Shown: positions 1-64,000 of the stretch, piece by piece
How the letters are laid out: every line of letters starts with the position of its first letter
Numbering within the stretch: position 1 is the first letter of the stretch
Source of the DNA: Bacillota bacterium
Lineage (GTDB): Bacteria > Bacillota > Ch66 > Ch109
Assembly: GCA_050952625.1 (NCBI GenBank)
Contig: JBMNLH010000008.1
Location: 10,293 to 74,292 of the forward strand
DNA: 64,000 nucleotides
Direction: 5' to 3'
Program-made: the position numbers and the translations under genes
Notes under the pieces: generated by a model
What the model was told of the DNA's origin: nothing
The model's database searches: none
Seen by the model: the letters and a program-made list of their open reading frames with translations, nothing else

Positions 1-1165
1 GCAGGAAACAGGGGAAGCCACTATCGTCAAAGCACCCATACCTGCGCCCGTCATCAAAAAAAGTTTTGCCTCACCTTCCAGTGTGGCCCATGTAATGTAT
101 CAAAAATATGTCAATGGGATGCCCTTGTACCGGCAAGAGAAAGATTGGGCCAACCAGGGAGTAGCCCTTTCCCGTGCTACTTTGGCTAACTGGATTATTC
201 GTTCTGCCCATGACTGGCTATTACCCTTATGGGAAGAGATGAAATCCTATCTTCTCAAGCAAGCGGTTATTAATGCCGATGAAACCGTTATCCAAGTGCT
301 GAAAGAAGAAGGAAGAAAACCATCTTCACAATCCCGGATGTGGGTATACTGTTCAGGCAATACCGGTGCCCCACCGGTTAAACTTTATGAGTACCAACCC
401 ACCCGTTCAGGAGAACATGCCAGGCGATTTTTAACAGGTTTTACAGGTTACCTCCAGACAGACGGCTACAGTGGTTACAATAAAGTACCGGATGTAACCC
501 GGTGCGGCTGCTGGGCACACGTGAGGAGAAAATTTCAGGAGGCCATGCCGAGAAACGGCGACAAATCAGGCTCCGCTGCTGCGGTGGGATTTGACTATTG
601 CAATCAATTGTTTGCCATTGAAGAAGAATTAAAAGAGCTTACACCCGAGGAACGAAAAGGAAAGCGTCAGGAACGATCCAAACCTGTTCTTGAAGCTTAT
701 TGGTCATGGCTTAAAACCATAAATCCTCTACAAGGATCCAAACTTGGAGAAGCGGTGACCTATGCCCTCAACCAAAAAGATGCTCTTGAAACATTCCTTG
801 AAGACGGACGAATAGAGATATCCAACAACCGGGCAGAAAATGCTATCCGGCCCTTTGTCGTGGGAAGAAAAGCCTGGCTGTTTGCGGATACCAAAAAGGG
901 AGCTACCGCCAGCGCCATCGTTTACAGTATTGTGGAAACAGCCAAGGCCAATAACCTTAACGTTTATAGATATCTGACACATGTTTTCAGTAAAATGCCG
1001 GGCATGGATTTTAAAAGTGATCCATCCTTATTGCAGAATTTGCTGCCCTGGTCGTCCAAACTGCCGGATGATTGCAGGAACAAAATAAATTAATCGTACA
1101 AAACCGGAGAAGCCGAAAGGTCGCTCCGGCTTTTTGGTCAATGTACCTGATTATTGAGCGCTTAC
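1..1165 (+). mobile_element. IS66-family element (right part)
   Basis: TnpC ORF followed by terminal ...GAGCGCTTAC at 1165, the reverse complement of the IS66 GTAA end; left end lies outside the window. Confidence 0.9.
2..1093 (+). CDS. tnpC: IS66 transposase TnpC (5' partial)
   Basis: Frame open from base 2; motifs ADET, LQTDGYSGY, CWAHVRRKF, ISNNRAENAIRP. Confidence 0.95.
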   Translation, partial: QETGEATIVKAPIPAPVIKKSFASPSSVAHVMYQKYVNGMPLYRQEKDWANQGVALSRATLANWIIRSAHDWLLPLWEEMKSYLLKQAVINADETVIQVLKEEGRKPSSQSRMWVYCSGNTGAPPVKLYEYQPTRSGEHARRFLTGFTGYLQTDGYSGYNKVPDVTRCGCWAHVRRKFQEAMPRNGDKSGSAAAVGFDYCNQLFAIEEELKELTPEERKGKRQERSKPVLEAYWSWLKTINPLQGSKLGEAVTYALNQKDALETFLEDGRIEISNNRAENAIRPFVVGRKAWLFADTKKGATASAIVYSIVETAKANNLNVYRYLTHVFSKMPGMDFKSDPSLLQNLLPWSSKLPDDCRNKIN

Positions 1166-1636
1166 GGCTGGGGGTTCTTTATTGCGGAACTTTTTGCGAC
1201 AAATATGTTATAATTTACCTATAAGATCAATTGATTCTGACAAATCATGGGTGGTTCTTTAAGTGGGGAAGGGGGTCATGCCATGGCAGGAGATCGTTCT
1301 TATCTATTATGTTAGGAATAGGTTTTTTAATGAGTGCTACTTAGCTTTAGAAGGCCAAAAGTTCTAAAAGGTTTTTTCCAATTTTAGGTGGTCAGACCTA
1401 TCAGAGTTAAAAACCTTCTTTGATTCCATTTATACGCTTTTTGACGGGGTACCAGGCACGCCGGAAGACTGGTGCATTAAAAAACGCTGGCAGTAGAAAA
1501 AGGCGCCCGTGATTTGACACCCAACGCTGTTACAATAACAGTATGGGAAGCGGCTTGAGTTAGGAAATTGTAAACTATCCATATTTGTTGGGAAGCGACC
1601 GGTAAGCAAAACAAAAATATCCAGGGAGGTGGAAAA

Positions 1637-2278
1637 GTGACCGATACATTTAATGAGCATTTTTTGAAATGGGTTAATAACGCATGCGGTGAATGGAGTT
1701 ATCCTGAGCCTTCTAAAGCTTATTATGAAAAAGTGAACAAAAGAATACCTGAAGGTGTAAGAACCCTAATTGGTGAAGGAATTAAGCAAGACATTATACT
1801 CACTCATGGCCATAAATTTTTATTAAAAGGACTTACTCCAAATAAAGGCCCTTACAGCTGGTTTAGCAAAAATGATTCTGTCCGGGAGCCCAATCCGAAC
1901 TGGGAGTACTATATCCAGGTTGCCCTCTATGCCCAACTTTATTTTGCAGCTAAATCAAAAGAACTGACGCTCACTTTTGAAGACGACCTTATGGATCTGG
2001 CACTGTATAATGGAAACAAGCTTTTAGTGTGTATTGAAGTAAAAGAAAAAGCCGACCATATTCAGAAATTGATTTCAGGAATAAAAAAATACCAAAATGG
2101 AGTAGATTTTGTTTCTCCGGATAGGGGTAATGACCCTTTGCGTAAGGCGAAATACATAATAAATAGAAAGCCGGAATATTTTTGTGGATATTCCATAGGT
2201 GCAAGGTTTGACTTTAAAGTAGTATTTCCAAATAACAATACATTTAGGTTGGAGAAAGACATAATTCCATGGGTGTAA
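1637..2278 (+). CDS. hypothetical protein with PD-(D/E)XK nuclease-like motif
   Basis: GGAGG RBS before GTG; MDLALYNGNKLLVCIEVKEK resembles a D...E-x-K active site. Confidence 0.6.
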   Translation: MTDTFNEHFLKWVNNACGEWSYPEPSKAYYEKVNKRIPEGVRTLIGEGIKQDIILTHGHKFLLKGLTPNKGPYSWFSKNDSVREPNPNWEYYIQVALYAQLYFAAKSKELTLTFEDDLMDLALYNGNKLLVCIEVKEKADHIQKLISGIKKYQNGVDFVSPDRGNDPLRKAKYIINRKPEYFCGYSIGARFDFKVVFPNNNTFRLEKDIIPWV

Positions 2279-2325
2279 AGACTTACTTTGGCCAAGTCCG
2301 GATTCTTTGGAAGGGGGGAAATGGT

Positions 2326-2835
2326 ATGTCCAGAAGTATCAGTTTGTCCAAAACACAGCAATATTTGGATTGGCTTAAAACGAAATTATTTCTCGATTCA
2401 AATGCTGAAAGTGCAAAAAAGAGGGTTGTTAAGCGAGGCGAAGTTTATAAATGTAATCTAGGCATAGGTATTGGAAGTGAAGAGTCCAAAGAAAGACCAT
2501 GTGTGGTTTTGCAACGAGATAAGGCTAATTTGGAATCACCTAACACGATAGTGGCCCCGATAACTCATACTTCATCTACACTGCCTGTAGTTATACCAAT
2601 AAGTCCTAAATACAATAATTCTGGGGATGTTGTGCTAGAAGGGAATGTGTTATTAGGAAATATTGCTTGTGTAAGCAAGGCTCGATTAGGAGATTATGTC
2701 GCAAAATTGGAGCCCTCAGAAATGAGAGCTGTTGATGAAGCGATTGCAATTTCCTTGGATATTAAGGGGCACTATGATAAGTTGAATAATATACTTAATG
2801 ATAAACTAGTTTATATCGACAAGCTCAAAGATTAA
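2326..2835 (+). CDS. PemK/MazF-family toxin, C-terminus cut by IS256
   Basis: VKRGEVY...GIGSEESKERPCVVLQ...NTIVAPIT; ATG 2326 after AAGGGGGG; the stop codon lies within the IS256 IRL. Confidence 0.85.
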   Translation: MSRSISLSKTQQYLDWLKTKLFLDSNAESAKKRVVKRGEVYKCNLGIGIGSEESKERPCVVLQRDKANLESPNTIVAPITHTSSTLPVVIPISPKYNNSGDVVLEGNVLLGNIACVSKARLGDYVAKLEPSEMRAVDEAIAISLDIKGHYDKLNNILNDKLVYIDKLKD

Positions 2836-3983
2836 GTCTATATAATGGTGTAAAAAGAAGTTGAGCCAAAGCTCATACCTCGGTTAGAATATAAGTACCA
2901 CCAAATACCAAACCGAGGAGGATGAACCATGGCTCAGTTTAATATTACAATAACCGAAGAACTTTTGCACGGACTTTTTTTATCAAACGGCAGGGATGAA
3001 GCATTTTCCAAGCTATTAGAGGAAATCTTCAACCAGGTACTTTTAGCCCAATCTTCAGAACAGATAGGCGCTGAGCCCTATGAGAGAACTGAAGAAAGAA
3101 CCGCATACCGCAATGGGTTTCGAGATAGACAAATGACTACGCGAGTAGGTACACTTACATTGCGTGTCCCCAGGCATCGAAATGGACAGTTCTCTACAAA
3201 GCTTTTTGCTCGATACCAGCGCAGTGAACAAGCGTTGGTGCTGGCTATGATGGAGATGGTCATCAATGGTGTTTCCACTCGAAAAGTTGAACTAATTACT
3301 GAAGAGCTATGTGGAAAAAAGTTTTCAAAATCGACCATATCAGAGCTATGTAAGAACTTAGATCCAATAGTAGAAGCATTCCGTACAAGGCCCCTGCAAA
3401 GCTATTATCCCTTTGTCATGGTGGATGCCATCTATGTAAAGGTGCGGGAAAATGGACGTGTACAGTCAAGAGGTATGCTTATTGCCATTGCCGTTAACGA
3501 AGATGGCTATCGTGAAATCATCGGGTTTCAATTAGCCAACAGCGAATCAGAAAGCAGTTGGGGTGAGTTCTTTTCTTCACTCAAGGATCGTGGGCTAAAG
3601 GATGTTCGCCTGGTTACCTCTGATGACCATAAAGGGCTGGTTAATGCTGTTAGAAAACATTTTCAAGGTGCTAGCTGGCAGCGTTGTCAAACCCACTTTT
3701 CCAGGAACATACTGGATCATACGCCTAAAGCATTACAAACGGAAATTAAGGAAGAACTGCGCCAGCTTTATGAGGCTGTAGACCTTGAGAGTGCTCGTAA
3801 AATCAGAGACCGCATTATCCAAACATATGTGGTCAAAGCACCAAAAGCCACAGCTCTCCTGGACGAAGCATTTGATGATATTACTGCTGTTCTTGCGCTA
3901 CCCCTGAAGCGGCTTGAACCCCTATTATTGGAGAATATACACTTAAAGCTTAAGCTTACATGAAATATAACGTTTTACCTTGA

Positions 3984-4131
3984 GCAACCGCCCTTGACAT
4001 GGGGGCCCCTGGTGTCCGTGTTTCTTAGGGCCGGCCAGGGCCCGCTGCAGCTAATGCTTTTGCGGCCCTTTGCCAGGGATAGGCTAACACGGACACCCTC
4101 CCCATGTAAAGGGTCTTCGATGAACGGTTGC
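3984..4131 (-). other. long hairpin with sigmaA-like boxes (sso-like), copy in IS3
   Basis: CCCTTGACATGGGG/CCCCATGTAAAGGG and GGTGTCCGTGTT/AACACGGACACC arms; minus strand TTTACA-18-TAGCCT. Confidence 0.7.
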
Positions 4132-5084
4132 TAGGCGACCATTTTCTTCTCTGTAATCTGGTTGCTCATAACAGCTTCATAATATTTAGCAGGTGCCATG
4201 TACCCTATGCTGCCATGCCGGCGACGATTGTTGTAATAATCCATGTATTCGCTGATGACTCTGTATGCATCTGTAAAGCTGGTAAACTCATTTCTGCTAT
4301 AGCATTCATCTTCTAATATAGAATGAAAGGACTCAATATAGGCGTTCATATTAGGACTTTTAACTGGTATTCTTTCGTGAGTTAATTTCCATTTCCAGCA
4401 TGTCTCTTCAAATATTTTAGCGGTAAACTGCGGGCCATTATCAGTCCTTATTATTGGAAGTTCCATGCCAGGCTTTAAATTGCGTTTATTAAGCGAATTT
4501 ATAAGTACTGCGCAGGCATCCTTAGCTGTAGCACTTAATCCAAGGTGATAGTCAATTACTGAACGGTCAAACACGTCTATAAGGGATAATTGGAAGAAGA
4601 ACCTGCTCATACCCTCAATGTAACCATACTTCAGGTCCATTTGCCAGTGTTGGTTAGGGGCAGTTACTTCATCTCGCTTTGCCAGTTTTCTCGGCCGGTC
4701 TAGATATATTTTTCTCTGAGGACGCAATACGTTAAGTTCTTTACAGAGCCGGTATGTTTTCTTATGGTTTATGATAAGCTGGTAATCCTCTTTCAGGGTT
4801 GCGTTGATTTTTTTATAGCCATAAGGGAAACCATCCCCGGTAACTATCTCTTTAATATATTCCTTAATTAATTCGTCAGAGATTTGCTCACCTTCTAGAT
4901 TTAATGAGTACTCTGATATCTTGCGCCCCGGTTTCTTCTTTGGTAGTTCCTGGTTAATAGCACTTATAGTTTCTTTGATTTTATGATAGTAGGTGGATGA
5001 AGCCAAGCCGACAGAGCTAAGGACCAGAGAAGCTTTATAGCCCTTATCTATCCACCTTTTAGCTATGGTAACCCTGTCGGCTAC
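4131..5084 (-). CDS. IS3 OrfB (DDE integrase core), -1 frame to OrfA
   Basis: WQMDLKY, IRTDNGPQF, NAYIESFH, YYNNRRRHGS; frame open back to the OrfA stop. Confidence 0.92.
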   Translation of the reverse strand, partial: VADRVTIAKRWIDKGYKASLVLSSVGLASSTYYHKIKETISAINQELPKKKPGRKISEYSLNLEGEQISDELIKEYIKEIVTGDGFPYGYKKINATLKEDYQLIINHKKTYRLCKELNVLRPQRKIYLDRPRKLAKRDEVTAPNQHWQMDLKYGYIEGMSRFFFQLSLIDVFDRSVIDYHLGLSATAKDACAVLINSLNKRNLKPGMELPIIRTDNGPQFTAKIFEETCWKWKLTHERIPVKSPNMNAYIESFHSILEDECYSRNEFTSFTDAYRVISEYMDYYNNRRRHGSIGYMAPAKYYEAVMSNQITEKKMVA

Positions 5085-5392
5085 CGAGGGTTTTGGATAT
5101 CCCTTAACTCTCTTAAAATAGCCAACTCTAATTCTTTATCAGCCAGAAGGCGTTTTAGCCTGTCATTCTCAGTACTAACTTCTTTAAGCTGTTTTTCCAG
5201 AGCTTTTTGGCGGTCATCTTTAACTTTAGGCAGTCTCTTTATGGAGCCGTTTTTTCGATATTTACTTAACCAAGTATGAATTGTATTAGCCGACATTTCA
5301 TGCCTGCGAGCTACCAAGGCAACGTTACCTGTTTCCTGGCACTCTTTTATAATTAATTCCTTGAATTCATCGCTGTATTGCTTGCTTTTCAT
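5081..5392 (-). CDS. IS3 OrfA (HTH + coiled coil)
   Basis: YSDEFK...VARRHEMSANTIHTW; slippery A_AAC_CCT at 5093-5087 just before the stop. Confidence 0.92.
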   Translation of the reverse strand: MKSKQYSDEFKELIIKECQETGNVALVARRHEMSANTIHTWLSKYRKNGSIKRLPKVKDDRQKALEKQLKEVSTENDRLKRLLADKELELAILRELRDIQNPR

Positions 5393-5681
5393 GAAAATCT
5401 ACCCCCTACTATTATGTTAACGTATTACACGTGCTTTCTCCAAATTTATTAGGGGGCTAGATAGCTACAAACGGTGTGGAAAGGTTGAATGAGGAAATTC
5501 GTCGTCGAGAGCGGGTCATTCGAATCTTTCCCAATGCTGCATCCGTCATCCGGCTCATGGGGGCTCTATTAATAGAGCAGGATGAGAAATGGCAGACCGG
5601 CCGTAAATACTTTGATATGCAGCTGTACTATCAAGTGCAGAATAAGGAATCAAAGTCTGGCACTGCTGCATAGAAAACGCA

Positions 5682-5842
5682 TTTATTCCACGGTCTGTTG
5701 ACAATGAGCCTCCCATGGCATGTTTTCAGGCATCAGGGCCTTCCCCCTTATCTTTGAGGAGAAGTCTTGCGCCTGGGTGGTGATGCCCGGCCAACAGCCT
5801 AACATGCCATGTTCTCATCGTCAACTGCTTTCGCGGCATAAA
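5682..5842 (-). other. long hairpin with RS_B-like motif and sigmaA-like boxes (ssoA-like), copy in IS256 #1
   Basis: Minus strand TTTATGCCGCGAAA-gcag-TTGACG-17-TAGGCT; arms GTTGACAATGAG/CTCATCGTCAAC and CATGGCATGTT/AACATGCCATG. Confidence 0.7.
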
Positions 5843-6084
5843 AACGCTTAGGCTATTGTCTCATTAGCTACCGTTTGATAACCGAGGTAATTTACACACT
5901 AATTTGGACTTGACTTCGCATAGTCAAGTCCAAAATAGTGTGTAATTTCCTCGGCAACCTACGTAGTGAAGATTTTGTCCTATCTATGCAAACATCCGTT
6001 TTAATCCAAGAATGTAAATAATTAAGAATGGAGAATGGAAATTATCAATTTCTCTAAAAGGTAAAGCAATAACTTAAATCAAAA

Positions 6085-6240
6085 GGCCGTTTATCGGAGC
6101 AAAGCGAAGACCCTTTATCATGGAGGAGCAGCCCGTGTTAGCCTATCTAGGCAGAGGGGCGTGCCTCTAACAACAATCCACTGGCCCGCTGCCGCTTCTC
6201 CGAAACACGGGCTGTAGAGGCCTCCATGTCAAGGGCGGCC
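6085..6240 (+). other. long hairpin with sigmaA-like boxes (sso-like), copy in IS256 #2
   Basis: CCCTTTATCATGGAGG/CCTCCATGTCAAGGG and CAGCCCGTGTT/AACACGGGCTG arms; TTATCA-18-TAGCCT. Confidence 0.7.
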
Positions 6241-6280
6241 GTGTGATAATTTTAGGTACGTAGCGTCGAGAATGAACACA

Positions 6281-7492
6281 TTAAGCCACGGCTGAATTAT
6301 TGGAAGCTTTTTTTTGCAGCACTTGGTAGTACAGGTCCATATCAAAATATTTACGGCCTGTTTGCCATTTCTCGTCCTGTTCCATTAGTAGTGCACCCAT
6401 CAGCCGAATCACAGACTGTTCATTAGGAAAGATGCGAATAACCCGCTCACGACGCCGTATTTCCTGGTTGAGCCGTTCCACTCCGTTAGTGGTGCGTAGT
6501 CTTTTTCGGTACTTTAGTGGCAGGATTAAAACGGCGGTAATGTCATCAAATGCTTCATCCAAAAGACATACAGCTTTCGGTGCTTTGGATTCGTATTTGT
6601 TGATAATCTTATCCCGGGTATCTCGGGCACTTTCAATGTCAACTGCTTCATAGAGTTGTCGTAAATCTTCTTTGATTTCCGGCTGGTGTGACTTGGGTGT
6701 CTGGTCCAACATATTTCTGGAAAAATGGGTTTGACACCGCTGCCAGGTGGCTCCCTGAAAATGTTTCTGTATAGCATTTACCAGTCCTTTATGATTATCA
6801 GAAGTGATCAGGTGGACACTTTTTAGTCCTCGTTCTTCAAGAGAACCAAAGAGTTCACCCCAACTGCTTTCAGATTCAGTGTTAGCTACATGAAAACCGA
6901 TGATTTCACGACATCCTTCTTTGTTTACACCGATGGCGATTAAGAGCCCCCTGGACTGTACCCGGCTGTCTTCTCGCACTTTCAGGTAGAGGGCATCCAC
7001 TATTAAAAATGGATATTGGTTTTCCAGGGGTCTTGTCCGAAAGGTGTGAACTAATGGATCTAGTTTTTTACATAAAGCTGAGACTGTTGACTTGGAAAAT
7101 TTTTTGCCACAAAGCTCTTCAGTGATGGATTCGACTTTACGGGTAGAGACACCGTTGACCACCATTTCCATCATGGCCAGGACTAATGCCTGTTCGCTGC
7201 GCTGATAGCGTTCAAAGAGTTCTGTGCTAAATTTACCGTTCCGATGGCGGGGAACGCGTAAATGTATTGTTCCAACCCGGGTGGTCATCTGCCGTTCCCG
7301 AAAGCCGTTACGGTAGCCCAGCCGTTCATCTGTTCTTTCATATGGGGCGGCACCAATTTGTTCTGCTGACTGCTTTAAAAGTACTTGGTTGAAGATCTCC
7401 TCCAGTAGTTTGGAAAATGCTTCATCCCGACCATTTGAAACAAAAAGTCCGTGTAAATGTTCTTCGGTTAGGGTAATGTTAAACTGAGTCAT
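6281..7492 (-). CDS. IS256 (Mutator-type) transposase
   Basis: RNGFRER, VDALYLKVR, TSDNHKGL, WQRCQTHF, TTNGVERLN. Confidence 0.97.
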   Translation of the reverse strand: MTQFNITLTEEHLHGLFVSNGRDEAFSKLLEEIFNQVLLKQSAEQIGAAPYERTDERLGYRNGFRERQMTTRVGTIHLRVPRHRNGKFSTELFERYQRSEQALVLAMMEMVVNGVSTRKVESITEELCGKKFSKSTVSALCKKLDPLVHTFRTRPLENQYPFLIVDALYLKVREDSRVQSRGLLIAIGVNKEGCREIIGFHVANTESESSWGELFGSLEERGLKSVHLITSDNHKGLVNAIQKHFQGATWQRCQTHFSRNMLDQTPKSHQPEIKEDLRQLYEAVDIESARDTRDKIINKYESKAPKAVCLLDEAFDDITAVLILPLKYRKRLRTTNGVERLNQEIRRRERVIRIFPNEQSVIRLMGALLMEQDEKWQTGRKYFDMDLYYQVLQKKASNNSAVA

Positions 7493-7562
7493 GGATTCAT
7501 TCCTCCCTCGGTTTGGTATTTGATAGGCACTTATATCTTAACCGAGGAAATGAATTTATGGC

Positions 7563-8303
7563 TCATTTTGTTTTTACACCATTATACGGACTTGATCGGC
7601 TCGCATTATCTTTGAGCCACTTTCGCCAAATCGGGTAATCCGGCACATATTCCCCTACTAGGTTCCAAAACTCTGGTGCATGGTTCATATACCGAAGATG
7701 GGCCAACTCATGCACTACCAGGTAATCCAATACCTCGGCCGGGGCCAAGATAATCCGCCAGTTCAGGTTAATATTGCCCTTGCTTGAGCAACTGCCCCAT
7801 CTAGTTTTTTGATCCTTGATGACCAATCGGTTGTATTTCAACCCCATAATCCGGGCGAAATAATCTAACCGTTCCTGAAAAACTCGTTTCGCCTGAACCC
7901 GATACCATTTATGCAGTGACTCTCTCACAATTTGCGGCCAGTCTTCTTGAGGAACAATGTTAGGCAGCTCCACCCAAAAACAGTCGCCGGTGAATTTAAT
8001 GGTTATCGTTTTTCCAGCCACAACCCGGGTAGACAGCAGGCAACTTCGACCCTGATAAAGAAAAGTCTCGCCTGTCACATGCTTTTTCTGCTGCTGCTGG
8101 TTTTGGCTCCGCCAATCCAGGACGTGCTTGAGGATCCAATCTCTTTTTGCTTCCACAAATCTCTTTGCTTCCGTGACAGTTACTCCCTGAGGTACAGAAA
8201 CCGTCACCTTGTCCTGCTTAATTCGAATATTAAGTCTTTTGGCGCGAGTACTTCTTCTAACTTCATACTCGATTTTGGTATTATTAACAATCAAGTGCTC
8301 CAT
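7563..8303 (-). CDS. M48/YgjP (DUF45) metal-dependent hydrolase; last ~12 aa read from the IS256 end
   Basis: KTRWGSCS, YLVVHELAHL, NHAPEFW. Confidence 0.9.
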   Translation of the reverse strand: MEHLIVNNTKIEYEVRRSTRAKRLNIRIKQDKVTVSVPQGVTVTEAKRFVEAKRDWILKHVLDWRSQNQQQQKKHVTGETFLYQGRSCLLSTRVVAGKTITIKFTGDCFWVELPNIVPQEDWPQIVRESLHKWYRVQAKRVFQERLDYFARIMGLKYNRLVIKDQKTRWGSCSSKGNINLNWRIILAPAEVLDYLVVHELAHLRYMNHAPEFWNLVGEYVPDYPIWRKWLKDNASRSSPYNGVKTK

Positions 8304-8615
8304 ACCACAGTCCTCATAATGTGTTTGTTTCGCTAACAGAATCTCAGGGAGACTCTAAAAGCCATCTCTAAGACTATCCGCATCAACCCGGTCAAACCCC
8401 CAGCTTTTCCATTGCCACCAAGTAATCGATTCAGCAGCCGGTTCCGCAGTGGGTGCTTTTCGGTCCCGAATTCCGGCCAACCAGTTCCGCTCCTCCTTGA
8501 CCACCAGTTCATTTTTCCCATCCTGATTTATGTCTTTGACCTCCAGGGCTTGAATCGGCCGGTCCAGGGTCGAGGAAAACCAAACCGGTTTCATCTTACC
8601 CCGGATCAGGTTTAA

Positions 8616-10486
8616 CCCGCATTCGGCATGTCAAAACTTTACAGAAAAAATATTTAAAAAATGTCCAGTATCTGGCAGGGACCGGTAAATTTATGTCGAA
8701 TATAACTCTCTAAGATATTTCTTTGGGAGTTGATTCGATTGTCAATATTTGCTGGGATTAAGACCCTTAAACCAATGGCTGTTCCGGTAGTCACCAAGCT
8801 CTGTCGTCTAGCTAAGATTCGGGAACTGGTTAACGAGATAGTATTATGGAGAGAAGATAATTCTAAAATCTCTCCGGGTCTCCTGATCGAAACCCTCATT
8901 ATTAGTATCTTCTGCGGCCGGATGCCTTTATGGAAAGTGCATCAATTTTGGGCTGAGCAGGATTTATCTAACCTGTTTCCCGATGTGGAATTATCAATTG
9001 ATCAGCTTAACGAACATGCCTACGGCCGGGCCTTAGATAAACTAGCTGAAGTTGATTTGAACAAACTGATCAGTTTGGTATCCTTGGTGATGCTTGATAT
9101 TCACAATTTAGATATCTCCACGGTTCATCTAGATACTACTTCCATATCGGTCGAAGGAATCTATGATGTAGAGCCATACAACGATTTTACGATTAATAGA
9201 GGCCACAGTAAGGATCTGCGCCCGGACCTTAAACAATTCAAAATTGGGGCTGCAGTGCAACAAAACGGCCAAGTAGTCATGGGTGAAATGCTCTCTGGGA
9301 ACAAATCTGATAACAAATGGAACCCGGAAGCAGCCTTGAAAATGAAAGAGTTCTTTGATACCCAAGGTTATCGGGATGTCGTTTTTGTTGGTGACTGTGC
9401 CCTGATCTCTAACGAATCTTTAGCCAATCTGACCAAGCAGCACGTTCAGTTTATCTCTCGACTGCCGGAAACCTATAACCTGGCGAAAGAACTAAAAACA
9501 CTGGCCTGGGCCGAAAACTCCTGGCATGACATTGGGATAGTCAGTGAAACCAACTCGAAAAAGGCTTCTCACTACCGAACCTATTTGGTCCATCATGAAC
9601 TGGAAGGACACACTTATGATTTTGTGGTAGTTCACTCCTCTTCCCTGGAAGCCCAGAAAGAAAAGACCTTACAAAAACGGATCGGGAAGCAAAAAGAGGA
9701 GTTAATTAAACAGAGTAAAGGCTTAAAAACTAAGGCTTTTGCCTGTGAACCTGATGCCCAGGCTGCTTTAGATGTCTTCCTTCAAGAATGCCAGCGAAAA
9801 GGCTTTGAGGTTCAAGGAACGGTTCAGATCTGCGTCAAAAAGTCTTACGGTCACCGAGGAAAACCCCGCAATGGAGAAGAACCGACGATTACCACGACAT
9901 ATCACGCTGAAGTCAGTGTTGGCGATATAAAACCAGAGGTTTACCAGTACCTGCTCCAAATGGAATCTACCTTCGTGCTGATCGCCAATGTGAAAGATCG
10001 TCAAAAATACGATGATCAAGGGATTTTATTAGAGTATAAACGGCAGATCTCAATTGAAACCAAGTTTCGATTCCTCAAAAACCGCGTATATTTAGGCCCA
10101 GTATACTTGGAAAACCCGAAGCGAATTTATGCGCTAGGCTACGTGTTTATCCTGGTCTTACTGCTGGCTTCCTACCTGGAGTACCGAGTTCGCAAGGCCC
10201 TAAAGGAACGAGGAGAAGCAGTGAAATTACCGGGAAACAAAAGTACAGACAGACCTTCAGTGCAAACTATACTGGAAGTATTGGGTACTATTCAAACAGT
10301 AAGTATTCAGGGTCAGAGATATTTTCCGGATAATGTTAACCGTCAAGCTTTAAATATGGTCCGTTGGGCCGGGTTTAACCCGGAAGAAATCTATCTCAAA
10401 CCGATATCACTAAACGCATAATTTGTGGAAATAGTTTCCTTTTGTTATAAATCAAAAAGGTTTAGGGCGACATGATGAACATGGGG
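8616..10486 (+). mobile_element. IS1634-family element
   Basis: Imperfect IRs CCCGCATTCGGCATGTC / GACATGATGAACATGGGG; flanks TTTAA/TATAA (imperfect 5-bp TSD). Confidence 0.85.
8730..10421 (+). CDS. IS1634 transposase
   Basis: HLDTTSISVEG, RGHSKDLRPDLKQ, YKRQISIETKFRFLK. Confidence 0.93.
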   Translation: MIRLSIFAGIKTLKPMAVPVVTKLCRLAKIRELVNEIVLWREDNSKISPGLLIETLIISIFCGRMPLWKVHQFWAEQDLSNLFPDVELSIDQLNEHAYGRALDKLAEVDLNKLISLVSLVMLDIHNLDISTVHLDTTSISVEGIYDVEPYNDFTINRGHSKDLRPDLKQFKIGAAVQQNGQVVMGEMLSGNKSDNKWNPEAALKMKEFFDTQGYRDVVFVGDCALISNESLANLTKQHVQFISRLPETYNLAKELKTLAWAENSWHDIGIVSETNSKKASHYRTYLVHHELEGHTYDFVVVHSSSLEAQKEKTLQKRIGKQKEELIKQSKGLKTKAFACEPDAQAALDVFLQECQRKGFEVQGTVQICVKKSYGHRGKPRNGEEPTITTTYHAEVSVGDIKPEVYQYLLQMESTFVLIANVKDRQKYDDQGILLEYKRQISIETKFRFLKNRVYLGPVYLENPKRIYALGYVFILVLLLASYLEYRVRKALKERGEAVKLPGNKSTDRPSVQTILEVLGTIQTVSIQGQRYFPDNVNRQALNMVRWAGFNPEEIYLKPISLNA

Positions 10487-10893
10487 TATAAGACGAACAG
10501 GTGATTCGACAGCTCCTGGTCGTCTTCGGTGACCCAAAAAGGCTTATCTCCGCCAAAGCTCCCCACCTTCCACACCACCAGCAACAGGTCATCCCGGCCA
10601 TCGTTGGTGGCATCTGCCAGGACAAAGGCGGTCACCTGCCAATCGGCTGATGACCGCCAGATTTCTTGTCCCTCCTGAGTAACGCGCAGTTGCTTATCCT
10701 TAAGGACATATCGTTCTACCTGTCCATTCTGATCGAGATCGTATTCTCGCACTTCCTCAACCTTATGAAACCAGGGGAAAAAATGAAAACCCATAAAATG
10801 GTACCCCAAAACAATCAACAAACCTGCTCCCAACAAAAAACCAATTGGTGAACCGTACTTTTTTAAATAACTCTTAACCATAATTTATGTGTT

Positions 10894-10982
10894 GGCCCCT
10901 ATGCCGATAAGCAGCATTATCAGAGAGTGAAAAACGATAATCGCGCAGTGCTTAACAAAGGTCAGCGATTGGTGGTTTACAT
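10894..10982 (-). repeat. dispersed repeat family B, copy 1
   Basis: ATGTAAACC..AATCGCTGACCTTTGTTAA core shared with 13451-13580 and 53951-54081. Confidence 0.75.
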
Positions 10983-11066
10983 TCTTTTCTCACAAGGCTT
11001 CCAGCAGAAGTAATCCAGTTTGCCCACCACAGGGGCGTGTGTAGTATCTCGCTCTCAGCCTCCCGA

Positions 11067-11181
11067 TTTATCTGAATCAAAAGACTCTCGCTTCTATAAG
11101 TGGGGGTTACCTTGTTTAAACTTCAGGTGGAGTAGAGTTTTCATCTGAAGCCTCGATGTCAGCGAAGCTGAACGAGTTCAC
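11067..11181 (+). mobile_element. IS200/IS605-derived non-autonomous element (family A), copy 1
   Basis: TTTAT|CTGAATCAAAAGAC...CTTCTATAAGTGGGGG...AAACTTCAGGTGG...AGCGAAGCTGAACGAGTTCAC. Confidence 0.75.
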
Positions 11182-13412
11182 TCTTTATTCTCCAACTCCC
11201 AAGCCGAAATATAGCGGCAAGGCCCTTCGGCCGTGTAAGACTTGGTCCAGTCAGGCTGTTTGGGAGCCTGGTTAGAAGCTTGGTTAGAAGACTCGTTTGC
11301 TTGAAGCATTTCCTGCCACTTTCGATCCGTCAGCCGCTCATTGGCTGACCAGGGGAATTCGTAATAAGTGTAGACTCCGCCCCGGACAATCCGCAGTTGG
11401 CCTTCTACCGGCACCACCGCATAAATCGGCGAAATATAACCGGTCCCTTCTTCCAGCACCAGATCAGGTGGAGCAGTGGCCACATCGGCCACCACCGGGG
11501 CTGGGTTTTCCCAAATCTGGGAGCGACTGACGACATTCTCTTCCCGTAAGGCTTCCAGCCAGAAGTGTTCCAGTTGCCCGCCGAAGGTGCGAATCAGGTC
11601 ATACTCTTCTGTAGATAAAGGAGTGTTACTCAACTCTTTTTCCGAAATCGTTTTTAAGCTCAGGGCCAATTCCGCCATCCGCTCCAGGCTGGCCTGATCT
11701 CGTTCGCTCAAGAGGCCGCGGCTGGCCAGACCCTCGCGGGTCATAGTGGTCAGGGCCGCCAGCCGAGCGTATAGCTCGGGATTCGGTTCGACGTAGCCGC
11801 GATCATCCGGTTTCTCCGCTCCGCCTCCCCCGCCCATTTCCGCGTAGACCTGTTTGGCGTAAAGAATGGTATCGTGTTTAAGTTCGGTCCAACTGCTCAG
11901 GTAGGTGTTTAGTTCTTTGTGGGCCCAGGCCTGGTTCCGCATAAAGGAAGGATAACCCTCGGGTTTCTCCACTGTCAGCGGCAGCAAGGTGTATAACCAG
12001 TTCCAATATAAATTCTGGGTCCAGGTGTTCTGATCAAGCCCGGCAATGTGGCGGCGCATTTTGGTCATGTTTTCCGGATAGTTGGCGTAATCAGTTTCTC
12101 CCATCTGCTGGAGCAAAGAATAAGCCGCGGTTGAGCCCATGGCCGCTGGAATATCCAGGCCTTTGGGCAAGAGCCTTCTTTCGCCTTGACTGTTCTCTCC
12201 TACTTCCCGGTAAACCAGCCGCTGAAAGATCGAGGCATCCAGGGTAAACCGCTGTCCCATAAACCGAAAACCCTTGATTTCCCGTTCCCGATCCGGCTGA
12301 ATCGTAGCCTCAAAGATCGGAATGGAATTGATCGCGGGCGGTTCCAGTTCCTTGACTTTTTCTAAGAACCGAGCCCATTGCTCTTGATTGTCCGCTACCT
12401 GACTCAGTTTAACCGCTGAGCCGTATAATTCAGTCAGTAGCGCACTGTACTGGTTATAACCGAGGTCATCGCTTCGACCCACAAAAAAGCAGGTCGGCTG
12501 GTAGATCCTCTCCCAACGCCGAAAGTTATCCCCCTGGTTCAGTGCCAGGGTCATTAACACCGCGGATCTGGTTTCATCCTCGTTTTTCACCCGGAAAGTC
12601 ATTCGACCGTACCACATCATGGTTTTAAAATAGTTTTTCAGTTCGTCTGATCCAGTGTAGTGTCCCCGGGGAATGTACTGCGTGTAGTCTTCTTTGAGAT
12701 CCTCCAGCACATCTGGACTCGTCACCCCCAGGCTCATCACCGGGGAGATAGCAATTCCCGCGTGTTGGCTGATTAGATTCAGTTCCTGATTAACTACCTC
12801 GCTGACGCTAGCCGGGATGTTTCCGGTCGGTTCCAATAACTGACTGGCCACTGCGAAAAAGGCGATGTTTCGCCGGGCCGCGTTTTCCCAGGCGGTCCCC
12901 TTCAGGTTTTCGTATTGTTCGATAGAGGCAGTCAGCATAGCCGGGTTCAGCTGTTTTAGTTCCGGAATCAACTGCTCCTTTTCCACACTTTTCAACAAGT
13001 GATTAAAAAACAGGTGGTAATTATGCAACATGGCATCAGTAGTGACCAAGCTGGGGACATAGTCATACCGGTTGGCTTCGTAAAGCTCAAAGAACTCGGG
13101 GTGGAGACCAGGTACCACGACAAACCCATTCTCCGTCAAGCACTTTTGGGCTGCCGACGAGAATTCAAATCGGTCACGATTGCTGATGTTGCTGAGATCC
13201 GCGGCTGCCTGATAAGCCTTAACCGCTGGCTGGACACTTACCGGCACTTCCTGGTAAGGCGCGAACTCCGCCGCGAGGGTTAGTTTCCCTGAGCTAGCCT
13301 CGTGACTAGCTTGTTGCTGCTCGCCAGTCCTGCCGCAGCCAGTTGTCACAAACATTACTAGCAGCAAAGAAACAACTAAAGCACTAAACTTTTTCCCTTT
13401 CCACCGGTACAT
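11178..13412 (-). CDS. DUF3160-family lipoprotein
   Basis: Lipobox VTTGC; EDYTQYIPRGHY, WTELKHDTILYAKQ, GYVEP, GGVYTYYEF. Confidence 0.9.
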   Translation of the reverse strand: MYRWKGKKFSALVVSLLLVMFVTTGCGRTGEQQQASHEASSGKLTLAAEFAPYQEVPVSVQPAVKAYQAAADLSNISNRDRFEFSSAAQKCLTENGFVVVPGLHPEFFELYEANRYDYVPSLVTTDAMLHNYHLFFNHLLKSVEKEQLIPELKQLNPAMLTASIEQYENLKGTAWENAARRNIAFFAVASQLLEPTGNIPASVSEVVNQELNLISQHAGIAISPVMSLGVTSPDVLEDLKEDYTQYIPRGHYTGSDELKNYFKTMMWYGRMTFRVKNEDETRSAVLMTLALNQGDNFRRWERIYQPTCFFVGRSDDLGYNQYSALLTELYGSAVKLSQVADNQEQWARFLEKVKELEPPAINSIPIFEATIQPDREREIKGFRFMGQRFTLDASIFQRLVYREVGENSQGERRLLPKGLDIPAAMGSTAAYSLLQQMGETDYANYPENMTKMRRHIAGLDQNTWTQNLYWNWLYTLLPLTVEKPEGYPSFMRNQAWAHKELNTYLSSWTELKHDTILYAKQVYAEMGGGGGAEKPDDRGYVEPNPELYARLAALTTMTREGLASRGLLSERDQASLERMAELALSLKTISEKELSNTPLSTEEYDLIRTFGGQLEHFWLEALREENVVSRSQIWENPAPVVADVATAPPDLVLEEGTGYISPIYAVVPVEGQLRIVRGGVYTYYEFPWSANERLTDRKWQEMLQANESSNQASNQAPKQPDWTKSYTAEGPCRYISAWELENKE

Positions 13413-13450
13413 TAAGTCCCCCCTTTTTTAAAGATAGTCGTTTGCAATTA

Positions 13451-13580
13451 GACCCCCATGCTGCTGGCAGCACTATCAAACATGAAAAATTATGATCGCG
13501 CCATTATTTACGCAGGTCAGCGATTAGCGGTTTACATACTTATTTTCGTTCCCAGTCTAGCCTGCTGACCGAGTTAAAAA
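13451..13580 (-). repeat. dispersed repeat family B, copy 2
   Basis: Aligns with copies 1 and 3. Confidence 0.75.
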
Positions 13581-13741
13581 ACAAGCAACTGGACAAAAAG
13601 GGCCTTTCCGGTTTTTTGCATTTTTGGTACGAATCCGAAAAGTCTTGATGCCGGCAGTTTTCAAAAAGGGCTGACAAATTAGGGATCTATTACTATGTGA
13701 AACGATTTTCTCGAGAGAAAAGCGACAAAAACGAAAGCAAA

Positions 13742-13856
13742 GTGAACTAGTTCAGCTTCGCTGAATATTAAGGCTTCAGATGGAGACTATACTCCACCTG
13801 AAGTTTAAACACGGTAACCCCCACTTATAGAGGTGGGAGTCTTTTGATTCGATAAA
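13742..13856 (-). mobile_element. family A IS200/IS605-derived element, copy 2
   Basis: Reverse-complement copy with TTTAT at one end and GTTCAC at the other. Confidence 0.75.
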
Positions 13857-13913
13857 CTTTCCATATCTACTTACTATATCTTATATAACCCATATTCGCA
13901 TATCAAAGCTCCA

Positions 13914-14453
13914 TCATGACCAGCCCCGCTCGTAGCTTTGAAAGCAATCCAGACACACCGGTTTGCCGGCTTGCAGTCTCGCTTTGTGCTCGGGAACGCC
14001 TTCGCCGCAGCTAGCACAGACCTGAGTGGCAAATATTCGGGCAGCCGGCGGTAAGCTGAAATGGGGCTGTTTAAAATCAAAAATCTCTTCCAGATCGGCA
14101 TTTAACAGATAAGCTTGCCGCTGGTCTCTTTCCATTTCCACCCCAAAAGGTTTTAACACAATCCGCAAGCCTTCCCCGGTCTGCCGTTTGAAAAAGGTAA
14201 AGGCCTGTTTGCCGGTCCCGCGGTAAATCAGGTTGCCCTTACCCAGGCTGCACCCGGTCAAGATCTGCACAGCGTCTACTCCGCAGGCATCATTTTCCGT
14301 TACGCAAACAATCTCCTCATCCTGCGCAAAGGTAATCCCCATTTTCACCCTAGCGGCTTCGACTACTCTGACGCCAATCGCCAATCCCGGACACTCGTGA
14401 CCGTGGAAGTCCACCGCTTTTCTCCAAGCAGCGAATATATTATCCGTTGTAAT
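13914..14453 (-). CDS. FmdE-family protein with C-terminal zinc ribbon (start uncertain: GTG 14414 or ATT 14453)
   Basis: FHGHECPGLAIG, ENDACGVDAVQ, CASCGE...CLDC. Confidence 0.9.
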   Translation of the reverse strand: MTTDNIFAAWRKAVDFHGHECPGLAIGVRVVEAARVKMGITFAQDEEIVCVTENDACGVDAVQILTGCSLGKGNLIYRGTGKQAFTFFKRQTGEGLRIVLKPFGVEMERDQRQAYLLNADLEEIFDFKQPHFSLPPAARIFATQVCASCGEGVPEHKARLQAGKPVCLDCFQSYERGWS

Positions 14454-14849
14454 CTCCTCTCGCCTCTCTTTAATCTAAGATTTTCCCTTTTTGCAGCTCC
14501 ATCCTTAATCAAACTTGGTTTATATGTTTGTTTATAATATAACATATGCTGCGGGGTAATTAAGTAATTTTGCGCCTAACCCCTAAATGAATTTAGAGGA
14601 ATGCGGTGCAAGTGTTATCTTCAGCCTTCCTTAATCCAGTGCTTTTCTTGCTGCTTTTTTTATAAAAAGGCGAGACCAATACGATGAAAAAATTATGCAG
14701 CTATGATCTGGAGTAAAGCCATTGGAAAACTTAGGGTATTGGGGTTATGGAACCTGAAGAAGCGGGTCCAAAATGTCGGCTAACAGTTGAAGTGCTGGTC
14801 ATGGGGCTTGGGCAGCCGGTAGATCTGCCCTGGAGCAAATCGACATCGT

Positions 14850-16146
14850 TCAGCCCCGCCTAAATTGAATCGGTTCCGTATCCGGGGTGATCGCTGCAAA
14901 GGCAAAACCCATTTCCTTCAAGCCTTCGATAATCGCCGGCAGAGCCTCGGCGGTGCTTCGCTTACCGGGTGCATCATGCAGTAAAACAATGATCCGATCC
15001 TTACCTTTAGCCTGCTTTAGAGTATTAGCGATCAAGGACTGGGCTGACTTATAACTGCCCTCCGCATCGCCCGGGCAAACATTCCAATCGTAATACTGGT
15101 AGCCCTCTTCGATCAGTCGTCTAATGTATTGTTTTTTAAGAAAGGGATTTGAGCCACCGGGAGCCCGAAAAATACTGGGTCTAAACCCAATTGCCTCGAC
15201 CAAAACGTCCCCACAGCGATTAATTTCCCACATCAAGGAATCTTCGGTCCGATAGATCTCGTTGTACCGGTGGGTATAGCTGTGGTTTCCGATCGCATGG
15301 CCGGCGTTGAGGGGCCTGCTGGACAATCTCTGGATGACTTGCCACCTGACGCCCAAGTACGAAAAAGGTGACTGGGATCCGGTGCTCAGCCACAATCTCT
15401 AAAATCCTGGGGGTTACATCAAGTGAAGGGCCATCGTCAAAAGTCAGGTAAGCCACTTTCGCTGGTTTTGCTGGGGCTAAATTGGCCAGCTCCGCGGGAG
15501 CGAAGGCAACAAGAATAACCCGGGCTAATTCGCCTCGGTTCAAGGGATCCTCCGGCTCAAATCGGCTACTCGCCCTCAAGGTAAGGCTGCCCGCCGCCAA
15601 CGCGGCCTGAATCTGGCTGGCGGCCCAGTGTTCGGCTGGCACATCTTTTAGTTCCGGCGGGCTTGTTGGAGAAACCGGGGCGGTCGATAAACTTACCGCT
15701 AAAGCAGCGGCTTCTGCCCGACTAATGTACTGATCCGGGCGGAAGGTGCCGTCTGGATAACCGGCCAAGTAACCAGCCTTAGCCACCGTCATTACCGCTG
15801 AATAGGCCCAGTGATCAGTTGGAACATCGTAAAAGCTATTTTCCACAACAGCCGGGGCTCCTAAACCCAAGGCCCTGACCGTAATATAAGCAGCTTGGGC
15901 TCGGGTTACCGGCTCCCAGGGATGATAGGTTCCATCCGGATACCCGGTAATCAGACCTCGCTGAGCTAGATAATTAATAATACCAAAGTTAGGATTATCG
16001 GCTGTTACATCCGAAAAGGCACGGGCCCCAGTAGGTTGACCTTGAGCCTCTCCTAGATTGGCAGTAGTCAGCTGGGCACCTGTTAAGCAGAATAATAAAC
16101 AACAAAAGACGAATAGTCTGGCTCTCTTGATTAATGCGGCTCTCAT
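14850..16146 (-). pseudogene. SLH-domain polysaccharide deacetylase, one frameshift near 15311-15314
   Basis: SLH repeats (GYPDGT) and LTFDDGPS in one frame; GHAIGNHSYTH, FRAPGG and VLLHD in another; extra base in a G4 run. Confidence 0.85.
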
Positions 16147-16512
16147 CGCGAATTACCTTCCCTTAATTGATACTTAAAACATACCAAAGTGGTATTTGTT
16201 ACAGAATTAAATTAATATTGGTGGCGGCTATCCATAATAAGATATTCTATTACGATTTTAGCTATACTACAGAGATTCTCTTTTCTGGTGGACTCGAAGA
16301 CTATCCTTCCTTTCACTTCGACTGCCAGGCGACAGATACTAGGAAAGCGATTTTCAATAATACCTCTATTTTTCAGCTTTTGTTTTCCATTATAATCTAT
16401 AATTTGGCAATTTCCTAGATTAATAATCCCGGTCTTACTAATATATTTAAAGGTTTAACTCAACGTCTATTAAAAAACCCGTTGAGATTGTGATTATTTG
16501 CCAGGTTAGGCC

Positions 16513-16635
16513 TAAATTCAGTCGTTTGCTAAACAGCGGGGCTGGCGGCGGAGTCTCAACTCTACCCGAAGTTTGAAGAAGTTTGAAGAAGCCCCCCTAC
16601 TTAATAGAAGTGGGGGGCCTTAAAATCATGGTTAA
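16513..16635 (-). repeat. degenerate family A copy
   Basis: Minus strand CCCCACTTCTATTAAGTAGGGGG...CAAACTTCGGGTAGAG. Confidence 0.55.
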
Positions 16636-16654
16636 TTGCACGCTACTGAGAAAG

Positions 16655-18142
16655 CTACTTTACCGGACGGACAAAGGCTTCCCATACTTCAGCATCACAG
16701 GTACTGTAACAATACAATGAATATCCAACCTTCGCCGTATTGGCTCCTATCACGGCTGCCCGCATTTCAGCCGCGGTGATCATCCCGGCTCCGATATCGC
16801 AACCCTGAAGGGCAACCTCAATCGGGACCTGACAACCGGCCTGCTTTAAAACAGTGACCGACTGAGTAATGAATTGGGCAACTTCCTCCTCACTATAGTC
16901 GCGGTTCTTCGTGTGCCAATAGTCCATTAAAATCACGCCGTTAAAGTTATCCGCCATGCTGGAAAACGGATAATACGATCGCTGCTGCGGAGGGTAGGTA
17001 ATAGCCAGCAACGGGCATCCTGACCGCAAGCCAGCGTACGCTGCTCGAGAAAATTCCTCAATGATAGCCTCCGCTTGCCAAGTATCTCTAGGCAGTTCTT
17101 CAATATCGGCCGCCACAGCATCAAGATAATGGCCGCCAGGGGTCCGATAGTTTGACACCTGAGCAATCAACTCAGCGTCACTAACCGGGTCCTGCAAAGA
17201 AGTGTACGCCCAGCCAATTACCTTAATCCCCGCCCGGTGAGCGGCCGGTAATATAGAGTCGATCCAATCCTGCCATTCCTCGGGGAAACCCCGATAACTG
17301 GTGGCAACTTGCAAGTATATTCGATCAATCTTTGCCTTGCTGAATTCCGCTAAATCATGGTTATCGGGTAATTCTGTATAAATGCTTGTCCAAACCCCTA
17401 GGCCGTCTAACAGCTTTTGCTGGTCTGAATCATTGCCCCGGGAAACATCTGGATCGTTATCCCTGCCTGCTGAAGCGGGCCTTAACAATGAAAAATTGGT
17501 TGATGGCTGGTCCATACTAGCAGTGGTTAGCCAACCCGCAATCCAACCAGTGCGGCCATCCGGCAAGGAAATTTTGTACCAATTATTCTGGTCATCCAGC
17601 ACGGAAACAATAACATATCTTGGCAAAACACCCAGCACTTTTTCTTCCAGCCCGGGAGCTTGGCGAACATTGATATAATTGTCATCAGTCGAGGCTTGTC
17701 GGGGAAATATGGTCACTGTCCGATTTTCTTCCTGCCAGGCCACCTGCCAACCGAGGTTTTCCGCGACCCAACGCGCCGGCAGCATGGTTCGGTCATTAAT
17801 AATCACCGGAGCGATATCCATATTGCTCGCTTGCTTATTCACAATAATTTGTTTACTGCCAATGGTCAATTGAATAACCGTCTGATCTTTGGTCAATGTT
17901 GCCCGCTTGTTTTTGGGGTCCCAAGCCACCTGTGCCCCGCAGCTTTCGGCTAAGTAGCGAACGGGAAGTAATGTTCGGTCGTCAATTATTTGGGGAGCGA
18001 TGTCCATGGTAATCAGTTCGCCATTATGTAAGTATTCCATTGAGTCAATGGTAAAAACCGTGTCTGCCTGGGCGATTGCTGGTGATAGAAGCAAGGCAAA
18101 AGAAATAATCAGCCAAAGAAAAAGTATTGGTCTTGGTTGCAT
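16655..18142 (-). CDS. secreted protein: copper-amine-oxidase-N (stalk) domain + SH3 + glycoside-hydrolase-like domain
   Basis: Signal peptide; RTLLPVRYLAE repeats; INVRQAPG...WYKI...GWI; AHRAGIKVIGW...AADIEE. Confidence 0.75.
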   Translation of the reverse strand: MQPRPILFLWLIISFALLLSPAIAQADTVFTIDSMEYLHNGELITMDIAPQIIDDRTLLPVRYLAESCGAQVAWDPKNKRATLTKDQTVIQLTIGSKQIIVNKQASNMDIAPVIINDRTMLPARWVAENLGWQVAWQEENRTVTIFPRQASTDDNYINVRQAPGLEEKVLGVLPRYVIVSVLDDQNNWYKISLPDGRTGWIAGWLTTASMDQPSTNFSLLRPASAGRDNDPDVSRGNDSDQQKLLDGLGVWTSIYTELPDNHDLAEFSKAKIDRIYLQVATSYRGFPEEWQDWIDSILPAAHRAGIKVIGWAYTSLQDPVSDAELIAQVSNYRTPGGHYLDAVAADIEELPRDTWQAEAIIEEFSRAAYAGLRSGCPLLAITYPPQQRSYYPFSSMADNFNGVILMDYWHTKNRDYSEEEVAQFITQSVTVLKQAGCQVPIEVALQGCDIGAGMITAAEMRAAVIGANTAKVGYSLYCYSTCDAEVWEAFVRPVK

Positions 18143-18470
18143 TAGTTATCTCCTTTGTAAAATCTACTGCAAGTAAGATAAAGGGTAAACATCCTGGGAA
18201 AATGTAATGAGTTAAATATAGGCAAATGTAATGAATAATTGTAATGTCCGTCTTTATCAAATGTTGGACGAAAAGATAGCCTTGCCCTTATAACGACAAT
18301 AAAACCAAAAAAGGTACAGACAAACGTCAGACTATTTATTCTAAAAAGATGCCGTTTAAAATAAAAGGCAATAAAAACAGCTATCCCGTAAAAATCCAAG
18401 AATAGCTGCTAAATTACATTCAAATCAACATCCAGTTACTAAACTGGCTGCCCCGGGTCAGTAAATGGCC

Positions 18471-18719
18471 TTAGCGTCCTTTTCGGCCACCTCGTCCGAC
18501 CCCAAAACCTCGGCCACGGCCTTGGCCTTGACCTTGACCCATACCCAACCCACGTCCAATCCGCCTAACCAATCCCTGGACCGGGCCGGTCATCTGATCG
18601 CCGTCCGGTAATTCATTCTGACTCGGAACTCCGTCTGGGTTATTAATACGGCACCTACCCATGCCTCTGCCGGTCATTCGTCCACGACCGTCCGGACCGG
18701 TTCCATCAAAACGCGGCAT
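18471..18719 (-). CDS. DUF5320-family Gly/Arg-rich protein
   Basis: MPRFDGTGPDGRGRMTGRGMGRC; AAGGAGG RBS. Confidence 0.88.
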   Translation of the reverse strand: MPRFDGTGPDGRGRMTGRGMGRCRINNPDGVPSQNELPDGDQMTGPVQGLVRRIGRGLGMGQGQGQGRGRGFGVGRGGRKGR

Positions 18720-18780
18720 AAAAATACCTCCTTAATCAATAATAACTGAGCAACAATCAGTTTTCTTGTCTCCTATTAGT

Positions 18781-18832
18781 ATTTGAGCATATGCTCATAT
18801 TTATTCTACAACGAGTTATGAGCATATGTCAA
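18781..18832 (-). promoter_or_regulatory. sigmaA promoter with two GAGCATATG palindromic operators
   Basis: TTGACA-18-TAGAAT overlapped by TGACATATGCTCA and followed by TGAGCATATGCTCA. Confidence 0.8.
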
Positions 18833-19074
18833 CAATAGGGTTGCCGTCTAGACAAACTATGCTACAGGCGGTAATTTTTTATACTATACCGATCAACTTA
18901 AGTCTAAAAACCCAGAGGTCCAAGGCTCACCGTGCAATTCTACGCTATACTCTGGGTTAAGAATCTTGACCTTAGCTTTATCTAAAAGAAACTCTCCATA
19001 ATCATCCCATGCTTCTTCATCTCCATTTAATGCTCTAATAGATGCTTGTTTGAAAAAGTGATTCGACAAGGTAA

Positions 19075-19944
19075 CTATTCCTTTATTAACATAAGGTCAT
19101 TAAGTTTTGCCCTAAATCTTTCCATAAAAAGATTGCATTTGCACAAGAATATATAATACAAATTCCGGGGAAGATCAGTACCGTACAGGGATTCAAAGTT
19201 GCCCAGCCCTTTGGCGATAATCAAATCAGCTTTCTCGAATATCCTAAGAAAATCAGGGGAACATTGTTCAAGTACGGTCCCGGGAATATCCGTTCCATTA
19301 TTGATAATTTTAGCGTAAGCATCTATCCCTACAAAATATGCATCTTCCTCTGTAGCATCGTTTATAACCGGTTTTCCACGAGTAGCGAAAATTACCTCCA
19401 GCTCAGGATATTGCTTTTTAATGGTCCGGATAAACACCTTATCAAACACGATTTCTCCCGCATTATCTCCCAAGTAAAGGAGATGCCGGGTTTTCTTCAA
19501 ATCGCTCTTTAATAAAACAAATACATCTTGATCGATGTCTTTCGTCATGGTTTCGCGGACTGTTTCGATTACCTTATCTCTGGATAAATCATACCCGGGT
19601 CCGAAATCAATAATGTTTCCGGCAGCAGACAACTTCAGGGCCGCTTGCAGACGGTCTCTGGCGGAAGCTACCAGGTTAAATAAATCGTCTTCCAGTTTAA
19701 GCATTTCCTGATTATAATAATGTTTTTGTTCTTGATAGGGATCGGGATTTTGTAACGCTTCTTTTAAAGCACGCTGAATTATCTGAGCCACGTATGGCGC
19801 GCTCGTATTATCGTCAATAGCCGCTAGTTCCCGCATGATCCTTTTAACCAGATGGTGCCTTTGTTCTTCAGACTCCAAGTGAATTTTCGCCATTCTAACC
19901 GCTTGATTAATCAAACAGGGAAGGCAATCAATACTTAATCTCAT
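19075..19944 (-). CDS. ARMT1/DUF89 damage-control phosphatase
   Basis: DCLPCL, AAGNIIDFG, YLGDNAGEIVFD, INDAT, IAKGLGNFESL. Confidence 0.92.
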   Translation of the reverse strand: MRLSIDCLPCLINQAVRMAKIHLESEEQRHHLVKRIMRELAAIDDNTSAPYVAQIIQRALKEALQNPDPYQEQKHYYNQEMLKLEDDLFNLVASARDRLQAALKLSAAGNIIDFGPGYDLSRDKVIETVRETMTKDIDQDVFVLLKSDLKKTRHLLYLGDNAGEIVFDKVFIRTIKKQYPELEVIFATRGKPVINDATEEDAYFVGIDAYAKIINNGTDIPGTVLEQCSPDFLRIFEKADLIIAKGLGNFESLYGTDLPRNLYYIFLCKCNLFMERFRAKLNDLMLIKE

Positions 19945-20050
19945 TTTATCTTCCTTTGCAATGAATTCCATACTTATTATGTCAATAAATGGACGAGAGC
20001 GGCCAAATCGTTCCCCAATTCTAAAACTAAATTTTTGGATAGTTATACAG

Positions 20051-20797
20051 TTAATTATTCGGACTCAATAACTCCTGCATTTCGCCTGCCTGATAGCTTT
20101 GCCGGACCTCCTCAACCGTTTTGCCATCGCCTCCGGTTAAAACCTTTATTCCGACACTTTCCAAAGACATAAAGGCTTTACGGCCTATTTTTGGGGCAAT
20201 AACTATCCCCACATTCTTTTGGAGCAAAACCTGAACAGCTCCGGTTCCAGCACCGCGAGCTGCTTCAGTGCCCGTGTTAGGTAGCACCTCATACTTGTTA
20301 GTGGCCGGGTCCCAGATCATAAAACAGGCACAGCGGCCAAACCTCTCGTCCACGGGGGAAGATGGGGATGTTCCGGTAGAACAAATCGCAATCTTTTTAG
20401 ATGTGTTCTCGGTTTCTTTAGATTTATTAAATACTAAATCCTCTTGCCATCTAGCACATTGTTCATTCCCCATCAGATAACGTCCATGGCGTCGGCAAAA
20501 ACCGCCCCCCAAACAATAATCCCCTCCCTCAATCCGGATAGCCTTCGCATTAGTCAGTGCTTCAGCTATTTTGTAGCGGGCATCGGTTAAAACCCGTTGA
20601 AAAGTAGGTCGGGAAACCTGCATGTGCCGGGCACATTTTTCTTGTTCCAAGCGCAACAAATCCTTTAAACGAATGGCCTCTAACTCTTCGACCTTAAGAA
20701 TCACTTCTTGCAGATCCCCACTAGAAACACCCTGAGGTTTATATAAATTCACCTTGGGTTCATATTTCACCCGGCGGCATCTTGGTTCTCTAGGTAT
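20051..20797 (-). CDS. DUF134 HTH protein fused to a NifB/NifX domain (probable ATA start)
   Basis: EELEAIRLKD...MQVSRPTFQRVL...IRIEGG; C-terminal VDERFGRC. Confidence 0.9.
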   Translation of the reverse strand: MPREPRCRRVKYEPKVNLYKPQGVSSGDLQEVILKVEELEAIRLKDLLRLEQEKCARHMQVSRPTFQRVLTDARYKIAEALTNAKAIRIEGGDYCLGGGFCRRHGRYLMGNEQCARWQEDLVFNKSKETENTSKKIAICSTGTSPSSPVDERFGRCACFMIWDPATNKYEVLPNTGTEAARGAGTGAVQVLLQKNVGIVIAPKIGRKAFMSLESVGIKVLTGGDGKTVEEVRQSYQAGEMQELLSPNN

Positions 20798-20895
20798 GTT
20801 AATTAGCCCCTTTCCATTAAGTAAAAACCCGCACGCTTACTATCTTTTGTATTATTTTCAAAATCTTATGAGTGCAGAAATGAATAATTAGCAAT

Positions 20896-20937
20896 AAGTC
20901 CTGCTGTAAACTTATACATTTCCAACAGCAGGACTTC
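20896..20937. terminator. stem-loop between DUF59 and DUF134 genes
   Basis: AAGTCCTGCTG...CAGCAGGACTT. Confidence 0.6.
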
Positions 20938-21073
20938 AACAATTAAATATTATCAAAGATTAAATCCGGGATTTATAATGTTCCTTGTTTAGCTTCACTC
21001 TTTTTATAAACTAAACTTCACTCTTTTCTAACAACGATCCTCTTCATTAATTGTTATGGTACAAGTATCTTTT

Positions 21074-21382
21074 TTACTTTCCCGGCTGCTGAAGGATTTG
21101 CTCAAGTTCTTTGGCCTGAACAAAATCACGAACACGGATATTAACCTCGTTCACTCCGGATACTTTTTTAGTTGCGCGTTGAATATCATCTGCCAATTTA
21201 TAGGCCATCGGGCAGACCGGCGAAGAGGGTCTAAAAGTCAGATCAACTTCGCCGCTTTCGTCAATGCTTATATCTTTCACCAGGCCCATGTCAATAATGT
21301 TCACGTTAGTTCCTGGATCAATAACCTGTTTTAAAGATTCAATTAACCTTTCCTTTATCTCGTTTTCTTTTTTATTTTCCAA
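21074..21382 (-). CDS. DUF59/SufT-like Fe-S assembly protein
   Basis: VIDPGTNVNIIDMGLV...SPVCPMA. Confidence 0.9.
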   Translation of the reverse strand: MENKKENEIKERLIESLKQVIDPGTNVNIIDMGLVKDISIDESGEVDLTFRPSSPVCPMAYKLADDIQRATKKVSGVNEVNIRVRDFVQAKELEQILQQPGK

Positions 21383-21448
21383 TCAGGTTCACCCCTATTC
21401 CTTGGAAAATACTAAATTCTCTAACCAGGCTAACTATAAGACAAATAT

Positions 21449-21787
21449 CTATACATGAGTCCAATCAAAAATTTCGACCTTATCCCCCAGCCTTTTTTTC
21501 AAACTCTCCAAAATAGTATCGAAATGCGGGCAAGGAAAACCAATTGGATTACCACGGCTGATGCAGGAGGCCAAAACAATGATCTCGGCTCCGGCTTTTT
21601 CCACCATGGTCTCAGCCCGGGTTATCGCCCGCTTGCCCGGACACCCGCCACAGGAAACAAAGCCTACTATTCGCACCGGGCCGGTCTCTTGAAAGACCAT
21701 TTTTCCATTGTCCGCAATCCGAAAATCAGTTCGTCCCTGACAAATATCCTCCGTTTGTTGGCAACGAATGATGCCCACCTTTTTCAA
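21449..21787 (-). CDS. CGGC-domain protein
   Basis: VGIIRC...GFVSCGGCPG...CPH. Confidence 0.92.
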   Translation of the reverse strand: MKKVGIIRCQQTEDICQGRTDFRIADNGKMVFQETGPVRIVGFVSCGGCPGKRAITRAETMVEKAGAEIIVLASCISRGNPIGFPCPHFDTILESLKKRLGDKVEIFDWTHV

Positions 21788-21829
21788 CTCTACCCCCCCT
21801 TAATCTTTCAAAAGGCTTGCCAAGCCTTT

Positions 21830-22171
21830 TTAGTGATCACAGGTATTAGCTCCCGTGACTAAGGCGGCGTTTAAATAGTCTGCCACAATCTTTTCGGGAT
21901 AATCTACCGGGGCCCCTACTACTACCTTAATCCCATTCATATTAAACAGCGTTTGAGCTCGACTACCCATTCCTCCAGCGATTATGACATTGGCTCCTAA
22001 TTCAGCCAGCCATCTAGGTAAAACACCCGGCTCATGCGGAGGAGGAGTAAGCAGTTCCTGCTTAATAATAGTTTTCGTTTGTTCATCAACATCAACCAAG
22101 ACAAATTGTTCGCAATGCCCAAAGTGCAGGCAAAGTTGCTTGTTAACAACTGGTATGGCTATCTTCATCAA
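21830..22171 (-). CDS. NifB/NifX-family protein
   Basis: HFGHCEQF, PPPHEPGVLP, NTCDH. Confidence 0.92.
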   Translation of the reverse strand: MMKIAIPVVNKQLCLHFGHCEQFVLVDVDEQTKTIIKQELLTPPPHEPGVLPRWLAELGANVIIAGGMGSRAQTLFNMNGIKVVVGAPVDYPEKIVADYLNAALVTGANTCDH

Positions 22172-22208
22172 TATCCGTCTCCTCTTAACTTTATCTTAAC
22201 ATTAACCA

Positions 22209-23072
22209 TTATATTTCAAGAATCTGCTGTAGGCTATCCCACATTTTTTTTATTTCTTGACTAATAGCTCCATCAGAATACTCGACAATACTTACCCCGG
22301 CTACCTGTGCCTTTGTCACATCGGAATCATAAGGCATCTTTCCCACCACCTGGACGTTTAATTGATTACAGACTTCTTCAATGTCCCTAGCCACGTCCTG
22401 GTTAATATCTGCTTTATTAATACAGGCAACGGTTGGAATGTTGAAATGTTTAGTCAGGTCAACGATTCGCTGCAAATCATGCAAACCTGAAAGAGTAGGT
22501 TCGGTTACGACCAAAACCAGGTCCGTGCCGGTAATAGAAGCAATAACCGGACAACCAATGCCAGGGGAACCGTCAGCAGCCAACAGCCAATGATTTTTAT
22601 CTTCGGCCAAGTTTTTCGCCTTAGTTCGAACCAGGGTCACCAGCTTACCGGAGTTCTCCTCAGCAATGCCCAGTTGGGCATGCACCATCGGTCCATAGCG
22701 GGTATCGGAAACAAACCAGTGCCCGGCCAGATTCTCGTTAAACTCAATCGCGTCTACCGGACAGAAATGAACACAGGCCCCACAACCTTCACACGAAAGT
22801 TTATTAATTATAAAATCATCGCTTATCGCCTCAAACCGGCAAACCTCAAGACACTGGCCACATTCAATGCATAGTTCTTTATCAATAAAAGCTGTTTTCC
22901 CGCTTTTAAACTCATGCTTTTCCAGCACCGTCGGCTTTAACACCAAATGGAGATCAGCAGCATCCACATCACAATCAGCCATCACCTTATTCTCGGCTAA
23001 AGCAGCAAAAGAAGCCACAATGCTGGTTTTTCCAGTCCCCCCCTTGCCACTTATAACCACCAGTTCCTTCAT
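22209..23072 (-). CDS. MinD/ParA-type P-loop ATPase with 2x[4Fe-4S] insert
   Basis: SGKGGTGKT, DCDVDAA, two CxxCxxCxxxC motifs. Confidence 0.93.
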   Translation of the reverse strand: MKELVVISGKGGTGKTSIVASFAALAENKVMADCDVDAADLHLVLKPTVLEKHEFKSGKTAFIDKELCIECGQCLEVCRFEAISDDFIINKLSCEGCGACVHFCPVDAIEFNENLAGHWFVSDTRYGPMVHAQLGIAEENSGKLVTLVRTKAKNLAEDKNHWLLAADGSPGIGCPVIASITGTDLVLVVTEPTLSGLHDLQRIVDLTKHFNIPTVACINKADINQDVARDIEEVCNQLNVQVVGKMPYDSDVTKAQVAGVSIVEYSDGAISQEIKKMWDSLQQILEI

Positions 23073-23132
23073 AAACTTAACCCCCGTTCCACTTAACGCA
23101 GCTAAACCAGTTAAGCTTTTTTATCCTGAATT

Positions 23133-23972
23133 TTAGGGTAATAATGCCCCGGCCAGGATACTAAATTTTCCACTGTAGGACGGAATATTCTTTAAAACTA
23201 ACCCCCCGGTCGAATAGGTCCTGGCTATTTCACGATCTTCTGGAATCTCCATAAGAATCGGAACACCTTCTTTAGAACAGTATTCCTGTACTCGTTCATC
23301 TCCCAGATCAGCCCGATTAATAATCACGGCAAAGGGAATCCCCACTTCCCGAGCCATCTCCACGGCTAATTTTAGATCGTTCAATCCGAAAGGAGTTGGT
23401 TCAGTAACTAAAAGGACAAAATCTGTTCCTTTTATCGCTTCAATCACTGGGCAAGATGTCCCTGGCGGCGAATCAATTATCGTAACACCAGCAGGACTAA
23501 ACTTTTTCTTAACTTCCCTAATCAATGGCGGTGACATTGCTTCACCAACGCGTAATTTTCCGTGCGCGAAGTTTATTCCGTAAGCGGTACCCGTTTCCAC
23601 TACCCCAACCTCACGCGGGACCTCCTTGATCGCCCCCGGGGCGCAGACCTTGGTACACAAACCACACCCGTGACACAACTCCGGAAAGGTCAAAGTTTTT
23701 TTATTGATACAAACAATAGCACTAAACTGACAAAGATCCGAACAAATCCCGCATCCATCGCATTTAGACACATCCACTTCCGGAACCGGAAGCGAAACAG
23801 TGTAAGCGTTGCCCCACTTTGGCTGTAAAAATAAGTGACAATTTGGTTCCTCCACGTCACAATCCAGCAGGGTTACGTTTCGGTCGGCAAAATTAGCCAG
23901 ATAGTAGGCCAAATTAGTGGCAATGGTTGTTTTTCCTGTTCCCCCTTTACCACTGGCAATAGCTATTTTCAT
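23133..23972 (-). CDS. MinD/ParA-type P-loop ATPase with [4Fe-4S] insert
   Basis: SGKGGTGKT, DCDVEEPN, CDGCGIC, CHGCGLC. Confidence 0.93.
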   Translation of the reverse strand: MKIAIASGKGGTGKTTIATNLAYYLANFADRNVTLLDCDVEEPNCHLFLQPKWGNAYTVSLPVPEVDVSKCDGCGICSDLCQFSAIVCINKKTLTFPELCHGCGLCTKVCAPGAIKEVPREVGVVETGTAYGINFAHGKLRVGEAMSPPLIREVKKKFSPAGVTIIDSPPGTSCPVIEAIKGTDFVLLVTEPTPFGLNDLKLAVEMAREVGIPFAVIINRADLGDERVQEYCSKEGVPILMEIPEDREIARTYSTGGLVLKNIPSYSGKFSILAGALLP

Positions 23973-24055
23973 TGTTATGAACCATTCCTTTCGCTACGCT
24001 CAAGGCACAAAACGATATGAAAATGTTTGGCATATTTTCTTCATCTTAAGGACGG

Positions 24056-24418
24056 TTACATCCAGTGTCCATCCACATTTGCCCCGGTCGATTTAACTAA
24101 TTTTCCACTTTTAAATTCGTCAACCGCCTCTTTAACGGTTCCGCTTTTTAATAAATAAATATCAATGCCTGCAGCATTTAAAGTTTGGTAGGCATTCGGC
24201 CCCATGTTACCGGTAATAACTGCCTTAGCTCCTGAATCAGCTACGTTGCGGGCTGATTGAATCCCCGCCCCTTGAGCAGCCTGCAAATTTTGATTATTAT
24301 CTACTACCTTGAAGGTATCCGTCTCTAAATCATAAATCAAAAATTGAGCCGCTCTCCCAAAACGTCGGTCGACTGGACTATCTAAGTTTTTACCTGAACA
24401 ACTTACAGCAATTTTCAT
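24056..24418 (-). CDS. NifB/NifX-family protein (orange-protein-like)
   Basis: VDRRFGRA, AQGAGIQ, ITGNMGPNA, NVDGHW. Confidence 0.9.
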   Translation of the reverse strand: MKIAVSCSGKNLDSPVDRRFGRAAQFLIYDLETDTFKVVDNNQNLQAAQGAGIQSARNVADSGAKAVITGNMGPNAYQTLNAAGIDIYLLKSGTVKEAVDEFKSGKLVKSTGANVDGHWM

Positions 24419-24464
24419 TTCTTAACCCTCCTAAATAATTTTTTATTTTTGGCTGTTTATATAG

Positions 24465-24518
24465 TATTTGAGCATATGCCCATAATTATTCTACACCGAA
24501 TTATGAGCATATGTCAAA
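24465..24518 (-). promoter_or_regulatory. sigmaA promoter with two GAGCATATG operators (paralogue of 18781-18832)
   Basis: TTGACATATGCTCATAATTCGGTGTAGAATAATTATGGGCATATGCTCAAAT. Confidence 0.8.
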
Positions 24519-24678
24519 TATTTTCTGGTCAGTATAACAAAATTCCAAGGTTATAGCGTAAAGTTCTTTCGGTTTAATTTAGCCTTCCTAAATCATCGTT
24601 GCACTAAAAAATCATGTAACCAAAATGTATAAATCTTGAAAGTATGTGACACTATATTGACAAGGAGGGCTGCATCAT

Positions 24679-24882
24679 ATGGAAATAAGCGCACGCAACC
24701 AACTAAAGGGTCGAATTAAAGATATTAAATCCGGTGGTATTTCCTCGGAAGTAATACTGGATGTAGGTGGGCAGGAAGTCTGTTCTACCATAACTACGGA
24801 TTCTGTAAATCGACTGGGGCTCAAAGTAGGCGATGAGGCCAGTGCCTTGATCAAGGCAAGTTCCGTAATGATAATGAAGTAA
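24679..24882 (+). CDS. mop: molybdate-binding TOBE protein (molbindin)
   Basis: ISARNQLKG...ITTDSVNRLGLKVGD...IKASSV. Confidence 0.93.
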   Translation: MEISARNQLKGRIKDIKSGGISSEVILDVGGQEVCSTITTDSVNRLGLKVGDEASALIKASSVMIMK

Positions 24883-24915
24883 AAAAGGCTTCCGATTACT
24901 TAAATTGTTAATAAA

Positions 24916-24954
24916 ATTACCGCCTGAACAAATCTCTGCTTCGGGCGGTAATTA
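24916..24954. terminator. bidirectional terminator
   Basis: AATTACCGCCTGAA...TTCGGGCGGTAATT between convergent genes. Confidence 0.7.
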
Positions 24955-25022
24955 TTTATAAACTTAGTCATTAAGCCTTGCTGGGCCTTTGAAGAAGTTT
25001 AGGCATCACGATCGTTCATTAT

Positions 25023-25624
25023 CTAACCGGCACACATTGTTACTAAAGGTATTCCCAAAAATTTCGCCACTTCCTGATCCCGAGAATTGCTGAAAATCTG
25101 GCTTGGGGTCCCAACTTGCCTGACTTTACCGCTTAAAATTACGCCAATTCGTCCGGCTAAAACCTCAGCTTCATAAAAATCATGGGTTACGTGAACAATA
25201 GTGCATCGATAGTTCTCATGGATCTTTTTTAATTCCTGGCAAAGATTCTTTTTCGTATTGGGATCAAGCGCACTAAGGGGTTCGTCCATCAATAAAATTT
25301 TCGGTTTAAGAATCAATGCCCGGGCCAAGGAAATACGCTGTTGTTCTCCGCCGCTTAAGGTACCAGGAAAACGATGCATCAGATGAGCAACTCCCAGCAT
25401 CTCCGCTAATTCGTTAACATTCTGTTTGATTATCTTTACTGGTACCTTTCTAAGCTGGAGGCCAAAGGCAATGTTTTTATACACATTAAGGTGAGGAAAA
25501 AGAGAATAGTCTTGATAGACAAAGCCGATCCCCCGTTTTTCTGGCGGAATGTTTTCCGCATCCCTATTTTCTAAATAAATCTTTCCTTTTTTAGGACTGT
25601 AAAGCCCGGCAATTAATTCTAATA
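25023..25624 (-). pseudogene. Mo/W-type ABC transporter ATPase lacking its N-terminus (no Walker A)
   Basis: GFVYQDYSLFPH, LSGGEQQR, LMDEP present; cut by IS1380; substrate inferred from the neighbouring mop. Confidence 0.75.
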
Positions 25625-27330
25625 CCTGAATCCGTGGCACACGAAAAAAACTTGTTTAAATTTTCCCCAAATCAGATATTCATGCGATCAATTCGCTAAT
25701 ATATGACTTTTAGTTTCAAACATAACAATTATAATTTTACAAGTTTTTTTCACTATCACTTGACCCAAATAATTTTCCCTAAAAAAGCAATAAATATTTA
25801 AACCCCTGATTTTTTTCAAGTGCTATACGTTAGCCTATATATACGATATACGGTTGTGAGTATCTGCCTAAGTTAAAGCAGCATTTATGTTATTAAAAAC
25901 CGACCACCATGCGCACTGTTTTCCAAAACGTAGTTTCACCTGGCGGGAATGTTTTACTATATGGGCAGCCATTGTTATTAGGTTTTGGATAACCGTTCTG
26001 ATTCTACGTCTTTGAGCTTTTTTCCGTAGTGGAACCATCTGATCAGGCAACTTAACTGTCATTTGACCCAGAATTCGCAATATGTTATAGGCTAAAGCAG
26101 CTAGATGCAGTACTAGGTTATTGGTAGCAAACTTACCACTAGGTAACCGTTCCAGGTCAAGATCTGTCTTCAGTTCACTATGAAACTGTTCGGAAGTTCC
26201 ATGTTCATGGTAGAGCCTTATGATATCTTTTTCGGGATCCGGCAATGATGTCCAGTAGGTATCTACTTCAATTTCGGGTAGTAAGAGTGTCTGCCCATTA
26301 CTCAAGATGGTTCTTTCAACTACTTGAAAAACTATACGGATTTCTTTATCAAGCATACTATTCTTTCGGTAAATGCTGCCAGTATACACGGTTTTTCCTT
26401 CGCGTGGGGTCTGTTTATCGCCATGTTTTTGAGCAGTTTTAAGCCATTCTTCGGGTTTTTCTTTTCGGAGATTCCGTTTGATTATGTAGTCGGTTTTAGT
26501 CTGTGAATTTTCGAACATCATTATATTTTCGATGCTATCATTACCCGAATCCATTCTGACTAAAAGAGGAAGGGAACTCACCCTATTGGCGTACTGAATG
26601 CTATTTTTTAAAAAGACAGCTGTACCGTTTTGACAGTGATCCTTCCCTTCTCGGAATTCAAGATTGACTAAATAACCTTCCTGACCTAGGTAGGCGAAAA
26701 TCGGAGCAAAACCATCAAAGCCCTTGTAGGTTCGTGAGGATCCCTCTTTCTTGGTTTTTGAGTTGTCAAATGGTGAAACGTCAACATCCAACGGCAAATA
26801 ACAACGCTTGTTTTGACCATTTCCAAGTGTAATAGGAGTGAGGGGAGCCCCAACTTTATTGAGTAAATCCACAGATTCTTCCATAATAATTTTATCCCAT
26901 CCTGATGTTGGAGCTGCCTGGTCCAAACGTTGCCTTAAGGTAGGGCTGGAAGGTACAGTATCAATGCCCATGGCATAAGCAAAGAAATCATCATCACGAT
27001 ACGCTTCAATATGGTCAAAGTCATTTTTCCCGTGGCATAACAGTCCCACATAGGAAGACACTATATTGAAATGACTGATTTCAGGTTTTATGCATCCGGG
27101 TACATTCGTATTGGATAGTCGTTTTTTAAGTGAAGTTTTGTTCATCAAGTGACCAACCAAACTAAGTCCTGCAATCGGGGTAAGTATCTCATCAGAACGC
27201 TCGATAATGAATCGCATCACAGACACCTCGGGTGAATTATTCGGAATATGTTTATCTCATCTAATCTTTATTATACTCTATTATGCTTCAATTATCGAGT
27301 GCTTTTAAGTTTTCGTGCCACGGATTCAGG
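25625..27330 (-). mobile_element. IS1380-family element
   Basis: IRs CCTGAATCCGTGGCAC / GTGCCACGGATTCAGG. Confidence 0.93.
25868..27226 (-). CDS. IS1380 transposase
   Basis: PSSPTLRQRLD, LDVDVSP, VRMDSG, YHEHGTSEQFHSELK. Confidence 0.95.
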   Translation of the reverse strand: MSVMRFIIERSDEILTPIAGLSLVGHLMNKTSLKKRLSNTNVPGCIKPEISHFNIVSSYVGLLCHGKNDFDHIEAYRDDDFFAYAMGIDTVPSSPTLRQRLDQAAPTSGWDKIIMEESVDLLNKVGAPLTPITLGNGQNKRCYLPLDVDVSPFDNSKTKKEGSSRTYKGFDGFAPIFAYLGQEGYLVNLEFREGKDHCQNGTAVFLKNSIQYANRVSSLPLLVRMDSGNDSIENIMMFENSQTKTDYIIKRNLRKEKPEEWLKTAQKHGDKQTPREGKTVYTGSIYRKNSMLDKEIRIVFQVVERTILSNGQTLLLPEIEVDTYWTSLPDPEKDIIRLYHEHGTSEQFHSELKTDLDLERLPSGKFATNNLVLHLAALAYNILRILGQMTVKLPDQMVPLRKKAQRRRIRTVIQNLITMAAHIVKHSRQVKLRFGKQCAWWSVFNNINAALT

Positions 27331-27458
27331 TAATGGCACTAAGTGCTTAATTCTCATGATCAAAACGCACGGAAATATTTGCGGCATGTCACTTATAGAT
27401 AGCATTGCTCTATATGAGTTTGCTAAATAAAACTAAAGATATGAAAGGAGAGACACAA

Positions 27459-28031
27459 ATGTCAAAAGACACAACTACATCAAATATGAATCTTCGCATG
27501 ACCGTCTATGTTGCGCTGTTTACTTCACTTATTATTATTGGTGGCTACATAAGCGTACCTATTCCTGTCGGGCCTGTTCCAATTATATTAGCTGATTTCT
27601 TCGTTATGGTAACCGGGCTTTTTCTCGGGTTTAAATGGGGATTGACAAGCGTTGCTCTATATCTGAGCTTGGGAGCACTTGGTTTGCCCGTCTTTTCGAG
27701 TGGCACATCTGGTCTGGCAGTTCTTTTCGGTCCGACCGGCGGTTACTTGTTTGGTTATTTACTGGTAGCGGCTTCTGTGGGTTTTATTTCAAGCAGAGGG
27801 CAACAGTCTATGGTAACGAATCTGCTAGCTTTAGTCGTCGGCAATATACTCTTATATGTTATTGGTGTGCCGTGTCTTAAAATAGTGATGAATTTAGGTT
27901 GGGCTGGTGCATTGGCGGCAGGATTAACCCCATTTATACCGGGTATTATCATCAAGATAATCGTTGCTTCTGCTATGGGTCGTGTGCTCCTACCTCGCTT
28001 TAAACAAGCATTAGCTTCTGCTTCTATTTAG
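27459..28031 (+). CDS. bioY: biotin ECF S component
   Basis: GPVPI, YLSLGALGLPVFS, GPTGGYLFG; AAGGAG RBS. Confidence 0.93.
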   Translation: MSKDTTTSNMNLRMTVYVALFTSLIIIGGYISVPIPVGPVPIILADFFVMVTGLFLGFKWGLTSVALYLSLGALGLPVFSSGTSGLAVLFGPTGGYLFGYLLVAASVGFISSRGQQSMVTNLLALVVGNILLYVIGVPCLKIVMNLGWAGALAAGLTPFIPGIIIKIIVASAMGRVLLPRFKQALASASI

Positions 28032-28054
28032 TAAATACTAGGGGGTTAAGCCGG

Positions 28055-28804
28055 ATGCCAATTTTGGAAACCCAAAATTTAACCCATGTTTTTCCAGATG
28101 GCACCGTAGCCATTCAAAATATAAGTTTAAGGATCAATGATGGAGAATTTGTCGTCATTGCAGGAGCTAATGGGTCAGGAAAAACAGTCTTTGCCCGACA
28201 CCTTAACGGCTTGCTAAAACCCACAAAAGGAAAAGTGTTTATCGACGGAAAACCGATAAACAAAAATATAGTTGAAGCAAGAAAAAAAATCGGGCTGGTT
28301 TTTCAAGATTCCGATAGTCAAATTGTTGGACAAACTGTAGCCGAGGACATTGCTTTTGGTCCTGAAAATCTCAATCTGCCAGTAGCCCAAGTTGAAACTA
28401 TTGTCAAAGAATCATTGGAAGTAGTTGGATTAAGCCAATTCTCCACTCAAAATCCGCACGCCCTATCCGGTGGACAAAAGAGAAAGCTTGCAATTGCAGG
28501 AATACTCGCGATGAAGCCCAAAATCATTATATTTGATGAACCCTTTACAGGGCTTGACTATCCCGGCGTATTGCAGATCCTTAGACAAATTTTACAACTC
28601 CATAAAATGGGAAAAACAATACTTTTGATAACACATGAACTTGAAAAGGTACTAGCGCATGCTGATAGATTAGTAATAATTCATAAGGGAAAGTTGGTTG
28701 AGGACGGAAAACCAGAAGATGTAATTTACCGTTCTGAAAGCTACGGTGTAAGAATGCCCCTTAGTAATGGAGAGAGGATTAATTCAATGACATGGCTGAA
28801 ATGA
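28055..28804 (+). CDS. ECF transporter ATPase
   Basis: GANGSGKT, FQDSDSQ, LSGGQKRK, FDEP. Confidence 0.93.
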   Translation: MPILETQNLTHVFPDGTVAIQNISLRINDGEFVVIAGANGSGKTVFARHLNGLLKPTKGKVFIDGKPINKNIVEARKKIGLVFQDSDSQIVGQTVAEDIAFGPENLNLPVAQVETIVKESLEVVGLSQFSTQNPHALSGGQKRKLAIAGILAMKPKIIIFDEPFTGLDYPGVLQILRQILQLHKMGKTILLITHELEKVLAHADRLVIIHKGKLVEDGKPEDVIYRSESYGVRMPLSNGERINSMTWLK

Positions 28805-29558
28805 CGTTTTTTCACTACATACACAAGGATACAGTATTGCACAGGATGGACGGCAGACTAAAGCTTTCATGTGTATGTAGTTGCTCAGCTTGTCAGCCAG
28901 TTTTGCCTCCCAGTTGGACCACACTACTTAGTGCCGTTGTTTGTTGTCATTATCGCTTTACTGACAGCAAAGCTGCCTATTACAGGCATTGTTAAAGGAT
29001 ATGAAATTTTTTGGAATAATAATCTTAATTGTAATTCTGGTTCACGCCTTCAACACACCCGGCGATCCAATTCCAAACTTCCCTATCACCAGCATTTCCA
29101 TACAAGGAGCTTATTACCGGATTACGCTTTGCAGGGCGGTTAACCATTATCATCATGGTTTGTGCTGTTATAACCGGGACAACACCTTTAATCACATATC
29201 CGAAAAGTTATTGAATGGTGCTTACGCCCTATTCCTTTTGTCCCCGAGGTAAGAATAGCCACCATGATAAAGCTGACTTTCATGCGTTGATACCCGTTAT
29301 CCTTGACAATCTTGCTGAGATGATGAACGCGCAAAAAGTCTCGTTGTGTAGAGTTGAGAAAAAACCCCATCAAGCGAATAAACTTTATAGTTTTTCCGCT
29401 TCTTCAGCCAGACTCTCCGAAGAGCCGATGAAATAGCATATGCAATGGAATCAAGGTGTTATTCAGAAGTACGAACAAAGGCGGTTTTTAAAAGCAATAA
29501 AATAGACTGGCTCCTGCTTGCGGTTTGCATCTCAGTCTTGTTATTTGTTGTCCTGTAG
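28792..29558 (+). pseudogene. ECF T component with multiple frameshifts
   Basis: LHRMDGRLKL start and AMESRCY C-terminal motif; the middle is scattered over several frames. Confidence 0.85.
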
Positions 29559-29899
29559 AAAGACGGCTGGGTCTTCAAAACTATGGTGAAGAATTTGACG
29601 GCCACCTGAAAAATAAGGACAATTCTACCTGGCGTTATCACAAACCGTTACTACATAATCAAACTCGCGGTTAATGAATTCCTCAATCCCTTTAGCATAC
29701 TGTTGGGAAATATCAATAACCATCCTACTCATTGCTTTGATTGCGTAAGGGTTAACGGTTGAGGGATTGGTACCGGCACTGAAAACTTCATAAAAATCGC
29801 CCCGTCGTGCCCGCATTAATCCCTCAGCCATTTGCGATCTAGATGAATTTTGGTACAGAGAAATAAAACCGTTTTCTTTTCTCCTTGCTCAATCGTCAT
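29559..29899 (-). pseudogene. arsC: arsenate reductase (LMW-PTP type), disrupted
   Basis: VLFLCT/NSSRSQMAEG frameshift near 29850; in-frame TAG at 29627 (VCDNAR*NCPYF); 3' end lost. Confidence 0.85.
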
Positions 29900-29902
29900 A
29901 GT

Positions 29903-30142
29903 TTATTTCTCCTGTTCAATATATTTTTTGATCGCACTCTTATTGAGCACTTTACCGGAGGACTTCACTTTCTCATTAATAACCAGACCGGGAGTAAGCA
30001 GAATCCCGTAGCTCATGATCTCCTTAAGATCACGGACATCATTGACCGTGGCATCAATCCCCATTTCCTGAACAGCCTCTCTTGTCACCTTTTCCAAGGC
30101 ATGGCATTTGGCGCAGCCTGGACCTAAGATTTTAATCTCCAT
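29903..30142 (-). CDS. small redox-active disulfide (thioredoxin-like) protein
   Basis: IKILGPGCAKC...TPGLVINE. Confidence 0.9.
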   Translation of the reverse strand: MEIKILGPGCAKCHALEKVTREAVQEMGIDATVNDVRDLKEIMSYGILLTPGLVINEKVKSSGKVLNKSAIKKYIEQEK

Positions 30143-30274
30143 TGCGTTTTTCCCCTTTCTTTGTTTCGTTTTCTCCAACTAAGCCATTCAGCAGCGTATA
30201 ATCAGCTAGCTAAACTGTTATCAACTGACTAACTAGTCGAATTTTCTCTGTCCTGGAGTTCCTATTTTGCCTAC

Positions 30275-31447
30275 TTATCCTCTAAAGTACCCAAAAAGCA
30301 TTCCTGACAAGGTGGACATGACCACCACCAGGCAAATATACACCAGGGTTTTTTTAGTCCCCATGACTGATCTGATCACAATCATATTAGGCAGGCTTAA
30401 AGCCGGCCCGGCCAGAAGCAAGGCCAAGGCTGGGCCCTTGCCCATTCCGCTGCCCATCAGTCCTTCGAGGATAGGGACCTCGGTTAACGTGGCAAAATAC
30501 ATAAATGTCCCGACAATAGAAGCTAAAAAATTGGCGGCTAAAGAGTTTCCCCCTACCCAGTCTGCAATATAAGCGGCTGGAATAATACCAGTATCAAAAC
30601 CAGGCCGACCCATAAGGAAGCCAGCTACTAATACCCCTCCGAGCAAAAGGGGAAAAATCTGCTTGGCAAACCCCCAGGTGGACTCCATCCACTCCAGCAT
30701 TTCTTCTTTGTCAAACCAAAGCTTCAGCATGATCGCCAGCATCAGGAAGAAAAACCCGGCTACGTACCAGTGAACCTGATATACGGCACTGAAAAATCCA
30801 ACCGGCTGGGCTGGCTGCCCCCATGCAGCAAAAATAAGGATCAGTACCATGGTCAGGAAATAGACCGAGTACTGCCAGAGAGCTCGTTTTTCCTCCTCAG
30901 GTTGAGGCAGGTACAGGGCGGCCGCGGCTTTTTCCCTTTCTTCCCGGCGGAAAATCAGCTGCATCAACAAGCCGATGATAATCGAGAAAACTACCGCGCC
31001 GACCGCTCGGGCCACGCCCATTTCCAGGCCCAGTACCCGGGCGGTTAGAATAATCGCCAGGACATTTATCGCTGGTCCAGAGTAGAGAAAGGCGGTGGCC
31101 GGGCCGATCCCCGCTCCCCGCGTATAGATTCCGGCAAACAGCGGCAGCACTGTGCAGGAGCAGACCGCCAGAACACTACCCGATACCGAGGCTACCCCGT
31201 AGGACAAGAACTTATTCGCCCCGGTGCCAAAGTACTTTAGCACGGAAGCCTGGGATATAAACACCGCAATCGCCCCGGCGATGAAAAAGGCCGGCACTAG
31301 GCAAGTCAGGACATGCTTCTGGGCATAATCCTGCAGCATAATGAAGGCTTCCAGGATCGCGGATTGCACGCGCGGATTACTGAGCGGGAGATAAAAAGCG
31401 ATCAAGAAAGCACTCACCATTAAGAGAAATTTATAACGCTCTTTCAT
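30275..31447 (-). CDS. DUF318/ArsP-family permease
   Basis: LAVCSCTVLP, FLYSGPAIN, YFATLTEVP. Confidence 0.9.
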   Translation of the reverse strand: MKERYKFLLMVSAFLIAFYLPLSNPRVQSAILEAFIMLQDYAQKHVLTCLVPAFFIAGAIAVFISQASVLKYFGTGANKFLSYGVASVSGSVLAVCSCTVLPLFAGIYTRGAGIGPATAFLYSGPAINVLAIILTARVLGLEMGVARAVGAVVFSIIIGLLMQLIFRREEREKAAAALYLPQPEEEKRALWQYSVYFLTMVLILIFAAWGQPAQPVGFFSAVYQVHWYVAGFFFLMLAIMLKLWFDKEEMLEWMESTWGFAKQIFPLLLGGVLVAGFLMGRPGFDTGIIPAAYIADWVGGNSLAANFLASIVGTFMYFATLTEVPILEGLMGSGMGKGPALALLLAGPALSLPNMIVIRSVMGTKKTLVYICLVVVMSTLSGMLFGYFRG

Positions 31448-31475
31448 CCTATCGTCTCTATCCTTCCTTATTCGA

Positions 31476-31844
31476 CTATCTTTCTTTGCATGCTTTAACT
31501 TTTTCGTTGCATTCCAGCTCTCCCAACCGAACAAATTCGTCCGAGAGGGCGGCTAACTCACCTAATTTCTTCATCATATAAGCCGTAAAAAGCTCAATTC
31601 GGCCGGCTCGAATAGTTTCATCCAGACTGTAATAAGATTTTTGACGTTCCTTGCGTTCCTTGACAATCCCCGCCCTCTTTAATACTTTCAGGTGTTGAGA
31701 AACCCGGGGTTGACTGATATTCAAGACCGCTTCCAATTCACAGACACAAAGTTCTTGATACGAAAGCAGCTTGACTATCTTGAGCCGAATTGGTTCTCCT
31801 AAAGCCTTAAACAGGATAGATATACTTTGAAGCAATAAACCCAC
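31476..31844 (-). CDS. arsR: ArsR/SmtB repressor
   Basis: FKALGEPIRL...ELCVCEL...SQHLKVL. Confidence 0.92.
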   Translation of the reverse strand: MGLLLQSISILFKALGEPIRLKIVKLLSYQELCVCELEAVLNISQPRVSQHLKVLKRAGIVKERKERQKSYYSLDETIRAGRIELFTAYMMKKLGELAALSDEFVRLGELECNEKVKACKER

Positions 31845-31880
31845 CTCTTATAACTTTCTACTTATATTGCTAGTTTATTT

Positions 31881-31909
31881 TATAATATATTTCTTATATA
31901 ACAAAGTCA
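31881..31909 (-). promoter_or_regulatory. sigmaA promoter of the ars operon
   Basis: TTGACT-17-TATTAT upstream of arsR. Confidence 0.6.
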
Positions 31910-32055
31910 AGCTATGATTAAGCAGAAACTGCCCGGTCTAAAATAATAAACGACTTGATTATTAGGGCTATTAGAAAGCAGAATTACTTGCAGATATAAT
32001 TACATAATATTCCAAATTCCAAATAAATGTTGCAATCGTTTCATAAAAATAGGAA

Positions 32056-32088
32056 ATAGACCGTCCGTAAAACACTAGACGGTCTATC
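32056..32088 (-). terminator. terminator after the formate channel gene
   Basis: ATAGACCGTC...GACGGTCTAT followed by a T-rich stretch on the minus strand. Confidence 0.7.
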
Positions 32089-32121
32089 CCTATTCTTACC
32101 CTTAATATGCCTGACTTACTT

Positions 32122-32940
32122 CTACTTCACCCGCAAGTATGACCACCAGTAGAACCCAGCCACAAAGATCCCGCCGCCAACGATGTTGCCCAGGGTTACC
32201 GGGACCAGATTCCCGACCAGGAAGTTACTCCAATTGACCACTGTATCTACCCCACCGGTGAGGAAGATCCCCATCGGCACAAAAAACATGTTAGCCACAC
32301 TATGCTCAAAACCGCTCGCCACGAAGGCCATGATCGGGAAGAAGCAGGCAAAGATTTTCCCAATCACATCTTTGGAAGCCAGGGAGAGCCAAACCGCCAA
32401 ACAAACCAGCCAGTTACAGAGGATCGCTCGGCAGAAAGCTGCGCCCCAGGGCAAGCTGCATTTGGCTGTGGCAATTCCTACTGCTTTTTCCATGACCGCG
32501 CCACCCAGGAGACCGCTGGCCATGCTGCCATCCGGCATCGCGTAATAAAAACCGTGAAAAACAAGCCAGACCAGCAGTAAAGAACCGGCAAAATTCGCCA
32601 GCCAGACTACGGCCCAGTGATACAGAACGCCACCCCAACTAATCCGGCCATCCATCGCGCATATCGTTAAGAACATATTATTCCCGGTAAATAGTTCGGC
32701 TCCACCAATAACAACTAACATCAGACCGACCGAGAAGACGGCCCCAAATAAAAACTGTCCCACCCCGGCTCCCAGTTGGCCGACATCACTACCCACGACA
32801 GTGGCCAGGTTGGCTCCGAATCCAATGTAGGCCCCGGCCAAAATCCCGAGCAGGATGATGCGATCCAGGGACAACTTCATCTTATTATGGCCAGCCCCGC
32901 AGGCGTTGCTGGCTACCTCTAAGGGTGAAAACATATTCAC
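32122..32940 (-). CDS. fdhC: formate/nitrite transporter (FNT)
   Basis: GAELFTGN, CNWLVCLA, GFEHSVANM, TLGNIVGG. Confidence 0.93.
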   Translation of the reverse strand: MNMFSPLEVASNACGAGHNKMKLSLDRIILLGILAGAYIGFGANLATVVGSDVGQLGAGVGQFLFGAVFSVGLMLVVIGGAELFTGNNMFLTICAMDGRISWGGVLYHWAVVWLANFAGSLLLVWLVFHGFYYAMPDGSMASGLLGGAVMEKAVGIATAKCSLPWGAAFCRAILCNWLVCLAVWLSLASKDVIGKIFACFFPIMAFVASGFEHSVANMFFVPMGIFLTGGVDTVVNWSNFLVGNLVPVTLGNIVGGGIFVAGFYWWSYLRVK

Positions 32941-33065
32941 GGTAAATTCCTCCCTAAGCTCATATACTGATTCATTGTTATTCTTCTTTAATTTCAGGCC
33001 ATATTGTCAGCAGAATTTAATTACTTAATTAGCGGCTTCTTGGAAATAATCTCTGCGCTCGTTTT

Positions 33066-35768
33066 TTAACTCGCCTTTTCCACCCGCACCGCACAGACTT
33101 TAAACTCCGGAATTTTGGCCACCGGATCCAGAGCCGCATTAGTCAAGAGATTAGCCGCAGCCTCGGCGAAGTGGAAGGGCATGAACACCACCTCTTCCCG
33201 CACCCGGTTGGTCAAAAGGGCCTTGACTTTCAACTGTCCCCGACGGCTGGTCAACTGGACCATTTCTCCTTCTGTAATCCCCAGTTGCTCCGCTCGCACC
33301 TGGTTGATCTCGACCCAGGCTTCCGGGACAAACTCATCCAGAGCTTTACTCCGCCGGGTCATGGTGCCGGTGTGGTAGTGGTAATAAGACCGCCCGGTAG
33401 TCAGGACCAGTGGATAGTCCTGATCCGGGTTTTCCGCCGGTGGTTTAAATTCAACCGGATGGAACTTGCCCTGACCTCGGGTAAATCTGCCTTTGTGCAG
33501 GTAACTGGTCCCAGGGTGGTCTTCCGCCGGACAAGGCCAGGGCAGTCCGCCGCCTTCCTCCAATCGCTGATAGGTTATGCCGGCATAGGAGGCGGTTAAC
33601 TGCCGGATCTCCTCAAAAACCTCTTCCGCAGAGGCATAGTGCATGGGATACCCCATCTGGTTGGCTAGGGCCATGATAATTTCCAGATCGGTCATGGCCT
33701 TCCCCGGCGGGTTGATCGCCTTCCGTACCCGCTGCACCCGTCGCTCGGTATTGGTAAAGGTCCCATCCTTTTCGGCAAAGCTGGCGGTCGGCAAGACAAC
33801 GTCAGCCAATTTTGCGGTTTCCGTCAGGAAAATATCCTGAACCACAAAGAAATCCAAATTGTTAAACGCCTTTTCCACGTGGTTTAGGTCCGGATCGCTA
33901 ACCATTGGGTTTTCGCCGATCAGGTACATTCCTTTGATCCGCCCCGCATGAGTCGCCTCCATGGCCTCAGTCAGCGGCAGCCCTGGCTGAGCCGGCAAAG
34001 AATTGACTCCCCAAACCTGGGCAAATCGGGCCCGCACCTCTTCGCTGATTACCGGCTGGTAAGCGGTCAAGACATTGGGCAGCCCGCCCATGTCACAGGC
34101 TCCCTGGACATTGTTCTGTCCGCGCAACGGATTAACCCCGGTTCCTTCCTTGCCCACGTTGCCGGTGAGCATGGCTAGATTGGCTGCGGACCAAACATTA
34201 TCCACTCCCACACTGTGCTGCGTCAAACCCATACAGTAGACGATCGAAGCTCGCTTTGCCTGAGCGTACAGCCGGGCCGCCCGGATGATATCTTCCCCCG
34301 GCACCCCGGTAATCTCTGCGACGTACTCCGGGGTATAGCGGTCAAGCAGGACTTTTAATTCTTCAAAACCCTCGGTTCGCTCCTTAATAAATTCCTGATC
34401 CTGCAGCCCCTCTTCTAAAATAATCCGCATCAGACCGTTCAGCAGGGCCACATCGGTCCCCGGCCGAATCGGCAGATGAATTTCCGCTGACTCCGCCAAA
34501 TCGACCCGTCGAGGATCCACGACAATTAGTTTTGTTTTTCCCTGACGAACCGCCTGTTTGATCTGCATCCCCACCACCGGGTGATTGCTGTAAGTATTAG
34601 AGCCAAGAATAAGAATAACCTCAGCTGTCTGCAGTTCCTGAATCGAATTGGTCATTGCTCCGCTGCCAAATGCTGTCGCCAGACCGGCGACGGTCACGGA
34701 GTGTCAGAGGCGGGCGCAGTGGTCAACATTATTAGTACCCAGCACCGCCCGAGCAAACTTTTGAACCAGGTAGTTTTCTTCATTGGTAATCCGTGCTGAG
34801 CTCACCACCATTAGCGAATCTGGTCCGTGCTGCACCTTGATCTCGCCTAACCGGCTGGCTACCAAACTCAAGGCTTCCTCCCAGGTAGCCGGCCGAAATT
34901 CCCCGTTTTCTTTAATTAATGGCTCGGTTAGCCGGTCCGGGCTGTTGATGAATTCCCAGCCATACCGGCCCTTGACGCACAGGGCTCCTTTATTGACCGG
35001 ACTATGTACCGGCGACCGATTTGAACTAACCCCCACTACCTGATTATCCCGAACATTCAACTCCAGGGCGCACCCCACCCCACAGTAACCGCAAGTGGTC
35101 AAAACCTTCCGGGTTTCCCAGCGTCGGGCCAAACCCTGTTCTGGACGATTGGTCAGGGCCCCGGTTGGACAGACCATCACACACTGGCCGCAAAAGATGC
35201 AGGTAGATTCCGCCAAGGTGCCATCAATCCCGGCGCAAATGCTGGCCTGATGTCCCCGATTTTCCACATTCAAGGCAAAGGCCCCGGTGATTTCCTCACA
35301 CGCCCGAACGCACTTGGTGCACATGATGCATTTATTGTAATCCCGCACAATAAACGGGTTAGGGTCTTTAACCTCGTAACGGTAGGGACCGCCGTCCTGA
35401 AAACGACTGCCTCTGACCCCGTAACGGTAAGCATAATCCTGCAACTGACAATCCCCGGACTTCTCGCAAGTCAGGCAGTCCTGAGGGTGATTGGCCAGCA
35501 ACAGTTCCAAAACCAGGCGTCGGGCCTCAACGACTGAAGGACTTTCAGTTTGAATAACCATCCCTTCCGCAACCGGGGTGGTGCAGGAAGTCGGCAAGTT
35601 ACGCCAACCTTGAATCTCAACGACACACATTCGGCAAGAGCCGACCAGGCGCAGCGCCGGGTCATAACACAGGGTCGGAATCTCGATCCCCTGTTCCCGG
35701 GCCACCTCCAGGATGGTCCGGCCGGGCTCTGCCTGTATTTGACGATTATTTATCGTTAGATTAATCAA
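33066..35768 (-). CDS. fdhA: selenocysteine formate dehydrogenase alpha subunit (~900 aa, in-frame UGA at 34706-34704)
   Basis: ORFs 34704-35768 and 33066-34697 are in frame across CARL-UGA-HS; N-terminal Fe-S domains; PLRGQNNVQG. Confidence 0.95.
34673..34706 (-). promoter_or_regulatory. bacterial SECIS element
   Basis: UGA followed by the hairpin GUCGCC-GGUCU-GGCGAC. Confidence 0.85.
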
Positions 35769-35796
35769 CTATCTTTTCACTCCTTTAGCACTACGC

Positions 35797-37053
35797 TCAA
35801 GACACCATCTTTAGCCGCGCCTCAAATTCAGACCGAAAGTGCTTGAGGAGGCTAATGATCGGGGTAGGGGCCGCCATTCCCAAGCCACAGAAGGAGGCTT
35901 TCATCATGAGGTCCAGCAGAGACTCCAGATTCTCCAAATCCCGAAAAGTTGCTTCTCCCCGGGCAATCTTTTTCAGAATCTCGTGACTACGGAAGGTGCC
36001 TTCCCGGCAGGGGGTGCACTTGCCACAGGATTCGTGTTTAAAAAACCCCATTATCGTAACGGCCAGATCCACCATATCCCGGGTTTCGTCCACCACAAAA
36101 ACCGCCCCGGATCCCAGGGTCCCGCCAACGCCGGCCATGGATTCCAGATCAACCGGTGTATCCAGCAGGGCTTCGGTCAGGAAGGCCCCGGAGGTACCCC
36201 CAATCTGGACTGCCTTGAACTGTTTGCCTCCGGCGACGCCGCCGCCGAAACCATAGACAATCTCCCGCACCGTGGCTGTAGTCGGTACCTCGCAGAAGCC
36301 CTTTCTCGCCACATCCCCGGTGAGGGTAAAAATCTTGGTGCCCGGGTATTTGGGGGCCCCGATTTCCTTGAAGGCCGCTGCCCCGTGTTCCACAATCCAG
36401 GGAATATTCGCCAGGGTCTCCACATTGTTGACTACTGTCGGTCGGCCCCACAAGCCGGCCACGCCGGGAAAAGGCGGTTTAAAACGGGGCTCGCCTCGTT
36501 TTCCTTCAATTGATTCAATCAGGGCGGTTTCCTCGCCGCAGACATAGGCCCCGGCCCCCATCCGCACTTGAATGTCAAAGGAGAAGTCAGTCCCAAACAA
36601 GTTAGTTCCCAGCATCCCTTTTTCTCGGGCCTGGACAATCGCTTTTTTCAGCCGCCTGACCACGTATGGGTACTCTCCCCGACAGTAGATATACCCCTGG
36701 CTGGCCCCTACGGCATAGCCGGCAATGGCCATTCCCTCCAGGATTAACTGGGGATCACCCTGCATAATGGTTCTGTCTTTATAGGTCCCGGGCTCTCCTT
36801 CATCAGCATTGCAGATGATATACTTCTGTTCAGCCGGGGTGTTCAGGGTAAAGCCCCATTTCACACCGGTATTAAACCCGGCCCCGCCCCGGCCGCGCAA
36901 CCCGGATTCCTTAACTTCGTTAACTAAATCTGCTGGCTGGATGCTTAAGGCCTTTTTTAACGCCTGATAGCCGCCTCGCTGCAGATAATCTTCGATATTT
37001 TCCGGATCTATTAAATCGTAGTTTTTTAAGCAGATTCTTAATTCTTCAGTCAT
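35797..37053 (-). CDS. NuoF-like FMN/NADH-binding FDH beta subunit
   Basis: SGLRGRGGAGF, NADEGEPGT, GAGAYVCGEE, ESCGKCTPCREG. Confidence 0.95.
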   Translation of the reverse strand: MTEELRICLKNYDLIDPENIEDYLQRGGYQALKKALSIQPADLVNEVKESGLRGRGGAGFNTGVKWGFTLNTPAEQKYIICNADEGEPGTYKDRTIMQGDPQLILEGMAIAGYAVGASQGYIYCRGEYPYVVRRLKKAIVQAREKGMLGTNLFGTDFSFDIQVRMGAGAYVCGEETALIESIEGKRGEPRFKPPFPGVAGLWGRPTVVNNVETLANIPWIVEHGAAAFKEIGAPKYPGTKIFTLTGDVARKGFCEVPTTATVREIVYGFGGGVAGGKQFKAVQIGGTSGAFLTEALLDTPVDLESMAGVGGTLGSGAVFVVDETRDMVDLAVTIMGFFKHESCGKCTPCREGTFRSHEILKKIARGEATFRDLENLESLLDLMMKASFCGLGMAAPTPIISLLKHFRSEFEARLKMVS

Positions 37054-37086
37054 AGTTCTCCTCCTGGATCGCTCTCCTCTTGTTTA

Positions 37087-37539
37087 TTACTGCTGCCGAT
37101 ATTTATTAAGTATCTCTTTAATCCTGACCGGGGTCAGGTCGCCGTAAGGTTCCCCATTAATGGTAATTACCGGGGTCCGCTCACAGGCACCCACACACTC
37201 GGTAGTCTCTAGAGTAAACTGGTTATCCCCGGTCGTCTCGCCCAGCTTGATTCCCAGTTCTTCCTCCAAGGTCTTAACCACCTCGGCCGCTCCAGCCACG
37301 TGGCAGGGAGCACTTTCACAGATTCGGATCACAAACCGACCCCGAGGTTTAACCGATAGATAGGAATAGAATGAGGCTACCCCATAGGCTTTAGTTACCG
37401 GAATGTTAAAGGCCGCAGCCAACCGTTTTAGGACATCTTCCGGTATGTATGAATACTCAGCCTGAACGGCGTGAAAAGCCTCAATCAACCCACCCGGCAC
37501 TCCTTTGAATTGAGCGACAATCGCCTCTACCTTATCCAC
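37087..37539 (-). CDS. NuoE-like [2Fe-2S] FDH gamma subunit
   Basis: CESAPC...ECVGAC. Confidence 0.95.
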   Translation of the reverse strand: MDKVEAIVAQFKGVPGGLIEAFHAVQAEYSYIPEDVLKRLAAAFNIPVTKAYGVASFYSYLSVKPRGRFVIRICESAPCHVAGAAEVVKTLEEELGIKLGETTGDNQFTLETTECVGACERTPVITINGEPYGDLTPVRIKEILNKYRQQ

Positions 37540-38090
37540 TTTCTAATACCACCCCCATTTTTAATAAATACTTTGAATTGAATGCATGAAACAATAAGGT
37601 TTCATGCTGGATACACGCTTAAACAAGTGAAAAAATCTTAATGGGTCGTCTTAAGTAAAAGACCATCTTATTATACAAATAAACTTCTTCAATTTCCATA
37701 GTATTTCCGATAGTTCTATAAAGAACTTAAATTAGCTAGACTTTTCACTTGTATTCACCTAAACCCGTATTATCTAAACAAACCGCTTTTTGCCTTTGCT
37801 TTCGTGCTAACGAATGATCCCAGCAACGATACCCGGTTTATCACTCGAAGCATTGCTAACATTCTAAAGCATCCGCTCATCTCTTAACTTTAGATTTAAT
37901 ATTCCCTAATAAAGTCTAAGAAAACAAAGAAGTCAAAGATGTTCTGCTATATTCTCATTATTCTCATTGGAAATAGTCCCTCAAAAATAAAAACCTCAGA
38001 CCTAATAGTCCAAGGCAGCAATTTTTCCTTATGTTCTGATTATTAATCAGTTTCTTTTGTTTGAGTTATGGCCAGAAAAAGAATGGTAAT

Positions 38091-39119
38091 CTAACAGATC
38101 CGAGGCAGAAGTTCTCCTTCCAGCATTCCCAGGATCCGTTCTGCTCCTAGAGAAGTTTCCATCAGCACCAGTCCAGCGGGACCCTCCCTGACTTCTCCGA
38201 TAACGCAGGCCTCCCGTCCTTCGGGTAATTCCCGTATAGTTTGAAGCAACTCCGTTAGTTTCTCCGGAGCTACTACAGCCACCAGTTTACCCTCATTAGC
38301 CAGATATAGCGGATCCATGCCCAACATTTCACACCCGCCCCGAACCGCTGGGGCGACTGGGATTTGATCCTCCTCGAGCCGCAAACAGACAGCCCCCTGC
38401 TGGGCGAGTTCGTTAAGCGTCGTGGCCAGGCCACCGCGGGTCGGGTCGCGCATACAGCGCACGGCCTGCGGATCTACCCCCAGCAGGGCCTGGGCCAGCC
38501 GGTGAACTGAACCGCAATCACTCTCGACCGGGGTCGTAAAAGACAGCCCTTCCCGCTGAGCTAAAATGGCCAAACCATGCTCCCCGAGCATCCCGCTGAC
38601 AATCACCTTATCCCCAGGCTGCATCCGTTTCGGAGAAAGATTGACCTCCGGCGGAATAAAGCCAATGCCAGCGGTATTGATAAACAATTTATCCACCTGA
38701 CCCCGGCCAACCACCTTGGTATCCCCGGTTACTACTTCCACTCCAATTTGTGCCGCCGCTTGGTGCATGGAATCGACGATCCGCTTGAGCTCTGTCAGAG
38801 GAAAACCTTCCTCAATGATAAAAGCCGCACTCAAGTAGCGAGGAACCCCCCCGCTGACTGACAGGTCATTAGCGGTGCCGTAGACCGCCAGGCAGCCGAT
38901 GTCTCCCCCAGGAAAAAAAAGCGGATGAATAACAAACGAATCAGTGCTAAAGGCCAATCGACCGCCCGGGGGTGCTTCCAGAATCGCGGCATCTAATAAT
39001 TGATCCAGCCGGGGATTACTTAATTGAGCCCGAAAAACTTGATTAATCAGTTCATGATGCAGTCGGCCCCCACTGCCGTGGGCGAGAACGATGTGTTCCA
39101 TCTTGCTTCCCTCTCTCAT
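38091..39119 (-). CDS. hypE: hydrogenase maturation protein HypE
   Basis: LAHGSGG, MRDPTRGG, C-terminal PRIC. Confidence 0.96.
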   Translation of the reverse strand: MREGSKMEHIVLAHGSGGRLHHELINQVFRAQLSNPRLDQLLDAAILEAPPGGRLAFSTDSFVIHPLFFPGGDIGCLAVYGTANDLSVSGGVPRYLSAAFIIEEGFPLTELKRIVDSMHQAAAQIGVEVVTGDTKVVGRGQVDKLFINTAGIGFIPPEVNLSPKRMQPGDKVIVSGMLGEHGLAILAQREGLSFTTPVESDCGSVHRLAQALLGVDPQAVRCMRDPTRGGLATTLNELAQQGAVCLRLEEDQIPVAPAVRGGCEMLGMDPLYLANEGKLVAVVAPEKLTELLQTIRELPEGREACVIGEVREGPAGLVLMETSLGAERILGMLEGELLPRIC

Positions 39120-39176
39120 CTTCTGCCACTAATTATAGATAAGTCATTAGTGAATAAATTAAACATTAATAATTAG

Positions 39177-39213
39177 TGTCCCTCGTGGGACAGAGGGACA
39201 GGTCAACTGTCCC
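39177..39213. repeat. GGGAC/GTCCC REP-like palindromes
   Basis: GTCCCTCGTGGGAC and GGGACAGGTCAACTGTCCC. Confidence 0.55.
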
Positions 39214-39238
39214 GGTTAATACCCGAAAGTATCTTCAA

Positions 39239-39354
39239 TTTATCTGACTTCAAAAGACCCCTACTGCTATAAGTGGCGATTCCCTTGTTCAAACTTCAGG
39301 TGGGTCTAGTCTTCGCCTGAGATCCCGATGTTCAGCGAAGCTGGACGAGTTCAC
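39239..39354 (+). mobile_element. family A IS200/IS605-derived element, copy 3
   Basis: TTTAT|CTGACTTCAAAAGAC...AAACTTCAGGTGG...GAGTTCAC. Confidence 0.75.
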
Positions 39355-39442
39355 TCGGAAAGAAAAACACACCGAGCTATTTATACTGAGCGGTTGTACT
39401 GACCGCGTTGGTGGTTAAACAGATAAAAAGACCTCAATGTCA

Positions 39443-40687
39443 TTAGCTAACGATGTTTCTCCCGCTCTTAACCAGCCCAAACCGATAGTACGCAGCACAA
39501 GCCCCTTCTGAAGAAACCATACACGGTCCAACCGGTCGCAATGGGGTGCAAGCTTGTCCGAAAGATGGGCAGTCACCCGGCAATTTTTGCCCCTTTAAGA
39601 TCGCGCCGCAAATACAACGCTGACGGTTATTTTTATTGTCCCCAGGATTAATTCCGGCACCAATTTCAGCCTTATCTCCTGAATCTTCTGGTAATTCCAC
39701 CATAGCGTCAGTTGATGACAGAACCACTCCTAGTTTCTGTGCCGCATCCCAGTCGGCAAATTCCGACCGCAGAGTTAGACCGCTCTCCGGGATAACTCCC
39801 AGACCTCGCCAACGCGCTGGGTTTGGCTGAAAAAACCGGTCCAGATATTCTCGGGCGATCGGATTTCCCTCCGGCCGTACCGCCCGCCGGTATTGGATAT
39901 CCACCTGCCATTTCTTGGAACGATATTGCTGTAGAATCAGCCAAATGGCCTCCAGAATATCGATCGGTTCAAACCCGGTGATCACACAGGGGCGTTTAAA
40001 TTCTTCAGCCACAAACCTAAACGGTTCAGATCCCAAAATAGTACAAACATGTCCTGGGTTAATCAGGGCATCAATCTTAACTTCTGGATCAGTTAGCAGT
40101 GCCCTTAGGGCTGGCGGAACCACCTTATGCAAGGATAAGACGGAGAAATTGCCCAACCCCCTCTGCCGAGCTTGTTCCACAACAACAGCGGTAGCCGGGG
40201 CCGTGGTTTCAAAACCAATCCCGATCATCACCACCTCAGAATCCGGGTTTTGCTCGGCTAATTGCAGGGCGTCCAGGCCGGAATAGACAACCTGAACCCG
40301 GGCCCCCTCGCCCCGTTTTTCCTGAAGGCAGCTTTGACTGCCGGGCACGCGAACCAGGTCACCATAAGTAGCAATTATGACCTCTGGCCGCATCGCTAAG
40401 TCAATGACCGCATCTAAATCAACCGTATCCGTGACGCAAACCGGACAGCCGGGCCCGGACAAAAGCTTGATATTTGCCGGCAGCAGTTCCCGAATTCCAC
40501 CCCGGGCAATGGCCACGGTGTGGGTGCCGCACACCTCCATGAGCGTCAGCGGTCGCTCAAGCTCCCGGGCCTGGCTGGTTATGGCCGCGATAATTTCTTT
40601 GGCTCGTTCTTTTTGAACCTGGTTTAACAATGGATTAACGACCCCCTCAGGATACAAACTCTTTATCTTTTTCCGCCCATTCTTCAA
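39443..40687 (-). CDS. hypD: HypD (true start probably TTG near 40630)
   Basis: MEVCGTHT, GPGCPVC, GFETT, PGHV, PCMVSSEGAC. Confidence 0.96.
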   Translation of the reverse strand: MKNGRKKIKSLYPEGVVNPLLNQVQKERAKEIIAAITSQARELERPLTLMEVCGTHTVAIARGGIRELLPANIKLLSGPGCPVCVTDTVDLDAVIDLAMRPEVIIATYGDLVRVPGSQSCLQEKRGEGARVQVVYSGLDALQLAEQNPDSEVVMIGIGFETTAPATAVVVEQARQRGLGNFSVLSLHKVVPPALRALLTDPEVKIDALINPGHVCTILGSEPFRFVAEEFKRPCVITGFEPIDILEAIWLILQQYRSKKWQVDIQYRRAVRPEGNPIAREYLDRFFQPNPARWRGLGVIPESGLTLRSEFADWDAAQKLGVVLSSTDAMVELPEDSGDKAEIGAGINPGDNKNNRQRCICGAILKGQKLPGDCPSFGQACTPLRPVGPCMVSSEGACAAYYRFGLVKSGRNIVS

Positions 40688-40880
40688 AGATCGCCAGCGT
40701 CTCCTGAGCCTCTGTTTCGTCGATTATCTGGATGGCGAACCCGGCGTGAACCAGGACATAATCACCGGGCTGGGCCTCCGGAGTCAGGATAATGCCCACC
40801 TGTCTACTATTACCGGCAATGTCTACGGTCGCCATGGGGCCATTAATCTCGATCACCTTGGCTGGAATTGCCAGACACAT
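40647..40880 (-). CDS. hypC: HypC
   Basis: MCLAIP...VLVHAGFA. Confidence 0.96.
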   Translation of the reverse strand: MCLAIPAKVIEINGPMATVDIAGNSRQVGIILTPEAQPGDYVLVHAGFAIQIIDETEAQETLAIFEEWAEKDKEFVS

Positions 40881-41046
40881 TATTAACCACCGTTCCTTTC
40901 TTCATGGACAAATATCCCAAAGAAATTCCTGTATCAATGATTCATGCCTAATAACTGCTTACGCAATTACCCCGGTCACCCGAACTTTAAACTGGACACG
41001 ATAAAAACTCGGCTGTTTGCTCTAAGATACTTAAAAGAAAAGCATA

Positions 41047-41243
41047 AGGCGTAAGGCGTGAGGTGCGCAACGATAAAGAATTGGGTGACACTGATCGACT
41101 CAAATATAATTACACATTACACGATAATTACACGGTAAGTCTGTTAGAGCCACCACCGCACAGCCTAAACGTCTGCCTAACTAACGCTTGTGTTATTCAC
41201 TCGGTCAACTGGCTAAACTGGGAACACCTCACGCCTTACGCCT
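41047..41243. repeat. 19-bp perfect inverted repeat of heptamer units
   Basis: AGGCGTAAGGCGTGAGGTG (41047-41065) / CACCTCACGCCTTACGCCT (41225-41243). Confidence 0.7.
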
Positions 41244-41274
41244 CACGCGGCTTAGGGCTTTTCAACCGGGATAA

Positions 41275-44067
41275 TTAACCTGTCCCCCGGTCCCTTAGAA
41301 CTTCCTGGGCGATGACCGCCTGCCCCAGCGATAACCCGCCATCGTTAGGCGGCACTAACTGATGCGTTAGAACCTCCAGACCTCTGGCCGGCAGTTGGGT
41401 CAGGAGCCCGGCCAAGAGGAGCCGGTTATGAAAAACTCCACCGCTCAGGGCCACCCGCGATATTCCGGTCTCCGTGCCTATTCGCTGGCAGGCCTGGGTG
41501 ATTCCCTCCACCATGGCCTGGTGGAAGCGCAAAGCAATGACCCCTCGATCAACCCCAGCTTGAAGATCCGTCAGCAAGGCCGTCCACAAGGGCAAAGGAT
41601 CCAGGCGGTACGGGACTGAATATGTTTTTTGGCTGAACGCCCCTTCCGAGTCCGAATTAACTTTGAAACCAGAACCAAAACCGGCACTATTACTTTGTGA
41701 ACCAGGCGTCTCTATCCTGCCCCGACAGTTTGGCCAAATGACCAACGGAGTTTCTCTATTGGCAAATGAGCACCCTGACTCTGCTATGTCCCGGCTGATC
41801 GAAACCAACGGGAAGGGATAAGGTTTGACCCCGGTTAAAAAATCCTGGATCTCCTCGTTCTCCTCTGTCTGAGACTGAGACTTAGACTGAGCCATTTCGA
41901 AACCGGTTTTACCAGCCAAACTCGGCTTACGCATCCTAGCCGCCTGTGTCGCCAAGGTTTCCAGTTCCACCGCGGCCTGCCCTTCATAACCCACCACCGG
42001 GCAAACTCCTAACAGGGCCGCCACCGCGTCGAATAGCCGGCCACAGCTGGAGGTGGTCCAGGTGTTGAATCCTCTGGCCAACTGCTGCAGTAAAATCGCT
42101 ACTTCTTCGTCAGAAATGGGTGGGGCAAACCGGTGTACCCAATCCCAGACTGCCTCTGGACCCAAAAGCTGGTGCAGGTAGGTCAGAGCCATTCGCACCG
42201 GCCGCCGGATGCTGGCCTCTCCGCCGGGTAAAGGCATGGGCCGCAAACTGGCCAACCGGCTAAAGCCTCGATAGTCACCGGCCAAAAACTCAAATCCCCA
42301 GAAGGTTCCGTCAGTGCCGTACCCAGTCCCGTCACAGATTACCCCCAGAACTGGTCCCTTTGCCTGGTTTTCCGCCAGACAACTGGCTAAATGGGCATGG
42401 TGGTGTTGGATGCCTACTCGGATTAAGTCTTCCCGGCCTCGCGCGTAACGACTCGCGGCATAATCCGGGTGCAGATCAAAAGCAATTGCCTTAGGCACAA
42501 CCTCTAACATTTTCTCCAGGCGAGGAATTGCTTCGAGAAACTGCTGGTAATTACCCCAGTGGTTAAGGTCACCCAGGTGCTGACTGAGATAAGCCTCATG
42601 CTTTCTGGTCAAACAGAAGGTATTCTTTAACTCGCCGCCAACTCCCAAAACCGAAGGCCCTTCTTCTACCAAAACAACTGGGAAAGGAACATAGCCCCGA
42701 GCCCGGCGCGAAAACTGCTTTCTCCCCCCAATAATTCGGACCAGGGAATCGTCGCAACGATTTTGAATATCCCGATTATGCACCAGAAAATAGTCAGCTA
42801 TCTTCTCTAAACGAGTAATTGCTTCCTGATTATCCGTGACCAACGGATCGTCACTGAGATTTGCACTAGTCATCACCAGCAGTTCCAGTCCTTCCTCAAA
42901 CATCAGGTGATGCAGGGGAGTATACGGCAACATCAACCCCAGAGTGTTTAAGCCGGGGGTTAAATAGGTTAAAGGCAGTCGCGGCTGCTGGATCTCATTT
43001 TCGTTGATATTCAGAATAACAATGGGACCGGCTGGCTCAGTAAGCAACTGTTCCTCCGCCGCTGAAATCTGACAGAACTCTCTCGCGGTGTCCAGATCCC
43101 GGGCCATCACCGCAAATGGTTTATACTCCCGCCGCTTCCGCTGCCGCAACAAGCGCACCGCGTCCGGGTTTAAGGCATCGCAGGCCAAATGAAACCCGCC
43201 CAGCCCCTTAATCGCCAGAATATACCCGGCTCGCAGGAGTCGCCGGGCTTCTTGCATCAGCAACTGAAAATTCGTTGTCTGGTGAGCCGGATCACCGGAG
43301 TAAGCATTGACTATGGCTAACGCTGGCCGCCGGTCGGTCCTAACTGCTGGATCAACCCGGGAAATCGATTCGGCAACAACACTCGAAAGATCAACTTTCC
43401 TCCCGGCCTGATCCAGAAGTTGCAGCGATGGGCCGCAGTCTGGGCAGGCATTAGGTTGAGCGTGAAAACGCCGGTGCCCGGGGTTTGCGTATTCTGCCTG
43501 ACAGCGCGAGCACATCAGAAACTGCCGCATTGTAGTATTTCGGCGATCATAAGGGACATCCTGGATGATGGTATAGCGAGGTCCGCAGTTAGTACAATTG
43601 GTAAAGGGATACTGATACCGTGGATCAGCCGGGTCCATAATTTCTCGGTAGCAATCCGCACAAGTTGCCACATCAGGAGAAATAAGCACCTCTTTGCTTT
43701 TTTTCGCCAGACTGTGCCGAATCGTAAAACCCTGGTACCCCTGGGCTGCTTCCTGAGTTACCTCCTGTTGTAAAATCCGCGCCAAACGCGGCGGCCGGTT
43801 TAAAACTTCCTGACAAAAGGCAGCTACTCGGCTAGGCTCCCCCTCAACCCAGACCTCCAAACCTTCTGATGAATTAAGTACCCAGCCAGCCAGTTGATGC
43901 TTTTCCGCCAGACGATAAACCAGGGGCCGAAAACCAACACCCTGAACCACTCCAGCCAGATGTAGTTTTCGAGCCACCACTGCCGGGGGTTCGGTAGCCC
44001 GCAGCGGCCGATCCAGTATCTGCCCTGAACCAGCAACATTTTCTTTTATCCGGGCTGTTCTATCCAT
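41275..44067 (-). CDS. hypF: carbamoyltransferase HypF
   Basis: GVVQGVGFRP, CTNCGPRY, QHHHAH, PPNDGGLSLGQ. Confidence 0.96.
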   Translation of the reverse strand: MDRTARIKENVAGSGQILDRPLRATEPPAVVARKLHLAGVVQGVGFRPLVYRLAEKHQLAGWVLNSSEGLEVWVEGEPSRVAAFCQEVLNRPPRLARILQQEVTQEAAQGYQGFTIRHSLAKKSKEVLISPDVATCADCYREIMDPADPRYQYPFTNCTNCGPRYTIIQDVPYDRRNTTMRQFLMCSRCQAEYANPGHRRFHAQPNACPDCGPSLQLLDQAGRKVDLSSVVAESISRVDPAVRTDRRPALAIVNAYSGDPAHQTTNFQLLMQEARRLLRAGYILAIKGLGGFHLACDALNPDAVRLLRQRKRREYKPFAVMARDLDTAREFCQISAAEEQLLTEPAGPIVILNINENEIQQPRLPLTYLTPGLNTLGLMLPYTPLHHLMFEEGLELLVMTSANLSDDPLVTDNQEAITRLEKIADYFLVHNRDIQNRCDDSLVRIIGGRKQFSRRARGYVPFPVVLVEEGPSVLGVGGELKNTFCLTRKHEAYLSQHLGDLNHWGNYQQFLEAIPRLEKMLEVVPKAIAFDLHPDYAASRYARGREDLIRVGIQHHHAHLASCLAENQAKGPVLGVICDGTGYGTDGTFWGFEFLAGDYRGFSRLASLRPMPLPGGEASIRRPVRMALTYLHQLLGPEAVWDWVHRFAPPISDEEVAILLQQLARGFNTWTTSSCGRLFDAVAALLGVCPVVGYEGQAAVELETLATQAARMRKPSLAGKTGFEMAQSKSQSQTEENEEIQDFLTGVKPYPFPLVSISRDIAESGCSFANRETPLVIWPNCRGRIETPGSQSNSAGFGSGFKVNSDSEGAFSQKTYSVPYRLDPLPLWTALLTDLQAGVDRGVIALRFHQAMVEGITQACQRIGTETGISRVALSGGVFHNRLLLAGLLTQLPARGLEVLTHQLVPPNDGGLSLGQAVIAQEVLRDRGTG

Positions 44068-44130
44068 AAATCTTATACTGCCTCTCCGTAATTAAATAGT
44101 ATCATACTTAATAAATAGTATCATATTCAA

Positions 44131-44601
44131 TCATCCAGATCGCGTTCCGTGCTCCACTTCCTCTACAACTAATTCCAGCAACCGTGGGAAAACGGCTTGC
44201 ACTGGTTCGGTCAATTCTAGGCCCCAGTCAATCGTCTGCGGTTCGACTCCGAAGATAATTGTTTGTGGCCGATGACCCAGTTTTTCCGCTAAATCCAGGA
44301 CCTCTAAAAACCCCACCTGGTGTAAAGACAGGGACTGCTCTTTAAATTGCCCCATAACCGCCGGCGTTAACCGGTAGATGGCTCCTGGCTGACCGCCCCC
44401 TTTGACGGCATCAATAACCACCAGGTGCTGCGCCTCTCCTATATAAGGCAGCAAATCAACCCCGGCTGTCCCTCCATCAAGCAAATCTACGCCCTCCGGA
44501 AACGTCCGTTCCTGAAGTGCCCGAATCGCATGGACCCCCACTCCATCATCCTGAAGCAAGATATTGCCGACACCTAAAATCAACACCCGAGATTTAAACA
44601 A
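44131..44601 (-). CDS. hydrogenase maturation protease
   Basis: GVGNILLQDDGVG, DGGT, SLHQ. Confidence 0.94.
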   Translation of the reverse strand: MFKSRVLILGVGNILLQDDGVGVHAIRALQERTFPEGVDLLDGGTAGVDLLPYIGEAQHLVVIDAVKGGGQPGAIYRLTPAVMGQFKEQSLSLHQVGFLEVLDLAEKLGHRPQTIIFGVEPQTIDWGLELTEPVQAVFPRLLELVVEEVEHGTRSG

Positions 44602-44923
44602 TCAATTCTCACCTCACCTCTCATTATTATCAGTTTAGACATCATGCTTTCGACGCGGCTTTCCAGGAGGCCACCCAGTCTGGTTTCATTATCAGTTTAG
44701 ACACCCTATACTGCTCAGGATGGCCCTAGCAGTTCATGAAAAACAACAAATCCCGCCGCACCTATTTATTAACATGGCAAATACAGGTTACAACGCAAAC
44801 TGCTAATTATTTCAGAGTAACAAGAATAAGCCGGCCGGGTTTATCGTTTATTCCCGTCGAGACCCGAACCGGCTTTTTTAAAATTATCTAAAAATTATGA
44901 TATAATAAAGCAACTGCTCTGGG

Positions 44924-45556
44924 CTAACCCTTCTGGGAACGCGGAATCTTTACGTCAGCATGGAAATCTGCTGGGATCTTACCGGTAAACATGGACTTGA
45001 GTACCGGCAGTCCTTCAGCGAGATCCAGATAGACGTGAACCATTATACTGAGTACAAATAGCCAAGTGACACAGTAATGGATCATCCGAATTACCAAAGG
45101 TCCGCCCAGGGCAGCCGCCCAACCAGCCAGCGGGCCAGGCAGATAAAGGATAAACCCGGTGATCACCTGAATAATGATCATAAACAGGACACCGGTATAC
45201 ATCAGCTTCTGACCGGGATTGTATTTGCCGTAATCCGGGTGTTTGTCCCGGATAAACAGGTAGTACATTGCCAAACTACCGAAATCCTTAATGTCCGACA
45301 GGCGGAACCAAACATTGCGGTAATCCTTGGTGTAAATGCCATACCAGACCCGGCCGATGGTGCTAAAGAGCAGGACGTACATAAAGACAAAGTGGATCGT
45401 TCGGGCGGTATCCATTGTGCTAAACAAGGTAAACTGCAAAGGGCTATGGATGTAAAACCCGGTCAAAATCAGCAGGGTGATTGAGATCATATTGGCCCAG
45501 TGAAACACCCGAATCGCAGCCGGATGCCGCAGGATCATTTTGGATTTAACTGACAT
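44924..45556 (-). CDS. [NiFe] hydrogenase cytochrome b subunit
   Basis: RVFHW, IH, YNPGQK, IHY...VHVY haem ligands. Confidence 0.93.
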   Translation of the reverse strand: MSVKSKMILRHPAAIRVFHWANMISITLLILTGFYIHSPLQFTLFSTMDTARTIHFVFMYVLLFSTIGRVWYGIYTKDYRNVWFRLSDIKDFGSLAMYYLFIRDKHPDYGKYNPGQKLMYTGVLFMIIIQVITGFILYLPGPLAGWAAALGGPLVIRMIHYCVTWLFVLSIMVHVYLDLAEGLPVLKSMFTGKIPADFHADVKIPRSQKG

Positions 45557-45570
45557 ACTCCTCCCCCCTA

Positions 45571-47028
45571 CTAATAGACTTGGTACTCAGTAAGTACCTT
45601 CTTGTCCGGGGTCATCAAGTGAATGGCACATCCGAAACAGGGGTCAAAAGCCCGCACAATCCGTACCAGTTCGATCGGGTTTTGAGGATCTTTGACAGCA
45701 GTGCCCACCAGAGCCTCTTCCATAGGCCCCCGCTGCCCTTTTTCATCCCGAGGCGCGGCATTCCAGGTGGTCGGAACAACGGCATTGTATTTGGCCGTAA
45801 CGCCATTTTCGATCTTGATCCAGTGGCCGAGTGCTCCACGCGGCCCTTCGGTCAGACCCATACCCTGACCCTCTTCTGGTACAATGTGCGGCGTGCAGGA
45901 CGGCTGACCCGGCTGTAATTGCAGAACCCATTGCTCCATGGCTTTCGCGACTTCCAGACACTCAACTGCCCGAGCAAAGTGCCGGCCCATAACGGAAAAG
46001 GCCTTATCGCCCAAAGCGCGAACTGCTTCATTTTTACCGACCCACATCCGAGCCAGCGGGCCGACCTCCATCGGGTGGCCATCATACCGGGGTGCCTTTA
46101 ACCAGGAATACGCCCCTTGTTTCTTCGGATCAGGCTTGACAACACTCACACTTGGGTGGTTACCGCCAGTATCATCATGATACCAAGAGTATTTTACTTC
46201 TTCCGTAATTAGCTCTGGCGTGATCGCGACGTCTTTCCCCTGAATGTACGCGCCACGTTTGAAGAAACCATTGGCCCCCTGCGGATCCGCTGCACTCTGC
46301 GGAAAAGCGCCGTAGGACAGCATATTCTTGCAGCCCACGCCGACTGATAGGTAATCCGGGTAAACCTGGGCTACTGCTTGAACGGTTGGGACATAGACAT
46401 TTTCAATGAAAGCCCTGAGTTCCTTTAAACGATAAGTAAAGTCAATCACCTTCTGCGCGTCCACGATTTCGGCGGCCCCACCGGGCACAATTGTCTGAGG
46501 ATGCGGGGCACGGCCTCCCCAAATCGCCATCATTTCATGCGCTTTTTTCCGCATATCCAGGGCTTGGACATATTGATTAGCCGCAGCTTTGTTTACCTCA
46601 TCCGGCAGACGGTACTCACCGGCCACCTCATAACGCGGGACAAAAGGAGCCACCCCCAGGCCAGCCCGCACAATATCCACATAGTCCAGAGCGGCTAAAT
46701 GATAGAAATGCAAAATATGCGACTGAATAAAATTCGAGCCCAAAATCAAATTGCGGATAATCCGGCCATTATCAGGGACTTCTAATTTAAAGGCATCGTC
46801 TAGGGCCAGCGTTGAGGCGGTGGCATGCGAAACCGGGCAGACCCCACAAATTCGCATCACAAACTGCTGGGCATCCCGCGGATCGCGCCCCTGCAGAATT
46901 AACTCAATTCCCCGGAACAAAGCCCCGGAGGTCCGGGCATCAACCACCTTGCCGCCATCGACTTCCACCTCAATCTTCAGGTGGCCTTCGATCCGAGTTA
47001 CCGGATCAACAATAATCTTCTGCGCCAT
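45571..47028 (-). CDS. [NiFe] hydrogenase large subunit (group 1)
   Basis: DPVTRIEGH, RICGVC, FDPCFGCAIH plus a cleavable tail. Confidence 0.96.
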   Translation of the reverse strand: MAQKIIVDPVTRIEGHLKIEVEVDGGKVVDARTSGALFRGIELILQGRDPRDAQQFVMRICGVCPVSHATASTLALDDAFKLEVPDNGRIIRNLILGSNFIQSHILHFYHLAALDYVDIVRAGLGVAPFVPRYEVAGEYRLPDEVNKAAANQYVQALDMRKKAHEMMAIWGGRAPHPQTIVPGGAAEIVDAQKVIDFTYRLKELRAFIENVYVPTVQAVAQVYPDYLSVGVGCKNMLSYGAFPQSAADPQGANGFFKRGAYIQGKDVAITPELITEEVKYSWYHDDTGGNHPSVSVVKPDPKKQGAYSWLKAPRYDGHPMEVGPLARMWVGKNEAVRALGDKAFSVMGRHFARAVECLEVAKAMEQWVLQLQPGQPSCTPHIVPEEGQGMGLTEGPRGALGHWIKIENGVTAKYNAVVPTTWNAAPRDEKGQRGPMEEALVGTAVKDPQNPIELVRIVRAFDPCFGCAIHLMTPDKKVLTEYQVY

Positions 47029-48080
47029 TAGTTGTCACCCTCTTTCTCTTCGTGCTTGCCTGGAATACGACCGGTAGCCACATTGCCAATCAAATGGCCG
47101 CCGATTCCCGCCAGCGTCAGAGCACCCAAGGCAATCCCAACTGTATCGGCACTAACCTTGGTTTGGGGCCCCAAAGAAAACTCAGGTAACCGTTTGTAAA
47201 CTGGTCCATCGGGGAAGCTGGGTTCGGTGCAGCCAATGCAGGGGCCGCCGCACATAATACAGGAATTAACCGCATTATTCCACTTGCGGTAGGTCGCATC
47301 GCAGTGGGCATAGGGTCCGCGGCAGCCAACCTCTAGGAGGCAGCCAGGTTCACTGAAGTTGCGGGTAAAAATGCCGTTATCAAAGAACTGCCGTCGGGGG
47401 CAATTATCATGAATTATCCCGCCAAAGAACATGGTCGGCCGGCCAAATTTATCTAACTCTGGCAGATCCTTGTATAACAGGATATGAGCGATGGTCCCAA
47501 CGATCCAATCCGGATGCGGAGGACAGCCTGGGATATTAATAATTGGTTTGCCCTGTAAAATCTCGGATACCGGGACGCAGCCGGTTGGATTGGGATCGGC
47601 AGCCGGAATCCCACCGTAAGCAGAACAAGTGCCGACATTAATCACTGCAGCTGCTTTTTGGCCAATTTCCTGGACTAAATTGGCGAAGGTAATGGGTTGT
47701 CCATCGTGAGTTTCCCCGACAGTGCAATAGATACCTTCGTCTTTTAACGGAACCGCGCCTTCGACCACCAGGTAGAATTCACCCGCTTTATCCTCTGCGG
47801 TCTTCTTCATGGTTTCCATAGCCAGTTCTCCGGCTGCTCCCATCACATTGGAATGGTACTTCAGACTAATAACGTTGAGCAGTACTTCCTTGATGTCGGG
47901 ATGCACCGTGTTTAATAGGGATATTGAGCAGCCGGTACATGCCGCTCCCTGCAACCAAATGACCGCCGGATTTTCCGCAGCCACTGCCTCCTTCAGAAAA
48001 GGAGCCAGAAACCCGGACATACTAATAGTTGCCGCCCCTCCAGCGCACAACTTCAAAAAATCCCGGCGACTGAGTGCCAT
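47028..48080 (-). CDS. [NiFe] hydrogenase small subunit, Tat-exported, with C-terminal membrane anchor
   Basis: SRRDFLK, CTGCS, PGCPPHP, HDNCPRR. Confidence 0.96.
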   Translation of the reverse strand: MALSRRDFLKLCAGGAATISMSGFLAPFLKEAVAAENPAVIWLQGAACTGCSISLLNTVHPDIKEVLLNVISLKYHSNVMGAAGELAMETMKKTAEDKAGEFYLVVEGAVPLKDEGIYCTVGETHDGQPITFANLVQEIGQKAAAVINVGTCSAYGGIPAADPNPTGCVPVSEILQGKPIINIPGCPPHPDWIVGTIAHILLYKDLPELDKFGRPTMFFGGIIHDNCPRRQFFDNGIFTRNFSEPGCLLEVGCRGPYAHCDATYRKWNNAVNSCIMCGGPCIGCTEPSFPDGPVYKRLPEFSLGPQTKVSADTVGIALGALTLAGIGGHLIGNVATGRIPGKHEEKEGDN

Positions 48081-48544
48081 ACTTTTCCCTCCCTACACTA
48101 AATTCTCTCGGGTTCTAATCTTTTAAATCTTTCGGATGATAACTAAGACTTACAAATTTTGTTTAGGCTATCCGATCATTAGATAATCAGACAACCCCTT
48201 TATCGCCCCCTTTCATAGTTCACCTTTAACTCAAAACCAGCAACCAGTTAATTCAGTTAGGTTAAATTAAAATTAATTTAAACCGGATAAAGTTTGTGAC
48301 AATAATATCTTTCACTAATACCATTGCTTCGCTAAGCTCCGCAGTGGTTATTCCATTATCTGCGGTGGGGGCAAACTCCCTCACCGCAGTCATAAAATTT
48401 GGCCAACATTAACTAAGATCACTTATTAATTAACGCATGCGATAAACGCAGGGCAACCACCCATATGCATTAAACAAAACTATCGATGGAAATACTTGTT
48501 TCGCATCTTAAGGTATATATAATCATACCTATCAACCATTATTT

Positions 48545-49225
48545 CTATTTTGGGGACTGGTTCTTAACCATAACTGTGTCTACCAGCCACTGGCACCACT
48601 CAGCGATGCCTTCACCGGTTTTGGCCGATACCGGAAAGACCTTTGCCTGAGGATTCAGTTCGGCCAGATCTTTGCCTAAGACATCCAGACTAAAATCAGT
48701 GTACGGCTGCAAATCCAGCTTATTCACCAAAATGGCTCTAGATTCCCGAAACATTAACGGATACTTGGTTGGTTTATCATTTCCCTCGGTAACACTGATC
48801 ACCATGGCCTTAAGGTCTTCCCCCAGATCGAATTCAGCCGGACAAACCAGGTTCCCGACATTCTCAATGACTAACAGGTCTAGCTCATTCAGGGGCAGAT
48901 TCTGCACTGACCGCAAGATCATATTAGCGTCTAGATGACAGGCCCCATCTGTATTAATTTGCACCACTGGTATTCCGTGGGCAGCGATCCGCTCTGCGTC
49001 CCGGGTCGTGCAAATATCCCCTTCAACAACGCCTACCCGCAACTGATCACCTAAGGTCTCAATCGTCTTCTCCAGGATCGTCGTTTTACCGGCTCCTGGA
49101 GCACTCATCAAATTAAGAACAAAAACACCTTTGCGCGCAAATAACTGTCGATTTTGTTCGGCAATGGCTGTGTTGGCATCTAAAATGTTGCTGACTAATT
49201 CAACTTTCAATTGTTTATCCCTCAC
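48545..49225 (-). CDS. hypB: HypB GTPase
   Basis: SAPGAGKT, GACHLDA, ENVGNLVCP. Confidence 0.96.
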   Translation of the reverse strand: MRDKQLKVELVSNILDANTAIAEQNRQLFARKGVFVLNLMSAPGAGKTTILEKTIETLGDQLRVGVVEGDICTTRDAERIAAHGIPVVQINTDGACHLDANMILRSVQNLPLNELDLLVIENVGNLVCPAEFDLGEDLKAMVISVTEGNDKPTKYPLMFRESRAILVNKLDLQPYTDFSLDVLGKDLAELNPQAKVFPVSAKTGEGIAEWCQWLVDTVMVKNQSPK

Positions 49226-49488
49226 TTTTTTATTTACTTCTATTATCTGTTTTGAACTTATCTGTTTTGAACTGTCTTGCTGTCTTGTCCAAAACCGGTC
49301 CCTTTATTCGCTTTATACCTTATCAGTCCTGGCATCTTCTAAACACTTGTCAGGCGGCCAAAGATGATTTTATCACCTAGACAATCATACTCCTATTATA
49401 TCACTTTTGTTAATAATATTTATAACAGATATTTATACATTAAGGCAAAGACCATAACTTATTAAAAACTTTAAAAGCTTTTAATAAA

Positions 49489-49833
49489 CTAATCCCCCTC
49501 ATAATAATCAACGTAAAGTTCACGGCCGCCTTCTATTAGATTGTTTGAACCGGCACACTCAGGGCAAACAAAACGGTAGCCATCCACCGGGTAGAGGGTG
49601 CCACAGGCTAGACAGCGGACGGTGATTTCTTTTTCCTCAATTTCTAAAATCGCCCCTTTCAACCAGGTTTCTGTTTCCGAGAATACCTCAAAAGCAAACC
49701 GCAGAGAATCCGGCTGGGCCGCGGTCATCTGACCAACAACTAACTTAACAAAAGAAACCTTTTTGATCCCTTCTCGTTGTACACTTTCCCGCAGGATCCG
49801 AACTACCTGTTGCATTAAGCCCAGTTCGTGCAA
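49489..49833 (-). CDS. hypA: HypA nickel chaperone
   Basis: MHE start; two CxxC motifs; GREL. Confidence 0.96.
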   Translation of the reverse strand: MHELGLMQQVVRILRESVQREGIKKVSFVKLVVGQMTAAQPDSLRFAFEVFSETETWLKGAILEIEEKEITVRCLACGTLYPVDGYRFVCPECAGSNNLIEGGRELYVDYYEGD

Positions 49834-49945
49834 AAAATTTTCACTCCCTCACCAGATTACGGTCCCGTCAGACATTAAATTCAGACATTAAACATTCCCA
49901 TTATTCCAAAAACAACTCAATTCAAAATTAAATATTTCGTATACT

Positions 49946-49980
49946 AACAAAACCGACTCCCTTTATTTAAAGGAGCCGGT
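49946..49980 (-). terminator. intrinsic terminator downstream of the Moco riboswitch
   Basis: ACCGGCTCCTTT-AAAT-AAAGGGAGTCGGT-TTTGTT. Confidence 0.8.
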
Positions 49981-50007
49981 CCACGCCAAAATAAATGGCC
50001 AAAATCT

Positions 50008-50130
50008 ACTCCTTTCCAAAAGGGAGGCGCATCCGTTTCCGTCTGACCTGCCACAGCCATTAATGCACCCTGTCGGCCATCCTCCCATGAAACCGAAAAA
50101 TCGGTCTTTTAGGCTAGAATGGCTCGGAGA
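50008..50130 (-). ncRNA. Moco RNA motif (molybdenum-cofactor riboswitch, P3-containing)
   Basis: CUCCGAG...CCUAA...CAUGG, P3 GCCGACAG/CUGUGGC, GAAA tetraloop, GCCUCCC..GGAAAGGAG 3' end. Confidence 0.85.
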
Positions 50131-50167
50131 CAATATTAAATTGGGCATCGCAACCTATCAAGGTAAA

Positions 50168-50192
50168 ATTCGACGCAAATAGTCAAATTCCT
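50168..50192 (-). promoter_or_regulatory. sigmaH-like promoter
   Basis: AGGA-17-GAAT; same spacing at 52749-52725 and 54576-54552. Confidence 0.55.
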
Positions 50193-50231
50193 TCTTTTCT
50201 AACAAAATAAATCCGAGCGGCAATGAGGTAA

Positions 50232-51125
50232 TTAACGCCCGGCAACATCTGCTGCTTCAACCTGACTCCAGATTAAGCCGTGCAGCAGATCGTGTTCACT
50301 GACAATTATTTTAGTTTGACCGATACTGTCCATTAGTTCTAGCAAAAGAGCGGTGCCGGCTAAAATGATATCCGCCCGTTCAGGCTGCAGGCCAGGTACT
50401 TGACGCCTTCCCTCTAGCGACAGGCCCGCGAGAAACTGATAGATCTTGCGCACTGCCTCTTGTTGCAGGACAAAGCCATGCACCAACTCAGGCTGGTAGA
50501 CAGTTAAACCTTGTTTAATGGCCGCCAGAGTAGTGATGGTCCCACCTACTCCGACTAAAGAAGAGTCTAGGCGACCCTGTAACCTTTCAATAACCTCAGA
50601 CCAGGTTTGCTTTACTTCTGGCGGTATTTGAGGACTTTCAGTTAACCGCACCGCGCCAACTGGCAGACTATAGACTGCTAAAGCACCTGATTCATCCCAA
50701 ATAAATTCAGTACTCCCCCCGCCAATATCCAATACAGTGGGGTCTAATAGACCGGGGAGACCGCGAGTTGCCCCGTTAAAACTCAATCGAGCTTCTTCTT
50801 CACCAGTAATCACGTCTATTTTTAAACCAAACTGCGCGGCACCCCTTAAGAGCTCCTCCGGGTTAAGCGATTCTCGCACCGCACTAGTAGCAACGGCCCG
50901 AAAACCATCAACCCCAATTCGCTTTAGCTCCTCACAGTAATCCCGGAGTACCTGAAGGGTTCGCTCAATAGCTTCCGGACAAAGGCAACGGGAACTACCC
51001 ATTCCTTGCCCGATCCGAGTCGTATGCAGACGAACCCCCAGCGTACGCAACTGATTATGCTGCACTTCAGCAATCAGTAATCGAGTAGAATTGGTACCAA
51101 CATCGATTGCCCCAAAAATCTTCAT
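50232..51125 (-). CDS. ppx: Ppx/GppA exopolyphosphatase
   Basis: AIDVGTNS, ATSAVRE, DIGGGSTE, RADII. Confidence 0.93.
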   Translation of the reverse strand: MKIFGAIDVGTNSTRLLIAEVQHNQLRTLGVRLHTTRIGQGMGSSRCLCPEAIERTLQVLRDYCEELKRIGVDGFRAVATSAVRESLNPEELLRGAAQFGLKIDVITGEEEARLSFNGATRGLPGLLDPTVLDIGGGSTEFIWDESGALAVYSLPVGAVRLTESPQIPPEVKQTWSEVIERLQGRLDSSLVGVGGTITTLAAIKQGLTVYQPELVHGFVLQQEAVRKIYQFLAGLSLEGRRQVPGLQPERADIILAGTALLLELMDSIGQTKIIVSEHDLLHGLIWSQVEAADVAGR

Positions 51126-51317
51126 AAGCTATGACCGGTCCTTTATTTCTATCTCCTAGACTGCTTTGAAAATGAGGATGCTGGTGTTTTTCAATCGGTC
51201 AGCCGGTTACTGGGAATAAAAAGTTACTGGGAACAAAATATAAAAAGGTTAAAGCAAAAAGTCCACTTCCAAATTATCGGAACCGGACTAATAAAACGTT
51301 CCTCCAGCCGACTCAAA

Positions 51318-51722
51318 CTAAAAACCTCTAGCTCCTCGGCCACCTCGTTTAGAATCAATATTTCTTTTTAGGGATGATTGCCGTTCGTCGCTTTCCTTCA
51401 TAAACTTGAGCAACTTATCTTCAAACGACTCTTGAAAGGCCCGTGAACCTCGTTCCCGTGGCCCTCGATCCCGAGTACCCCCGGCCGGTGCTGTAACCTG
51501 TCGGATAGATAACCCAACCTTACCCCGAGGGTCTACATTAATAATCTTAACTTTAATCCGATCATTTTGTTTGAGGTAATCGTTGACATCCCTAACGTAA
51601 GTATCGGCAACTTCCGAAATGTGCACTAGTCCAACCTGACCGTCGGGCAGTGTCACAAAAGCCCCAAAGTTCGTGATGCCTGTAACCACGCCCTCAACAA
51701 TACTGCCCACCATGATGGCCAT
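51318..51722 (-). CDS. yabR: S1 RNA-binding protein
   Basis: GITNFGAFV...GLVHISEV; synteny. Confidence 0.9.
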   Translation of the reverse strand: MAIMVGSIVEGVVTGITNFGAFVTLPDGQVGLVHISEVADTYVRDVNDYLKQNDRIKVKIINVDPRGKVGLSIRQVTAPAGGTRDRGPRERGSRAFQESFEDKLLKFMKESDERQSSLKRNIDSKRGGRGARGF

Positions 51723-51819
51723 AAACTAGAGATGCCCTCCTAAGCTAAGCACTTTGCATTTTTATTCTACTCAATCCGTTGAATTTGTCAAGATATAGCC
51801 CGCTCATTTTGCAAATTTG

Positions 51820-51957
51820 TTTATCCAGGTTCATAAGACCCTCACTTCGATAAGCCGAGGTTACCTTTATTTATACTTATTTATACTTATTTAAACTTCA
51901 GGTGGAGCAGAGTCACCGCGTGAGGTCCCGAGATACAACGAAGCTGGACGAGTTCAC
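51820..51957 (+). mobile_element. family A IS200/IS605-derived element, copy 4 (internal 10-bp tandem expansion)
   Basis: TTTAT...AAGACCCTCACTTCGATAAG...AAACTTCAGGTGG...GAGTTCAC. Confidence 0.7.
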
Positions 51958-51999
51958 TTTAGATGAACATTCTAGCTTTAAACCTCAAGCCTGGAACAG

Positions 52000-52422
52000 T
52001 CAGGGTTGCACCTTGATCAAAACCTGTTCCCCGGGTTTTATCAAACCCAGTTCCTCTCGGGCCAGCCTCTCTACCGCGGCTTCGGTCCCTAACCAGTTTA
52101 TCTGGTCCTGTAATTCTTGATTCTGGCTTTCCAATGTTTGTTTTCTTTCTTCCAGCCCGGCAATTCTTCCTTTAAGATCCTGGATGTTTTGGTAATGAGG
52201 CAGCCACCAATTAACGACCAAAAAACCAAAACCAATCAGAGCTGCCAATCCCCATTTCAGTTTAGGTGAAAATTTCCTTTGACTCCGAGTGCCTCTTCGT
52301 CCTTTTTGTCGCCGGGCCGTTAAACTCCGCCGCCGCCTAACCCGACTGGGGGACTGGTTTTCCCATAAACCGCTACTCAATATCCCCATCCTCCCGTTCG
52401 CCAAAGATGCCCAGATTATCAC
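52000..52422 (-). CDS. divIC: septum formation initiator (true start probably ~52380-52390)
   Basis: TM segment + coiled coil + VERLAREELGLIKPGE. Confidence 0.88.
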   Translation of the reverse strand: MIIWASLANGRMGILSSGLWENQSPSRVRRRRSLTARRQKGRRGTRSQRKFSPKLKWGLAALIGFGFLVVNWWLPHYQNIQDLKGRIAGLEERKQTLESQNQELQDQINWLGTEAAVERLAREELGLIKPGEQVLIKVQP

Positions 52423-52606
52423 CGGGTAAAACTATCACTACCTCATAACCTTTACCCCGGGCCCGGTTGAACAAGGTAGCCACTGTACCGGCACTTATCC
52501 CCAGGACCCGGGCGACTGCTTCATTGGAACGGCCCATTTCCTTAAGGGCTACTACTTGCCGCTCCCGGAAGCTGAGTTTTTCTACTCCCCGAATCTCAAT
52601 TTTCAC
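52373..52606 (-). CDS. small sigma70 region-4/LuxR-like HTH protein
   Basis: LSFRERQVV...AVARVLGISAGTV. Confidence 0.85.
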   Translation of the reverse strand: MKIEIRGVEKLSFRERQVVALKEMGRSNEAVARVLGISAGTVATLFNRARGKGYEVVIVLPGDNLGIFGEREDGDIE

Positions 52607-52763
52607 TATCTTTACCGCCCTTCATCGGCAAAGGCGTTGGTTTATCCACAGATATATCCACAACCTGTGTACAGTTTATATACAACTTTTATACAAATTT
52701 CTTAAAATCCCGAGTGCCAATGTTATTCTACATTTCATAAAATAATCCTGCTAGGACCGCAAA

Positions 52764-53270
52764 TTATTTTTTATAAGGTATTAATTTTTTAACTACTCGC
52801 CGGCAACATTGGGCTGCTCGCCTTACCGGTGTTAATAGTATCCTGAAGCCATTGCTAAACCGTCCTACTGGGATAATCATTAATCGGGCTAACCAAGCCA
52901 AACGGCGAATTGGCCAGCCAACTATTCGACCGATGAAACGTAAAACTCGACCAACCAGGCGGAGAACCCGGTTCAACAGCCGAATGAACAGCCGACTAAA
53001 CCACTTAAAGTATATGACTAGGCCTAAGGCAAGACCTAGAAAAACATAAGCCCGAACTTCTCCCCAATTTCCCAGAAAGAGAATTGCAAAGACAACTGCG
53101 GTTAATACCAGCCAAAATAACAAATCACCCACCTGGATCACCAGGCGGGGAGGATGAAGCAACCGATTGAGCACTCGATAAAAATCAAAGAAAACCCCCA
53201 TTAATATTCCTAGGGCAATCGTTAATCCAAAGGCTAAAAACTGTTGACTCAGCTCAGTCATATCCGCCAC
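52764..53270 (-). CDS. yabQ: spore cortex protein YabQ
   Basis: FDFYR, DLLFW, NWGEVR; synteny. Confidence 0.9.
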   Translation of the reverse strand: MADMTELSQQFLAFGLTIALGILMGVFFDFYRVLNRLLHPPRLVIQVGDLLFWLVLTAVVFAILFLGNWGEVRAYVFLGLALGLVIYFKWFSRLFIRLLNRVLRLVGRVLRFIGRIVGWPIRRLAWLARLMIIPVGRFSNGFRILLTPVRRAAQCCRRVVKKLIPYKK

Positions 53271-53543
53271 CTACCTGAGCAGTCGTTCGACAAAATTGCG
53301 GCTGCGGCCACCTCTACCCCCGCGATCATCTCGGTACTCAAGGGCATTGATCAATCCATCGACCGTCAATTTTCCGTCAGTCAGGTCAAGTTGAGTAATA
53401 TGCATTCCCTGACCTTTTAGGATCAGAGAGCCGAGTTTAGTATCCACCCAGATTTCCTTCTCATCAAAACTTTCTACACTTATAACTCCATTCAGGCTCA
53501 TCTGCTGCCGATTGCGCAGAGAAAGTCCATGCTCTTCAGTCAT
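53271..53543 (-). CDS. yabP: sporulation protein YabP
   Basis: GVISVESFDE...T.LG.L..KG. Confidence 0.92.
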   Translation of the reverse strand: MTEEHGLSLRNRQQMSLNGVISVESFDEKEIWVDTKLGSLILKGQGMHITQLDLTDGKLTVDGLINALEYRDDRGGRGGRSRNFVERLLR

Positions 53544-53661
53544 CGATTTCGCCTCCTTGGTCCCCAGTTTTTTGTCTTGTTTCCATGTTTATGCCAAGAT
53601 GGGCCAACCTATAACCGAAGGATCGGACTTTTTGATCTGAATCAAAAGACCCCCTATTCAC

Positions 53662-53907
53662 CTATCCTTCTAGCTCCCGATATAGCTCTCGGGCTTGATC
53701 CGCCCGAACGTTATCTGCCAGGGCCACGACCTCAACCTTTAGTTGACGGGGTCCAAAACCGATCACGATTGTGTCCCCCGGTTTTACTTCGGTAGCCGAT
53801 TTAGCCGGGCGGCCATTTACCTCGACCCGACCGGCATCACACACTTCTTTAGCTACAGTCCGGCGTTTAATCAGGCGAGAAACTTTGAGAAATTTATCCA
53901 ACCGCAT
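53662..53907 (-). CDS. yabO: S4-domain RNA-binding protein (RqcP)
   Basis: MRLDKFLKVSRLIKRRTVAKE. Confidence 0.93.
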   Translation of the reverse strand: MRLDKFLKVSRLIKRRTVAKEVCDAGRVEVNGRPAKSATEVKPGDTIVIGFGPRQLKVEVVALADNVRADQARELYRELEG

Positions 53908-53950
53908 AAGATCCCTCCAGTTCTGAAAATAAGCAGGCTTGCGTTTTAAC

Positions 53951-54081
53951 TTTTAACTCGGCTGCAAGCTGACGGGAACCAAAATATGATGTAAACCGTC
54001 AAGTGCTGACCTTTGTTAAAAACACAAAAAACACGGCACAATCGATGCTTGATTTTTTAACGGTGTTGCCGCATGAGGATC
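53951..54081 (+). repeat. dispersed repeat family B, copy 3
   Basis: TTAACTCGG...GGGAAC...ATGTAAACC..GCTGACCTTTGTTAA...GCATGAGG. Confidence 0.7.
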
Positions 54082-54216
54082 TACTCTGAAATAAGTAGCC
54101 TTAAACTATCATACTCCTGAACGCCAGGGATCTGAAGACCCGCAAAGATGTGAAAAAACAAATCAGGCTCGTAAAGAACCTGATGTCTGTCATGGTGCCG
54201 TTGTATCTATTCCTAT

Positions 54217-54513
54217 TTATATAGCTGTCGCAGAACCGTTAACCGCATCTTTTAGAGCTTTACCGGCTTTAAAAGCGGGAACTTTAGTTGCCGGAATCTC
54301 AATTTCTTCGCCGGTTTGGGGATTACGACCCTTGCGGGCTTCCCGGTCCCTTACTTCAAAGGTGCCAAACCCGACCAGTTGAACTTTGTCTCCTCTCGCA
54401 AGTGCTTCCTCAATTGAAGCAAACAAGGCATTAATGACTCTTTCAGATTCCTTCTTGGTTAAATCCGCCTTTTCGGCAACCGCACTGACCAGCTCGGTTT
54501 TATTCACTTCCAT
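54217..54513 (-). CDS. hup: HU DNA-binding protein
   Basis: [22 protein letters not shown]. Confidence 0.97.
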
Positions 54514-54599
54514 ACCCCTCCTGTATAGAAAGATTAGGTTACATGAGCATTATTCGCTAAATCAATAGGATTTCCTGCTATGTAACAAATTTTTTTGCA

Positions 54600-56132
54600 T
54601 TATTCTTTGTGTTTTGCCTCTTCCCACCATTGATCCATTTCCTTCAGAGTTAGCTGAAGCAGACTTCTTCCTTCCTTAATCGCCTTTGCCTCAATGTAGC
54701 CAAACCGCCTAATGAATTTATCAATCGTTCGGGTTAAGGCGGTTTCTGAATCGACTCCATAGAATCGAGCCAGATTTACGACCGCGAAGAGCAAATCTCC
54801 CAGTTCCTCAAATTTCTGGCTATGGCTCCCGTTTAACTGCGCCTCCTCCAATTCCCTTAATTCTTCCTTAACCTTCTCCCACGCCCCCTCAATTGATGGC
54901 CAGTCAAAGCCGACCCGGGCTGCCTTGGCCTGAACTTTTTGGGCCCGTAAGAGAGCGGGCAGCATCCGAGGAATACCGGAAAGATAAGCATTCGCCTCTT
55001 TAACTTCCTGTCGTTTGATTTGTTCCCAGTTAACCAGAACCTCTCCAGCTGACTCCACCTTCTCCTCGCCAAAGACATGGGGATGGCGACGAATCATTTT
55101 TTGGGTTATCTTCAGTATTACATCATTAATGTCAAAATATTCACGTTCCCTGGCCAAAGCCGCGTGAAATACGATTTGCAGCAATAAATCACCTAACTCG
55201 TCGGCCAACTTGTCCATATCTCCGTCATCCAGGGCCTCAATAACCTCATAGGTCTCTTCAATCAAATAAGGCCGCAGGGATTGGTGAGTCTGTTCCCGAT
55301 CCCAGGGGCAACCCCCAGGACCGAGTAAAGCATCCATTACCTTCACTAACGGATCAAGCGGGAATTCTGCCTCAGGATATCCCGGCTCAGGCTTTGGCTT
55401 CGACTCAGCTCTTGGCTGGGGCGGCAGATAAAGACTGGTCAAGTGATCGATCCAGGGTAAACGATCCAGTTCGTATAGGGGAACTTCGATCATTTTTTCC
55501 TCTTGAGGCACGCCAGCTGCCCGAACTACCCAGACCTTGAAGTCATCAGGGTAGTATTCCATCAGGGAGAGTTTGACTTCGGAGGCAACGCGCGGGTTAT
55601 AGACCTGAAGAATCAGGTTCGCCAAATCTGGCCGAGGCAGGTGCTCATCCAAGGCCAGTCCGTCCAGGATACACAAACCCCGAGTCGGATCAATCCCCAG
55701 GGAGGCATACACCGCCTCAACTCCGCTCATTGCCGGGATGATCTCGACGGTGATCGATTCAGCTTTTGCCCGATCCCTAAGGATTTCCACGGTCCTTTCC
55801 GCAACCAGGGGATGACCGGGAACAGCCAAGACCAGGCTGCCTTCTTCACCATCGACCGGGTTAGGCCCTGAATTTTCATGGTCAAACTCCTGCCTTGCTT
55901 CTTTGACCAAAATATCCACTATCGCTTGATAGACGTCTTCAAAAGTCGGTTTTTCCTCATACAAATAATCAAATGAGGTAAAGCAGAGCCCTCGATTTTT
56001 TAATTCCTGAACCACCGGATGCTGCTCGGTCCGAAAAAAAACCCGTCTGGCGGAATCTATTGCCTCCCAGCCCCGAACGGTTAATCCTTCCCAGGAACCT
56101 GGCCCCAAGCCGACGACAATTATTCGCTGCAT
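54600..56132 (-). CDS. yabN: YabN tetrapyrrole-methylase/MazG fusion
   Basis: VGLGPG, CPWDREQT, EELGDLL. Confidence 0.95.
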   Translation of the reverse strand: MQRIIVVGLGPGSWEGLTVRGWEAIDSARRVFFRTEQHPVVQELKNRGLCFTSFDYLYEEKPTFEDVYQAIVDILVKEARQEFDHENSGPNPVDGEEGSLVLAVPGHPLVAERTVEILRDRAKAESITVEIIPAMSGVEAVYASLGIDPTRGLCILDGLALDEHLPRPDLANLILQVYNPRVASEVKLSLMEYYPDDFKVWVVRAAGVPQEEKMIEVPLYELDRLPWIDHLTSLYLPPQPRAESKPKPEPGYPEAEFPLDPLVKVMDALLGPGGCPWDREQTHQSLRPYLIEETYEVIEALDDGDMDKLADELGDLLLQIVFHAALAREREYFDINDVILKITQKMIRRHPHVFGEEKVESAGEVLVNWEQIKRQEVKEANAYLSGIPRMLPALLRAQKVQAKAARVGFDWPSIEGAWEKVKEELRELEEAQLNGSHSQKFEELGDLLFAVVNLARFYGVDSETALTRTIDKFIRRFGYIEAKAIKEGRSLLQLTLKEMDQWWEEAKHKE

Positions 56133-56136
56133 CTTA

Positions 56137-57759
56137 TTATCCCCTTACCAATTTGAAATAACGTAACCAATCCGCCAACTGAGGCCCGATTCCCGGGATC
56201 ATTTCGATCTCCCGCTGCTCTATCCCGCCCAGGATCAGGATCCCCAAGCCATAAACCAGGGCCCCGGCTAGAATTATCGTTAATGTTAACAAGCCTTGAT
56301 TTGGCACCACTGGCTGCAGCCCTTGGTTTAATTGGGCGACCAATACCGCCATAATTGTAACCGCCAGGGCTGGTTTTAGCAAGAGGGCCCGCCAGGGGGG
56401 CGAGTAGCCAACTAGTTGGCGCAGGCTGACGATATTTAACCCAGCAGCCAGAGCAAACGCCGCCCCGGTCGCAATGCCGGCCCCCTGAATGCCAAACGCG
56501 GGATTAACCACTAACAAGTAATTTAAGATTACCTTGAAACCCGCAGCCAATAACAGGTGCCGCACGGGCAGACCGGTTCGGCCCATTCCTTGTAAAGAGG
56601 CGGAAGTAGCTTGATACAGTCCTAGAAAGAAAACTGCCGGGGCCAAAGCTTGCAGGGGCCAACCGGCTTCCGGCAGCCCATAAAGCAGGTCACTGATCGG
56701 AACGGCCAGAATATAAAACCCGACTGCGGCCGGTAACGTCACTATTCCCACTACCCGAATCGCCGTATTAAACCGCTGATATACCACTTCCATCTGCTGT
56801 CGGGCCATCGCGGACGAAATGGCCGGCACCAGGCTGGTCGCCAGCGCAATAGTAATCACCCCGGGTAGATTGATTAGGGTGCCGGCCATACCCGAAAGCT
56901 GCCCAAACAGCTCGGTTGCCTCCTGGGTCGTATAGCCGGCATCCTGCAGCCGCAATGGAACCAGAAAAGCATCCAGCGTCTGAACGAGCGGCATGACTAA
57001 AGCCCCTAGCGCAATCGGGAAAGCTAGGACCAACAATCTTTTTAGGAGCGAGAATAAGCCTTCGCTCAATTGCTCCGTGGCCAAGGTTGATTTCGGTTTG
57101 ACCGGCTGAAACCCGATAAATATTATGAGTAACACCAGCAGCCCGGCGGCCCCGCCGGTAACCGCGCCGAAAGTAGCCCCGGCCGCGGCATACTCAGGCC
57201 CCCGCGGCAAAAGCCACCAGGCCCCGAGCAGGACCGTAGCTACCCGGATGACCTGCTCAACAATCTGGGACAAAGCCGTGGGCAGCATTAACTGCTGCCC
57301 TTGAAAAAAGCCGCGAAAAACAGACATAGTGGCCGCAAAAAAGATGGCCGGCGAGATAACCATTAACGAATAAAGGGCTCGGGTATCGTGTAAGACCTGT
57401 TCCGCCAGGAAACCAGCCAAATGATATAAAACCCAGGACATCAGGAGTCCAAGAGAGGAAAGAATGAGTAAAGCAAGCCAAAAGACCCTCCTCATACCCA
57501 ACAGATCACCCCGGGCCTCTTTTTCTGATACCAAAACAGAGATAGCCACTGGGAAACCGGCTGTTGCGAGAGCCAGGACCATGGTATAGATAGGATAGGC
57601 CATCTGGTAAAGACCCATTCCCTCTGCCCCTACCAGACGGGCAAAGGGAATTCGATAGAGAATCCCCAACACCTTACTAATCAGGCCGGCCGCGGCCAGA
57701 ATCATGGCCCCATGCAGGAATGACTGTCGGGACAAGAGCGATAACCCCCTCCGCGTCAA
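56137..57759 (-). CDS. yabM: SpoVB/MurJ-family flippase
   Basis: LYRIP, GLYQMAYP, RGFFQG, SQIVEQ; synteny. Confidence 0.88.
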   Translation of the reverse strand: MTRRGLSLLSRQSFLHGAMILAAAGLISKVLGILYRIPFARLVGAEGMGLYQMAYPIYTMVLALATAGFPVAISVLVSEKEARGDLLGMRRVFWLALLILSSLGLLMSWVLYHLAGFLAEQVLHDTRALYSLMVISPAIFFAATMSVFRGFFQGQQLMLPTALSQIVEQVIRVATVLLGAWWLLPRGPEYAAAGATFGAVTGGAAGLLVLLIIFIGFQPVKPKSTLATEQLSEGLFSLLKRLLVLAFPIALGALVMPLVQTLDAFLVPLRLQDAGYTTQEATELFGQLSGMAGTLINLPGVITIALATSLVPAISSAMARQQMEVVYQRFNTAIRVVGIVTLPAAVGFYILAVPISDLLYGLPEAGWPLQALAPAVFFLGLYQATSASLQGMGRTGLPVRHLLLAAGFKVILNYLLVVNPAFGIQGAGIATGAAFALAAGLNIVSLRQLVGYSPPWRALLLKPALAVTIMAVLVAQLNQGLQPVVPNQGLLTLTIILAGALVYGLGILILGGIEQREIEMIPGIGPQLADWLRYFKLVRG

Positions 57760-58098
57760 AGTCTTCCCTTTATGTATATTTCTGGCACTGAGCCGAGTAT
57801 GCCTTTAAGTCCTTATAATTAGTAAGAACATGACACGTTCCTTATCGCTTGTTTTGTTTTCATCCATGGTTGTGCCTAGTCGGGCATGGGCGGTTAGACA
57901 AATTTAAAGGCGGCGTCAAAACCGCCACCTCTCATTAATCATAAGTAATTAAGTTTTATTCGGGGATAAAGCCCGTATTGAGTTATGCCAGATAATCATC
58001 CTTTCTTAGTATAATCAGAAAGTATCAGTGGACTTTCTGATTATAAGTAAGTGCAACTAGGGCTTCCGCCTGCGCCAAGGCTGAGGAAAGCCAAGTTT

Positions 58099-58671
58099 TT
58101 ATTGTTCCATCTGTTTGGCCAAAAAACCAGCAGCTGTTTCGGCCAACTTTAATTCCATGTCTCCCATTTTAACCCCGGCTTCTTTGGACATAATGATAAC
58201 TGCACCAATCGGGTCACCTTCAGAAATAATCGGGGCAATCACTTTAGCCGTTATTTTGCATACCTCGTCATCCTCAATGATTGAACAACCCTTACAATAC
58301 TGGTGTTCCCCAGCATTGTTAATCAGGACCGGTTTCCGTTCTTCCATTACTCGCTCAATAGCCGGATTAAGGGTCTTGTTTAAAAACTCCTTTTTCGGTG
58401 CTCCGGCTACCGCAATAATGTGGTCACGATCAGCGATGCAAGAGATATGGCCGATTGCTTCGTGTAGAGAGTCAGCGTATTCTTTAGCAAATTCACCTAA
58501 CTCTCCGATTGGTGAGTATTTCTTCAGAATAACTTCACCTTCACGATCCACGAAAATCTCAAGCGGGTCGCCTTCCCTGATTCTCAAGGTTCGTCGAATT
58601 TCCTTGGGAATTACTACCCGACCCAGGTCATCTATCCGTCTCACAATTCCAGTCGCTTTCATGAGTCGCAT
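58099..58671 (-). CDS. spoVT: stage V sporulation protein T
   Basis: MKATGIVRRIDDLGRVVIPKEIRR + GAF domain. Confidence 0.97.
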   Translation of the reverse strand: MRLMKATGIVRRIDDLGRVVIPKEIRRTLRIREGDPLEIFVDREGEVILKKYSPIGELGEFAKEYADSLHEAIGHISCIADRDHIIAVAGAPKKEFLNKTLNPAIERVMEERKPVLINNAGEHQYCKGCSIIEDDEVCKITAKVIAPIISEGDPIGAVIIMSKEAGVKMGDMELKLAETAAGFLAKQMEQ

Positions 58672-58976
58672 TATCCCTCCTTTTTCGCGCTTAACCCAGG
58701 AGAACTTTTCATTGATAGTATATAACCAGCTCTAAAGATTTATTCATTTTTTTCCATGGTATCCCTCAATAAGAAGGAAAAATGAACGGGCAGTTTTTAC
58801 CTGCCCTTCGACGATTTTCCTCATTAACCTAATAACTTCCTAAATTGGCATTATTTTTAGAAAATTAAAGTCCTACTTCGGAGACAGGGGGACCGGCAGC
58901 GGTCCCAGTTTAAATTGCTAGTATTCGTTTGTTTTTTCGCTTATGTTTTAACTAGGTCATGTGGATCCATGTGGAT

Positions 58977-60041
58977 CTACTCTGAAGTATTGGGTGTTGA
59001 TTGGGCCGCCTCATCTTGGGGAGCAGCCGGTTCCTGGTTTACTGGAGAAGAATCCGCCGGCTGATTAACTGGTGTAGGAACCGGCAGTTCCTCTTTATCG
59101 ATCTTGGCCTGCTGCCGCAGTTCTTCAACATATTGCTCAAACTTTTCACTTTCTCTCGAAGCTCGCAATTCCTCGGCAATAGAAGCTTTAACCTCCTCAA
59201 AAGACTGTTGATGAGACTCTTTCTGTTCCTCTACCTTAATAATATGGTAACCATATTCTGTTTTTATCGGAGCCGAGATTTCTCCTACTTTAAGTTTAAA
59301 CGCAGCATCTTTGAATTCTGGAACAAACGAAGCATCTTCTGCGAAAAAGCCAAGGTCCCCCTGGTTTTGTTTGGCTGATGGATCTATGGACTTATCTAGA
59401 GCTAACTGAGCGAAATCCGCCCCGGCTTTCAATTCGTTGAGAATTGTTTTAGCCTCTTCTTCTGTGGCGACCAGGATATGCCGGGCACGAATTTGCATTG
59501 GCACAAGGTACTGTGACTGGTTTTCCTGATAATATTTTTGAATTTCCTCATCAGTGACTGTTTGACCCGCTACGATCTGTTGGTACAGTTTTTCAACAAT
59601 GATCTGCTTCTCTACTTCTGCCTGGTATTCTTTCTCAGACATTTTGATCTGGTTCTTTAAAATTTCTAAATAAGCCTGTTCTCCGCCAACCGCCAGTTTA
59701 TCCTGATCAATCCGCGCTTGAACCTCTTCTTTGGTGGCCTCAATCTTATTTTTTCTAGCCTCTTGCATCAGAATATGCTCAGTTACTAGTTGATCCAAAA
59801 CAATTTCCTGGATATTTTTGAGCAAATCTGCCCCGCTCTCATCACTAAAATTAATCCCATAGTTTGTTTCATAATACCGTTGAACAGTCCCCATCCGCTG
59901 GTCAAACTCGCTTTTTGAAATCGCCTCGCCGTTTACCGTGGCTACTTTCTTTTCGCCGCAGCCGACAGCCAGCAAACTAACTGACAACAGCAGGACGACC
60001 GCCAAAATCGCTTTTTTCCACCCTGCCCTTTTAATATTCAT
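58977..60041 (-). CDS. prsA: PrsA-like parvulin foldase lipoprotein
   Basis: Lipobox AVGC; ARHILV, GDLG, GYHIIK. Confidence 0.92.
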   Translation of the reverse strand: MNIKRAGWKKAILAVVLLLSVSLLAVGCGEKKVATVNGEAISKSEFDQRMGTVQRYYETNYGINFSDESGADLLKNIQEIVLDQLVTEHILMQEARKNKIEATKEEVQARIDQDKLAVGGEQAYLEILKNQIKMSEKEYQAEVEKQIIVEKLYQQIVAGQTVTDEEIQKYYQENQSQYLVPMQIRARHILVATEEEAKTILNELKAGADFAQLALDKSIDPSAKQNQGDLGFFAEDASFVPEFKDAAFKLKVGEISAPIKTEYGYHIIKVEEQKESHQQSFEEVKASIAEELRASRESEKFEQYVEELRQQAKIDKEELPVPTPVNQPADSSPVNQEPAAPQDEAAQSTPNTSE

Positions 60042-60133
60042 CAGATATGTCTCCTTTCTCCCAAGTACAAGCCCGGACCATTATACCAGAAGCCATTCGG
60101 TTTCCATACCCCCATTTTGGATATTAGATATTA

Positions 60134-60223
60134 CAGCCACGGGGACGGTTCTTGTGGCTGGTTGAGGACCCTCTTTGAAACATCAGCCACTTTTGCCAGC
60201 CACAAGAACCGTCCCCGTGGCTG
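60134..60223. repeat. 28-bp perfect inverted REP-like pair
   Basis: CAGCCACGGGGACGGTTCTTGTGGCTGG (60134-60161) and its reverse complement (60196-60223). Confidence 0.85.
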
Positions 60224-63200
60224 CGCCGGCCTCCCGCAGCAGGGCTTCCAGAACCGCCACCAATTCTCCTGAATCCAGGGCACGGGTACGAATCAAAAAA
60301 TCGCCCCCATCCAAGAGGGTGATTGCCCGAGCCTGTTTGCCCAGCCGGCGGGTTAAACGAGCCAAGTTATCCGCTGGCCAAATAAACGGGCGATTAAACC
60401 GAACGCGCAACTGTTCTCCTTGCTGCTGCAGACTCCCGACTTGGGCCTGGTGAGCCAAAAGACGAAGACGGGTGATCCCAATTAAATTCTCTAAAGCTTC
60501 TGGCAGCTGGCCAAACCGATCTCGAATCTCTGCCTCCACCTCATCCAGGTCCTCCAGGGTATGGGCGCCCGCCAATTTTTTGTAGATCTCGACCTTCAAA
60601 CGGGGATCGCTGAGGTATTCGTCTGGAATATAGGTATCCACCGGCAATTCCACTACTGGTAAAGCCGGCCGCTCCACTTTCGGGCCGTTCCGAATTTCCT
60701 GAATGCTTTCTTCTAACAGGCGGCAGTACATATCAAATCCGACCGCCGCCATATGTCCGTGTTGTTCCGCCCCTAATAAATTACCTGCTCCGCGTATTTC
60801 CAGGTCGCGTAAGGCAATTTTAAAACCGGAACCAAATTCGGTAAATTCGCGGATGGCCTGCAGCCTTTTAGCCGCTGCTTCAGTGAGCACCTTATCCTTG
60901 CGGTAAGTTAAATAGGCATAGGCTAAGCGGTTGGACCGGCCAACTCGCCCCCGCAGCTGATAAAGCTGGGCCAGACCCAAGTGATCGGCATTCTGGACGA
61001 TTAAGGTATTTACATTGGGAATGTCCAACCCTGATTCGACAATCGAAGTGCTGACCAGGACATCATAATCCCCTTCGACAAAGCCCACCATCACTTTCTC
61101 TAAATGATCCTCTTTCATTTGACCATGGGCAATGGCGATACGGGCTTCTGGTACCAGTTCCTGAACTTGGCGGGCCACTGCCCGTAAATCATAGATCCGA
61201 TTATGCACGTAGAAGACCTGGCCGCCGCGCCGGAGCTCTCTTCTGATCGCCTCCCGCACTAATTCCGGGCTGTACTCGACGACATAGGTTTGGACCGGAT
61301 AGCGGTCCTCCGGCGGCGTCTCGATCAGGCTCATATCTCTAGCCCCAGCCAGGGCCATGTGTAAGGTACGCGGAATAGGTGTCGCAGTCAGGGTTAAAAC
61401 ATCAACGTTTTGCCGCAATTGTTTCAAGCGTTCTTTGTGCGCAACCCCAAAACGTTGTTCCTCATCAACTATTAACAGGCCTAGATCGCGAAAAGAAACA
61501 TCGCCAGACAACATCCGGTGGGTCCCGATTAAGATATCAACCTGGCCTAAGGCGGTCCGGGCCAAGATTTGTTTCTGTTCCCGGGCCGTCTTGAAACGAC
61601 TGATTACCTCGACAGTGACCGGGTAGCCCTTTAAACGTTCCTGAAAAGTATGGTAGTGCTGCTGCGCCAGGACCGTCGTCGGCACTAGAACCGCCACCTG
61701 CTTGCTGTCCATGACCGCCTTAAACGCGGCACGCAGGGCTACTTCTGTCTTGCCGTAGCCGACATCGCCACAAAGCAATCGATCCATTGGCTTGGGGCTG
61801 CTCATATCCTGTTTGATTTCTTCAAGCGACTGCAATTGATCCGCCGTCTCTTCATAAGGAAAAGCCGCTTCAAATTCATGTTGCCAGACAGTATCCGGGG
61901 AAAAAGCGTAACCGGGCGAACTCTCCCGGGCGGCGTATAGTTCAATTAGCTCCTGAGCGATATCTTTGACGGATTGTTTGACCCGGGCCTTGACGCGATT
62001 CCATTCCGAACCACCGATTTTGTTTAGCTTAGGGGCATGCCCTTCAGCCCCGATGTATTTCTGCAACAGCTGGACCTGGTCAGTGGGGACATACAGCCGA
62101 TCCTCACCGGCATACTGGATGAGCAGATAATCCTTTTGCACCCCGGCCACGGTCAGCCGCTCGACCCCTTTATACCGTCCTATTCCATGGGTCGCATGAA
62201 CCACGTAATCGCCAGCTTTGAGGTCGGTAAATGTCTCCAGCTGATTGCCCCTCGTTTTGGACCGACGCTTGGCGGTCTGAGGCCGGCGAGATTGACCAAA
62301 CAAATCAGTCTCCGTTATCACCACCAGGTGGCCCTGGGTTAGCTCGAAACCGTTGGTTAATTCTCCCGGCAAAATGATTACTTGGCCGGCTGCCAATTGG
62401 TCTGTTGGGTTAACGATGGCAATAATGTTATAATCAAGTAACGCTTGGCGCAACTGTTCCCCTTGCTTAATATCCGACACAATGATCGCGACCAGGTTGC
62501 GCGCCTTTTGCCACTGCCTCAATTCGGCGGTGGCTGAATCAACCTGTCCCATAAAACGAGGCACCGTACGCCCAGATAGACTCAGACTATTGTTTAAGTG
62601 CCAGGGAAGACCGCGCAGGGGAAGGAGAGAGAGGGCTAGAGTCTGCCGGGCGGCCAGTTGGCTGCTTAGAAAATCCCGGGTAACCAGATTGTTTTCCTGA
62701 CCCGGAAAAAACTTGCCATCTTCTAGCAGACTAGCCCCAAGCTGCAGAAACTCCTGCTGGCAGCCCTCTAGTTCCTGCTGGATTAATTGCGGTTCATCCA
62801 GAATGACTAGAGCCTGGTCCGGCAAATAATCCAGCAAGGTAGTTGCCTGAGGGTATAAAAAACTAACGAGTGCCTCCATCCCTTCGCTAAGCCCACCGAC
62901 GTCAATTCGTTCCCGCCACGTCTCCAAACGGGACCGCACTTCTCGGGAGGCCTTCGTTTTTCCCTCCTTCGCCAAACGTTCAATGACCGAGGTTATCGCT
63001 TTTTCCAGTCGTTGTATGCCTTTTTTGGCCACGGTCGCATTGGCAATTACCTCCCGCGCCGGACCAACCATTATCTGCTGCCGGATTTCTTGCGAGCGTT
63101 GAGACAATGGGTCAAACTGGCGAATTGATTCGATTTCGTCATCAAACAGTTCTATCCGGAAAGGGTTGGGTTCTGTTAAAGGAAAGAAATCAATGATTCC

Positions 63201-63734
63201 CCCCCGCGTGCTGAACTGGCCGGGTGCTTCGACTAACTCTGCCCGCTCATAGCCGACTTGAACCATAAATTCCAAGAATTCCTTGAGCGAGAGCTGTTCG
63301 CCAACTTTTATTAACCAGTGAGAACGTTGCCAATCTTCCAGGGGGATAAGACGCCGGAGCAAAGCTCGAACCGGGGCAACTATCACCCCAAAATCTCCTT
63401 GCGGCATCCTTTCCAGGACCTGTAGTCTTTGCGCGGCTAATTCAGGGCTCCGAGCGGTAACCTCGAAAGATAACAATTCCTCATCCGGGAAAAATAGGGT
63501 TCGTTCGGCAGTCAGAAAACCCTGACAATCACTCATCAATTTATGGCCCGTTTCCGTAGAAGGGGTAATTATCAGTAATGGTCTCGCTAAAAATCTATCT
63601 AAACCGGCCAGCAAAAAGGCCTTCATTGACCCGCTAACTCCACTAACGCCTTGGGCTGTTAACCCGCGCCTAAGGCCGTCCAATAACAGCTTGACATTGG
63701 GATCGTTGTCTAAGAATTCTAATAACCGTCTGAT
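60183..63734 (-). CDS. mfd: transcription-repair coupling factor (start ATC 63734 or TTG 63683)
   Basis: GDVGYGKTEV, DEEQRFG, TATPIPRT, QLRGRVGR, RDLEIRGAG. Confidence 0.98.
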   Translation of the reverse strand: MRRLLEFLDNDPNVKLLLDGLRRGLTAQGVSGVSGSMKAFLLAGLDRFLARPLLIITPSTETGHKLMSDCQGFLTAERTLFFPDEELLSFEVTARSPELAAQRLQVLERMPQGDFGVIVAPVRALLRRLIPLEDWQRSHWLIKVGEQLSLKEFLEFMVQVGYERAELVEAPGQFSTRGGIIDFFPLTEPNPFRIELFDDEIESIRQFDPLSQRSQEIRQQIMVGPAREVIANATVAKKGIQRLEKAITSVIERLAKEGKTKASREVRSRLETWRERIDVGGLSEGMEALVSFLYPQATTLLDYLPDQALVILDEPQLIQQELEGCQQEFLQLGASLLEDGKFFPGQENNLVTRDFLSSQLAARQTLALSLLPLRGLPWHLNNSLSLSGRTVPRFMGQVDSATAELRQWQKARNLVAIIVSDIKQGEQLRQALLDYNIIAIVNPTDQLAAGQVIILPGELTNGFELTQGHLVVITETDLFGQSRRPQTAKRRSKTRGNQLETFTDLKAGDYVVHATHGIGRYKGVERLTVAGVQKDYLLIQYAGEDRLYVPTDQVQLLQKYIGAEGHAPKLNKIGGSEWNRVKARVKQSVKDIAQELIELYAARESSPGYAFSPDTVWQHEFEAAFPYEETADQLQSLEEIKQDMSSPKPMDRLLCGDVGYGKTEVALRAAFKAVMDSKQVAVLVPTTVLAQQHYHTFQERLKGYPVTVEVISRFKTAREQKQILARTALGQVDILIGTHRMLSGDVSFRDLGLLIVDEEQRFGVAHKERLKQLRQNVDVLTLTATPIPRTLHMALAGARDMSLIETPPEDRYPVQTYVVEYSPELVREAIRRELRRGGQVFYVHNRIYDLRAVARQVQELVPEARIAIAHGQMKEDHLEKVMVGFVEGDYDVLVSTSIVESGLDIPNVNTLIVQNADHLGLAQLYQLRGRVGRSNRLAYAYLTYRKDKVLTEAAAKRLQAIREFTEFGSGFKIALRDLEIRGAGNLLGAEQHGHMAAVGFDMYCRLLEESIQEIRNGPKVERPALPVVELPVDTYIPDEYLSDPRLKVEIYKKLAGAHTLEDLDEVEAEIRDRFGQLPEALENLIGITRLRLLAHQAQVGSLQQQGEQLRVRFNRPFIWPADNLARLTRRLGKQARAITLLDGGDFLIRTRALDSGELVAVLEALLREAGAATGTVLVAGKSG

Positions 63735-63879
63735 GCTATTTTCCCTCCCCTCTTATCCTGGCTTCCCCTCATGTCCAAATAATAATTACGCTTTTGATAG
63801 CGTAGAGCATAAAGCTTTAGCGATTGATGCTCGTAATGAGGCTCGCGTTATAACTCAGTCAGCAGTTATTATTCTCACT

Positions 63880-63995
63880 AGCGTGCTGCTTAGCGAAGTT
63901 GATGGGCGACTTGGTCAAGGCCCCTGGTGGAGCCATTATTCTCCGAGCGTGCTGCTTAGCGAAGTTGATGGGCGACTTGGTCAAGGCCCCTGGTG
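63880..63995. repeat. 50-bp direct repeat, 66-bp period (may continue beyond the window)
   Basis: AGCGTGCTGCTTAGCGAAGTTGATGGGCGACTTGGTCAAGGCCCCTGGTG at 63880 and 63946. Confidence 0.9.
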
Positions 63996-64000
63996 CTACT

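Follow-up and report, generated by a model that had tools for sequence, protein, structure and literature searches.

Hairpin modules resembling plasmid single-strand origins within IS3- and IS256-family insertion sequences of a Bacillota genome

Introduction

Why do insertion sequences (IS) with different transposases carry the same long hairpin in their 3' non-coding ends, and does it act there as RNA or as single-stranded DNA (ssDNA)? The question is raised by three neighbouring IS elements in the window, by which is meant the whole 64,000-nt stretch of Bacillota DNA that was analysed, and it touches on a general problem. Most bacterial IS families use a copy-out/paste-in pathway, in which the step from figure-eight to double-stranded circle is poorly defined and is usually credited to "host replication".

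Results

Three hairpin modules inside insertion sequences

An IS3-family element (3910..5464, minus strand; orfA 5081-5392, orfB 4131-5006) is inserted in the transposase gene of a first IS256-family element (IS256#1, about 2836-5915, plus strand), splitting its tnp into pieces at 2929 to ~3909 and ~5467 to 5673. A second IS256-family element (IS256#2, 5921..7598, minus strand; tnp 6281-7492) follows, its right end about 5-6 bp from that of IS256#1. The ends of the IS3 were set by comparing three copies in the genome, and those of IS256#2 by comparing the C8 and C5 copies. Pfam detects HTH_Tnp_1 in orfA and rve, rve_3 and HTH_21 in orfB, and Transposase_mut in both pieces of the IS256#1 tnp (381 + 48 bits) and in the IS256#2 tnp (447 bits), so that the transposases of the two families do differ (rve/HTH_21 of IS3 OrfB against Transposase_mut), as the preliminary description of the locus had held. 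The IS3 has an HTH domain in orfA, followed by an rve DDE domain in orfB, between terminal inverted repeats, and its three copies share their ends; the copies C7 and C4 are flanked by 4-bp target duplications (AACT, TAAC), the window copy by none. The IS256 elements have a single Mutator-type DDE transposase of ~400 aa and inverted repeats, with related ends of the form GxxCAAGTCC...TGTGTAA.

Three long hairpins of ~150-160 nt and one common architecture were found where that description had placed them, all inside the IS ends. The IS3 module (3984..4131) occupies the 3' non-coding end, its first nucleotide being at the orfB stop codon, and stops 74 nt short of the IS end; it reads on the minus strand, which is the orfB strand, and is thus sense to tnp as claimed. 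The IS256#1 (5682..5842, minus strand) and IS256#2 (6085..6240, plus strand) modules also lie in 3' non-coding ends and are both antisense, as had likewise been noted, the respective tnp genes being on the plus and the minus strand. A second copy of the IS256#2 module (C5:34884-35055) is 99% identical. Insertion of the IS elements into a pre-existing palindrome was considered and rejected, as the modules lie inside the ends common to all copies.

All three are imperfect palindromes in the range of ~150-200 nt characteristic of ssoA/palA, and form long hairpins as ssDNA. With RNA parameters the fold z-scores are -5.05 (IS3), -3.84 (IS256#1) and -6.18 (IS256#2), none of 200 shuffles being as good; for the module-sense strand folded as ssDNA the values are -6.49, -4.14 and -3.94, with DNA-parameter energies of -43.7, -34.5 and -32.9 kcal/mol, respectively. 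The four motifs claimed to be common to the IS3 and IS256#2 modules are all present in their alignment, which has six pairs with both sides changed. These two modules are also closer to each other than the two IS256 modules are, as had been proposed: BLAST aligns them at ~70% over 136 nt, and leaves the IS256 pair unmatched at E<=1.

That pairing is kept while stem sequences differ, initially noticed in three copies, extends to 23 relatives. In the 23-row alignment, which consists of distinct homologues fitted to the covariance model and so leans toward structure, 94.6% of cells are paired, and compensatory substitution of both partners is seen at 30 of 37 pairs. This level was never attained in 500 shuffles, and slid controls reach 35-46% paired. 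G:T pairs number 52 vs 14 A:C pairs, which suggests that the fold favours one strand. As MAFFT misplaced the IS256#1 copy, model-based alignments were used instead.

Relation to plasmid single-strand origins

Two covariance models were used: R1, for which the IS3 and IS256#2 modules were the sole input and on which all module searches rest, and R2, built from five plasmid palA loci only. In the window R1 scores its two source modules at 173.8 (IS3) and 183.1 bits (IS256#2). With filters off it also finds the IS256#1 module (28.6 bits at 5686-5849), which is missed with default filters, and in five of six staphylococcal plasmid loci it hits palA, on the correct strand (p908_2260, 24.5 bits; pKH20, 23.1; pT181, 16.7; pSALNC1.6, 16.4; pC285_4, 15.2), pE194 reaching only 6.2 bits. 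Conversely, R2 with filters off finds the IS256#1 module (33.5 bits, E 6.6e-5, window 5683-5851, minus strand) and the IS3 module (24.0 bits, E 0.007, window 3980-4133, minus strand); it has no further match in the window at E<=0.1, the IS256#2 module being missed. Modules of IS256 relatives (L078, 45.0 bits; L083, 37.8; L082, 32.8) and of IS3 relatives (L129, 35.2; L125, 26.2) are also recognised by R2. Run over the whole genome with default filters R2 returned no match, which is read as filter loss, since the filters-off run finds two. A BLAST search of 72,556 plasmids with the IS256#2 module as query was blank as well, and as the covariance models are positive, the plasmid relation appears to be visible only to structure-aware models.

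Matches in both directions thus indicate that the modules resemble, in sequence as well as in structure, ssoA as defined by experiment, the functional strand being the one matched, and they are very probably single-strand origins (sso) of the ssoA/palA type found in rolling-circle plasmids. On this evidence they would represent a known class of DNA element and not a new RNA, and it is their context inside IS that differs. As ssoA/palA origins are described as functional solely in the folded, single-stranded state and in a single orientation (PMC5703833, PMC4595007), the homology lends support to the earlier proposal of a selected, exchangeable structural module that works in the form of ssDNA rather than as part of the 3' end of an mRNA. 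Exchangeability is further indicated by the presence of each of two module subtypes in both IS families, and an mRNA 3' element is made unlikely by the orientation relative to tnp, which differs between the families. The comparison with Rfam that had been suggested yielded no family matching the modules: a gathering-threshold search of the whole window gave only a Moco riboswitch elsewhere, and an E-value search of 3900-6300 gave only a chance mir-32 match on an IS-end palindrome.

Conserved boxes

The RSB of plasmids has been published as 5'-TTATGCCGAGAAAATTT-3' (PMC4598088). It is almost unchanged in the IS256#1 module (~5827-5842, minus strand), which reads TTTATGCCGCGAAAGC, a form shared by relatives; IS256#1-type modules also have ...GTGGAATAAATGCG, as in pE194. 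The box is degenerate in the IS3 (TTCATCG...) and IS256#2 (TTTATCGGAGCAAAGCG) modules, both of which the models align to RSB, so that an RSB-type box is found at the hairpin base.

The 5' arm carries a -35-like box in the stem, a spacer and an unpaired TANNCT. Such ssos are described as folding into a structure that RNA polymerase recognises as a promoter (PMC4595007), and the layout has the form that would be expected of a promoter working on ssDNA in its folded state. In the IS3 module the promoter-like core (4081..4110, minus strand) consists of TTTACA (4105-4110) in stem 2 and, 18 nt away, an unpaired TAGCCT (4081-4086). The corresponding boxes are TTGACG (5819-5824) and TAGGCT (5796-5801) on the minus strand in IS256#1, and TTATCA (6115-6120) and TAGCCT (6139-6144), spaced by 18 nt, on the plus strand in IS256#2. 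The spacing is 16-21 nt, and 16-19 nt in 18 of 19 rows, these being the first 19 of the 23 rows tabulated.

The apex was compared with CS-6 (TAGCGT), which is sited in the terminal loop of ssoA. The IS3 copy has TTAGCTG, nothing similar occurs in the two window IS256 copies, and relatives have TAGCGT (L023 and L024) or TAGCGA (L021), like CS-6. An attC-like site was also considered and set aside: attC sites pair R'/R'', whereas the GTTAGCC/GTTAGGC box pairs through GTT only, the remainder being an unpaired loop.

Distribution across genomes and IS lineages

The genome itself holds six module copies inside IS elements and one adjoining a transposase fragment, and no others. A pattern search of the genome contig collection gave 46 matches, 33 of which were validated by R1; the 13 unconfirmed ones, which include non-Bacillota bins, one match beside TnpB and one beside DnaG, were treated as chance, of which about 16 matches would be expected by rough arithmetic. 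R1 missed an expanded-apex copy in L080.

Further IS-associated copies, for which a covariance-model search had been recommended, were found in other genomes, and the IS link of the module is systematic. At 24 of the 33 validated loci, in six other genomes, an IS3 OrfB (80-96% identity) is encoded on the strand of the module and terminates 3-8 nt upstream of it, and two more distant IS3s have the same layout. Among IS256 relatives with at least 68% identity, five of six carry the module after tnp, in antisense; L081, at 77% identity, has none. One candidate, L029, was rejected as an IS256-borne copy, its module lying ~100 nt outside the inferred left end. Further away the module was absent from 27 of 29 IS3 loci at 45-73% identity and from 18-19 of 19 IS256 loci at 54-61% identity; as most IS3 and IS256 relatives lack it, it is dispensable.

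Eight other genomes of the phylum contributed nine module matches, mostly in ordinary intergenic DNA. Pfam detected no transposase beside eight of these nine, and tblastn revealed an IS3 OrfB remnant beside one match (L016). No Rep or relaxase was detected by Pfam within ~8 kb in eight regions, namely those of seven foreign solitary copies and of the C1 copy of the genome itself (L114). The window copies are all inside IS elements and not on the displaced strand of a rolling-circle replicon, and with no rolling-circle context the modules are filed as ssoA-type outside the classical setting. The module occurs twice in L042 and in L046, and its distribution across many genera is patchy.

Discussion

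Comparison with known systems

The closest known elements are ssoA/palA of pT181, pKH20, pE194 and their relatives, imperfect palindromes of ~150-160 nt with RSB at the 5' base (pT181 ssoA is given as about 160 nt; PMC5703833). The modules share with them the order of stem, bulge, stem ending GTGTT and unpaired TAGC-type loop, the purine-rich 3' bulge followed by CCATGTC, the use of one strand only and the reciprocal covariance-model matches. They differ in their location, which is within IS3 and IS256 elements of Desulfotomaculia-like Bacillota, on contigs that are chromosomal and lack a neighbouring Rep gene, in G+C content (0.53-0.61 vs 0.35-0.46 in the plasmids) and in the weak conservation of the CS-6 apex among the window copies.

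ICEBs1 provides an earlier example of an sso that functions, in one orientation only, on a mobile element integrated in a chromosome (PMC4595007). The likeness is one of description. ICEBs1 is known to pass through ssDNA in rolling-circle replication and conjugation, whereas no requirement for an sso is known for IS3 and IS256. In ssDNA promoters such as that of plasmid F, the folded strand is described as presenting promoter boxes from which RNA polymerase makes primer RNA (PMC4595007). The -35-like box in the stem and the unpaired -10-like loop of the modules fit this scheme, the likeness being one of layout. The plasmid F promoter is presumably the one named Frpo. The subterminal hairpins of IS200/IS605 and the REP/MITE palindromes are also hairpin DNA near transposon ends that acts single-stranded, but they are short recognition sites of HUH transposases, whereas the modules accompany DDE transposases (rve, Transposase_mut), lie at least 74 nt inward of the end and are homologous to replication origins.

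Possible role in transposition and alternatives

The favoured reading, at a probability of roughly 0.6, is that the modules are ssoA/palA-type ssos within the inverted repeats of IS3 and IS256 that would prime synthesis of the complement of a displaced single-strand circle. The role in IS copy-out/paste-in is put forward tentatively, at somewhat less than even odds. Homology shows that one specific strand, when single-stranded, folds into a ~150-nt hairpin with a double-stranded -35-like box (TTGACA-type) in the lower stem, an unpaired -10-like TANNCT offered by the internal loop and the RSB box at the base. In plasmids, host RNA polymerase reads this fold as a promoter, and a short RNA primes complementary-strand DNA synthesis. 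In copy-out/paste-in, the pathway of IS3 and IS256, one IS strand is circularised and left to host replication to be made double-stranded. RNA polymerase at the module would most likely prime the complement of that strand, and circle formation might then be independent of a full replication fork.

The orientation of the modules can be compared with what is reported on donor ends. For IS2, of the IS3 family, IRR is described as the exclusive donor (PMC3299598), in which case the coding strand would be circularised, and this is the module-sense strand of the IS3. Either end is described as being used by IS256 and ISCth4 (PMC7780238), so that one sso would serve only half of IS256 events. The accepted copy-out model, as described in PMC3299598, invokes host replication and requires no sso, and a literature search found no paper describing an sso in transposition. 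It is possible, though less likely than not, that a plasmid sso was domesticated by IS3 and IS256 of anaerobic Bacillota. Their copy-out could then include a stage as a free single-stranded circle, much as in a rolling-circle replicon that goes through a single round.

Alternatively, the sso may be cargo without any role in transposition, captured from plasmids or integrated elements by RSB recombination or IS-end redefinition and persisting either neutrally or by giving a host-adapted sso to the rolling-circle plasmid or conjugative element where the IS lands. This is unlikely, though there are points in its favour: RSB is described as a known recombination site (PMC5703833), the sharing of both subtypes between the IS families points to exchange, some close IS relatives are without the module, free copies exist outside IS elements, and an IS insertion near an sso is reported to have altered the host range of a rolling-circle plasmid (PMC12016507). 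However, position and orientation are constant per IS family over independent lineages, compensatory changes keep the pairing inside IS lineages, and a neutral cargo of 150 nt would hardly be expected to stay intact in an element as compact as an IS.

An improbable alternative is that the sso makes the IS double-stranded early after conjugation or transformation, so that tnp is expressed and the IS jumps before its carrier is lost. The ssos of ICEBs1 and of conjugative plasmids are described as serving this purpose (PMC4595007), and horizontal movement predicts the patchy spread over many genera. However, judging from geometry, the IS256 primer on a linear strand would extend away from tnp, and one of two possible incoming strands would be served.

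An RNA element, whether it terminates or insulates transcription where the IS ends, stabilises mRNA or, in the IS256 case, serves as promoter of an RNA antisense to tnp, is very improbable. The hairpins do fold well as RNA too, and the -35/-10-like boxes might have some weak promoter activity in duplex DNA, but the opposite orientations relative to tnp in the two families, the lack of any matching Rfam family and the absence of a T run after the hairpins argue otherwise, and homology to a DNA element of known ssDNA function accounts for every conserved box. Least probable of all is a MITE- or REP-like mobile repeat self-inserted in tolerant IS ends, which the imperfect palindrome, the solitary copies and the double occurrences in two loci might suggest, but which is at odds with the location of all copies of this genome in or beside IS elements, the lack of visible target duplications flanking the module, pairing over its whole length beyond the termini, and the plasmid sso homology.

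Implications

If the modules are indeed ssos that act in transposition, a built-in sso whose site and orientation are constant in elements with two unrelated types of transposase would constitute a genetically testable hypothesis, in which RNA polymerase primes synthesis on the displaced single-strand circle. The finding very probably also adds insertion sequences to the small Gram-positive plasmids and ICEs as carriers of ssoA-type origins. If the role holds, sso orientation would report the circularised or transferred strand, and hence the donor end, for each IS family. For annotation, such modules would explain why Bacillota genomes contain a class of hairpins that are G+C-rich and "structured RNA-like".

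Nested insertion sequences and their hairpin tails

A nest of insertion sequences occupies the initial 8 kb of the window; their ends were set by comparison among the genome's three copies of the IS3 element and two of IS256#2. IS256#1 (about 2836-5915, + strand) carries a Transposase_mut gene into which an IS3-family element (3910-5464, - strand; orfA 5081-5392, orfB 4131-5006) is inserted at about 3909/5467, and IS256#2 (5921-7598, - strand; tnp 6281-7492) lies tail-to-tail against IS256#1. All three elements have an unusually long 3' non-coding tail with one hairpin module per tail, at 3984-4131 (IS3), 5682-5842 (IS256#1) and 6085-6240 (IS256#2), each internal to the ends of its IS.

No target duplication is seen around the IS3 copy inside IS256#1 (3905-3912 and 5462-5470), and relative to IS256#2 this site lacks some 20 nt of IS256 sequence; copies of the same IS3 on contigs C7 and C4 of the genome have clean 4-bp duplications (AACT and TAAC, respectively). 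The facing right ends of IS256#1 and IS256#2 are separated by a gap of ~5-6 bp (TCGCA/T) and form a palindrome of ~70 bp (5880-5955). Such a spacer is left by IS256-type transposases when one end attacks beside another end, and the palindrome may therefore be a frozen inter-element junction; a mir-32 match by Rfam at this palindrome was judged to be due to chance. At its left end, IS256#2 overlaps (7563-7598) the final ~35 nt of an ORF for a YgjP-like metallopeptidase (7563-8303, - strand), whose native C-terminus was probably replaced through the IS256#2 insertion.

Structure and covariation of the module

The preliminary description had assigned the same long-hairpin layout to all three copies, and this was borne out by folding of the three modules, with z-scores of -5.05, -3.84 and -6.18 for RNA and -6.49, -4.14 and -3.94 for ssDNA of the sense strand. 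It had also placed the IS3 and IS256#2 modules nearer to each other than the two IS256 modules; the former pair shares ~70% identity over 136 nt, with six base pairs altered on both sides, whereas the latter gives no BLAST match. A covariance model made from the IS3 and IS256#2 copies (R1) recovered the IS256#1 module at 28.6 bits with speed filters off. The module-sense strand coincides with the orfB strand in IS3 and is antisense to tnp in IS256#1 and IS256#2, again as first described, and the description was right wherever checked.

Covariation was evident among 23 distinct homologues, with 94.6% of cells paired and changes on both sides in 30 of the 37 pairs, in an alignment that was fitted to the model and is thus biased in favour of the structure; none of 500 shuffles equalled this result, and slid alignments paired 35-46%. 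As G:T pairs exceed A:C pairs by 52 to 14 in this alignment, one strand is the better suited to the fold.

Relationship to plasmid single-strand origins

With a probability of about 0.9, judged from sequence and predicted structure, the module belongs to the ssoA-type single-strand origins (ssos), a class already known. The ssoA (palA) of rolling-circle plasmids, their lagging-strand origin, is described as an element of about 160 nt that works only on the leading strand and in one orientation, with priming by RNA polymerase (PMC5703833). Comparison with Rfam matched no family to the modules, and BLAST of plasmids with the module gave no match; the link emerges from structure-aware models. R1, which contains window sequence only, found the palA place, which BLAST with the pT181 region had located independently, on the correct strand in five of six staphylococcal plasmid loci (15.2-24.5 bits), with only 6.2 bits for pE194. 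A second model made from these five plasmid loci only (R2) had just two window matches at E<=0.1, to the IS256#1 module at 33.5 bits (E 6.6e-5) and to the IS3 module at 24.0 bits (E 0.007); the IS256#2 module was not recovered by R2, and modules of IS256 and IS3 relatives were, at up to 45 bits. The IS256#1-type module contains TTTATGCCGCGAAAGC, and the published RSB box of ssoA is given as TTATGCCGAGAAAATTT (PMC4598088). The 3' flank GGAATAAATGCG of pE194 is also present in the IS256#1-type module, and the junction GTGTTAGC...AACAC of the window modules recurs in pT181.

The promoter-like layout was read from the first 19 of the 23 alignment rows, in which the 5' arm carries a -35-like hexamer (TTGACA in five rows, a single mismatch in five more) followed by a spacer of 16-19 nt, or of 21 nt in one row (locus L040). 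The motif TANNCT, which corresponds to the previously noted TAG(C/G)CT opposite GAAAC, starts on the final base of stem 3, with the rest inside an unpaired internal loop. Read together with the homology, this layout is what would be expected of a promoter existing only in the folded single strand; in ssos of this kind the fold is described as being seen by host RNA polymerase as a promoter, the primer being a short RNA (PMC4595007). Some relatives have at the apex the CS-6 box (TAGCGT), which is the proposed stop for the primer; of the window copies, the IS3 one has a weak form and the two IS256 ones have none.

Distribution among IS3 and IS256 lineages

The IS setting is a new and recurrent context for an ssoA-type origin. 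Three IS3-type modules, two of the IS256#2 type and one of the IS256#1 type are present in the genome of the window, each within a copy of its own IS. Of 150 other genomes from the phylum, 8, belonging to different families, gave further R1 matches. Scanning 185,579 species genomes for the motif yielded 46 loci, 33 of them upheld by R1 and all in Bacillota (e.g. Sporotomaculum, Dethiobacter, Pelotomaculum, Desulfoscipio and several MAGs); the remaining 13, without R1 confirmation, were taken as chance.

The proposed association with IS elements proved systematic, as 24 of the 33 confirmed loci (six genomes) have an IS3 OrfB of 80-96% identity to that of the window, its end preceding the module by 3-8 nt on the same strand. 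Other IS3-type or rve pieces adjoin the module at four further loci (L038, L041, L046, L056), and an OrfB remnant (70% identity) lies immediately upstream at L016. Solitary copies in other genomes occupy ordinary intergenic DNA, some near serine recombinases or repressors, with neither a Rep nor a relaxase gene found within ~8 kb. Among IS3 relatives of 45-73% identity, the module is present in 2 of 29 (L125 and L129), both on the same strand and downstream of orfB. For IS256 relatives of 68-80% identity, R1 has a match on the strand opposite to tnp, just past its stop codon, in four of six loci, and the module is absent from one (L081). At 54-61% identity, 19 scanned IS256 loci, a count leaving out four short ones, gave a single weak match placed elsewhere in the locus. 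The IS256 relative L080 (79% identity) has at 120-350 a module with intact RSB-type flanks and a far longer apex, about 230 nt in total, which R1 missed; model-based counts are therefore lower bounds.

The RSB-perfect subtype is found in the IS256 clade and the IS3 relative L129, and the other subtype in the main IS3 clade and IS256#2. As each subtype occurs in both families, modules have been exchanged between them.

Two loci have unusual arrangements. In a Desulfoscipio geothermicus MAG (L046, 2629-3374), an IS3 orfA fragment is directly followed by a module (163.7 bits), with a second (54.3 bits) ~240 nt off and no orfB, which looks like a deletion derivative consisting of an IS end plus an sso. 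In the genome of the window, a further, divergent module (contig C1, 1282708-1282835; L014 1501-1628) lies ~170 nt from a truncated DUF772-type transposase N-terminus (IS5/IS1182-like), with an IS110 transposase and a reverse-transcriptase fragment within a few kb.

Possible role in transposition

IS3 and IS256 elements are described as using a copy-out/paste-in route, in which one IS end, once nicked, is joined to the same strand past the opposite end, and the figure-eight becomes a double-stranded circle through host replication (PMC7780238, PMC3299598). The freed 3'-OH of the flank would prime replication of the uncut strand, and the displaced circularised strand would require a primer, which an sso on it would provide. 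That the IS-borne sso serves in this way is a tentative proposal, to which we give somewhat less than even odds. IRR is reported as the exclusive donor in IS2, an IS3-family member (PMC3299598); with IRR as donor, the circularised strand would be the coding strand, on which all IS3-borne modules read. In IS256 and ISCth4 either end may act as donor (PMC7780238), so that the antisense orientation in IS256 is permitted, not predicted. Against such a role, the module is missing from most relatives, and titles and abstracts on ssos with IS3 or IS256 yielded no description of an IS-borne sso or of one tied to transposition.

Other features of the window

A molybdenum-cofactor riboswitch was identified at 49993-50141 (- strand; 50.4 bits, the gathering score being 36). 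The region 1637-2835 contains a PemK/MazF-like toxin ORF of 188 aa, extended at the N-terminus by about 50 residues. The 213-aa ORF that precedes and overlaps it matches nothing in Pfam and could encode an antitoxin partner of unusual type.

What the first reader, a model, noticed from the sequence alone, without database searches (positions are those of the whole stretch)
5682..5842. IS-borne ssoA-like single-strand origin: a primer site for copy-out-paste-in transposition?
Seen (minus strand): TTTATGCCGCGAAA-gcag-TTGACG-17 nt-TAGGCT, with a TG extended -10, on the 5' arm of a long hairpin whose -35 is paired and -10 unpaired. The sibling hairpins read TTTACA-18-TAGCCT and TTATCA-18-TAGCCT, each pairing with TGTCAA. 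Known (recalled, to be verified): rolling-circle plasmid ssoA origins such as pMV158/pLS1 are hairpins with RS_B TTTATGCCGTGAAA next to a -35/weak -10 ssDNA promoter, where RNA polymerase makes the lagging-strand primer; the match here is 13/14. IS3 and IS256 both transpose via a single-strand-bridged figure-eight that replication must convert to a circle. The IS66 right end, IS1634 and IS1380 here show no such hairpin. Inference: these IS carry their own sso/Frpo-like priming signal to convert an ssDNA circle to dsDNA, or to function after entry as ssDNA. I know of no description of this. Alternative: a dsDNA promoter for antisense RNA.
Basis: partly seen in the sequence, partly recalled or inferred. 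Interest (0 to 1): 0.9.

Follow-up and report, generated by a model that had tools for sequence, protein, structure and literature searches.

The report
Plasmid-type single-strand origin inside insertion sequences
The hairpin is a relative of the single-strand replication origins of rolling-circle plasmids, but it sits inside a jumping gene (an insertion sequence), and the same module recurs in many insertion sequences that need host replication to move, which hints at how they finish copying themselves.

Summary
On the minus strand, 5682-5842 reads RS_B (TTTATGCCGCGAAA), TTGACG, 17 nt, TGnTAGGCT, on the 5' arm of a long hairpin. It lies inside an IS256-family element, between the transposase stop (5673) and the right end (about 5914). 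Two siblings lie in an IS3 element (3971-4133) and a second IS256 element (6080-6250).

- **Homology:** the hairpin matches unannotated hairpins of small Bacillus rolling-circle/MobV plasmids. It shares RS_B, the 3' partner GGAATAAATGCG and the layout of pE194 ssoA, but lacks CS-6.
- **Structure:** in 74 distinct metagenome relatives 94.5% of stem cells pair, against 33-45% in slid controls. G.T outnumbers A.C 102 to 9, so one strand folds, whatever the neighbouring gene's orientation.
- **Promoter-like motifs:** TTGACA-like, a 16-18 nt spacer and TGnTAGGCT are conserved though unselected.
- **Context:** of 119 metagenome loci, 65 are BLAST-labelled with IS256, IS3, ISLre2, IS30, ISNCY, IS110, IS21, ISL3 or IS6-like transposases, mostly within 60 nt of the stop codon. 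None adjoins IS4, IS1380 or IS66.

An IS-borne, ssoA-like single-strand promoter or primer site is well supported. [quoted passage not shown] I found no description in print.

The parts
5682..5842 (-). hp2, the finding: an sso-like hairpin from RS_B to its 3' partner. Model R2 matches 5674-5849.
   Evidence: Sequence. DNA fold. R1 match 33.5 bits. R2 match 92 bits, though hp2 was in R2's training set.
5829..5842 (-). RS_B-like motif TTATGCCGCGAAAG, at the loop-distal 5' side.
   Evidence: Identical 14-mer in Bacillus plasmids L028-L030. 13 of 14 against pE194.
5819..5824 (-). -35-like hexamer TTGACG, paired with TGTCAA at 5698-5703.
   Evidence: In 74 relatives the column consensus is TTGAC(A/G).
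5796..5804 (-). TGT + TAGGCT: an extended -10-like element at the top of the long stem, 17 nt after the -35-like hexamer.
   Evidence: TAGGCT occurs in 35 of 74 and TGn in 63 of 74 relatives.
5682..5693 (-). 3' partner CCGTGGAATAAA, which pairs with the RS_B region.
   Evidence: GGAATAAATGCG is also present in pE194 ssoA.
3971..4133 (-). hp1: sibling hairpin inside the IS3-family element, between the orfB stop (4131) and the IS end.
   Evidence: All three genome copies of this IS carry it.
6080..6250 (+). hp3: sibling hairpin inside the second IS256-family element, antisense to its transposase gene.
   Evidence: Both genome copies carry it.
2831..5914 (+). IS256-family element 'a'. Its tnp (2929-3909 and 5466-5673) is interrupted by the IS3 element. 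It carries hp2 about 80 nt from its right end. The left end is approximate.
   Evidence: Pfam Transposase_mut on both pieces. Terminal repeats read. Contigs diverge at 5914/5916, and an uninterrupted form joins 3909 to 5465.
3907..5464 (-). IS3-family element (orfA 5392-5081, orfB 5006-4131) inserted in the tnp of element 'a'. It carries hp1. Ends are approximate.
   Evidence: Pfam HTH_Tnp_1 and rve. Three-copy repeat unit of 1558-1578 bp. Joint.
5922..7596 (-). IS256-family element 'b' (tnp 7492-6281), tail to tail with 'a'. It carries hp3.
   Evidence: Pfam. Two-copy repeat unit of 1678 bp. Loose ends at 5920/5922.

Best explanation
**What it is.** The hairpin is an RS_B-bearing, ssoA-like single-strand origin, that is, a single-stranded-DNA promoter. 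It is a built-in part of an IS256-family insertion sequence.

**How it would work.**
- When the minus strand is single-stranded it folds.
- The -35-like hexamer becomes double-stranded by pairing with the 3' arm.
- The G+C-rich TGnTAGGCT sits at the open top of the stem.
- Host RNA polymerase then makes a short RNA that primes complementary-strand DNA synthesis, as in rolling-circle plasmids.

**Most likely use for the IS.** It would convert the IS strand that is circularised and displaced in copy-out-paste-in transposition into the double-stranded circle that integrates.

**Shown versus inferred.**
- Shown here: homology, structure, strand, position inside the IS, and recurrence in many IS.
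- Inferred: RNA polymerase priming, taken from what is published for sso, and the use in transposition.
For: **Homology to plasmid origins**
- Weak BLAST hits of hp2 pile up on small Bacillus plasmids, 35 of 55 records, at the RS_B/-35 part.
- Model R1, built only from IS and genome copies, scores those plasmid hairpins at 29.4, 27.2 and 14.7 bits.
- The plasmid hairpin occurs in 94 plasmid records, 92 of them Bacillus. Examples are pBMBt1 (RepL, just upstream of mobV) and other plasmids of 4-15 kb.
- One family member lies directly after a Rep_1 gene (L056).
- pE194 ssoA has the same order of parts and the same GGAATAAATGCG.

**Structure**
- 13 sequences: 85.8% of stem cells paired against 34-52% when slid. 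15 of 22 pairs show compensatory changes. 0 of 500 shuffles reach the observed value.
- 74 distinct metagenome elements, chosen only by RS_B and its partner: 94.5% paired against 33-45%. 20 of 22 pairs compensatory, 0 of 500 shuffles.

**Strand**
- G.T 102 against A.C 9.
- The bias is the same where the neighbouring gene is antisense (41 against 2) or sense (40 against 6).
- hp2 folds 7.7 kcal/mol better on the minus strand.

**Promoter-like elements, not part of the selecting pattern**
- TTGACA 20, TTGACG 17, TTGATA 9 of 74.
- Spacer of 16-18 nt in 64 of 74.
- TGn in 63 of 74. TAGGCT or TAGCCT in 44 of 74.

**Inside IS**
- This window.
- Repeat units that end 46-251 nt beyond the hairpin in independent contexts, for IS256, rve-type and ISLre2 elements.
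- A 372-nt MITE-like unit made of inverted ends plus the hairpin.

**Retained through divergence.** IS256 transposases that are 68-79% identical keep the hairpin at the same place and orientation, with different, still-paired stems.

**Context**
- 65 of 119 metagenome loci have as nearest BLAST-labelled neighbour a transposase of IS256, IS3, ISLre2, IS6-like, ISNCY, IS30, IS110, IS21 or ISL3.
- Two more rve transposases turned up among the 10 of 36 unlabelled loci that I scanned.
- 77 of 83 labelled neighbours are tail-adjacent.

**Published background (passages read)**
- RS_B binds RNA polymerase and lies loop-distal (PMC8860593).
- ssoA is primed by RNA polymerase (PMC5703833).
- Host replication must turn the figure-eight into a circle (PMC7780238).
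Against: - No experiment and no read evidence bears on priming or on single-stranded IS DNA.
- CS-6 (TAGCGT/A), a hallmark of ssoA, is absent from hp1-3 and present in 1 of 111 relatives.
- R2 scores pE194 ssoA at only 11.3 bits, E 0.067. It gives no match at E<=1 on pT181, pUB110 or pTA1060.
- The module is not required for copy-out. An IS21, an IS481-like and a third IS256 lineage in this genome lack it.
- It also occurs next to 14 large serine recombinase genes and 7 IS6-like genes, and in places without any mobile gene.
- Both orientations occur within single IS families: IS256 13 antisense and 4 sense, IS3 9 sense and 4 antisense. This fits only if either IS end can be the donor.
- No background census of IS families was made, so the absence from IS4, IS1380 and IS66 is descriptive.
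Confidence: 0.45

Rival explanations
1. It is a working sso, but it serves horizontal transfer, not transposition. When the DNA carrying the IS enters a cell as a single strand, by conjugation, mobilisation or transformation, or replicates by rolling circle, the IS-borne origin primes the complementary strand. The carrier, and so the IS, establishes better.
For: - The same family sits on rolling-circle/MobV plasmids and next to Rep_1.
- It sits at the very end of larger elements with a terminal serine recombinase gene, where homology ends 2-14 nt from RS_B.
- One copy lies head-on upstream of an ArdC anti-restriction gene, the arrangement of leading-region ssDNA promoters (PMC11541004 passages).
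- ICEBs1 carries an sso (PMC4595007 passages).
Against: - It does not explain why the transposases next to the module all belong to families that need replication to move.
- It does not explain why a MITE-like unit keeps the hairpin between its ends.
- It does not explain why chromosomal IS copies keep it through 68-79% protein divergence.
Confidence: 0.25
2. It is a selfish or neutral passenger. RS_B-type origins are recombination-prone cassettes that land in the one dispensable stretch of an IS, between the stop codon and the end. Alternatively, IS insert next to such hairpins. Either way the hairpin has no role for the IS.
For: - RS_B was defined as a recombination site of plasmid cointegrate formation (PMC5703833 passage).
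- The module occurs in both orientations and in many unrelated carriers.
- Some IS lineages lack it.
- In run X1 contigs join IS3 ends to 6180/6182 inside hp3, so hairpins can be insertion targets.
Against: - Stem pairing is kept by compensatory change within IS lineages.
- The hairpins lie inside the repeat units, 46-251 nt from the ends, not outside them.
Confidence: 0.12
3. It is an ordinary double-stranded promoter. It would make an antisense RNA against the 3' end of the transposase mRNA in the IS256 elements, or read outward in the IS3 element.
For: - The -35-like hexamer is good and a TGn extended -10 is present.
- In IS256 the commoner orientation points into the transposase gene, 13 of 17.
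- RNA-library contigs cover hp2, though such contigs show neither strand nor start and may be DNA.
Against: - A duplex promoter needs no covarying complement of its -35 and spacer 100 nt downstream, and no one-strand wobble bias.
- The orientation relative to the gene varies.
- The hexamer pair scores 8 of 12 and is not called by the consensus scan.
- Homologues on plasmids lie where origins lie.
Confidence: 0.1
4. It is an RNA structure of the transposase messenger: a 3' stabiliser, terminator or processing site.
For: It lies 10-30 nt after stop codons, and RNA-library contigs cover it.
Against: - In 28 of 57 distinct oriented elements the messenger would carry the complementary strand, yet the wobble bias stays with the element's own strand, 41 against 2.
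- No terminator-like site is called at any of the three hairpins.
- No Rfam family matches.
Confidence: 0.03

Closest known systems
ssoA (palA) single-strand origins of rolling-circle plasmids, such as pE194, pT181 and pLS1/pMV158
   Same: - RS_B at the loop-distal 5' side: 13 of 14 against pE194.
- The same 3' partner, GGAATAAATGCG.
- A -35-like hexamer a few bases after RS_B, paired with the 3' arm, and a -10-like hexamer 16-17 nt on. pE194 reads TTGCGT-16-TATACT.
- A hairpin of about 160 nt, active on one strand (PMC5703833 and PMC8860593 passages).
   Different: - No CS-6. The -10-like element is G+C-rich, TAGGCT, preceded by TGn.
- The covariance model score on pE194 is weak, and there is none on pT181.
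- The carrier is an insertion sequence, not a plasmid.
Unannotated hairpins of small Bacillus RepL/MobV and related plasmids (pBMBt1, pBEMB20-5, B. mycoides pl4)
   Same: - Identical TTATGCCGCGAAAG and CCGTGGAATAAA.
- The same stem plan.
- Detected by the model built from IS copies.
   Different: - The -10-place reads CAAACT and is largely paired.
- I did not see a paper that tests these hairpins as origins. PMC4902927 does not mention an sso.
- That they are 'ssoT-like' is my recollection only.
Frpo/ssi single-stranded DNA promoters of conjugative plasmid leading regions
   Same: - A hairpin that mimics a duplex promoter on one strand and can serve transcription and priming (PMC11541004 passages; Masai and Arai 1997 not seen).
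- One relative lies head-on upstream of an ArdC gene.
   Different: - hp1-3 have no gene in the position that such a promoter would drive.
- No sequence comparison with Frpo was possible, because its sequences are in a supplement I could not open.
sso1 of ICEBs1 and the pTA1060/pBAA1 type origins
   Same: An origin of this functional kind on an integrated mobile element (PMC4595007 passages).
   Different: pTA1060 has no strict RS_B motif and no model match. It is a different structural type, described as three stem-loops.
Junction promoters of IS circles (-35 in one end, -10 in the other)
   Same: A promoter-like signal tied to the circular intermediate of copy-out-paste-in IS (PMC7780238 passages).
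   Different: That signal is a duplex promoter made by abutting the ends, and it drives the transposase. This one is internal, needs a single strand, and faces no gene.

Membership tests
ssoA-type single-strand origin | RS_B consensus at the loop-distal 5' side of the hairpin | tested here: met
   hp2 TTTATGCCGCGAAA against pE194 TTTATGCCGAGAAA is 13 of 14. The published TTATGCCGAGAAAATTT is in a PMC4598088 passage. hp1 and hp3 carry only a degenerate form, TT(C/T)ATCG..GAAGA.
ssoA-type single-strand origin | Long imperfect hairpin that forms on one strand only | tested here: met
   Folds. Covariation. G.T 102 against A.C 9.
ssoA-type single-strand origin | Promoter-like -35 and -10 within the stem next to RS_B | tested here: met
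   TTGACG-17-TGnTAGGCT in hp2. Conserved in 74 relatives. pE194 has TTGCGT-16-TATACT at the same place.
ssoA-type single-strand origin | CS-6 (TAGCGT or TAGCGA) in the terminal loop | tested here: not met
   0 in hp1, hp2 and hp3. 1 of 111 distinct relatives. pE194 has TAGCGA.
ssoA-type single-strand origin | Detectable similarity to classical ssoA beyond the motifs | tested here: inconclusive
   R2 on pE194 gives 11.3 bits, E 0.067, full length and in register. No match at E<=1 on pT181, although RS_B is there at 3772-3784.
ssoA-type single-strand origin | Rifampicin-sensitive primer RNA synthesis by RNA polymerase on the single strand, and orientation-dependent removal of single-stranded plasmid DNA | not testable with these tools
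   Needs bench work.
ssoA-type single-strand origin | Carried by a replicon with a rolling-circle Rep and double-strand origin | tested here: not met
   hp1-3 lie inside IS on a chromosomal-size contig. Relatives do lie on RepL/MobV plasmids and next to Rep_1.
Frpo/ssi leading-region ssDNA promoter | Drives a downstream gene encoded so that RNA made on the single strand is its messenger | tested here: not met
   77 of 83 labelled neighbours are tail-adjacent, not head-on. One head-on ArdC case exists.
IS256 family insertion sequence (the carrier) | Mutator-type DDE transposase between terminal inverted repeats | tested here: met
   Pfam Transposase_mut E 6e-114 and 1.4e-12 on the two pieces, and 6.7e-134 for element b. 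Matching ends read. End positions supported.
Intrinsic terminator | Short G+C-rich stem followed by a T run | tested here: not met
   No such site at 5682-5842 or within hp3. One call at 4126-4140 (plus strand) touches the base of hp1 only.
Any Rfam RNA family | Match to a curated covariance model | tested here: not met
   No match at gathering score. At E<=10 there are only chance-level matches outside the hairpins.

The most novel reading that the evidence does not exclude
A plasmid-type single-strand origin is a common cis-acting accessory of insertion sequences that move by replication (IS3, IS256, IS21, IS30, ISL3, ISLre2, IS110, ISNCY and IS6-like). On this reading their transposition passes through a free single-stranded circle or displaced strand. 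RNA polymerase primes its conversion to duplex DNA, exactly as for rolling-circle plasmids. IS, plasmids, mobilisable islands and filamentous phages would then exchange this module.
Probability: 0.35. Interest if true: 0.9.

Novelty: new variant of a known kind. Interest (0 to 1): 0.8.

Why it matters
[quoted passage not shown] A conserved, strand-specific, plasmid-type priming hairpin inside many such IS gives that step a concrete cis element. It can be deleted, inverted and repaired.

**What it would predict.**
- A strand-specific single-stranded intermediate.
- Which IS end is the donor.
- A link between the replication biology of rolling-circle plasmids and that of the largest class of bacterial transposons.

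**Scale.** In one metagenome sample more than half of the RS_B-type elements (65 BLAST-labelled of 119 loci) were next to IS transposases. This class of origin may therefore be mainly IS-borne in nature. That bears on annotation: such hairpins are unannotated in all records seen.

**Transfer.** It also bears on how IS could supply origins to plasmids and islands that transfer as single strands.

Tried and rejected
**Searches that found nothing useful**
- Rfam gave nothing for the hairpins. A 26-bit mir-32 match at 5887-5950 is the palindrome made by the two abutting IS256 ends.
- Megablast against plasmids found nothing.
- Direct-repeat search found nothing relevant.
- hp2's DNA is single-copy in the genome.
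- A strict pattern scan of genome contigs found only one other genome, a Bacillota MAG with 11 identical IS3-borne copies.

**Modelling limits**
- Model R1 did not reach hp2 in the whole-genome search at E<=1. It did in a smaller search.
- MAFFT put hp2's 5' arm out of register in A1 and A2.
- RNAalifold on A5 gave only 16 pairs. I set the structure by hand from a column scan, so the counts lean towards it. One search is on an alignment fitted to the model.

**Classical plasmids.** pUB110 and pTA1060 show no RS_B and no match. pT181 shows no match at E<=1.

**Promoter scan.** The duplex promoter scan does not call the hairpin hexamers.

**Reads.**
- All four runs are contigs. They show neither strand, nor starts, nor single-stranded DNA, nor circle junctions of IS256a.
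- RNA-library cover of hp2 may be DNA.

**Context counts: what was and was not scanned**
- Phylum sample: of 26 loci, 9 were not scanned for families (L038, L039, L040, L042, L050, L051, L058, L060, L065).
- Metagenome set: 36 of 119 loci stayed unlabelled and only 10 of their ORFs were scanned.
- Labels are best BLAST hits to my own reference proteins, not curated calls.
- An earlier single-linkage cluster merged IS3 OrfB-like and 515-aa IS6-like proteins. It was split.
- I made no census of IS families as background, so no enrichment statistic is given.

**Literature**
- Searches for an IS-borne origin found none that describes one; 'insertion sequence', 'single-strand origin', 'copy-out'; 'sso-like' and five variants.
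- PMC12016507 (passages) reports that an IS end inserted upstream of the pWV01 origin changes host range. It gives no origin inside an IS.
- I did not see Kramer 1997 or 1998, Masai and Arai 1997, or Duval-Valentin 2004. What I say of them is second-hand or recalled.
- Supplements were closed. Supplementary Table 2 of PMC11541004 (Frpo sequences) could bear on overlap with this family.

Full report
**1. The observation**

- GCGTTTTTATGCCGCGAAA, then GCAG, then TTGACG (5824-5819).
- 17 nt, then TAGGCT (5801-5796), with TG one base upstream.
- On the far side of a variable middle: TGTCAA (5703-5698) and CCGTGGAATAAA (5693-5682).

As single-stranded DNA this strand folds at -39.4 kcal/mol (z -4.53; 0 of 200 shuffles as good). 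The plus strand reaches -31.7 kcal/mol (z -2.39; 4 of 200). TTGACG is paired. TAGGCT sits where the long helix opens into the apical part.

The two sibling hairpins are as stated. hp1 (3971-4133, minus) reads TTTACA-18-TAGCCT and folds at -46.1 kcal/mol, z -6.3. hp3 (6080-6250, plus) reads TTATCA-18-TAGCCT and folds at -39.4 kcal/mol, z -4.2.

**2. Surroundings**

The region is a nest of three insertion sequences.
- An IS256-family element 'a' lies on the plus strand, at about 2831-5914. Its transposase gene is split at 3909/5466.
- The split is caused by an IS3-family element on the minus strand, at about 3907-5464 (orfA 5392-5081, orfB 5006-4131).
- A second IS256-family element 'b' lies on the minus strand, at about 5922-7596. 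It abuts 'a' tail to tail.

Where each hairpin sits:
- hp2 lies between the stop codon of 'a' (5673) and its right end.
- hp1 lies between the orfB stop and the IS3 end.
- hp3 lies between the stop of 'b' (6281) and its right end.

That they are internal is shown three ways.
- The two halves of the interrupted gene flank the whole IS3 unit, including hp1.
- The genome holds three copies of the IS3 unit (1558-1578 bp) and two of unit 'b' (1678 bp), all with the hairpin.
- Public contigs diverge from the window at 5914/5916 and at 5920/5922, beyond hp2.

The folded, promoter-like strand is antisense to the transposase gene in both IS256 elements. It is the sense strand in the IS3 element.

**3. 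One family, with a conserved fold on one strand**

hp1 and hp3 align outright and differ by compensatory changes.

Model R1 was built from hp1, hp3, a solo copy in this genome (G000:C1:1282697-1282840) and an IS3-borne copy from a Bacillota MAG.
- It finds hp2, which was not in the model, at 33.5 bits, E 1.6e-5.
- It finds copies in 5 of 60 related genomes.

On a 13-sequence alignment (A5), with a structure I set by hand:
- 85.8% of stem cells pair, against 34-52% when the partner is slid.
- 15 of 22 pairs show changes on both sides.
- 0 of 500 shuffles reach the observed values.

A larger test used 77 matches (74 distinct) among 80 metagenome stretches. These were chosen only by RS_B and its 3' partner.
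- 94.5% paired against 33-45%.
- 20 of 22 pairs compensatory, 391 cells, 0 of 500 shuffles.
- That alignment is fitted to the model, which favours the structure. The slid controls share that bias only in part.

G.T pairs outnumber A.C mismatches 22 to 4 and 102 to 9. So it is this strand that folds, not its complement. The bias is the same whether the neighbouring transposase or recombinase gene is on the opposite strand (41 to 2) or the same strand (40 to 6). This rules out a structure of the transposase messenger.

**4. Relatives with a known role**

Weak BLAST matches of hp2 (E about 2) fall on small Bacillus plasmids in 35 of 55 records. They cover the RS_B/-35 part or the 3' partner, in unannotated DNA.

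Three such plasmids were read: pBEMB20-5, B. mycoides pl4 and pBMBt1. pBMBt1 carries RepL, and the hairpin ends about 240 nt upstream of mobV.
- They share with hp2 the identical TTATGCCGCGAAAG, a TTGAC-type hexamer a few bases on, GAGGCTC..GTCAA on the 3' arm, and CCGTGGAATAAA.
- R1 scores them at 29.4, 27.2 and 14.7 bits.
- The plasmid hairpin is in 94 plasmid records, 92 of them Bacillus, and 74 at 80% cover or more.

One genome copy lies directly after a Rep_1 gene (L056).

The classical ssoA of pE194 reads TTTATGCCGAGAAAA, TTGCGT-16-TATACT, TAGCGA in the apical part, ACGCAA, and GGAATAAATGCG. That is the same order of parts as hp2, with 13 of 14 in RS_B and an identical 12-mer partner.

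Passages I read say the following.
- RS_B is the loop-distal part of the stem and is needed for RNA polymerase binding. CS-6 in the loop ends the primer (PMC8860593).
- ssoA folds when single-stranded and is primed by RNA polymerase (PMC5703833).
- RS_B and CS-6 read TTATGCCGAGAAAATTT and TAGCGT (PMC4598088).

Against full membership:
- CS-6 is absent from hp1-3 and present in 1 of 111 distinct relatives.
- Model R2 gives pE194 only 11.3 bits (E 0.067).
- It gives nothing at E<=1 on pT181, which does have RS_B at 3772-3784, nor on pUB110 or pTA1060.

I therefore call it ssoA-like, not ssoA.

**5. The promoter-like signal**

In the 74 distinct metagenome elements the hexamer after RS_B is TTGACA (20), TTGACG (17), TTGATA (9), TTTACA (7) or TTGATG (6).
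- The spacer is 16-18 nt in 64 of 74.
- The next element is TGn in 63 of 74, followed by TAGGCT (35), TAGCCT (9) or CAGGCT (8).
- None of these positions was in the selecting pattern.

T at the first, A at the second and T at the last place of the second hexamer are the positions kept. From general knowledge of sigma-70-type promoters, these are the bases read on the single non-template strand. That is my inference.

The middle is G+C-rich. The duplex consensus scan does not call the site (8 of 12). This fits a signal meant to work when the strand is already open.

**6. Where the family lives**

*This genome.* R2 finds seven copies: IS3 three, IS256b two, IS256a one, and one solo.

*Phylum sample.* In a sample of the phylum, 24 of 150 other genomes have at least one copy, mostly one or two. 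Of the 26 loci:
- 5 lie next to IS3 or IS256 transposases like the window's.
- Others lie between two IS110 genes, or directly after an ISLre2 (UPF0236), an IS21 istB, an ISL3 or a Rep_1 gene.
- 7 lie among ordinary genes.
- 9 loci were not scanned.

By best BLAST hit to reference proteins that I had named with Pfam or NCBIfam, the nearest labelled neighbour is:

| Neighbour | Loci |
|---|---|
| IS256 | 17 |
| Large serine recombinase | 14 |
| IS3 OrfB-like | 13 |
| ISLre2 | 10 |
| IS6-like 515-aa protein (NCBIfam IS6, 80.8 bits, below its cut-off of 125) | 7 |
| ISNCY | 6 |
| IS30 | 5 |
| IS110 | 4 |
| An unknown 436-aa protein | 3 |
| IS21 | 2 |
| ISL3 | 1 |
| A Zot-like protein | 1 |
| Unlabelled | 36 |

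- Of the 83 labelled, 77 have the hairpin within about 60 nt of the gene's stop codon, on either strand.
- Ten ORFs of the unlabelled loci were scanned. This added two rve transposases, an ArdC gene placed head-on, an IS5/IS1182-like gene 358 nt away and head-on, and ordinary genes.
- No neighbour matched my IS4, IS1380 or IS66 references.

*Inside the repeat unit.* Pairs of loci that share an element in different surroundings show that the hairpin is inside it:
- 73 nt from the end in two IS256 pairs.
- 46 nt in an rve-type pair (unit 1408 nt).
- 183 nt in an ISLre2 pair (unit 1998 nt).
- By contrast, in the serine recombinase elements homology ends 2-14 nt from RS_B. There the hairpin is terminal.

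*MITE-like unit.* In genome G136 a 372-nt unit with inverted ends carries the hairpin in its middle. It occurs twice at 98% identity in different places. This is a MITE-like remnant that kept the ends and the hairpin.

*IS inventory of this genome.*
- Without the hairpin: IS4 (15 copies), an unidentified repeat (11), IS481-like (4), IS1380 (3), IS66 (2), IS21 (2) and a third IS256 lineage of 1341 bp (2).
- With it: IS3 (3 of 3), IS256b (2 of 2) and IS256a (1 of 1).

*Retention.* The IS256 transposases of 'a', 'b' and genome G149 are 68-79% identical. All three elements keep a hairpin at the same place and orientation, with different, still-paired stems.

**7. Reads (contigs only)**

- All four runs laid, two DNA and two RNA libraries from digesters, hold the uninterrupted IS256a. 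They join 3909 to 5465 with 19 other letters. The summed depths are 200-1300, against about 14 for this genome's own junctions.
- The stretch or parts of it stand in 20 runs of 18 studies. So the hp2-bearing IS is common in such communities.
- RNA-library contigs cover hp2. This shows neither strand nor start, and may be DNA.
- Nothing here speaks to single-stranded intermediates.

**8. How it most likely works**

*Shown.* A conserved hairpin, folding on one defined strand, homologous to plasmid origins, with conserved promoter-like elements. It lies internal to IS of several families, and in both orientations relative to the gene.

*From the literature (passages).* Such hairpins recruit RNA polymerase on single-stranded DNA, and the short RNA primes the complementary strand. 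In copy-out-paste-in, one IS strand is circularised, and host replication must make the duplex circle.

*Inference.*
- DNA synthesis from the freed flank 3'-OH displaces the circularised strand.
- The hairpin on that strand then primes its complement.
- If so, the hairpin's strand tells which end is the donor: the right end for the sense arrangement (IS3 here), the left end for the antisense arrangement (IS256 here).
- I recall that IS2 and IS911 favour the right end as donor. I did not check this.

Most families seen (IS3, IS21, IS30, IS256, IS110, ISLre2, ISL3) are in the list of circle-forming families in the passage of 10.1101/2023.06.07.543989. ISNCY and the IS6-like group are not in the passage as returned. 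IS6/IS26 is a copy-in family (PMC8477213, abstract start in the listing).

The rivals are given with their odds: service to transfer, passenger or insertion target, duplex promoter, and RNA structure.

**9. Novelty**

Single-strand origins and single-strand promoters are known on rolling-circle plasmids, on ICEBs1 and in plasmid leading regions. My searches of the held library found no description of such an origin inside insertion sequences. The library lacks most subscription journals, and I could not consult ISfinder.

The hairpin itself is a new member of a known kind. Its regular residence inside IS is a new variant of that kind.

**10. Limits**

- No enrichment statistic was computed.
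- Neighbour labels rest on BLAST to my own references.
- The metagenome pattern selects the RS_B-complete subtype and multi-copy DNA.
- The function is untested.

Noticed in passing
window 5884-5952: A near-perfect 70-nt palindrome is formed by the right ends of the two IS256-family elements abutting tail to tail, with about 6-7 nt between them (5915-5921). Rfam's weak mir-32 match there is a chance match to this palindrome.
   Followed up: partly
window 3909/5465: The uninterrupted form of IS256a (no IS3; 19 other letters at the joint) is present in all 4 runs laid, at summed contig depths far above this genome's own junctions. The IS3 insertion is therefore particular to this copy.
   Followed up: partly
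window 6180-6182 (within hp3): In run X1, contigs at about the depth of this genome join both IS3 ends to 6180/6182. That is an IS3 copy inserted into the apical part of hp3 in another copy or strain, so hairpins of this kind may attract the IS3 element.
   Followed up: no
L046 and L063 (genome G136), around locus positions 1412-1783: A 372-nt MITE-like unit with inverted ends (GGTATCTCGTG... / ...CACGAGATACC) carries an RS_B-type hairpin in the middle. Two copies at 98% identity lie just upstream of tuf and of a malic enzyme gene. G136 has five model matches in all.
   Followed up: partly
L184:4904-5809 (minus strand): An ArdC-type anti-restriction gene (ArdcN + MPTase-PolyVal) lies head-on next to a family member. 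In this arrangement RNA made on the single strand would be its messenger, as for leading-region Frpo promoters.
   Followed up: no
L127:340-1008 (minus strand): A Zot-like (filamentous phage assembly) ORF ends 11 nt before a family member. The hairpin may serve as the complementary-strand origin of an inovirus-like element.
   Followed up: no
G000:C1:1282697-1282840 (L002 about 3998-4140, minus strand): A solo, somewhat degraded copy of the hairpin lies in an intergenic stretch with no transposase nearby. Its basal stem is TTTTTGGCC/GGCCAAAAA.
   Followed up: partly
window 5840-5846: The T run before RS_B is five T in the window. It is two shorter in contigs of three runs (X3, X10, X19), which gives GCGTTTATGCC as in the Bacillus plasmids.
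   Followed up: no
window 2269-2835 and 1637-2278: A PemK/MazF-like toxin ORF (188 aa) lies directly left of IS256a. It is preceded by an overlapping 213-aa ORF without a Pfam match, possibly its antitoxin or a longer fused form.
   Followed up: no
window 49993-50141 (minus strand): A molybdenum cofactor riboswitch (RF01055, 50.4 bits) is the only Rfam match at gathering score in the window.
   Followed up: no
G000, e.g. C1:1272818-1274189 and C1:1276456-1278203: An 11-copy repeat family of 1.4-1.7 kb has only short ORFs (at most 143 aa in the two copies read). It was not identified. A 15-copy IS4-family element is the commonest IS of the genome.
   Followed up: partly

Follow-up and report, generated by a model that had tools for sequence, protein, structure and literature searches.

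In silico analysis of the window, i.e. the whole stretch of 64,000 nucleotides under study, places the gene of the nickel metallochaperone HypA behind a leader with a riboswitch-type aptamer, a terminator and a promoter-like element. All of these features lie on the minus strand and are listed below in the direction of transcription.

50166..50192, minus strand: sigmaH-type promoter-like element, AGGAATT-N11-GTCGAATTT (consensus match)
49993..50141, minus strand: Moco/Wco-class aptamer without P3 (RF01055; P1 core 50009-50129)
50042..50061, minus strand: P4a, a bulged hairpin of 20 nt inserted into P4 on its 5' strand, 2 bp below the GAAA tetraloop (alignment and covariation)
49964..50020, minus strand: antiterminator, formed by the aptamer 3' strand UUUGGAAAGGAG (50009-50020) and the terminator 5' arm (49964-49975)
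49985..50000, minus strand: small conserved hairpin between P1 and the terminator, inside the antiterminator (RNAalifold)
49946..49981, minus strand: intrinsic terminator, a 13-14 bp hairpin followed by TTTTGTT (sequence and fold)
49939..49944, minus strand: GTATAC box just 3' of the terminator (by eye, in five of the six hypA-proximal units)
49489..49833, minus strand: hypA, nickel metallochaperone, TTG start (TIGR00100, Pfam HypA)
48545..49225, minus strand: hypB (TIGR00073, 273 bits against a cut-off of 121)
44924..48080, minus strand: membrane-bound [NiFe] hydrogenase, comprising the small subunit, the large subunit and cytochrome b (Pfam, NCBIfam)

The two maturation genes that the sequence-only reading had named behind the terminator, hypA and hypB, both pass the equivalog cut-offs of their families (TIGR00100 and TIGR00073). 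The HypA score is 91.1 bits against an NCBIfam cut-off of 88.1, with a Pfam HypA match at an E-value of 9e-29. The invariant residues, present in all five sequences compared, are (i) M1, H2 and E3, the nickel motif MHE, and (ii) C74, C77, C90 and C93, the two CxxC motifs for zinc. For hypB, alignment with relatives indicates that the true start is probably a TTG near 49204.

A Ppx/GppA phosphatase gene (ppx) is located upstream of the riboswitch on the same strand. Among the hydrogenase genes, the small subunit carries the Tat motif SRRDFLK and the large subunit has DPCFGC at its C-terminus, while cytochrome b is followed on the same strand by genes for a HycI-type protease, hypF, hypC, hypD and hypE. 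At its far end the run comprises NuoE/NuoF-like genes, a selenocysteine FdhA, focA and arsR/arsP; FdhA has one in-frame TGA (U355 in CARLUHS) and lies about 14 kb downstream of the riboswitch. This gene content matches the same-strand run of hydrogenase, hyp and formate dehydrogenase (FDH) genes described earlier. No Mo/W transport or biosynthesis genes were found in the same-strand run behind the riboswitch, and FdhA is its sole Mo/W enzyme.

Between hypA and hypB, the spacer is shortest in the relative G004 (31 nt) and longer in G002 (about 100 nt) and G005 (about 185 nt); that of the window reaches about 285 nt and contains a TGaTATAAT element and an AT-only hairpin. hypA is certainly the first gene under the predicted riboswitch control. 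Control of the whole 18-kb run is less certain, given the variable spacer and the TGnTATAAT element, and hypB and the hydrogenase genes may have extra promoters.

Aptamer, promoter and expression platform

A single RF01055 match was obtained with Rfam 15 in the whole window, at 49993-50141 on the minus strand, scoring 50.4 bits (gathering score 36; E-value 4.3e-9). RF01055 is the Molybdenum/Tungsten riboswitch aptamer of Rfam, and the alignment covers model positions 1-135 of 135. The covariance model (CM) thus scores above its cut-off at the element that had been read as a complete Moco-type aptamer at 50130-50008; with a P1 core at 50129-50009, those coordinates were accurate. The minimum free energy fold of 49930-50145 consists of the aptamer and the terminator; relative to shuffles its z-score is -3.6.

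The consensus of the six hypA-linked sequences (RNAalifold) folds as P1, P2, P4 and P5. In these six related sequences 94.8% of the cells are paired, against 32-45% when the partners are slid by 1-3 columns, and changes on both sides occur in 8 of the 35 pairs, a number reached by 3 of 500 shuffles. The structure of the hypA-leader aptamer exceeds chance. In the CM alignments, gaps fill the P3 columns for the window copy, for its six sister copies elsewhere in the genome and for all relatives, so that the aptamer is assigned to the P3-less Moco group, the class proposed for the tungsten cofactor (Tuco/Wco).

At the sequence level, all 12 aligned aptamers keep GGAAAC and CCUAA...AUGG with little or no variation. 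The invariant core common to the hypA-linked and the six sister aptamers comprises CUCCGAG, CCUAA, AUGG, GGCCGAUAGGG, GGAAAC, GCCUCCC and UGGAAAGGAG; sister aptamers with the identical core include those before a TupA-like tungstate transporter and before ModD. The hypA-linked aptamers of relatives score 43.9-52.8 bits with RF01055, and the window aptamer reaches 50 bits against 66-83 bits in the six sister copies. RF01055 members are expected to precede genes of Mo/W transport, pterin synthesis or Mo/W enzymes; such genes follow sister copies (TupA-like, ModD), and the gene behind the hypA copy is of none of these kinds. Short ORFs overlap the leader in the window, one of them the aptamer.

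The hypA-linked aptamers differ from the others by the P4a hairpin, which is present in all of them and absent from the genome's six other aptamers (12-aptamer alignment). In this helix (helix 6) 3 of 5 pairs show changes on both sides and 90% of the cells are paired; it is also recovered by RNAalifold on the six hypA-linked aptamers. A CM built from these six gives 131-154 bits only in G000 (the genome of the window), G002 and G004 among 151 genomes of the phylum, the next best match being at 72.8 bits, before tupABC-like and moeA genes. The unchanged core of the hypA-linked aptamers argues against a new ligand, and, as read from the alignments, P4a is a new structural decoration on a known riboswitch class.

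The promoter-like element conforms to the sigmaH consensus, -35 RNAGGAWWW / -10 RNNGAATWW (PMC8510167). The window contains three matches to this consensus against 0.10 expected, the other two being situated in the divIC / yabP-yabQ gene region. The motif AGGAWWW-N11-GTCGAATWW stands 63-162 nt upstream of the aptamer in five of the six complete hypA-linked units, and in the sixth only the last W is missing. A sigmaH-type motif is also present at two sister riboswitches of the genome, which encodes a sigH ortholog (equivalog score 374 bits, cut-off 294.8). On the strength of this motif, it is proposed that the riboswitch unit has its own sigmaH-type promoter. A sigma70-like match (TTGATA-17-TAATAT, 50161-50133) was discarded as a promoter of the riboswitch: transcription from it would begin within P1, and it is also disfavoured by an RNA-library contig that starts upstream, at 50146.

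The terminator, earlier placed at 49980-49946, was found there as a 13-14 bp hairpin with its TTTTGTT tract. A hairpin with a U tract occurs in seven of seven hypA-linked units, with differing stem sequences. A simple terminator scan listed no riboswitch terminator, owing to a bulge and a G-U pair in the stem, and its results are not counted as evidence against terminators elsewhere. In the consensus of five units extended through the terminator, RNAalifold chose the 12-bp antiterminator helix, and the same antiterminator/terminator design recurs in the sister copies before uptake genes. The conserved antiterminator competes with P1, which implies an OFF switch at high cofactor; the OFF logic suggested by the sequence-only reading gains backing from it, and a termination-type OFF mechanism is well supported by the predicted structures.

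Between the terminator and the start of hypA about 110-115 nt remain in the window. The GTATAC box within this interval reads TGGTATACT in some species, resembling an extended -10, and is possibly a secondary promoter or operator; a hypA promoter below the terminator had been named in the earlier reading as an observation that would count against the switch.

Contigs from four RNA libraries of three studies cover hypA, the hydrogenase genes and ppx. One contig of 195 nt, from an anaerobic-digester library, corresponds exactly to 49952-50146, beginning immediately 5' of the aptamer and stopping where the terminator stem ends; among the contigs listed none bridges the terminator and hypA, and 49868-49951 are uncovered, a gap that speaks neither for termination nor against read-through. 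The 195-nt contig is a weak hint of a terminated leader, as RNA contigs cannot prove transcript ends and RNA libraries may be contaminated with DNA.

Distribution of the unit and its host genome

HypA relatives were identified in 31 of 61 related genomes. Searched with Rfam, three of the best 20 loci carry the Moco motif before hypA, and the other 17 carry none. The motif-bearing relatives are G004, G002 and G005, with HypA identities of 66-68%, and they belong to two genera other than that of the window. In G005 two complete promoter-aptamer-terminator units precede hypA in tandem. The motif was also found on 2 of 40 metagenome hypA loci, the two closest (68% and 65% identity), and no Moco core was detected near hypA at 21 loci of named genomes (HypA identity of at most 46%, from a collection without entries for the family of the window). 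For loci L035-L064 and L067-L104 the scan relied on a regular expression alone, which is cruder than the CM. At L046 a regular-expression match to the Moco core lies 3.7 kb upstream of hypA.

The survey of related genomes proposed with the earlier reading thus yields the motif before hypA in three relatives and two metagenome loci. At six loci the hypA-linked units stand 110-230 nt before hypA on the same strand with no intervening gene; a Mo gene between motif and hypA, which had been named as the observation that would count against a direct link, was found in none of the relatives. The FDH of the same run is not a conserved partner: the corresponding place is occupied in G004 by an [FeFe] hydrogenase, and G003 lacks both.

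The ppx-hypA neighbourhood also exists without the riboswitch. At the third metagenome locus (L067, 58% identity) ppx leads straight into hypA, and in G003, a member of the same family with a HypA identity of 49%, the neighbourhood has no Moco RNA. The G003 ppx-hypA spacer holds a duplicated element instead, and no Rfam family matched it at E <= 1. This adjacency in more distant relatives points to insertion, and the module appears, from comparison of the loci, to have entered a pre-existing ppx-hypA junction in a single sub-lineage, where it was retained.

The genome of the window (2.9 Mb, 95.9% complete) has seven RF01055 matches, all without P3. Of the six sister copies, five precede (i) a FecCD-type ABC transporter with a radical-SAM gene; (ii) a TrmO_N/FmdE gene with ModD; (iii) a TupA-like ABC transporter, whose binding protein scores 216 bits, below the equivalog cut-off of 400; and (iv) two sets of large surface proteins. 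One sister copy is an orphan aptamer with a terminator and no downstream gene on its own strand.

Three molybdopterin-oxidoreductase genes are present in the genome, two of them with an in-frame TGA as in selenocysteine FDHs, and neither the AOR family, modA nor acetyl-CoA synthase was found in this 95.9% complete assembly. Most of the cofactor clients found are formate dehydrogenases, and these could be usable with either W or Mo. NiFe large-subunit genes are located at three places, with one further weak match, and there is one [FeFe] hydrogenase.

The single PF01155 match of the genome makes hypA its sole HypA-family gene, and the riboswitch would therefore tie nickel insertion in all NiFe hydrogenases to the W/Mo-cofactor pool. 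HypA presumably serves all NiFe hydrogenases of the cell, at least three in number, as a maturation bottleneck. By what is established for other bacteria, whose hypA mutants are partially rescued by extra nickel, hypA is not a strong control point.

Proposed control of hypA and alternative explanations

The hypA-leader element is very probably functional, as judged by its conservation. The explanation towards which we lean, with some reservation, is that a P3-less riboswitch, transcribed from a sigmaH-type promoter, would terminate the hypA transcript at high cofactor and so couple nickel maturation to the W/Mo-cofactor. When the pterin cofactor is plentiful, P1 would be closed, the terminator would form and the transcript would stop about 115 nt before hypA. 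When it is scarce, the aptamer 3' strand would pair with the terminator 5' arm and the polymerase would read into hypA, and in at least some species read-through would probably continue into hypB and the [NiFe] hydrogenase genes.

The purpose would be more hydrogenase maturation when the FDHs lack their cofactor, with the effort saved when they are supplied; it is plausible that de-repression of hypA at cofactor shortage shifts capacity from formate to H2 handling, in line with the sequence-only reading. From the arrangement described we infer which ligand is sensed, in which direction control works in vivo, how much beyond hypA is reached by read-through, and this physiological purpose. It is possible, with considerable doubt, that the W-cofactor pool is the master dial of all [NiFe]-hydrogenase maturation, the choice between formate and H2 being set by tungsten supply. 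If true, this would be a direct cross-metal link, from W to Ni, without a protein sensor.

Several observations could also be accommodated by a largely insulated unit, in which hypA and the hydrogenase genes are transcribed mainly from promoters below the terminator and the riboswitch gives a short terminated RNA with minor read-through; this short product might act as a small RNA dependent on the cofactor, or be what is left of a regulatory module. The conserved GTATAC box just after the U tract, with its TGGTATACT form in some species, and TGaTATAAT in the hypA-hypB spacer offer candidate promoters, one RNA contig has the extent of the terminated leader with none bridging to hypA among those listed, and an orphan aptamer with a terminator and no downstream gene does exist in the genome. 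We regard this arrangement as unlikely, since a conserved antiterminator would be pointless unless read-through matters, the six loci always place the unit 110-230 nt before hypA on the same strand with no gene between, and the tandem copy keeps the order unit-unit-hypA. The same conservation bears on the idea of a decaying relic left after loss of a Mo/W gene between motif and hypA. A starting point for such a loss could be seen in G051, of another family, where tupABC-like genes follow a Moco aptamer and a NiFe hydrogenase-hypAB cluster lies about 5 kb downstream of these genes on the same strand. A relic is nevertheless scarcely credible: aptamer core, terminator, antiterminator and promoter are kept with compensatory changes at six loci from at least three genera, the whole unit is duplicated in one species (G005), and ppx-hypA adjacency as the older state (G003, L067) fits insertion and not gene deletion.

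The remaining alternatives change the signal or the target of the switch. Restriction of P4a to the hypA-linked copies (131-154 bits with their own CM against 72.8 for the next match), together with a downstream gene unrelated to Mo/W, would fit a subclass whose ligand has switched to something tied to nickel or hydrogenase maturation. Such a switch is quite improbable, given that the invariant core is that of the TupA-like and ModD aptamers in the same cell and that the insertion sits 2 bp below the tetraloop, away from the conserved junction. It is very improbable that HypA, or HypA-HypB, has taken on an additional role in this lineage and handles the W/Mo cofactor or the metal in it. The aptamer class, terminator design and promoter type that hypA has in common with two other units, including uptake-type genes, could be understood in that way; against it stand the canonical nickel (MHE) and zinc (two CxxC) sites of HypA, the passing of hydrogenase-maturation equivalog models by both hypA and hypB, and the place of both genes in a complete hyp-hydrogenase cluster whose synteny extends to relatives without the riboswitch. 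Termination of the hypA transcript in response to the W/Mo-cofactor therefore remains our favoured explanation.

Relation to known riboswitches

The Moco motif was divided by Regulski et al. (2008) according to P3, and the P3-less members (58 of 176) were proposed as tungsten-cofactor sensors; the motif features a GNRA tetraloop on P4 together with a receptor bulge in P2, and at E. coli moaA it was shown to act as an OFF switch (PMC2408646). In the P3-less subgroup of RF01055, as in the hypA leader, the fold and conserved nucleotides are the same, including the GAAA tetraloop and the CCUAA...AUGG bulge, and a terminator-type platform with implied OFF control is found. The differences relate to the downstream gene, here a nickel chaperone, to the added P4a and to the lower CM score of the hypA copy. 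The E. coli moaA riboswitch has a cofactor-dependent OFF logic like that of the hypA leader. In contrast to moaA, which possesses P3, acts on translation via a ribosome binding site in P1 and has cofactor synthesis as its target, the hypA leader is without P3, uses a terminator and precedes a gene of another metal's pathway. In Syntrophomonas wolfei, an anaerobic Firmicute, triple P3-less aptamers, each with its own terminator, form a repeat arrangement like that of G005; the operon behind them encodes MPT synthesis and molybdate/tungstate transport, while hypA follows in the present case.

A closer precedent is given by Sherlock et al. (2022), who mention a "nickel and zinc binding hydrogenase" gene preceded by tungsten-cofactor riboswitches (PMC9481103). 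This case, too, concerns an aptamer of the tungsten-cofactor class before a hydrogenase-related nickel/zinc-binding gene, and the quoted term almost certainly includes hypA-type genes. The supplement of that paper may list the present hypA loci. The tandem before hypA in G005 is a doublet as in PMC9481103, and five of the six loci described here have single copies. Compared to that account, which in its covered part is one sentence without organism, mechanism or rationale, the platform, promoter, distribution and genomic setting are given here. The usual association of the motif with Mo genes, stated in the earlier reading, holds for the sister copies before the TupA-like and ModD genes; it does not hold as an exclusive rule, as PMC9481103 lists hydrogenase-related genes.

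No mention of hypA, nickel or hydrogenase occurs in the covered portion of the main text of Regulski et al. (PMC2408646), and the portion of its supplement covered has no hypA, HypB or nickel entry, only COG labels reading 'Fe-S-cluster-containing hydrogenase component'. In the literature on Moco/Wco riboswitches and hypA, nothing that explains or tests the link was found, PMC9481103 alone drawing it. The structure of the Moco RNA was termed unknown in a 2024 review (PMC11672702), and transcription of fdh and hyd under Mo/W/Se deprivation has been studied in syntrophs, according to titles cited by PMC8892533.

The hypA leader is thus a known riboswitch class with an unusual target and one line of precedent. 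Cofactor riboswitches normally govern the supply of that cofactor or its client enzymes. A W/Mo-cofactor sensor gating a nickel chaperone would, if true, mean that the status of one trace metal re-allocates another, and it would be a candidate mechanism for the balance between formate and hydrogen in fermenting or syntrophic anaerobes. Biogas reactors are routinely dosed with W, Mo, Ni and Se, and for metatranscriptomes of such reactors it is predicted that hypA read-through rises when W/Mo is short. DNA of the window has been found in bioreactor and anaerobic-digester metagenomes.

Elements between hypA and hypB and downstream of the riboswitch

Most hypA-proximal riboswitch units share a conserved box on the 3' side of the terminator. 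This box, GTATAC-N2-AATAyTT, is kept in five of the six units at a distance of 5-20 nt from the terminator U tract, and its GTATAC part occupies the same place in the window and in loci L016, L017, L065 and L066. The hypA-hypB spacer of the window is unusually long and contains three further elements. The corresponding spacer of G005, a relative with a tandem riboswitch before hypA, is A/C-rich and G-poor. The features of the window are as follows:

49939-49944, (-) strand: conserved GTATAC box
49226-49488, (-) strand: long hypA-hypB spacer
49459-49487: AT-only inverted repeat of 14 nt, within the spacer
49395-49403: TGaTATAAT element, within the spacer
49243-49272: exact tandem repeat of 15 nt, within the spacer

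The ppx-hypA junction and hyp neighbourhoods in related genomes

In G003, a genome of the same family that lacks the riboswitch, the ppx-hypA junction carries the following feature:

L018 1858-2124: tandemly duplicated unit

This unit occupies the position held by the riboswitch in the relatives. It is approximately 160-185 nt long, with blocks 79-87% identical, and the Rfam search of it gave no match at E <= 1. The duplicated unit may represent a different leader element for hypA.

The hyp cluster of G004 (locus L105) has hypD in two ORFs (290 and 142 aa) and encloses one response-regulator/GGDEF/HD gene as well as transporter genes of the cbiMNQO type. The NuoE/NuoF-like pair of this locus is followed by an [FeFe] hydrogenase in place of FdhA. 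In G051, which belongs to a different family, a Moco aptamer is placed at the start of a set of tupABC-like genes (locus L138). About 5 kb beyond them, the same strand carries the genes of both NiFe subunits, small and large, together with hypA, hypB and hypD, and an opposite-strand ORF separates the two blocks.

Sister Moco aptamers of the window's genome

Six more P3-less Moco aptamers are located on contig C1 of the window's own genome (loci L001-L006 and L008-L013). A hairpin with a U tract is visible 3' of five of them; for the remaining copy, the one before the TupA-like gene, the sequence is ambiguous in this respect. Genes that follow the aptamers are:

FecCD-type ABC transporter with a radical-SAM gene
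TrmO_N/FmdE with ModD
TupA-like ABC transporter
very large surface proteins, with Big_2, SLH, Shr-like and Oxidored_molyb domains

An orphan copy is found at locus L011:

G000:C1:145478-145611, (-) strand: aptamer with terminator

It faces a plus-strand Cu_amine_oxidN1/DUF6612 gene head-on, and no ORF of at least 50 aa was found downstream on its strand within about 1.8 kb.

Formate dehydrogenase frame and sigmaH-type promoter matches

The formate dehydrogenase alpha subunit of the window is encoded by one frame, which ORF finders split in two:

33066-35768, (-) strand: formate dehydrogenase alpha subunit, 900 codons

The frame contains a single TGA, read as U355 in the motif CARLUHS. The sigmaH-type promoter consensus has three matches in the whole window versus 0.10 expected; besides the one upstream of the riboswitch, these are two full matches in the divIC / yabP-yabQ gene region:

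52723-52749, (-) strand: sigmaH-type consensus, full match
54550-54576, (-) strand: sigmaH-type consensus, full match
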